Below, in pieces: positions 1-32,144 of a stretch of DNA of 32,144 bases. The position numbers were made by a program, and so were the translations under genes. Below the pieces are notes generated by a model, which saw only the letters and a list, made by a program, of their open reading frames with translations, was not told the DNA's origin and did not search any database. Positions within the stretch are counted from its first letter, which is position 1, and the number at the start of each line of letters is the position of its first letter. Source of the DNA: Octopus bimaculoides (lineage: Eukaryota); contig NC_069004.1 of the NCBI RefSeq assembly GCF_001194135.2, positions 15,108,808 to 15,140,951 of the forward strand, given 5' to 3'.

Positions 1-4
1 CAAG

Positions 5-271
5 TGTTATATGGACTGTTAGATATGTAATTCGTCTGACGTTCCGTGTGTCATGTGGTTCGTCTGAGTTCATTGTTTCATTGTTGTTGTCTTGTGGGAC
101 TGTCGTAGTAAAATGTCATTGATATATATATATGGCGGACATGACTTTTGTTTATTCATAACGAACATTGGGTGAGTGCGTTCTTTGTATGTAATTGAAC
201 AATAAATGTAATAATTAAATTGTATAACTCGTTATGTTATCTCTGCGAGTCAGTCCGAGGGAAACATAACA
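5..271 (+). mobile_element. Solo LTR (BEL/Pao- or Gypsy-like)
   Basis: Begins TGTTAT and ends ATAACA (6-bp inverted termini); AATAAA near 200; right flank GCAAG (272-276) matches left flank CAAG (1-4, cut by the window edge), consistent with a 5-bp TSD. Confidence 0.75.
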
Positions 272-744
272 GCAAGTGTGAAGGACACAAGACGGATCTT
301 AGACAAAACTCTGTACAAATCATTAGTGTAGCTTTTTCTAACATTTGATATGTATCCAGCCAAGATTGTATGTACATGCATTATAAAGAAGACACAACTG
401 TATTTTAATATAAATTCTTCTCAGCTCAACTGCCCCAATACAATACAAAAATGCATCATATCATAAAAAAATTAGATGTATAATATCATAAAATATATTG
501 CAAAATATTTTATATCAAAGTGCATTTCTGAAAAGATATCACTAAAACATGATAGAATTAAATGTATTTAAATCAAATTAAACCTGTCAAGAGAAAATTT
601 TCTAATACAAACAGGTATGATGGATATTTCTAATTTCGTTAAAAACTCATTCATTACCCATTCATTATTGTGTCCACTTTTGTACCCAACACTATTCCCA
701 GTTTTATTCCTCCTCCTGCAATTTTTTCCTGTTGCCACCAAAAA

Positions 745-1115
745 GCTTGAAAAATAGATGGCTGTTATACAAGAATGGTAACAATGGCTCTGAGTGTTAC
801 ATGGAGAGCTCATTTGACCAATGAGCAGCTTTATCAAGATCTACCCGAAGTGAGTGAGAAGATTCAGCAGAGAAAAATGGGAATTGCTGGTCATTGCATC
901 AGGCACCCAGAAGAACCTGTGTGCCTACTGAAATTATGGCAATCGGCTAAATGAAGAATCAACAGGGAAAGAAAACATCTAACTTATGTGGACAACTTGC
1001 TTCGGGACAGCGTAACGGCAAAAATTGATGAATTAAAAACATGCATGGAGGACCATGATGGATGGCATGCTCACATGAAATCACTGAAGTGTCCAGGACG
1101 ACAGCCAAACTAAAC
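745..1115 (+). mobile_element. Decayed 3' end of an RTE-type LINE ORF2
   Basis: Translates IDGCYTRMVTMALSVTWRAHLTNEQLY...IAGHCIRHPEE...LTYVDNLLRD...MEDHDGW with an internal stop, matching the recalled RTE-clade post-RT C-terminus; ends in an AAACTAAACTAA tail. Confidence 0.7.
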
Positions 1116-1204
1116 TAACAACTTGTATCTGTTTAAGAGAAACACTAACAACATTGGTTGCCCTGGACTAGAAAGGCCTAAGAGCAAAAAAAAACCCCAC
1201 TTAC

Positions 1205-1249
1205 TTTTGTTATGTTCAATCATATTATCCACTGTATGGGGCTGAGAAG
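1205..1249 (-). CDS. POLQ: Probable 3' end of a POLQ exon emerging from the N gap (insert-3 region)
   Basis: Open frame (P)SQPHTVDNMIEHNK followed by a consensus donor A|GTAAGT at 1204; this is the expected position after the 2418-2542 exon. No conserved motif is visible, so the call is tentative. Confidence 0.45.
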
Positions 1250-1854
1250 NNNNNNNNNNNNNNNNNNNNNNNNNNNNNNNNNNNNNNNNNNNNNNNNNNN
1301 NNNNNNNNNNNNNNNNNNNNNNNNNNNNNNNNNNNNNNNNNNNNNNNNNNNNNNNNNNNNNNNNNNNNNNNNNNNNNNNNNNNNNNNNNNNNNNNNNNNN
1401 NNNNNNNNNNNNNNNNNNNNNNNNNNNNNNNNNNNNNNNNNNNNNNNNNNNNNNNNNNNNNNNNNNNNNNNNNNNNNNNNNNNNNNNNNNNNNNNNNNNN
1501 NNNNNNNNNNNNNNNNNNNNNNNNNNNNNNNNNNNNNNNNNNNNNNNNNNNNNNNNNNNNNNNNNNNNNNNNNNNNNNNNNNNNNNNNNNNNNNNNNNNN
1601 NNNNNNNNNNNNNNNNNNNNNNNNNNNNNNNNNNNNNNNNNNNNNNNNNNNNNNNNNNNNNNNNNNNNNNNNNNNNNNNNNNNNNNNNNNNNNNNNNNNN
1701 NNNNNNNNNNNNNNNNNNNNNNNNNNNNNNNNNNNNNNNNNNNNNNNNNNNNNNNNNNNNNNNNNNNNNNNNNNNNNNNNNNNNNNNNNNNNNNNNNNNN
1801 NNNNNNNNNNNNNNNNNNNNNNNNNNNNNNNNNNNNNNNNNNNNNNNNNNNNNN
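1250..1854. other. Assembly gap (N run)
   Basis: Run of N; may hide the AERQAxNT/QGSAAD part of the POLQ exon. Confidence 0.99.
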
Positions 1855-1910
1855 CATACACTGTTTGACAGGATGCTGATTATGTTCCTAAATCTGATGA
1901 GAACAAAACA

Positions 1911-1912
1911 CA

Positions 1913-1955
<43 letters not shown>
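1911..1955. repeat. (TA)n microsatellite
   Basis: Directly visible TA run with one CA interruption. Confidence 0.95.
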
Positions 1956-1994
1956 GTTCATATGGTGATATCTCCACAATGTGTTGATGAGATA

Positions 1995-2145
1995 AACATG
2001 TAATCGCTACCAAAATAGCAAGAGATTTCTCCCCAAAGGTCTATAGTAGACTCCTTATGGATCGATCTCTTTGGTTATATATTAACATGTAATCGCTACC
2101 AGACTAGCAAGAGATTTCTCCCCAAAGGTCTATAGTAGACTCCTT
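1995..2145. repeat. 62-bp direct duplication (1995-2056 and 2084-2145)
   Basis: AACATGTAATCGCTACC...CTATAGTAGACTCCTT occurs twice with 2 mismatches and a 27-bp spacer. Confidence 0.95.
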
Positions 2146-2417
2146 CAATAATAATGGATATTAGCATCAAAACTCTCGTTTAAATTTTTGATATATACAT
2201 ATATATATATATGTTTTTCTTTTATTTATTGGTAGAATAAGTATTTTTATATAAATTCATTTGATATTTATTGTTAGCCGATATATATACAGGCGTTTCC
2301 TTTGACTCCTAATTAAGACCAAATTAGTCATAATATATATATGGGTCACTGGAGAGAAAAGGTTGAAACCATCCACATTGGGATAACCAAAGGCAACCCC
2401 ACAATAAAATTACTAAC

Positions 2418-2542
2418 CTGAAGTTTAGAGTATGAATTAGAACTGCTTATATTGGGTAAATAGCGTTTTCTGCCAGTAATTGTTTTTACATAGCCATCTT
2501 GTCTGCACTGTTTTACAGTATTTTGAATGTAAGATTTCATAC
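2418..2542 (-). CDS. POLQ: POLQ exon, polymerase domain (GMKSYIQNTVKQCRQDGYVKTITGRKRYLPNISSSNSYSKLQ)
   Basis: PolA-family GYVxTxxGRxRYLP motif; acceptor TTGTAG|, donor |GTTAGT; 125 nt, phase 1 to 0. Confidence 0.95.
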
Positions 2543-2871
2543 CTACAAAACAATAACAATCAAGATCAAGAAACAAGGGAAAAAAATAATAAACATTTAA
2601 ATGTGATTAACCCATTTGATACCAACCTGCCTGAAATCGCCTCTAGCTCTGTAAGTACAAATGTCCACCAAACCTTAGTCGTAATTTATGTTCCTAACAC
2701 TAGTTTAATGATAACTAAGTTATTTTACTAAATTCTTTGTTATATTTAAAATTAATTGAAAGAAACACAAAGTATCTCAAAAGAAATATGGTAACAAAAG
2801 GGTTGAATAACTGCAATGAGTTGTTGATATAATTTTTCTAATTAATCTCATCTTTGAAGACTAACCTTTAA

Positions 2872-3005
2872 ATCCATTAGCATTCAGATTACTCTGTCAA
2901 ACGGAATGTTTGTTTATTCACATTGTTTTGAATTAATCATGCATTATCACGTAACTTGAGAATTCAATGATATGATTGTTTATTTTTAGACTAACATAGT
3001 CAGGT
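2872..3005 (+). mobile_element. Partial copy of the piggyBac-like MITE family (cf. 13036-13254)
   Basis: TAGCATTCAGATTACTCTGTCAAA...TTGTTTTGAATTAATCATGCATTATC is shared with the 9226 and 13036 copies. Confidence 0.7.
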
Positions 3006-3039
3006 TGAGAATCACTGATTTAAATATAAGGAAAATTAT

Positions 3040-3290
3040 ACAATTCCTAATGATATCTAATTATAAAATTATTACGGGATTTTTTTAAACATTGAATNNN
3101 NNNNNNNNNNNNNNNNNNNNNNNNNNNNNNNNNNNNNNNNNNNNNNNNNNNNNNNNNNNNNNNNNNNNNNNNNNNNNNNNNNNNNNNNNNNNNNNNNNNN
3201 NNNNNNNNNNNNNNNNNNNNNNNNNNNNNNNNNNNNNNNNNNACAAGATTCAAAGGGGTCTATAGGATAAAATGGTTGAGAACCAATACA
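3040..3290. mobile_element. hAT-like MITE remnant spanning a gap
   Basis: Shares AAAATTAT..GGGATTTTTTTAAACATTGAA and a GGTTGAGAACCA terminus with 7406-7597; the other end is not seen. Confidence 0.45.
3098..3242. other. Assembly gap (N run)
   Basis: Run of N. Confidence 0.99.
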
Positions 3291-4466
3291 GCTAATGGAA
3301 TTTTGCCTGCGTTCTGACATGTAAAATTAGAAAAGATAATTTGAGAAATTGCTTCATAATTCTTTTGAAATATGTTGGCTTGGGAATTCATTCCATCAGA
3401 TTGACACTAATAGACATGTGCCAGTCTCTGACCCCTGGTGTGCTGTCTCCTCTTTCTGTCTTACTACCATAATGGCCTCTACTCTTTGGAGGTGGATTGT
3501 TTCATACTTTTACCACTCAAGCATCCCTCAACTCACTTGTCTCTCCACCTCTTGTTGTGTTTAAATTTCTTATCTCTGCACTAATCACTATGTCCAGTCC
3601 TTTCTCCCTCGAACATTCATGTTTTGGAATTTTCTTTTCCTTTGTGTATTTCCTTTGTCCTGGGATCTTAGTATGGGAGTTCCAGGGTTTTGCAGAATGA
3701 GGAACTACCTTTTAACCACTATTGTTCCCGAGTCTACTCTGACCTGGAGTGGTAGCTATGTTTGGGTCCCAGCTATGGGTTAACTAGCATGTGTACCACC
3801 TGCTTCAAATCCAAGCTACAGATGCATCGCTAAGCAGCAGTGACTTGGTTAGTGAATCCTCTGCGATGGTCAATAATCGACAGCAAGATGAACTGCCATG
3901 ATCACGCCATCCCAAAGTGTGTATGCATGTGATCTGGGACCACACATGAACTTGTATTCCCACTGAAACTCCAAACATGAACTCTACACCTCAACAACAA
4001 ATGTGGACTACATTTATGGGGTCCACACTATTCAACATGTTTGCTCTTCCAGTGGGGCATTTGTCAAATTTGTAATCTGGATTTTGGGGCTGCAGTCAGA
4101 AGCATTACTTTGCCTACTGGAATGTGAGGCATTTGTGAGGGACATGGTGAACTTGTTGGTTGGAGTCAGCTCAACCTACCCTACGTCTTTCCTGCATGTG
4201 TTGATCTGCAGCAATTTAAGTAGAATGTTAACAGCATCAAGCTCACTGGGGGCAGAAGCAATAGCCCTTCTTCCAAACACTAAATGTAAAATCTAAATGT
4301 TGAAAGTATACATTCTAAACATGACTACCTGTAATACAGCCTACAGCTGCAGACATGTCCAGAAATAAGACTCTTGATGACAAATGGAGATTAAAATGAT
4401 TTGAGCATAATGTAAATATTAATCTTGAAAAGCATTTTTTCTTCTCCTAAAATTTCATCTCAAATT

Positions 4467-4936
4467 GTAGAGGGAACGTATGGAAGGGGTAGACCAAGGA
4501 AGACATGGGACAAAGTGGTGAGAAAGGAACTTCAAATATTGGGCCTCACAGAGGGGATAACAAGGGACTGAGATTTCTAGTGGTTTGTTGTGCTTGAGAA
4601 GACACATCAAGCTATGTAAAATTATGGTTGTCCGTTCATACAGGCATTGTCCTTTGCATCCCTCATCAGCTGAGTGGTCTTAATCTTGTGGGCTCATGGG
4701 TGCTGGTGCCACATAAAAAGCACCTGTACCAGTGTCATGTAAAAGTACCCATACCAGTGCTGCATAAAAGCACCCAGTATATTGTGTAAAGTGGTTGGCA
4801 TTAGGAAGGGCATCCAGCCATAGAAACCAAGCCAAAACAGACATGGAGCCCAGGTAGCTCTTCAGCTGGCCAGCTCCTGTCAAACTGCCTAACCCATGCC
4901 AGCATGGAAAATGGATGTGAAATGATGATGATGATG
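4467..4936 (+). mobile_element. RTE-type LINE 3' end: ORF2 C-terminus plus 3' repeat with (GAT)n tail
   Basis: EGTYGRGRPRKTWDKVVRKELQILGLTEGITRD, followed by the GTTGGCATTAGGAAGGGCATCCAGC core, AACCCATGCCAGCATGGAAA and GATGATGATG. Confidence 0.75.
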
Positions 4937-5021
4937 TCAAAATAATTATAATTTTATTAATTAAACTTATTTCAGTAAACTGCCAAATGAGATATTATGT
5001 GACTGTCAAAATTTTACTAAC

Positions 5022-5117
5022 CAGGGTATTTAGATTTGAATGTTTCCATGAAGACTGTAGCATCATTTTCCTCTACATTTAATGCTTCACCCAAAGCCTT
5101 GGCGCCAATGCCATATA
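5022..5117 (-). CDS. POLQ: POLQ exon (5' part lost in gap), motif B/O-helix region YGIGAKALGEALNVEENDATVFMETFKSKYP
   Basis: PolA motif B YG; donor G|GTTAGT at 5021; phase 1 matches the 2542 exon. Confidence 0.93.
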
Positions 5118-5778
5118 NNNNNNNNNNNNNNNNNNNNNNNNNNNNNNNNNNNNNNNNNNNNNNNNNNNNNNNNNNNNNNNNNNNNNNNNNNNNNNNNNNN
5201 NNNNNNNNNNNNNNNNNNNNNNNNNNNNNNNNNNNNNNNNNNNNNNNNNNNNNNNNNNNNNNNNNNNNNNNNNNNNNNNNNNNNNNNNNNNNNNNNNNNN
5301 NNNNNNNNNNNNNNNNNNNNNNNNNNNNNNNNNNNNNNNNNNNNNNNNNNNNNNNNNNNNNNNNNNNNNNNNNNNNNNNNNNNNNNNNNNNNNNNNNNNN
5401 NNNNNNNNNNNNNNNNNNNNNNNNNNNNNNNNNNNNNNNNNNNNNNNNNNNNNNNNNNNNNNNNNNNNNNNNNNNNNNNNNNNNNNNNNNNNNNNNNNNN
5501 NNNNNNNNNNNNNNNNNNNNNNNNNNNNNNNNNNNNNNNNNNNNNNNNNNNNNNNNNNNNNNNNNNNNNNNNNNNNNNNNNNNNNNNNNNNNNNNNNNNN
5601 NNNNNNNNNNNNNNNNNNNNNNNNNNNNNNNNNNNNNNNNNNNNNNNNNNNNNNNNNNNNNNNNNNNNNNNNNNNNNNNNNNNNNNNNNNNNNNNNNNNN
5701 NNNNNNNNNNNNNNNNNNNNNNNNNNNNNNNNNNNNNNNNNNNNNNNNNNNNNNNNNNNNNNNNNNNNNNNNNNNNNN
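5118..5778. other. Assembly gap (N run)
   Basis: Run of N truncating a POLQ exon. Confidence 0.99.
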
Positions 5779-5844
5779 TACAAGGAAAATAGTCATTTTG
5801 ATATATTTCTATCACCAGAGAGATTCTTTGGGGTTTGAATAGAT

Positions 5845-6702
5845 GTAACAAAAGCAAAGTCTGAAGGAAATATTAGTCATTTTCTTCACCCTTTCTAGAG
5901 GGAAGCAAATAGGAAATAACAGTTGCTACCCAAGGACAAAAATTGCTTTTGTTACATTTATTCAAACCCTAAAGAATCCCTCTCAACACATGGCTATGAT
6001 GCTCTCCCACTACTCTTGCTCATCATCAGAGATGAACATATTGTCAGCCACTAAGGAACATATTCAAGTGGTTAAGGTCAAGCAACTGACAAGCAAATCT
6101 CTGGTATTGAGCTGAATATTTGCTATAATGATATTTCTGCTTCAGCAACTCAGTGCTGAATCTGTCTGAAATGTAATGGGAAATAGGTCAGCTTTCAAAA
6201 TATTGATGTCCAGGTGACAAAAGCAAAGTTTGAAGGGAATAGTAGTCATGACCTTTGATTTTTAGACAGACACAAATAGGAAATAACACTTTCTGACTAA
6301 AGACCAAAAACAATAAAGATTTTGTTACACAGTGTATTCAAATCAGTGCACAGATTTAGGTCAAAAAGTTTTCAAAAACACATACAACAAACAGTGCCAT
6401 ACCATGTTATCTTCAGACTGGTTGGAATTTCTGTGTGTATCACAGACAGGTTTTAATACAAGTTACACATATGTCCTATTATATGCCGATTAATATGTAT
6501 ATTATCTAGGGAAATATATGTACGTGTGGTAGGATAGATGGATGGATGGATGGATGGACGGACAGACAAATGCATGCTGCATGCATGTGTATATGTGTCC
6601 AAGTGACAAAAGCAAAGTTTGAAGAGAATAGTAGTGATTTCCTTTGATTTCTAAATAGAAACAAATAGGAAATAACACTTACTGACCAAAGACAAAAGCA
6701 AA
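5845..6702. repeat. Three dispersed copies of a ~100-bp unit (5845-5942, 6214-6310, 6603-6702)
   Basis: Shared GTRACAAAAGCAAAGTYTGAAG...CAAATAGGAAATAACA...AAAGAC.AAAA. Confidence 0.85.
5950..6172. mobile_element. Interspersed repeat (SINE-like), family unassigned
   Basis: Higher-GC block between local repeat units that resembles a recalled cephalopod repeat; single copy in the window. Confidence 0.35.
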
Positions 6703-6707
6703 TTTAA

Positions 6708-6917
6708 CCCTTTAGCATTTAAACCGGCCATATCTGGCCAAAAGTATTCTGCCTGTTTTATGTTCAAACTGGCCAGATCTGGTCTCTCACACCAACCCTA
6801 CAATATTGTTTTAAAAATTAATAGTTACCTCATAGCTACAAGTTAATGTATGATTAGTTCAAAACAATGTAGATGAAAAAGCATTAATTTTGGCAGAATA
6901 ATGCGAACACTAAACGG
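6708..6917 (-). mobile_element. piggyBac-like MITE (TTAA-flanked)
   Basis: TTAA|CCCTTTAGCATT...ACTAAACGG|TTAA; reverse complement of the 9226 and 13036 copies. Confidence 0.8.
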
Positions 6918-6939
6918 TTAAATTTTGTTACAGTGTAAT

Positions 6940-7405
6940 NNNNNNNNNNNNNNNNNNNNNNNNNNNNNNNNNNNNNNNNNNNNNNNNNNNNNNNNNNNNN
7001 NNNNNNNNNNNNNNNNNNNNNNNNNNNNNNNNNNNNNNNNNNNNNNNNNNNNNNNNNNNNNNNNNNNNNNNNNNNNNNNNNNNNNNNNNNNNNNNNNNNN
7101 NNNNNNNNNNNNNNNNNNNNNNNNNNNNNNNNNNNNNNNNNNNNNNNNNNNNNNNNNNNNNNNNNNNNNNNNNNNNNNNNNNNNNNNNNNNNNNNNNNNN
7201 NNNNNNNNNNNNNNNNNNNNNNNNNNNNNNNNNNNNNNNNNNNNNNNNNNNNNNNNNNNNNNNNNNNNNNNNNNNNNNNNNNNNNNNNNNNNNNNNNNNN
7301 NNNNNNNNNNNNNNNNNNNNNNNNNNNNNNNNNNNNNNNNNNNNNNNNNNNNNNNNNNNNNNNNNNNNNNNNNNNNNNNNNNNNNNNNNNNNNNNNNNNN
7401 NNNNN
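6940..7405. other. Assembly gap (N run)
   Basis: Run of N; candidate location of the missing motif-A exon. Confidence 0.99.
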
Positions 7406-7597
7406 CTGCAATAAAATTGGTTATATTTCTACAATACACAAAATATATTCACAATTGTTTTTTATACAATTTCTTATAATATTTAATTCTAAAATTATAA
7501 TGGGATTTTTTTAAACATTGAAAGGGTCTATGAGGGCCCACATGAGTAAAATAGGAATCAAAGCGCCCCATGGGTAAAAACAGGTTGAGAACCACTG
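7406..7597. mobile_element. hAT-like MITE remnant
   Basis: Ends CAGGTTGAGAACCACTG (reverse complement of a CAGTGGTTCTCAACC-type hAT TIR); similar to 3040-3290. Confidence 0.55.
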
Positions 7598-7695
7598 CGT
7601 CATATAAAGCAAAACAAGATACTGTGCAAATAAGATTAAAAAAAAGTTTCAGAAAATAAAAATTAATTAAACTATCATAAAATAAAGGTATTTAA

Positions 7696-7823
7696 CCTTT
7701 AGCATGTTGAACGCATCATGTCACCATGTAAGTTTTCCTCTCCACTCGATGCAACACAAAGTGCCTACAACTACAGGAGAGTAAAATTACACGGCAACAT
7801 GATGCACCTAAGTATGCTAATGG
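7696..7823. mobile_element. 128-bp foldback piggyBac-like MITE
   Basis: TTAA|CCTTTAGCAT...ATGCTAATGG|TTAA plus imperfect subterminal inverted repeats GCATCATGTCACCATGTAAGTTTTCCTCTCC / GGAGAGTAAAATTACACGGCAACATGATGC. Confidence 0.75.
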
Positions 7824-8024
7824 TTAAATTTTCTTTTCTTTTCTTAAATCAGTTGCAATAAGATTTCAGACAAACCTTTTCTTTATATTTGGATGCTCAT
7901 ACTGAACCATGAGAGAAATTTTTATTAAATATTAGCAGCCTTGCTCGAGTTTAATATCTAAAATAAATGTAATAAGATAAATTCCTCTACAGCAAGACAC
8001 CTGTTTCTGTCCCTCTGTTAAACT

Positions 8025-8384
8025 CTAACCTTTCATCACCTGGCACAAGGCCACCTCCTCCAATACCTCATCTCTCAAAGGATCTGTCTTGCAAGTTACT
8101 TGGTGGTGACACATAAACTGCATCCATTCCACACTGCAAAATGGTTGGCATTTGGAAGAGCATCCAGCTGTAAAAAACCACACCAAAATAGATCTCACCA
8201 GTGCTGGTGTCACGTAAAAAGTACCCAGTCCACTCTGTATGGTGGTTGGTGTTAGGAAGGGCATCCAGTTATAACAACCATGCCAAAACAGACGACTGGA
8301 GTCTTCTACCAAGCCAGCTCCTGTCAAATTATCAAACCCATGCCAACATGGAAAACAAATGTTAAATGATGACTATGATGATGA
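8025..8384 (+). mobile_element. RTE-tail repeat copy with duplicated core
   Basis: Two GTTGG..T.GGAAG.GCATCCAG cores in tandem, CCCATGCCAACATGGAAAA and a GATGA tail. Confidence 0.75.
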
Positions 8385-8513
8385 AATTCACATTTTGGAT
8401 AAATTACTTTAAAATAAGACTTTTTACATGGTACCATCACCAGTGTTTTCATGGCACCATCACCAATGCTTTTTATATGGCTCAAGCACCAGTGCTAAGT
8501 TATCTATTTAAAG

Positions 8514-8697
8514 CAATGCTCTGCAACCGGTATGCCATGGCACACTGGTGTGCCACTAGATGATGCTAGGTGTGCCACAATGTAACCTGAAGATAATTCT
8601 TTCCCATACTTTTAGCTCTATTTCTAGTTCAGGTGTGCTGCCAAATTTTGAAAAGAATATAAGAGTACCGCAAGTGAGAAAAGGTTGCCAAGAACTG
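8514..8697. mobile_element. hAT-like MITE (184 bp)
   Basis: Imperfect TIRs CAATGCTCTGCAACC / GGTTGCCAAGAACTG; 8-bp TSD ATTTAAAG / ATTTAACG. Confidence 0.75.
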
Positions 8698-8787
8698 ATT
8701 TAACGCAAAATCCAGACATTTTAATCATGCTTAAGGGCTGCAAAGGCTACAGATTATTTGTCTTTTGTCTGAAATAACATAGATTAC

Positions 8788-8922
8788 CTTCAAAAGGAAC
8801 AAAAGCATTTCTCATGCTGACAGCAAAAGACTGACCACAATTGGATTTCGTCTGTCGCTTACAATGACGATATTTTGATTTTCTTGAATCAGGAACAGGG
8901 ACAGGAGTTTCCTTTATTACAT
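8788..8922 (-). CDS. POLQ: POLQ exon, insert 2 (DVIKETPVPVPDSRKSKYRHCKRQTKSNCGQSFAVSMRNAFVPFE)
   Basis: SMRxAFVPF motif of Pol theta just before motif A; TTTTAG| and |GTAATC; 135 nt, phase 1-1. Confidence 0.93.
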
Positions 8923-9225
8923 CTAAAAATATAAATTGTTTCCAGTATTTTGGTGATAATTCTAAAACCATTAAAAACTAACAAGAAATATGGATAAAAT
9001 ACAGAAAGTAGGTAATAATTGTTGTTATTATTCAGCCCCAAGATCTAGCAGGCTTTTAATCAAAGGTGTTTCAATCATGATCATTGTTTATTATTTAATC
9101 GATGTCCAAGACACTATATTACATAATGTAGTTATCTGCTATTTCTAGCAGTTTAAGTGACCATGTAGAAGCTTCTTTGTTGACATGTTGATGATAATGA
9201 TGATGACACCAACATGATTGCTTAA

Positions 9226-9446
9226 CCCTTTAGAAATCAGATTACTATGTCAAAAGTAGTACTTTTTATATTCATATTGTTTTGAATTTATCAAATATTA
9301 TCTTGTAGCTTTAAAATTTCAATGACATGATTATTTATTTTTAGAATGACATTGTAGGGTAGGTGTGAGAGGCCTGATCTAGTCAGTTTGACCATAAAAC
9401 AGGTAGAAGATTTCAGCCTGATATGACCGCTTTGAATATAAAAGGG
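9226..9446 (+). mobile_element. piggyBac-like MITE
   Basis: TTAA|CCCTTTAG...AAAAGGG|TCAA; interior similar to the 13036 copy. Confidence 0.8.
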
Positions 9447-9539
9447 TCAAGTGCACAAGAGTGATGAATAAATAAGTGAAGTAAAGCCTTTGATCATTAG
9501 TCTGGATTAATCAAGGTTGATCTGGGCGAAGAGTAGGAA

Positions 9540-9594
9540 CAACAACAACAACAACAACGATGTCAACAACAACAACGACAACAACAACAACAAC
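9540..9594. repeat. (CAA)n microsatellite abutting a splice donor
   Basis: CAA run with CGA/TGT interruptions ending about 4 nt from the GT at 9598. Confidence 0.95.
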
Positions 9595-9598
9595 TGAC

Positions 9599-9968
9599 CT
9601 GGCAGATCAATTTGAAAATCTTTGGGAATGTTCTGAAGATTTGGGTCAAACATACTAATGCGTCCAGTTGCTGTGTGAAGCTGGCAAATACTGAATATCC
9701 GATACATGTTCATTTTGGCTAAGTGTACCTTAGCTTTTAATAGCGGAAATACAACTTTCGTGAGTGAGTTTGTAATTTGACGCCATTCTACGATCACACT
9801 TGGCAATCCATGATACACTTTGAGCTTTTCAAGGATTTGTTTGGAAGTGCTGAAATGAGATTTAAAACCTGCATGCCTTCTTTTTGGTCCCAGAGTTTTA
9901 TAAGGTACTTTTGAACCAGCAGTATTTGGGTTACCATTTACAGGTAGTTGTAGTTCAAGATACAGAAC
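9599..9968 (-). CDS. POLQ: POLQ exon, thumb/insert 1 (VLYLELQLP...FSTSKQILEKLK...EWRQITNSLTKVVFPL...TATGRISMFDPNLQNIPKDF)
   Basis: PolA STSK, TATGR and PNLQNIP motifs; TTTTAG| and |GTCAGT; 370 nt, phase 0 to 1. Confidence 0.97.
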
Positions 9969-10258
9969 CTAAAAACAAAAAATAATCATAACCAAAATCA
10001 AGATTAAAATTAAAGGTATGCAAAACGACACCCAACACTCTCTCTTACCATGATCTACCTTCAACCAATCGCTTTCTTTTTCATTCCCTCCTCCCCATCT
10101 CTCTCTCTCTCTCTCTCTCTTCCTCATTATCACAGATCACTCTCTGAAAGAACATGTTAAACTTGGTAAAACATGAGAGAAAGAAGCCTAGCTGTTTTTT
10201 TGCAATAAATACATTTAAATCAAAATTTTATCAGGGACCCCTAAAATAATGCTGTAGA

Positions 10259-10901
10259 CAGCGCTGGATTAACCATTAAGCAAAATATGCACGTGCCTAG
10301 GGCATCAAGGGAAGGGGAGGGGGCACCACAGAAAAGCTAAATAGTTTACAGCACAAAAGAAATCACTTTAAACTTGCTAAAATAATATTCAGAGTGTCTT
10401 ATCTCTTCTAAGTAGAGAAGCAGATGTGTTACGTGAGATTAATTTTTGGGAGCTGATCAAAGACTGCAATTAAAAAAAGTGAGAGAAAACTTTTCAAATA
10501 AAAGTAAAGTGGAAGTCATCATCATCATCATCATCATTTAACGTCCGCTTTCCATGCTAGCATGGGTCGGACGATTTGACTGGGGACTGACTGGTGAAGC
10601 GGATGGCTACACCAGACTCCAATCTGATCTGGCAAAGTTTCTACAGCTCGATGCCTTCCTAATGCCAACCACTCCAAGAGTGTAGTGGGTGCTTTTTACG
10701 TGCCACTGGCACGAGGACCAGTCTGGCAGTACTGGCACAAAAATAAACATTATTTTCCATCTTACTGTTAGTTTTGATTCATTTTGAAAAATAAAAATTT
10801 ATAATGTGTTTTATCATTGTTTATATTTTGAATTCCATATATATGGAGACACCAAAATCTTTTAAGTGCATAGGGCCTCTATAGGTCATAATCTGGCTCT
10901 G
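10259..10901. mobile_element. Non-autonomous hAT-like DNA transposon with a nested RTE-tail repeat
   Basis: TIRs CAGCGCTGGATTA / TAATCTGGCTCTG; perfect 8-bp TSD GCTGTAGA at 10251-10258 and 10902-10909. Confidence 0.85.
10517..10737 (-). mobile_element. RTE-tail repeat copy (nested in the hAT element)
   Basis: (CAT)n then TTTAACGTCCGCTTTCCATGCTAGCATGGG...GATGCC.TTCCTAATGCCAACCACTCC. Confidence 0.85.
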
Positions 10902-10995
10902 GCTGTAGATCCCCAATTAGCTATTTTGCTTGCTTGGACCTCTAAGGGTTGTACAGACCCCAGTTGAGAATTACTGATTTAAACAAATCACATAC

Positions 10996-11123
10996 CTTTG
11001 AAATATCATCTGTTGATGACAAACTGAATGGATGACCAGACAGACTGTAAGCTTCTTCTTCGAGAGCGCTGACTTTGGCTTGCAGGATATTCTTCTGAAC
11101 TTCACTCTCTTCAGTGCTGAATC
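10996..11123 (-). CDS. POLQ: POLQ exon (GFSTEESEVQKNILQAKVSALEEEAYSLSGHPFSLSSTDDISK)
   Basis: PolA thumb AYxLxGHxFxLxS; CCCCAG| and |GTATGT; 128 nt, phase 1 to 0. Confidence 0.94.
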
Positions 11124-11305
11124 CTGGGGTGACAGAAAGTGAAAAATTTAAGAGATGAAGAGAATAATTTACAGTTTTAGTAAAGAAAGTGGAGGGTTTT
11201 TTAAATTTTACTTAAATGGCTGAGTCAGAAGGTGAAAGGCAGGCTGAGAATGGTAGGAAGAAAATAGGAAGTTATTCTAAGAATGGTGAGTGAGCCCAAA
11301 TGCTT

Positions 11306-11562
11306 ATCATCATCATCATTATCGTCGTTTAACGTCCGCTTTCTATGCTAGCATGGGTTGGACGATTTGACTGAGGACTGGCAAGCCAGAAGGCTGCACC
11401 AGGCTCCAATCTGATCTGGCAGAGTTTCTACAGCTGGATGCCCTTCCTAACGCCAACCACTCCAAGAGTGTAGTGGGTGCTTTTACGTGCCACCGGCACG
11501 TGGGCCAGTCACACAGTACTGGCAACGGCCACACTCTAAAAGGTGTTTTTTATGTGCCAGTC
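11306..11562 (-). mobile_element. RTE-tail repeat copy
   Basis: (CAT)n tail and a core nearly identical to 28107-28335 and to the reverse complement of 31880-32118. Confidence 0.85.
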
Positions 11563-11875
11563 CAGCTTATAACAGTGCGAACTCTGCTAAAGCCACCCAA
11601 GGTCCATGAGGTGGTTTTAAACTGGGAAACGAATGGGTAACGGATTAAGACTACTACCCAAGAACAGGAATGGTACCTCCAATGTGTTTTCCAAAGTTTC
11701 ATCTTCTAAAATTTCACTTACTAGGCTTTGGCTAACCTGAAGCTATAGTAGAAGATATTTTCCCAAAGGGCAACAAAGTGGAAAAGATTAGGAAAATTAA
11801 GAAAAATAAAGATAAATATTGTCTTTTAATAAATAGCTAAAGAGAATGGTGGAGAGAAAACAAACAAAAATATAC

Positions 11876-12088
11876 CAAATCCATTCAGCTCCATTCGACT
11901 AATTGTATTAATGAGAGGCATCTCAACATTAATAAATGGTTCATACAACTGTTCTTCTGTCAAAGCTTCTTCAAGATGTTTCATTAAATGCCATATCAAG
12001 ACAGCTTCAGTAGTGCAACGTCGTCTCCCACAGCTGGTATTTGTTGGGGTCAATCCTAAACTACCATGACCATGACTTCCACCGATAT
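11876..12088 (-). CDS. POLQ: POLQ exon (DIGGSHGHGSLGL...EAVLIWHLMKHL...VEMPLINTISRMELNGF)
   Basis: VEMPxxxxxxRMELNG PolA motif; TTTCAG| and |GTATAT; 213 nt, phase 1-1. Confidence 0.95.
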
Positions 12089-12850
12089 CTGAAACAAAAG
12101 GAAATGAGAAATATAACAGAGTCTTTGGGATAAAATCTCAGTGTTGTATGTAGCAAGTGTTGTAATATGCTCGTTGGCTTTAAAATGGGTTAAAAGACTA
12201 CAACAGATTCTGAGCCCTTTGAAAATATATCTTAGGAACATGCAGTAATTCTGAACCAGTTGAGAACCACTAATTTAAATAGTTATTATGAAAACTTAAT
12301 AAAATATGTAGAGAATAAAGTTGTGTACCTTAGCAGGTAAAGAGCCAAAACAACTAACACTAGGCATTTTCTCGGGGCTTTTAACATAGATACAAGACTA
12401 CAAATTTTTTGGCAAGGGCCATACCACTGCATGAAACCTTGGGCAAGTGTTTTCTGCTATAGACTCAGGCTGACCAAAGCCTTGTGGGTGAATTTGATTG
12501 GCGGAAGTTCCTATCATGTTTCTACATGTGTGTGAAAGTGCTCGGAGAGGAGGGAAAATTGTTGATTGCATATGTCCTATTATATGACTGGTACTTCATT
12601 GACTCTGGAAAGAAGTAAGATAGCAGTGACCTAGGTGGAGTCAAAGATACGTAACTAAATATCACAAGGTATCATTGAACAGTTCTCCAACAATCCTCCT
12701 CAATATAAACTTTTGTGTAGATTAATTCAAAATATGTTCGACAGTATCAAGCCTACGTATAGCAAAATGTCTTGCACCTGTCTTTCAGAATGGTGTCTCA
12801 AAAGAATATCTTGTGTGATTTCTCCAGATTTATCAAAACACCAACGTCAG

Positions 12851-13015
12851 CAAACAAGCAATCACTACAAGATTTTGCCTGAAACAAGCAATTACTACAA
12901 GATGTTGTCACAAGCAATTCAAGCAGTATAAAATGTTGCCACAAACATGCAATCTTCATAAAATGTTGCCTGAAACAAGTAACCAGTTATAAAATGTTGC
13001 CACAAACAAGCAATC
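12851..13015. repeat. Degenerate ~30-bp minisatellite (~5-6 units)
   Basis: Recurring AAACAAGCAAT...ATAAAATGTTGCC(TG/AC)A units. Confidence 0.8.
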
Positions 13016-13035
13016 GGTCACTCCATCAGCCTGAA

Positions 13036-13254
13036 CCCTTTAGCATTCAGATTATTCTATGAAATGCAATGCTTATTTATTCTCATTGTTTTGAATTAAC
13101 CATGTATTATCACATAGCTTCAAAATTTAGATGATGTGATTGTTATTTTTAAAATGACATTACAGGGTAGGTGTGAGAGGCTGGATCTGGCTGGTTTAAA
13201 TGTAAAACAGGTTGCATATTTGGGCTGGATAAGGCCAGTTTAAATGCTAAAGGA
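13036..13254 (+). mobile_element. piggyBac-like MITE
   Basis: TGAA|CCCTTTAGCATT...AATGCTAAAGGA|TTAA; family shared with 6708 and 9226. Confidence 0.8.
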
Positions 13255-13298
13255 TTAAATTAAGTAAGATAATAAATAATTAAGAAACACTAACTCAC

Positions 13299-13592
13299 CA
13301 TCAAGAATATGCTTTACTGATGGCAGATAGGAGAAGATTAGTTGGTGAAAGTTAGACTCTTTTGCACCAGGGTCTAACAACCAACTAGCAATTTTCGGGT
13401 CCATGAAGGTATATCTGGGTGCCACAGAGATAGTAGTGGTTACAGCACGGTAAGTTGCCTTTGCATCAAATGCTACAATTTTTATATCACTACGACTGTG
13501 TGCAGTAAAAATCTTTCTAAGTGCCTGGAGTCTCTCATCGATGCTAATGGTTGCGTCAATTGGTGGTGGAGCAAGAGTGTCATCAGGTTCAT
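13299..13592 (-). CDS. POLQ: POLQ exon, exonuclease-like subdomain (DEPDDTLAPPP...DPKIASWLLDPGAKE...KHILD)
   Basis: DPKxAxWLLDP motif; open frame with no stops; GATAG| and |GTGAGT; 294 nt, phase 1-1. Confidence 0.94.
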
Positions 13593-13784
13593 CTATCGAA
13601 ATATTTGAACAAACAAAAACAGAAAATGATAAATCAGAGTATGATAAAATAATATAGAGTATGATAATGTATGATAAAACAATTACAGGAAAAACAACAA
13701 TTAGTGACAGAATAATTAATTAATTAATATTGTAGTTTGTCAACATGCTCTTCTGGCTGTGCAATTTCAATATACATGTGAACA

Positions 13785-14172
13785 GAGCAATAGTGTATTG
13801 AGGAAAAAGTTAAGCATAAGAATTAGATGCAGTATGCAAGAGAGGAGACTACTGGTTTGGTCATGTGACGCATATGGCTGTAGATAATTGCATACAGAAG
13901 TGCTAACCACTTAAAGTGGATGGAACTTGTGGAAGAGGGAGACCCAGGAAGACAAAGTTGATACTGATGCAGGTGCCACATAAAAAGCATTCATACTGCA
14001 GTCCCATTAAAAACACTGGTGCTGATGCCACATAAAATGCACTCAGTATGCTAATCATGCCAGAACAGACAATGGAACCTGGTGCAGCCCATGACCATAT
14101 CAGCTCCAGTCAAACTGTCCAACCCATGCCAGCATGAAAAACTGACATTAAATGACAATGATGATGATGATG
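13785..14172 (+). mobile_element. RTE-type LINE 3' end with 3' repeat and (GAT)n tail
   Basis: Decayed MQERR..WFGHVTHM...VDGTCGRGRPRKT joined to GTCAAACTGTCCAACCCATGCCAGCATG and GATGATGATG. Confidence 0.75.
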
Positions 14173-14324
14173 GTAAGATCTTCAGTAGTATCACATTAAG
14201 ACTAACAGAGAAAGCAGACTTTGCAGCACAGGAGCAGCAAACATTAAGAACAGACAAGAAATAGATGTTAAAGTGATAAGGGATAATATTGGGAGTGCAA
14301 AATGAGTGACGAGACTAGCAATTT

Positions 14325-14737
14325 CAAGGGAGAGGGTAGGTCAATTACACCAACCCCAATGTTCAAATAGTACTTATTTTAACACTTCTGAAATGATGAA
14401 AAGCAAAATTGACCTCAGCAGAATCTGAACTCAGAATGTAAAGAGAAACAAAATGCCGCATAGCATTTTGCTCAATGTGTTAATGATTCTGCCAGTTCAC
14501 TGCCTTTATAATAATAATCCTTTCCACGAAAGGTACAATGCCTGAAATTTCAGGGGAAGGGGATAAGTTGATTACTTTGACCCCAGTCCACAACTGGTAC
14601 TTATTTTATTGACCCTGAAAGGATGGAAGGGAAAAAGTCGACCATCGCAGAATTTGAACTCAGAACATAAAGACGAACAAAATGCCACTGAGCATTTACT
14701 CAGTGAGCTAACAATTCTGTCTTCTCGTCGCCTCCTC
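14325..14737 (-). mobile_element. Two head-to-tail tRNA-like SINE copies (~14325-14497 and ~14520-14737)
   Basis: Each has GAATYTGAACTCAGAA (B-box-like GAGTTCAAATT on the minus strand) and TACTTATTT; same family as 25640-26235. Confidence 0.8.
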
Positions 14738-14787
14738 CGGCTCAGTAGTTAACAACAGTAAATGTTCATTTAAATTTTATGACTCAC

Positions 14788-14916
14788 CTATTGAGTTGTC
14801 TTTTGTTAAGGCTACATAATAAGCATCGTGTTTGTTCCAGCATACAGCAAAACCAGCCACAAGTGAACCTTCAAACTTTAGAGTATTCTTATCATTCAAA
14901 TATTTCAATGGGACTC
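14788..14916 (-). CDS. POLQ: POLQ exon (GVPLKYLNDKNTLKFEGSLVAGFAVCWNKHDAYYVALTKDNSI)
   Basis: VxGxAVCWxxxDAYY motif; the acceptor TTTTCTGTTTAAAAG| at 14917 is the one matching the upstream phase-1 donor; donor |GTGAGT; 129 nt. Confidence 0.88.
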
Positions 14917-15156
14917 CTTTTAAACAGAAAATTTTGTTCTCAGAATCAATACTAAATAAAATTATTGGACAAGACAAAAAAATATAAATTGTGATTATTG
15001 TTTTAACAGTCTACTATCAAATACAACATTCAGCTGGTCAAGTTATTACACAGAATTTAATTAAGTCTCACACATCTTTGAGCTAAATTGAAATCTCAGT
15101 CTTTCACACACGATAAGTGAATGTTTCATCACCAACTAAATACACTGGACTCTTAC

Positions 15157-17564
15157 CTTGCATAAAATTTGCCCCAATTCCTGCGTCAGCATCTAGTGGT
15201 GGTAGATTTTCACAACCAATTGATAGTGCGTATTTTTGTTTGGTAAGCCATTCAGCTATAAAAGTATCAAATAGACTGTGACTGGAACAAACATCAATAA
15301 TGGTAAATTCTGCTTGAGAGCATGGTTGGCTAGCATCACACAAGGGGACCACTTTATTATTTGCCTGTTGATCAATATCTAAAACTTCTAGGTTTTCAAT
15401 TCCATCAACTTCTGTAGGCTTTAAACAATCAGAGTTCATATTGGATTTTTTTAAGCATTCAGTAAATTGGTCTGTTGTTGTTAAAGCTGTATCAGAATGA
15501 CAGCCTGCATTCATAGTTTTCTTTGAATGCAAACTTTTTGTAGCAGAAGAGTTTGTTGTAGAGTAAACTTGGCCAGTTTTCTCATTATTATTTTTTTTAT
15601 TTAATACTGAAGATGAACTAACCTCCATAGTTTTAGAACCTTTATTACGAAAAAGAGTTGGAGTACTAACGGTAGAAAGATCAAGAGATAAAGAAAAAAG
15701 ATCTGGAGGTGTTGATGGAATAAAATCATTGTTGCTGTTATCATAATTCATAAGACTGACTTCCTCACTTTTATCCTCAGAGAAACTTGTTTCGGAGTTA
15801 GAAGAGTTTCTTTTGCGTTTTTTAATGGAAATCATAGACTCATCTAAATTCCTGCGACACTGTCTACTTGTAACATTTTTTTGAGATTCTAATGCATTAG
15901 CAGAAGCATTACTATTTATACCGTTTACTTTTATAATTTCAGAATGATAATTCTTTCCAAAAGCATTCTTTGTTTCGGCTGGAAGAATTTTTTCTATCAA
16001 AGTTGCAGTAAGAGATTCACCAAATACATCTTCAGTTTTATCAGAACAATTTTGATTCTCGAAAACATCAACAGGCAAAGGTGTAAATAGGTCTTCATTA
16101 GATTGGTTTATATACTTATTTGTTTCATAGTCCTTGGCAGATCTGTTACTATCAAATGAACATGTGTTTTTTGCCTCATTCTCTTCAAAAGACTGAAATA
16201 AATCATTTTCCTCAACTGAAGAATTATGAAAACTCAGATTTTCATTGTACGCAATCCTCTCATGACAGCTAGCAGGTAACAATAAACTGGGTTCATATGA
16301 TACTTCAAAGGTGCTGTTGGAAGTCTGAAATATTTCCAAATTCGGTGATTTTTCTTTATCTTGAACTGTGAAACAAGAATTTTCAAATACTTCTTTAGCA
16401 TCTTCAGACATTAATGATGATTGCTTTCCAAAATGAATACATTTATCTCCTTGAACTCTGGCTCTAGTTTCGGGATGTTTATTTTCAGCAAAAAGAAGTG
16501 GAGAAGTTTCTTGATTACTAGTCACTTTTTGTTTTGGCTCATTAACATTTTTCTCAGCAATTAGAAGCATCTGGGTGTCCAGTTCAAAACTGTCAACAAA
16601 AATATCTAAATTCGATATATCTCCACAGAAATCAACATCGGTTGAATTCTCTGGATTGTTTTGATTAGATTTACCACTGGATTCCACATGTGACTCTCTA
16701 CTTACAGTTTTCAGTTGATCATGAAATTCTCCTCTATTAGAAGTTAGTAATGGCTCACATACATTCTCCTGAACCTCAGTCATATTTTGGGAAAACCTTT
16801 CTAAGTTTTCTGTTCTGTTTTTATTACTGCTACTTGATCTGAGAAGCAAGAGTTTCGTCTCAGAAGAATTCAATTGATGGTTCTTGTCTCTTCCCATATC
16901 ATCAACATTTGAAAAAACTTTGTCCTTGTTCTTTGTGCGGTCTGGTTCAGATATATTATTACTATTGACTGGGAAAATAGTTCTTGCATTAGAATGAACC
17001 AAGTCTTCAGGCTTGGATATTGTAGATTTGCAAGTAGTGCTCGATAAGTGATTTGCTGTGGTAATGTTTTGAATAGGTTCTTGAGAAGAATTAAGATTTT
17101 CAGAACATTGCTTCTCTTGTAAATCTAAAATTGTTTTCCCTAATATGTTTGTTGAAGAGTTGATTGTCGAAGTAGAAAAATCAGCACCAGAATGACTGTT
17201 ACTAACTGAAAGATTAGTGACTGATTGATTATTACCATCTACCAAGTGATTCCCAATTTTCGTTAAATGAGGGTTTTCAGGTAAATTAGAATTAGGATTC
17301 ATTTCTAGATTATAAGCATTTGGCTCATTTCTGAAATGCGTGATTGTCTGTGCTAAGCCAGAGACCTGAGGCACTGATGCAGACTCAGTCCACTTCAGTT
17401 CAACTCCACCAAGACCATCTTCAATGATATGTTTAGCTTCTTTGATAATTCTTAATGCTGCTTCTTGTGCAGTCATGCCTTGACAGCCATGTAACCAAAT
17501 ACAACGACTTTTACGTAATCTCTTCAAAGCCTCCCATTCTGTTTCATCTTCGGTCTGTTTATTA
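15157..17564 (-). CDS. POLQ: POLQ giant exon: end of helicase domain, disordered central domain, start of polymerase domain
   Basis: 2408 nt open; starts (S)NKQTEDETEWEALKRLRKSRCIWLHGCQGMTAQEAALRII and ends SQAEFTIIDVCSSHSLFDTFIAEW...YALSIGCE...GIGANFMQ; TGTTTTAG| and |GTAAGA; phase 2 to 1. Confidence 0.96.
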
Positions 17565-17745
17565 CTAAAACAAAAAATTATATATATAAATCAGAAGTCT
17601 TATCAAAATTGATTTTTAACTAGGACTCAGAATGAAGTAACAGAATACAAAACACACATGCAATGTGTGTATATACACACACACAAACTCACATATATAC
17701 ATATATGTAATCTTCAATATGTATACAATGTATGCTAGTGTGTGT

Positions 17746-17778
<33 letters not shown>

Positions 17779-18248
17779 AGTCTCTGGTGAACAGTAACAT
17801 GAAACTATGAGTATCAGTTAGTGAAGATCATTTTTTGGCTTTAATAAAAAGCATATTACTCTATCTTTGGTATTTGAGTACTATTTTTTCCACAAGAAGA
17901 AACAATGAACAAGTCCAATAAATCTCTTAAAATTCTAGTATAAACAATTTGAATGTTAAATAGTTTACTGTCTCTGGTCGCAAGACATAGAGATTGTTTT
18001 GTGGGGAGCAAATCTAAATAGGTTATTTGTAAACAGGCACATTACAAATGTTTAATATTACAAAATCGCATTAAAGTAGCAAACTGAAATAGAATCAACA
18101 CTTTAATGGATCACAAGTTTAACATAATACTAATTAACAACCCAAGTTTCATCACTTTCTTGACATCAGTACATACTTGTTTATAACTAAGATACATTTT
18201 ATTCCACAAGTCTTCTTATATTGAAACTGCTGATCTGACGGATGTACA

Positions 18249-18830
18249 GTCGTCGTCATCGTTTAACGTCCACTTTCCATGCTAGCATGGGTTGGACGAG
18301 TTGACTGAGGACTGGTGGACCAGGAGGTGACACCAGGCTCCAATCTGATTTGGCAGAGTTTCTACAGCTGGATGCCCTTCTTAACGCCAACCACTCCGAG
18401 AGTGTAGTGGGTGCTTTTATGTGCCACCGGCATGAGGGCCAGTCAAGCAGTACTGGCGACGGCCACGCTCGAAATGGTGTATTTTACGTGTCACCTGCAC
18501 TGGCAACGATCTCGCTCGAATGTCTTTTCACGTGCCACTGGCACAAGTGCCAGGAAGGCGACATTGGTAACGATCACGCTGGTGCTATTTACGTGCCACC
18601 GGCATGGAAGCCAGACAGCTGCTCTGGCAACGATCACACTCAGACGATGCTCTTAGTGCTCCACTGGTACAGGTGCCATCACGATTTCGCTTTTGCTTGC
18701 CCCAACAGGTCTTCGCAAGCCGAGTTTAGTGTTCCTACAAATTTAGTTCGATTTCGATTTCACTTGCCTCACCATGTTTTCGCAAGCAGAGTTTAGTGTC
18801 CAATGAAGGAATGTTACGCGTATATAACAT
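18249..18830 (-). mobile_element. Long copy of the RTE-tail repeat with internal tandem subrepeats
   Basis: Standard core at 18260-18430, then repeated GGCAACGATC...TTTTACGTGCCAC units. Confidence 0.8.
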
Positions 18831-18945
18831 CAATCATTTGGCCATAGTCCGCATCGACTTCAAAAGCAATAAGAAAAGCAGAGTCAACAAAATTTTAATT
18901 TTAAAAATATAGAAATTGTTGTACTTACTGAAGTAAATAATTTAC

Positions 18946-19189
18946 CTTTGGAATTGGGTTCCAGTGTGAAGAACAAATTCAAGTTGGGTGGCATCAGCTG
19001 TGGCAAGATCAGCAATCGAAGTATAACCAGCAGAAAACAGTAATCTAGCTTGTTGGCCATTCAATAGTGAAATACGCACTAAGTCGCATAGTTCTGGTTG
19101 GATACCAAATGTCAGACGACTGTGAAACTGGGAGAGAAGAACTTCAAGCATAGTCCATCCTAAGCGAGCACAGAATACTGTGACCATCC
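18946..19189 (-). CDS. POLQ: POLQ exon (GMVTVFCARLGW...FGIQPELCDLVRISLLNGQQARLLFSAGYTSIADLA)
   Basis: Conserved C-terminal helicase subdomain; TGTCAG| and |GTAAAT; 244 nt, phase 1 to 2. Confidence 0.96.
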
Positions 19190-19285
19190 CTGACAAATTA
19201 ACATGAAATATTTAGTCATTTTTAATATATCCCTTCATAAATATATATATGGAAATGTACATAAATATATAGAGCTCTAAATATA

Positions 19286-19460
19286 TACAGGTGTGGCTGT
19301 GTGGTTAAGAAATTTACTTTTTTATCATATGTTCACAGTTCACTCCCACTGCATGGCACCTTGAGCAAGTGTCTTCTACTAAAGCCCTGGGTTGTCCAAA
19401 GCCTTGTGACTGGATTTGATACACAGAAGCTGAAAGAAACTTATCGTGTGTGTATGTGTA
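19286..19460 (+). mobile_element. tRNA-like SINE 5' part
   Basis: TGGCTGTGTGG A-box-like head, CCCACTGCATGGCACCTTGAGCAAGTGTCTTCTACT, AAAGCCTTGTG; same family as 30944-31325. Confidence 0.75.
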
Positions 19461-19494
19461 CACAGGTATGCCTCACCCTAAGTCATTAATTGGT

Positions 19495-19770
19495 TCCAGG
19501 AGACACGACTTAAGTCAAATTGCTTGTCTATAGGCTAGGCTAGGCTAGGCTAGGCCTGGCCTAGCCTAGTCTAAACTGCTAATAGCCATTCCCCAGTGCT
19601 GTACTTTATTTAGGAATGTATTTTCAATAAGACAGTTAATAAAAACCTATTTTAAGCTTACAAACAAATAACTATTATTTTGTAATAAAGTTAAAAAAAA
19701 AAATTCTTTTTAATTTACCAATACATAAAATTTGGTGAGTTGGACCATTGGCATAAGTTGACGTCTCTCA
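19495..19770. repeat. Element with a (GGCTA)n/(TAGCC)n hairpin and imperfect terminal inverted similarity
   Basis: CTAGGCTAGGCC-T-GGCCTAGCCTAG palindrome near 19545-19570; ends GAGACACGACTTAAGTCAA and TTGGCATAAGTTGACGTCTC. Confidence 0.4.
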
Positions 19771-19824
19771 GTAGCAGTTCGATGTGTAAAGACATGAAAT
19801 AAAATACGCTACTTAGAAAACAAA

Positions 19825-19925
19825 GGCTGGCATCAAGAGGGATGTCCAGCTGTAAAATATTGCAGTTGTAATTTTGTCCAACTCATGCCAGCATGAAAAA
19901 AGCAGACATAAAAATGGTGATAATG
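19825..19925 (+). mobile_element. Short RTE-tail repeat remnant
   Basis: GGATGTCCAGCTGTAAAA...CTCATGCCAGCATGAAAAAAGCAGACAT and a TGATAATGA tail. Confidence 0.6.
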
Positions 19926-20012
19926 AAAACAAACTAATTCATGCTGGCAGGGACATAAAATGAAAATTAAATTAGTCAAGGAAATATTCATTTTAAAGAT
20001 AAAGAACGTTAC

Positions 20013-20337
20013 CAGCAAATGTACCAGCTGATTGCTGGAGTGACTGGAGTTGCCCCTTGCTGCAAGTGTATTTCTTAGCAACTTCACTGAGTGGCATCTC
20101 TTGTACTAGATCATTCAGACATAGGCAGGTGTAGAATCTCTTGTGGATATTCAATGTACGTAGTTGTTTGGAAGTTTTCACCGGGATGTAACCTCTGATA
20201 GCTTTTGCAATAAAACCTTCTTCCACTCCAACTAGTTCAGCCACACGGTGCTGACCCGGGTCTAGTTTCTCCCACAGACAGTAGTAGTTATACCAGTCGA
20301 GGTTAGCAGCTATATCTTGATTGTAAATAGGAGTCAC
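20013..20337 (-). CDS. POLQ: POLQ exon (VTPIYNQ...VAELVGVEEGFI...HKRFYTCLCLNDLVQEMPL...GQLQSLQQSAGTFA)
   Basis: HKRFxTxLxLxDL and GQLQSLQQSA motifs; ACTTAG| and |GTAACG; 325 nt, phase 0 to 1. Confidence 0.97.
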
Positions 20338-20489
20338 CTAAGTAGAAGACAGAGAGCTAGATTACAAACCATCCATAACAATGGTCAGTGTGTCCATATT
20401 ATCACTAACTGCTAACACACCACATTAACTGACCAGCATTACAATATAAAGCAATGGTTTCTACTAACAATATGATCCCTCCAACCACA

Positions 20490-20787
20490 TAATTGCAGAC
20501 TGAAATGGTGGTTGTACCCAGTGCCAGTGACATGTGAACAGCACCCATGCCTGTGACACATAAAACACACCCGTGCTAGTGACATGTAAAAGGCACCCGT
20601 GTTGGTGACACATAAAAGACACCCAGTACACTCTTGGAGTGGTTGGTGTTAGGAAAAGCACCCAGCTGTAGAAACCAAACCAAACCAGACTAGACTAGAG
20701 CCTGGTACAGCTATCCGACTTATCAATACCAGTCAAAACCATTTAACCCATGCCAGCATGGAAAATAGATATTAAATGGTGATGATC
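20490..20787 (+). mobile_element. RTE-tail repeat copy with an internal ~23-bp tandem array
   Basis: About 4 units of GTG.(T/C)AGTGACA(TG/CA)TAAAA..CACCC precede the GTGGTTGGTGTTAGGAA core and AACCCATGCCAGCATGG. Confidence 0.75.
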
Positions 20788-21326
20788 CAGCTCAAATATT
20801 CTACCTGTTTTACACTCAAACCAGTCAGATGCAATCCTTAGGCTGGGTGCATTTTAACACCCCACTAGTTCCAGAGATGAAGTCAGTGACAGGATTAGAA
20901 AGGCCCCTCCATCCTCTATCAGTGGTTTGTTCAGATTTACTCTTCTGCTCTTCTGCACTGGGATTTGTGAAATCTATGTTTCTTCTCATCATACCTTTTC
21001 CTTTTCTTTTTTTTTTTTTTTTTTTGGAGCAGTTTCATGAGTCAACACCCGTTCTATTCTCAACCATTTTAAATGCATGGACTGGATACAAAACAAAAAT
21101 GTGATAAAATAATTTCAGATCCTCAAAGAGAATTGTAGCTCCTTCCAAAAAAATATTTCAGTGTTTATTCTTACTGTATTTTCCCTTCCCTCAGGTAGAA
21201 TTGAGAGCACCATTTATATAATTATAAAGGTTCAACTAGTTTTTACACCCCTCTCACTTCCATGAATCAATAACTAAATATATATATATAAAAGTTGGAA
21301 GAATATATAATGGAGAAAATATGCAC

Positions 21327-21487
21327 CAAGTAAAGGATGTGAAGTTCACTCTCAAGGACAAAACATCTTCGTGCTCTCTGCAGTTCAGTGAATACATGAA
21401 GGCCTTCTTCAGGAGAGAGGGCTGATGCTAACACAGCAGAACCAAGCTTTGTTGGGAAAAAACAAGATTCAGTTGTTTCTGCACAAT
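21327..21487 (-). CDS. POLQ: POLQ exon (DCAETTESCFFPTKLGSAVLASALSPEEGLHVFTELQRARRCFVLESELHILYL)
   Basis: Winged-helix PTxLGxAxLxSxLSP and FVLExxLHILYL; TTACAG| and |GTGCAT; 161 nt, phase 1 to 0. Confidence 0.96.
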
Positions 21488-21599
21488 CTGTAAAATAGAA
21501 AAAAACAATACAAATAAACCAATTTCATAATGATGGCTGACCTTGAGAGTCAGGGTGAATTAGTCAAGACTGACATATAAAATTTGCCTGCTCAGTCAT

Positions 21600-21870
21600 C
21601 TAATGCCTGTTATCCATGTTGGCATAGGTTGGATAGTTTGACAGGAACTAATAAGCCAGAAGACTGCACCAGACTTCAGAATCCGTTTTGGCAGGGTTTT
21701 TATGACTGGATGCCCTTCCTAATACCAACTACCTTACAGAGTGAACTGAGTGCTTTTTACATGGCACCAGCACTGGTGAGGTCTGTTTTGACATGGCTTT
21801 TATGGCTGAATGCCCTTCCAAAGGCCAACCATTTTATGGAGGAGACTGAATACTTTTTTATATGGCAACA
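21600..21870 (-). mobile_element. Degenerate RTE-tail repeat copy
   Basis: CCATGTTGGCATAGGTTGGATAG...CTGGATGCCCTTCCTAATACCAAC. Confidence 0.65.
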
Positions 21871-21944
21871 GCACCAACAAATACTATGAATAGTTGATAC
21901 ATATCCCTATATGTATGAACTTATATGAATATGAATCTCTCTCT

Positions 21945-21945
<1 letters not shown>

Positions 21946-22000
<55 letters not shown>
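21946..22000. repeat. (AT)n microsatellite
   Basis: Perfect AT run. Confidence 0.97.
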
Positions 22001-22007
<7 letters not shown>

Positions 22008-22167
22008 TTTTTCTCCGTGTTTTTCTCCTTGTCTCCGTATTTTTTCTGTTGAAGAGCGTAGCTCGAAACGTCAAAGACTTTCCGTATTCCCGAGCGTCAT
22101 ACTAATATATACTTTTGTTATTTACACCACCTGTCCTCGTCTGTTGTTATTAGTTGTATATTCTCCC

Positions 22168-22170
<3 letters not shown>
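22001..22170 (+). mobile_element. Possible Penelope-like element terminus
   Basis: TGAAGAGCGTAGCTCGAAACGTC resembles the TGAnGA...CGAAACG motif of Penelope-like ends; flanked by (TA)n on both sides. Confidence 0.4.
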
Positions 22171-22199
<29 letters not shown>

Positions 22200-22726
22200 A
22201 CATAAGCATTTTATTCTGTTATCTATCAGTTTATATGCCCTATATTACCTTACATGTAAGGTAACTGTATACATGTTACCTTACATGTAACATGTACACA
22301 GTTTCTTTAAGATATTCATTGATTTCCAGAAAGGAAAGAATTATATTATTTTCCTATCTCCTGCATGTATTCTGAGACCCAGTGAACAAAAAATTACTAA
22401 GTAAATGAAAAATGTTGAACAACTACTGCCATTGCTGCTGCTGCTACTACTACTACAACTACTACTAGTCCTCTATACCACTACCACCATGAGCAGCAGT
22501 AATGTTTCGTATTTGCTTTTTCACAGAGGCCTATGTTGGGCGTTTTTTCTGAGCCAGTGTTTTATGAATTGCCAACCTTCCTGGTTACTTCTGCAGGCAT
22601 TAGTGTATCTAGTCTAAAACCAGAATATGCATGTAATAACTTAGACCAAGATATACAACACCGTAAAAAGAAAGCACAAGAAAATTAGAATGATTTTAAC
22701 ATAGAAGATACGATTATTCTTTTTAC

Positions 22727-22913
22727 CAGAATCTTCCTTTGTGATGTTCCGGATAGAAATAAATTCATTTTCTTTAAGAAAGTCGATACATTCCGAGACC
22801 AGACTAACATTGTTTCCTCTTCTTTCTTCATCTTCGACAGATGCAGAAAGAAGTGTGCAGGATGTATAGAGGGAAACATCTGACACACTAATAGCAGCAC
22901 CACTCACAATTAT
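22727..22913 (-). CDS. POLQ: POLQ exon (IIVSGAAISVSDVSLYTSCTLLSAS...ECIDFLKENEFISIRNITKEDS)
   Basis: Continues LE|IIVSG and YxxCTLL; TTTCAG| and |GTAAAA; 187 nt, phase 0 to 1. Confidence 0.95.
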
Positions 22914-23005
22914 CTGAAAAGAAAATTGCATTAATTAGTTAGATTTAGTTAGATTACATACATACATACATATAATTATACACACACACACACACACATA
23001 TATAT

Positions 23006-23123
23006 ATTATTCTTAAATGAGAACGTTGCTGACAGTGACTTTGAAGTTTCAGCCAGCTAAGACATCATCAGACTGGCTGGAACTTTGAAGTCACTGTCAA
23101 CAACATTCTTGTTTAAGAATAAT
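23006..23123. repeat. 118-bp foldback hairpin (51-bp arms, 16-nt loop), MITE-like
   Basis: Arms 23006-23056 and 23073-23123 pair with 7 mismatches, all transitions. Confidence 0.9.
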
Positions 23124-23210
23124 AAATTTGTGCTCTACAAAAGTATAGAGTAACCCATCAAATTAATGTAAAATTGTTTTTATTACAACTGAACATAAAA
23201 ACAAACATTA

Positions 23211-23247
<37 letters not shown>

Positions 23248-23257
23248 TATATATATA

Positions 23258-23385
23258 TTCAAATTCCACCAAGGTCGACTTTGCCCTTCATCTTCTCAGG
23301 GTTGATAAAATAAGTACCAGTTGAACACTGGGGTTGATGTAATTGACTTACCTACTCCCTAAAATTACTGGTTTTGTGCCAAAGT
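23258..23385 (+). mobile_element. tRNA-like SINE remnant
   Basis: TTCAAATTCCACCAAGGTCGACTTTGCC...AAATAAGTACCAGT; inverse orientation of the 26000-26235 copy. Confidence 0.7.
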
Positions 23386-23390
23386 GTATA

Positions 23391-23490
23391 TCATCATCAT
23401 TGTTTAACATCCATTTTCCATGCTGGCATGAATTGGATGTTTTGACAGAAGCTGACCAGTTCCAATTGTCTGTTATGGCATGATCTCTAC
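23391..23490 (-). mobile_element. Short RTE-tail repeat remnant
   Basis: (CAT)n then GTTTAACATCCATTTTCCATGCTGGCATG. Confidence 0.65.
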
Positions 23491-23963
23491 ACTTGATTTG
23501 CTTGTTATTTTTTCTCCTTACTATATGACTTTTGATTACTAACTATATAGATAAATGCTTCATCCAAATGTAAATTTTGTATTATTTGATTCCGTCTGAA
23601 GAATTTCTAACAGAAAATTTCTTACATATTTACCCAACATGTACAATTTTGTAATTCCCATTAGCACATGAAACATGTGTAATGGTGAATAAATAATACC
23701 AAATAATATTGCCAACTTCCTGTTTTCATTTTATATACAGGGTGTTTAAGATATTTGAAGATAGATTTGTTTATCAGAAAAACAGAGATATAATAACAGA
23801 TAACTTTATTATCAAAAAATGCAATGAGGATAAAAATAAACCTTCTTTTAAAGCCACCTTCAGCTTCAATAACTGCTTCTATATGAGATCTAAATCATCT
23901 ACATTCTCGAATCAAGTTTGTCCTGATTTATTTTGGACATTACTCTGAACATGGCAGCTCTTA

Positions 23964-24032
<69 letters not shown>

Positions 24033-24044
24033 TATAATAATAAT
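23964..24044. repeat. (AAT)n microsatellite
   Basis: Near-perfect run about 45 nt from the donor at 24089. Confidence 0.97.
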
Positions 24045-24089
24045 TCAAAAAGTAAAGTTAGAAAAATCTCAAGAATCTTATCTAATTAC

Positions 24090-24232
24090 TTCCAAAATTG
24101 CTCTTTTCAAAGATGCCGTCGGTCCATCTTGTAAACATTTCATAAAAGAACTTTTAATAGGAGGTAGGGCAGCATTGAGCAATTCATAAGCACGGGCCTT
24201 CTCGTTAACTTTACATATAAGAATGCTCTCAC
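24090..24232 (-). CDS. POLQ: POLQ exon (GESILICKVNEKARAYELLNAALPPIKSSFMKCLQDGPTASLKRAILE)
   Basis: GESILIC and KRAILE motifs; TTACAG| and |GTAATT; 143 nt, phase 1 to 0. Confidence 0.95.
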
Positions 24233-24519
24233 CTGTAATAAAACATGCAACCTTTAGTTTGTATACAGATCACAGAACACATTAAAGTAAATTGATTTCA
24301 TAGGACAGTGAATGCAAATATATTTAATGCAGTGAACTTAACTTTAATAAACCAAGATGTGCATTTAGCAAAGAGTGGAAAAAGGGGACACTTCAAAACG
24401 AAAATAATATATTTATTTTAATAAGTTGATACCCCAACAGTCTTAATTAAAATGTTAAATAAGTAATGTGGTGATGAGTAAGACAGACTCAACTTCAGTA
24501 GAAGGGATTACATGTACCC

Positions 24520-24743
24520 ACCTGACTGGCCCTCGTGCCGGTGGCTCGTAAAAGCACCCACTACACTCTCGGAGTAGTTGGCATTAGGAAGGGTATCCAA
24601 CTGTAGAAACTCTGCCAAATCAGATTGGAGCCTGGTGTCGCCTCCTGGTCCACCAGTCCTCAGTCAAATCGTCCAACCCATGCTATAGCATGGAAAGCGG
24701 ACGTTAAACGACGACGATGATTATGATGATGATGATGATGATG
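24520..24743 (+). mobile_element. RTE-tail repeat copy with (GAT)n tail
   Basis: GCACCCACTACACTCTCGGAG...GGAAGGGTATCCAACTGTAGAAAC...GGACGTTAAACGACGACGATGA. Confidence 0.85.
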
Positions 24744-25350
24744 AGAGATGAAATAGGTAATGCTTTGAAGGGAAGGAGAGTCTAAACTTTAGTAGACAGG
24801 GTTGGCAACTCTGGACCATGTTTTGGTTTTAGTAAATCTCTTCAGTTTAGTTTGAGGAAATGTTGTGAAGTAAGGAACAAAGCAAAGTGTATAGCTTACA
24901 TAATAAGCATATGGGAATGAACTTGCAGTTCCTTACCAAAGTATGAACCAAATATACTCTCAATGAGTAATTCAGCTTTCAATTAAGATACATAACATAT
25001 GTACTTAAATTAAATAGTTTAGCTTTTAGTTAATGAGCACCAAATATGCTTTGCATATGAAACATACTTTAATCAAACCTTTTGATTTTAAATTAACAAG
25101 TACCAAATTTGTAGTAATCAAGTAATTTAACCTTCAATAAATGAGTTCCAATTAATTTTGTAAAAGTGAAGAACAGGTTTGTTGTGTCAGAACCTACACA
25201 ATATTTAGTGAACTAACACAATTCTTTCTATTTTCTACATGTTTTGATAACTTTTCAAAACTGAAGTTGATTTCTATAATAGTTTTTACAATTGGAGACT
25301 TGTACAACCTATATGTGAAACAAAGCTACGTGTTCAAATTTACAACAGGC

Positions 25351-25565
25351 TATAAATTATAAATGTCACAAACAGAAGAACATAATAAAAAATTATAAAT
25401 TATAAATGGTACAAACAGAAGAACATAACAAAAAATTATAAATTATAAATGTCACAAACAGAAGAATATGACAAAAAATTATAAATTATAAATGGTACAA
25501 ACAGAAGAATATAACAAAAAATTATAAATTATAAATGTTACAAACAGAAGAATATAACAAAAATA
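25351..25565. repeat. 43-bp minisatellite, 5 copies
   Basis: Units start at 25351, 25394, 25437, 25480 and 25523; consensus TATAAATTATAAATG(TC/GT)ACAAACAGAAGAAYATAACAAAAAAT. Confidence 0.95.
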
Positions 25566-25629
25566 AAAATCATACATTCCTAGGTTTTAAATCTAACCAA
25601 AATCTACTTTATATCCATCTGGGTTAATG

Positions 25630-26235
25630 AAATAGTCAAAAGGGAGTACTTTCTTTCTATTATTGACCCTGAAAGGATGAAAGGTAAAGTCAACCTTGGC
25701 TGAATTTGAACTCAGAAAGTGAAGACAGATGAAATGCCGCTAAGCACTTTGCCCAGTGTGCTAACAGTTCTGCCAGCTCACTGCTTTAGTATAAGAAAAT
25801 AATGGTTTCGAATTTTGGCTCAAGGCCAGCAACTTCAGGGGAGGTGTGTTAAGTCAATTATATCAACTGCAGTACTCAATTGGTATTTTTACTGACCCCA
25901 AAAAGATAAAAGGTGAAGTCAATCTCAGTGGAATTTGAACTCAGAACATGAAGACAGGTGAAATACCACTAAGCATTTTGCCTGGCATGGTAACGTTCCT
26001 TATTTCTTTATTGCCCACAAGGGGCTAAACACAGAGGGGACAAACAAGGACAGACAAATAGATTAAATCAATTATATCAACCCCAGTGCATAACTTGTAC
26101 TTATTTAATCGACCCCGAAAAGATGAAAGGCAAAGTTGACCTTGGCGGAATTTGAACTCAGAACATAACGGCAGACGAAATACTGTTAAGCATTTCGCCC
26201 GGCATGCTAACATTTCTGCCAGCTTGCTGCTTTGG
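25630..26235 (-). mobile_element. Three head-to-tail tRNA-like SINE copies (~25630-25790, ~25805-25995, ~26000-26235)
   Basis: Each has GACC..GAAA.GAT.AAAGG..AAGT..A.C...G..GAATTTGAACTCAGAA...TAAGCA.TT.GCC. Confidence 0.85.
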
Positions 26236-26521
26236 TATAAGAAAATATTGATAATAAATCATTGCATAACAAAATTAGCTTTTGATTGATCTTAAGCTGC
26301 ATTTTTTTTTCCCTTTTTTTTTTTTTTGACAAAACATGTAAAGGGGGTAAAATGCCATTTGAAAGGGAGCACTGAACTGCAAAGAGCTGAGAGACATTGC
26401 TCTATGGTAATTCTATCTAAGGTTACGTTACTCACCCAAAGTCATATTAAAATATATTTTAATGAAAAGATACTCCATGAAGTTTAATCATAAAACATCC
26501 ACAACAGTCATGCACACATCA

Positions 26522-26782
<261 letters not shown>

Positions 26783-26899
26783 TTAATGATGTCATCATAG
26801 AAAATGTATGTGGTTAATTATGCCAAAAAAATATATAAACCAAAACAAGCAAATATTCTAAAACTATACATATATATACATGCTGTAATATACAACTGC

Positions 26900-27220
26900 T
26901 TCCAAATGGGATAGGAGCAGCCTGTTTTTCCCATTCTGAGTTCAAGAGTAGATCAAGGCCATCAACATCCCCAGGGCCTCCAGTTGTTAGCTTTATGGGA
27001 TGGAATTGCATGTCATTCTCCTGTTGGTGTCAGCTATCCTGAGGGAAGCCTTGGAGGGAACCAGCTAATATTTGGCCCAATTGGTCTTTCACCCCCTATA
27101 CCTGGTTCCAATGATCAATTTGCACATCAGAAGTGCTTCAATCTTTCACCAGAGTTTCCTCTGGCTTCATCCCAACTGAGCATGGATTACCATCTTTCGG
27201 GTCCCCAGCCACATGCTACA
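26900..27220 (-). pseudogene. Decayed 28S (LSU) rRNA fragment
   Basis: Colinear conserved LSU blocks on the minus strand: GGACCCGAAAGATGGT, GAAGCCAGAGGAAACTCTGGTG, GTGCAAAT, GGTATAGGGG..GAAAGAC, TAGCTGGTTCCCTCC, TTCCCTCAGGATAGCTG, TAAAGC, AATGGG. Many CG to TG/CA changes versus the recalled eukaryotic consensus. Confidence 0.88.
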
Positions 27221-27299
27221 CCTGGATCAAAGCAGGAACATGCAGGTCTCTCAAGCAAATACAAATGCATGGACCCAACCAGGAAATGATACTTCAAAG

Positions 27300-28100
27300 C
27301 ACCATACATTGTTAGTTCTACTACATTATAGTTCAAGAAAATTGCCAGTTTCACATTAACATTATGGATGAGTGTCACATTATTTGTAAAGTAGAGGTCC
27401 AGAGCACTTTTACCTCTTGTTGGGTGGAACATTATTTACTCCATGAATAGCATATTTATAAGGTCAAGCAGAGACTCTGCTCACCTCCAGTCATGTAGTG
27501 ACATACCTGAGAGGAGGTGGCCCACAAGCCATTCAGTATTAGGGAGGTTGATGTCTCCAAGAAGAATTATGTGAAAGCTGTCGTCCTCCATATTTTTGAG
27601 GCTCTCTTCAAATGAGTCCCCAGAACTGGGACCATCCAGTGGATGATATGTAGTACATATTATCATTTTGATTTTTTTCAATATGTACTATTAGTGTGTC
27701 CACAAACTGAGTTTGAGTCTGATTTAGGCCTACAGGGGTGACAACTACACAGATTTTTTTTCTCCTGTCTGTTTGAAATACAAGATGCTTTGTGTATCTC
27801 AGCATCTGCCAGGTCAGCAGTCAGATGTGTTTCTGCTAGTGTCATGCATACTACTTGATTGCATGTAACTAAGTCTATCAGATATGGGGTTTTGCTCCAG
27901 TGGATTGTAACAAGGCCCCTGACATTCAGCAGGAACATTGGTGTAACATATGGGGTGTCAGTAGCGGCCACTGGTTTAACATTTGTGGAGATGTCAGAGG
28001 TGACCATCCTGGATCTTTTGTTGTTTGCGGCGGTCTTGAACGCTGGTATGTGTTTCTCTGACTCAATGTCTGATGAAGCCAAGTCAGCTGCCTTTCAATG
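27300..28100 (-). mobile_element. Frameshifted APE-endonuclease region of a CR1/L2-group LINE
   Basis: Across three frames: FLLNVRGL, MTLAETHL, ICTTYHP, IILLGDINLPNTEW, PTRGKSALDLYFTN, in the expected APE motif order. Confidence 0.75.
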
Positions 28101-28106
28101 ATCTGT

Positions 28107-28335
28107 GTCATCATCATCATCGTTTAACGTCTGCTTTCCATGCTAGCATGGGTTGGACGATTTGACTGAGGACCGGTGAAACCGGATGGCAACACCAGCC
28201 TCCAATCTGATTTGGCAGAGTTTCTACAGCTGGATGCCCTTCCTAACGCCAACCACTCAGAGAGTGTAGTGGATGCTTTTACGTGTCACCCGCACAAAGG
28301 CCAGTCAGGCGATACTGGCAACGGCCACGCTCATA
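28107..28335 (-). mobile_element. RTE-tail repeat copy
   Basis: (CAT)n plus GTTTAACGTCTGCTTTCCATGCTAGCATGGGTTGGACGATTTGACTGAGG and the core. Confidence 0.85.
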
Positions 28336-28507
28336 TCCAAAAAAGATCACCCTTCAGCTGCTGCTGTCCACACTACATCTACATATGACTTCTTCTTAGG
28401 AACACTACATATAATATCCACATATTTCCAGAGTGAAGGCATTGGTTTACAGAGCCTTTGTTTTTGCAAGTTCTACATTTCTTATGTTTTTGTGCTCAAC
28501 TAACGCA

Positions 28508-28570
28508 GGACCAAGATGGATGGCACGTGCAGGTTAAAAATGTCCCAGCAAGCTCGACCAGGTGATGATA
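28508..28570 (+). mobile_element. Very short 3' stub of the RTE-type LINE seen at 745-1115
   Basis: AGGACCAAGATGGATGGCACGTGC resembles AGGACCATGATGGATGGCATGCTC near 1050; ends GATGATAATGA. Confidence 0.45.
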
Positions 28571-28964
28571 ATGAATTAAGCAGGTGCTCAGAGTGACCTA
28601 TATCAAAGCTCTGAAGGTAGATCATAGCCAAGATTAAGGGATTCCTTTGAAGAAAGAACCGTAACACTAAGCTCAAAGAATCCCTGGAAATATGATAGAA
28701 TGTTAGACACCACAGATAAATTCATATGATGGAGACACACAAGGATGTCATTTTACCAAACTGACAAATCTATTATAAAATGTTGATTATCAAAACCAAC
28801 TGAGGATTTCTCTAAAGTAAGTTTTCAACTTAAAAAGCAAAGAATTGTTCCAAAGTTTTCTTTGATATAAGTTTCCAACCACAAATGGAAGCAAAAAAAA
28901 AAATAATAATAATAATTTTAATTTCATTTCAACAAAAATAAACTAAAACCAATTTAGAACTAAC

Positions 28965-29105
28965 CTGCATGATGAAAAGCTACTCCACATTGAACAGTTT
29001 TTCCTAAAACGAAATCCAAACCAGCAGGACTTCTCTCGAGCTGAACTTTGATGTCATGAGTTGCTTCTTTGTCAATGGGCAGGAAAGAGGTGGTGACTTT
29101 CTCTT
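28965..29105 (-). CDS. POLQ: POLQ exon (EEKVTTSFLPIDKEATHDIKVQLERSPAGLDFVLGKTVQCGVAFHHA)
   Basis: GVAFHHAG motif completed across the intron; GATCAG| and |GTTAGT; 141 nt, phase 1-1. Confidence 0.96.
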
Positions 29106-29159
29106 CTGATCATAAGAAATAAGAAACAAAGAAGACATTTTAAATCTTTATCTTTTCCA

Positions 29160-29390
29160 TTTTTCTACCTGTTTCAGTTGTTAGACTGCGGCCATGCTGC
29201 AGCACCAGCTTGAAAAACTATTTTTTTAGTCAAACGAATCGACCTCAGTACTTATTTGTTTTTTAAGCTTGATACTTATTCTATCATTCTCTTTTTGCCA
29301 AACTGCTAAGCTGCAAGGGTGTAAACGCACCAATACCAGTTGTCAAGTGGTGGGAGGGGACAAACACAGACGCAAAGACACACACACACA
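29160..29390 (-). mobile_element. tRNA-like SINE 3' part
   Basis: Reverse complement of the 31115-31325 portion of the full copy (CTGCGGCCATGCTG, CAGTACTTATT, GGGACAAACACAGAC). Confidence 0.75.
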
Positions 29391-29486
29391 TAATTAAAGA
29401 TTTAGGGTTCAACAAATATTGCTTCACCACACACCGAAAATTAGAAACAGCAGCCAAAACTACTATTTCTCTACCAAACATACGAC

Positions 29487-29512
29487 NNNNNNNNNNNNNN
29501 NNNNNNNNNNNN
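29487..29512. other. Assembly gap (short N run)
   Basis: Run of N. Confidence 0.99.
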
Positions 29513-29919
29513 TTTAGTGCCAGAAAAAACTGCAATTGGGTTAAATATATGTTGATAGGGATAAAACATTTCTAACCTGGAATCACAAAAAGAAACATTT
29601 AGCATTCGCTACTGTTGCAGTGGTCCAGTTTGGAGATTCCATGATTTTAATACCAAAAATTAGCAGCAGTATTTCCAAATATATCCATTATTGTATATTT
29701 CTTCCTTCTTTGTTTTAGCAAGTACAGTTTTAAAACTTTCAATCTCTCACAATCATTTTGTTGCTGTTGTTGTTGTTGTTGTTGGCGCCTAAAAAGATGA
29801 GATGTTCAAGGCTGGAATACTTTTAATAGTAGATTACTCTGTTCAAAAACAATAACCATCACAACTAATAATTTGTTTTTTTTAATGACAGAGTTCCAGC
29901 CCAGGCTAAAACAACAAAG

Positions 29920-30050
29920 TCCAACCGTCACACTTCTTGGTCCAACATTACTGCTTGTAGGTCCTGGATACATTCCAGGCCAGTGTCTGTGATCAAGTTG
30001 CTGATGTAAGTGTGACATTTTCCTCTTCACCATGAAGTGGGCACTACAAA
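29920..30050 (-). mobile_element. RTE-type LINE ORF2 C-terminal remnant
   Basis: Minus frame RGKCHTYISNLITDTGLECIQDLQAVMLDQEV*R, same motif order as the 745-1115 remnant. Confidence 0.6.
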
Positions 30051-30118
30051 ACTAATTTGGTTGCTTCCAGTTCAGGTTGGTGCATGCAGTGACCAGATAG
30101 TTGCAGCCATCTTTGCCT

Positions 30119-30259
30119 GAAAACTTCAAGTACTTAGGCGGTTGAGTGAGCAGTTTGGAAGTAAACATCAAGATCAGGAAGGCACAAGCATGGACAGCCT
30201 ATCACAAACTAAAGGTCTGGAACACCAAATTGCCCAGTTGAATCAAAACCAAGCTGTTA
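30119..30259 (+). mobile_element. RTE-type LINE RT-thumb remnant
   Basis: ENFKYLGG*VSSLEVNIKIRKAQAWTAYHKLKVWNTKLPS*IKTKL contains the FKYLG motif and the following RTE-type helix. Confidence 0.65.
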
Positions 30260-30304
30260 TAAATAATGGTAAGATTTAACAGTTAAGTAGTGGCAAAAAA
30301 CAAA

Positions 30305-30542
30305 ATTGTGATACCTAACATGAAAGCAAGGAAGTTGTCGGCCATTGCATGGAAGCCAAGGGCACGAGCCCGGGTGAAGCCAACCGCGGGTGCAGATCTT
30401 GGTGGTAGTAGCAAATATTCTAGCTAGAATATTTGCTACTACCACCGAGATCTGCACCCGCGATCGGCTTCACCTGGGCTTGCGCCCTCGGCTTCCATGC
30501 AATGGCCGACAACTTCCTTGCTTTCATGCTAGGTATCACAAT
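30305..30542. repeat. Spacerless 238-bp palindrome built from a 28S rRNA fragment
   Basis: Arms 30305-30423 and 30424-30542, 111/119 paired, centre TAG|CTA. Each arm carries GAAGCC..GGGC...AGCCC.GGTGAAGCC...CGCGGGTGCAGATCT.GGTGGTAGTAGCAAATATTC, matching conserved eukaryotic 28S rRNA. Confidence 0.93.
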
Positions 30543-30769
30543 ATATTATGCATTTTGTGGGTAATAAAATCATTGGTTGTAGGTGTTCAATAGTCTAATT
30601 ACCAGTGAACTGTATTTCTGACAACAGAGGGCCTGTGCAACTTAGGTGAAATAAATACAAGGTATTAATTTCACCCATGACATAAGTTCATTGATTTTCT
30701 CACTGAAATGTAAATATTTCATTGATATTCATCCCTCCACCACAAACACAGATGCAGCATAATACTGCA

Positions 30770-30915
30770 CGGTTTCCATCTATTGAATTCCACTTGTAAA
30801 GCATTGGTCAACCAGAGGTTCTGTTATGATATAATATGCCCAAGATGCTGTACAAAGTGATTGAACCCAGAACCAAACAATTTCCAAGCAAACTTCTTAA
30901 CCAGACAGCCATCCC
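30770..30915 (-). mobile_element. Degenerate tRNA-like SINE head, back-to-back with the 30944 copy
   Basis: GATTGAACCCAGAACC...AAGCAAACTTCTTAACCAGACAGCCA is the reverse complement of the SINE head. Confidence 0.6.
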
Positions 30916-30943
30916 TACACCTGTATCAATAACATAAGTGCAA

Positions 30944-31325
30944 GCTTGGCTGTGTGATAAAAAGTTTGCTTCTAAACCACTTGGTTCCAGGTTCAGTTCC
31001 ACTGCGTGGAATCTTGGGTGTCTTCTTCTATAGCTTCAGGCCAACTAAAACCATGTGAGTGTTTTGAGGAGACGGAAACTGAAAAGAAGCCCCCTCATGT
31101 GTGCGTATGGGTCTCTTTGTGTCTTTGCTTGTCCCCCAGCACTGCTTGACAACTGGTGTTGGTGTGTTTATATCCCCATGACTCAGTGGTTCCACAAATG
31201 AGACCAACAGAACAAAAACCAGGCTTTAAAAAAAAAAGTACTGGGCTCGATTCGACCAACCAAAAATTCCTGAATGTGGTGCCCCAGCATGGCCACAGTC
31301 TAACAACTGAAACAAGTAAAAGATA
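30944..31325 (+). mobile_element. Near full-length tRNA-like SINE
   Basis: A-box-like TGGCTGTGTG, B-box-like GGTTCAGTTCC, body GGAAACTGAAA.GAAGCCC, 3' GGTGCCCCAGCATGGCCACAGTC...GAAACAAGTAAAAGA. Confidence 0.8.
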
Positions 31326-31355
31326 AAAAACAATTATTTGTTAGTTTAGACTCAC

Positions 31356-31729
31356 CTTGGTCAACAGACTTTTGTCGCAGGATATGATAGAATTCTCTGG
31401 CAATATTATCAGCCAACTTTTCACACCACAGTTTTGTTGGACAGAATATAAGGACGCTATGACCACAAGAGACCGTTTCCAGACAGAGAGAAGCAATATG
31501 GTCAGCATCATCTTTCAGCTTGGTGTTAATATTTAGCTCATGTAACTTCACCATTTCAGAGTTAAAAAGCGTTTGACCAATTTTGATACATTCCGTAAGA
31601 GGCACTGGTCGGAAGTTAGTTGTGTATAAAGCGGCATCAAGCCATTTTGCTATGACATGAAGGTTTGGTAAAGTGGCACTCATACCAATAATCTGCACTT
31701 GGACATTTTTATTTGGTGCGTCTTTGACT
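31356..31729 (-). CDS. POLQ: POLQ exon, helicase motifs III-IV (VQIIGMSATLPNL...YTTNFRPVPLTE...HSVLIFCPTKLWCEKLADNIAREF)
   Basis: GMSATLPN, FRPVPL and LIFCPTK motifs; TTTACAG| and |GTGAGT; 374 nt, phase 2 to 1. First exon inside the window; the gene start is further upstream. Confidence 0.97.
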
Positions 31730-31794
31730 CTGTAAACAAATTTTAAAATACATTTATTAAAAAAAAGAAAAAAAAGGGAAAATATTTGTTGGCA

Positions 31795-32118
31795 CTTATG
31801 CCCGTGACATGTGTAAAGACATTCGAGCGAGATCGTTGCCAGTGCCGCTGGACTGGCTCCCGTGCAGGTGGCATGTAAAATACACCATTTTGAGTGTGGC
31901 CGTTGCCAGTACCGCCTGACTGGCCTTCGTGCCGGTGGCACGTAAAAGCACCCACTACACTCTCGGAGTGGTTGGCGTTAGGAAGGGCATCCAGCTGTAG
32001 AAACTCTGCCAAATCAGATTGGAGCCTGATGCAGCCTTCTGGCTTGCCAGCCCTCAGTCAAATCGTCCAACCCATGCTAGCATGGAAAGCAGACATTAAA
32101 CGATGATGATGATGATGA
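31795..32118 (+). mobile_element. RTE-tail repeat copy with (GAT)n tail
   Basis: GTGGCACGTAAAAGCACCCACTACACTCTCGGAGTGGTTGGCGTTAGGAAGGGCATCCAGCTG...CGATGATGATGATG. Confidence 0.88.
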
Positions 32119-32144
32119 TTGTTTGATCTTGATCAAGTAGACTT

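Follow-up and report, generated by a model that had tools for sequence, protein, structure and literature searches.

The stretch of Octopus bimaculoides DNA analysed here (32,144 nucleotides, in the following the window) carries on its minus strand a gene with helicase exons at high coordinates, a central exon of 807 aa and polymerase exons at low coordinates. The concatenated helicase exons have been matched to DNA polymerase theta (POLQ) with a best E of 1e-77 and 55-64% identity, a search in which no close POLQ orthologue has turned up. One intron of this gene, 2.2 kb long (26767-28962, minus strand, with a GT donor and an AG acceptor at 26768-26767), is flanked by an exon ending in '...GVAFHHAG' (28963) and an exon starting at 26766, and holds the stump of a LINE, a fragment of large-subunit (28S) rRNA sequence (LSU) and a SINE. 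Several runs of N, which represent assembly gaps, have been found in the window (~1250-1850, 3150-3300, 5100-5780, 6930-7400 and ~29500), and as some of them are located in or near the exons of the POLQ polymerase domain, a gene model derived from this scaffold would be incomplete. Elsewhere, a zero-spacer palindrome at 30305-30542, with two arms of 119 nt that are 93% complementary, is possibly an element able to form a hairpin, or else an artefact of assembly. Tandem repeats occur at 25299-25563 and 25655-26250, where ~5-6 units of a 43-nt repeat lie beside three tandem units, each of ~220 nt, of another repeat, and the ~220-nt repeat recurs at 14374-14697.

In a cmscan run over the whole window at Rfam gathering thresholds, the sole match has been the eukaryotic model LSU_rRNA_eukarya (RF02543), which aligns with its positions 813-954 to 27061-27203 of the minus strand at 95.5 bits (cut-off 50 bits) and an E of 1.2e-21. 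When the adjoining stretch from 27060 to ~26930 was scanned separately, a second, independent and colinear LSU match has been obtained (23.1 bits, E 9e-4, model 955 to ~1085), and the two matches together delimit the decayed core of the fragment at 26930-27203 of the minus strand, corresponding to model positions 813 to ~1085 in domain II downstream of D3. Under a permissive cmscan run the 5' edge moves to 27239, and the stretch 27204-27239 (model ~673-683/804-812) is a probable, weakly assigned 5' continuation that would include the end of D3 and its closing helix. In this extent (~27239-26930, ~300 nt) the fragment represents the part that follows immediately on the 3' side of the D3 expansion segment, in the 5' third of the 28S, and covers ~270 of the 3401 positions of the model. 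A preliminary description of this DNA, made from the letters alone, had placed a 28S fragment with colinear LSU core blocks at 26900-27220 of the minus strand and had proposed an Infernal comparison with RF02543; that comparison has returned a significant match, the colinear blocks are real and the proposed interval is close to the one obtained by cmscan. With a score above the gathering threshold and colinear blocks of both sequence and structure the fragment belongs to RF02543, and a functional rRNA gene it is not, being partial, broken in its helices and situated in a POLQ intron instead of rDNA. Further extensions have been rejected: the permissive alignment that runs on to 26561 is spurious as it traverses a POLQ coding exon, an extension to ~26880 by an apparent match of ccatttggaagcag to CCACUUUUGGUAAGCAG has been made by eye and lacks cmscan support, and LSU signal has been absent from 26840-26931 scanned alone. 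On the 5' side, a scan of 27204-27420 alone has likewise been without LSU signal, so that the fragment has not been extended into the spacer there.

Measured at the 160 most conserved columns, identity of the fragment to the consensus is 78.8%; 28 transitions and 6 transversions separate the two, and the K2P distance amounts to 0.265. This identity of 79% is similar to that of the older SINE copies of the window, which share 74-78% with their own consensus. Of the 15 CpGs in the LSU consensus a single one has been retained, and in the cmscan alignment ~8 base pairs of its helices are disrupted, which indicates that the RNA structure of the fragment is not under constraint. The decayed 28S copy in the POLQ intron is a pseudogene-like relic, a possibility that had been raised beforehand. 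The pervasive CpG-type decay ascribed to it in the preliminary description agrees with the disappearance of 14 CpGs out of 15, but no more than 6 of the 34 changes are CpG-type in the strict sense, and the rest are mostly non-CpG transitions. Indeed, the four types of transition (A>G 9/53, G>A 8/45, C>U 6/33, U>C 5/29) are even, each at ~17-18% per site, and the SINE copies that have decayed in place within the same window show a ts:tv of 2.9, from which the fragment does not differ significantly (Fisher p 0.4). Judged by the substitutions, the spectrum appears compatible with a long neutral decay in place in this genome. Because the transitions are even and the ts:tv resembles that of SINEs decayed in place, no divergent or foreign donor is needed, and the divergent donor rRNA that had been postulated is unnecessary. 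The same evenness of all four transition types has led to the rejection of A-to-I editing as an explanation for the A>G changes, and a bacterial donor is excluded since the eukaryotic LSU model wins the Rfam clan competition. The antisense strand of the fragment (26984-27289, plus strand) is free of stops over ~124 codons and contains an ORF of 101 aa from a TTG start, for which a word-indexed protein search has found no homologue; it echoes the spurious antisense ORFs often annotated on genuine 28S genes and is not evidence of coding.

The second old piece, at 27297-28108 of the minus strand, is the stump of an APE-type LINE, consisting of the ORF start and the endonuclease (EN) domain, as delimited by Pfam, by relatives found with HMMER, by tblastn and by a DNA breakpoint. 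A stitched three-frame translation of 28082-27300 matches Pfam PF14529 ('Endonuclease-reverse transcriptase') with 29.1 bits, just above the cut-off of 27.4 bits, and an exhaustive HMMER search of 1.84 billion representatives has yielded 338 relatives with a best E of 2e-47, the closest of which are 46-54% identical to the stump. A LINE endonuclease remnant on the strand of the 28S fragment, as it had been described before, has thereby been borne out, and the PDB sequence search as well as the word-indexed protein search have been without match for it. The best relative (P0121, 984 aa, E 2e-47, 50% identity) is an intact ORF with EN and RVT_1, and the second best (P0122, XP_036369725.1, E 2e-43) is a protein of 430 aa from Octopus sinensis. 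The reading frame of the stump is interrupted by two stops and shifted at least twice, and ~10-15 codons are missing from its interior. P0122, P0138 and P0128 align to it from the extreme N-terminus of the ORF, and the 66 extra upstream residues of P0123 are missing from the window, which shows the LINE copy to be 5'-truncated at ~28108.

The other end of the stump is equally well defined. In tblastn searches with 150 relatives, LINE homology has been confined to 28114-27274 (with extents from 28114/28064 to 27292/27274), and nothing past residue ~250 of P0121 has been matched anywhere in the 32 kb. The EN of the relatives ends in '...SDH..ELTMYGP' and is followed by '...NLNFHKADW', which leads into a linker and the reverse transcriptase (RT); the window follows the relatives up to 'ELTMYG' and diverges afterwards. 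A DNA alignment to the copy of this LINE family in the Octopus sinensis genome (L012) sets the breakpoint at ~27297, beyond which identity is at background, and the DNA of the stump is ~68% identical to L012 and to a further copy with an intact ORF in an ENA contig (L013). Of the parts that make up a complete APE-type LINE, the APE endonuclease is present, and neither an RT domain, linker or C-terminal region nor a LINE 3' UTR or tail has been detected in the 32-kb window. The stump thus resembles the octopod APE-type family with EN and RT (P0121, P0122) in that it aligns from the N-terminus through the whole EN at 46-50% protein identity, but differs from it by its stops, frameshifts and deletion and by the missing linker, RT, C-terminus, 3' UTR and terminal (AAATT)n.

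Three copies of this LINE family have been sampled, i.e., L012, L013 and a copy in a Logan contig (L014), and in all of them EN passes through the linker directly into RT without any LSU sequence. The junction of EN and 28S, for which recurrence had been suggested as a check, is accordingly absent from 3 of 3 sampled family copies, and on this sample it is specific to this locus and not part of the design of the family. The 3' end of the family, as seen in L013, consists of a short GC-rich UTR followed by (AAATT)n. An LSU-derived continuation or tail has been found in 0 of 150 protein relatives of the stump, no other LSU copy is contained in the 24 kb of sampled LINE-family loci, and no second copy of any part of 26900-28100 exists within the window. 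A metagenome scan for relatives of the LINE has returned distant elements only (22-33% identity), all without LSU, and the ORFs of the window, including those across the LINE-LSU junction, are absent from the protein collection searched.

The stump and the 28S fragment both lie on the minus strand and are joined in the same orientation, as would be expected of a chimera. The gap from the LINE breakpoint to the LSU sequence measures 57 nt if the latter is taken to begin at 27239 and 93 nt if the strong core is taken, and a degenerate form of the SDH motif ('LNY', 27336-27328) precedes the extended LSU start by ~90 nt, which fits the earlier statement that the LSU sequence starts about 85 bp past the last APE motif. 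The spacer between the two pieces (27240-27296, minus strand) matches neither LSU nor the LINE copies L012-L014; it may represent D3 sequence peculiar to the lineage, filler DNA or what decay has left of the LINE linker. On the far side, the remainder of the intron from the LSU fragment to the splice acceptor (26767-26929, minus strand) is AT-rich and shows no LSU signal, LINE 3' UTR or tail, or poly(A). It has been considered as a LINE 3' UTR or tail and rejected, as 26929-26767 does not match the 3' end of the family as found in L013 and the candidate ATTAAATTATAAATT before the acceptor is too short and AT-rich. A candidate TSD, ATGATGACACAGATCATTGAAA (28112-28090) against ATGATGACATCATTAAA (26799-26783), has also been discarded because its 5' copy is internal to the LINE (P0128 aligns to 28114-28022); its score was reached by 65 of 2000 shuffles and by 6 of 70 control segments. 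A TSD flanking the whole composite has not been found, although a short one may have become unrecognisable through decay at K~0.26. CpG o/e values of 0.15 for the LINE stump and 0.06 for the LSU fragment have been determined, and both pieces are old. The 30 kb contain one LSU fragment and one fragment of this LINE group, which lie ~57-95 nt apart on the same strand, and the chance of such proximity if the positions were independent is ~0.3%, a rough and post hoc estimate.

A SINE abuts the 5' edge of the stump (28108-28345, minus strand) and is of interest here as context only. It is 5'-truncated, carries a (GAT)n tail, differs by 7.1% from a local consensus and has kept 10 of 10 consensus CpGs. 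This low divergence, the intact CpGs and a CpG o/e of 0.72, as against 0.15 and 0.06 in the stump and the LSU fragment, mark it as a much later and separate insertion, and a chimera of three parts made of SINE, LINE and LSU has been rejected on the grounds that the SINE is far younger.

Two facts call for an explanation: the LINE has left the 5' end of its ORF without the parts that 5'-truncating TPRT keeps, and 28S sequence starts ~60-95 nt further on. We favour, with about even confidence, a dead one-off composite relic that arose by sequential events at one site and has no present function. An APE-type LINE copy from the family with EN and RT and an ORF of ~984 aa would first have inserted into the POLQ intron, and a piece of ~300 nt of host 28S would then have entered, by insertion or capture, where the LINE was broken shortly after its EN-coding region. 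This piece may have come from cDNA made in trans by a LINE reverse transcriptase, or from rDNA or cDNA used as filler during break repair. The linker, RT, 3' UTR and tail of the LINE may have disappeared in the same event, if the insertion deleted part of its target site, or in a separate deletion afterwards. Both pieces would then have decayed neutrally over a long period to about 0.26 substitutions per site, and much later the SINE would have inserted next to the 5' edge of the stump. We infer this order of events as well as the mechanism of insertion or capture; what the pieces are, how far they extend, their strand, breakpoints and relative ages have been shown, as has the normal absence of LSU sequence from the LINE family. 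As tail, LINE 3' UTR and TSD are all missing, an insertion with deletion or a capture fits better than clean TPRT, and since nothing of the LINE can be detected on the 3' side of the LSU fragment, an insertion into the LINE presupposes such a deletion. The sequential history needs no unusual enzymology. Against it stand the two or three events that it needs, where a chimera needs one, and the tight proximity of the two pieces on the same strand, which independent positions would produce with the low probability estimated above.

With this history the locus behaves like a dispersed rRNA pseudogene that adjoins a LINE, and it is an ordinary composite relic in a cephalopod. Dispersed rRNA pseudogenes, or rDNA-like junk, form a known class (Robicheau et al. 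2017; PMC10946416). As in those that appear as LSU-rRNA hits of RepeatMasker, an isolated, decayed and partial 28S outside the rDNA array lies unconstrained beside a LINE; nothing essential differs, and only the taxon (octopod) and the precise junction set the locus apart. In human, too, the first 28S pseudogene was found beside a LINE-1. At present the locus matters little, as the class has been documented in mammals and fungi and the octopus example is decayed and functionless within an intron, although it illustrates that an LSU-like hit in a cephalopod assembly may stem from an ancient nuclear relic and is not necessarily rDNA or contamination.

The closest competitor is a one-step chimera of LINE and rRNA, as had been proposed in the preliminary description, in which reverse transcription would have started on a 28S fragment, switched to a LINE mRNA broken after EN and stopped ~0.8 kb on. 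We regard this as possible, if on the unlikely side. It would account for the close abutment of stump and LSU sequence on the same strand and for their similarly extreme CpG depletion, and also for a stump without everything 3' of EN, which an ordinary 5'-truncated LINE insertion cannot yield. It would moreover have precedents in primates, where 18 chimeras of 28S and LINE-1 have been described with 28S pieces of 50-482 nt (median 269) from along the whole 28S, 83% of them in the orientation of the LINE; the octopus fragment of ~300 nt, fused in the same orientation, is comparable. In the primate elements, however, the RNA segment lies 5' of a LINE part that retains its 3' end and tail, TSDs are present and simultaneous insertion has been demonstrated by multi-species alignment. 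Here the 28S lies 3' of an ORF and EN stump that has neither tail nor TSD (the sole candidate being LINE-internal sequence), the LINE clade and the host phylum are different, and simultaneity is a candidate interpretation. A second precedent comes from the MINE-type elements of Magnaporthe, described as bipartite or tripartite chimeric retrogenes made by multi-part template jumps of a LINE (PMC2104539). These are likewise direct fusions of unrelated transcripts that include LINE sequence, but they end in the 3' part of the LINE, where reverse transcription starts, and exactly this part is missing from the octopus locus. The polarity is thus opposite to that of all described chimeras, with their cellular RNA 5' of the LINE 3' end, and what the earlier proposal retains is a 28S that abuts LINE EN on the same strand, while the order is reversed and LINE 3' UTR or end, tail, poly(A) and TSD are all missing. 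A single step would in addition demand priming at an internal 28S site together with an acceptor LINE RNA broken after EN, and it leaves 57-95 nt at the junction that match neither parent. If the stump and the 28S did arrive together, the recombination of LINE and rRNA would be extended to a non-L1 LINE in a mollusc, with an unusual polarity, which would be of modest importance.

The most far-reaching reading would take the block as one representative of a retroposon family not yet described from octopods or, more modestly, as the first LINE-28S chimera from an invertebrate, with an inverted polarity produced by rRNA-primed reverse transcription that passes to LINE mRNA; we judge it improbable. 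If the inverted polarity were true, the RT of this LINE could initiate on rRNA.

An amplified family with copies elsewhere, either as a non-autonomous retroposon made of a LINE 5' part and 28S or as an rRNA-derived, SINE-like family, is improbable. rRNA-derived SINEs do exist, as exemplified by SINE28 (Longo et al. 2015, PMC4994717), a multi-copy element transcribed by Pol III that originates from the 28S 3' end and has 27 loci in human, and LINE-derived bodies have been described in SINEs (PMC5786205). The octopus sequence shares with SINE28, which has been dispersed by retrotransposition, its derivation from 28S, but it stems from positions 813 to ~1085 of the 3401 in the model, and neither further copies nor a promoter or tail are in evidence. 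The rRNA-derived retroposon envisaged previously would therefore not be of the SINE28 kind, since the octopus fragment originates in the 5' third of 28S and not in the 3' end by which SINE28 is defined. As a family it is unsupported as well, there being no second copy in the window and no LSU sequence in the three sampled LINE copies or the 150 proteins. Even the closest EN relatives found among the 1.84 billion representatives share just 46-54% identity with the stump and lack an LSU continuation, the ORFs that span the junction are absent from the protein collection, and a TSD has not been found. If the block were to prove multi-copy, it would be of modest interest.

That the junction was born in an rDNA array, by a LINE that inserted into or recombined with a 28S gene, and that a copy of it later reached the POLQ intron at the DNA level, as an rDNA 'orphon', is very improbable. 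Known rDNA-specific LINEs target other 28S sites, which counts against such an origin. Whereas LINEs of the R1/R2 type would meet the rDNA with their terminus at a fixed target, the junction here lies inside the LINE ORF just after EN; the LINE family occurs in non-rDNA contexts, as L012 sits in non-rDNA sequence without LSU nearby, and merely ~300 nt of 28S are present. In its favour, rDNA arrays do gather LINE insertions and truncated units (reviewed in PMC10946416). A foreign eukaryote as the donor of the 28S, e.g., a parasite or symbiont, is extremely improbable: it would explain the non-CpG differences and could be read from an 11-nt insertion in a variable loop of the permissive cmscan alignment, but the differences are even transitions with a ts:tv statistically like that of SINEs decayed in place, the near-complete loss of CpGs is the expectation for a long residence in the host genome, and the bacterial variant fails in the clan competition.

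Some observations concern other database entries and the repeats of the window. In the Octopus sinensis locus L012 (CM016884.1:13564613-13582122), the gene LOC118768055 ('uncharacterized protein', 430 aa) at 8001-10922 corresponds to EN and linker of the LINE copy, and as the RT follows downstream of it, interrupted by a SINE, the gene model is a transposon fragment. A relative of the stump deposited as WP_347046886.1 (P0156, 'hypothetical protein, partial [Escherichia coli]') comes from a contig of 257 nt and is an octopod-type LINE EN fragment 54% identical to the stump; it is probably cephalopod DNA that contaminates an E. coli assembly. The SINE family of the window is abundant and is characterised by a (GAT)n/(ATG)n tail and a conserved 3' block '...CCCATGCTAGCATGGAAAGCGGACGTTAAAC'. 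Besides the copy at 28108-28345, it is represented on the minus strand at 10516-10800, 11307-11600 and 18241-18540 and on the plus strand at 24450-24727 and 31800-32119, and older copies lie near 4765-4922, 8105-8366, 20592-20764 and 21613-21831, so that at least two age classes, with 93-96% and 74-78% identity to the consensus, can be distinguished. The family is also found in Octopus sinensis, where a copy at 10109-10277 of L012 has 82% identity. As it ends in (GAT)n/(ATG)n and the LINE family to which the stump belongs in (AAATT)n, the partner LINE of this SINE is probably a different one.
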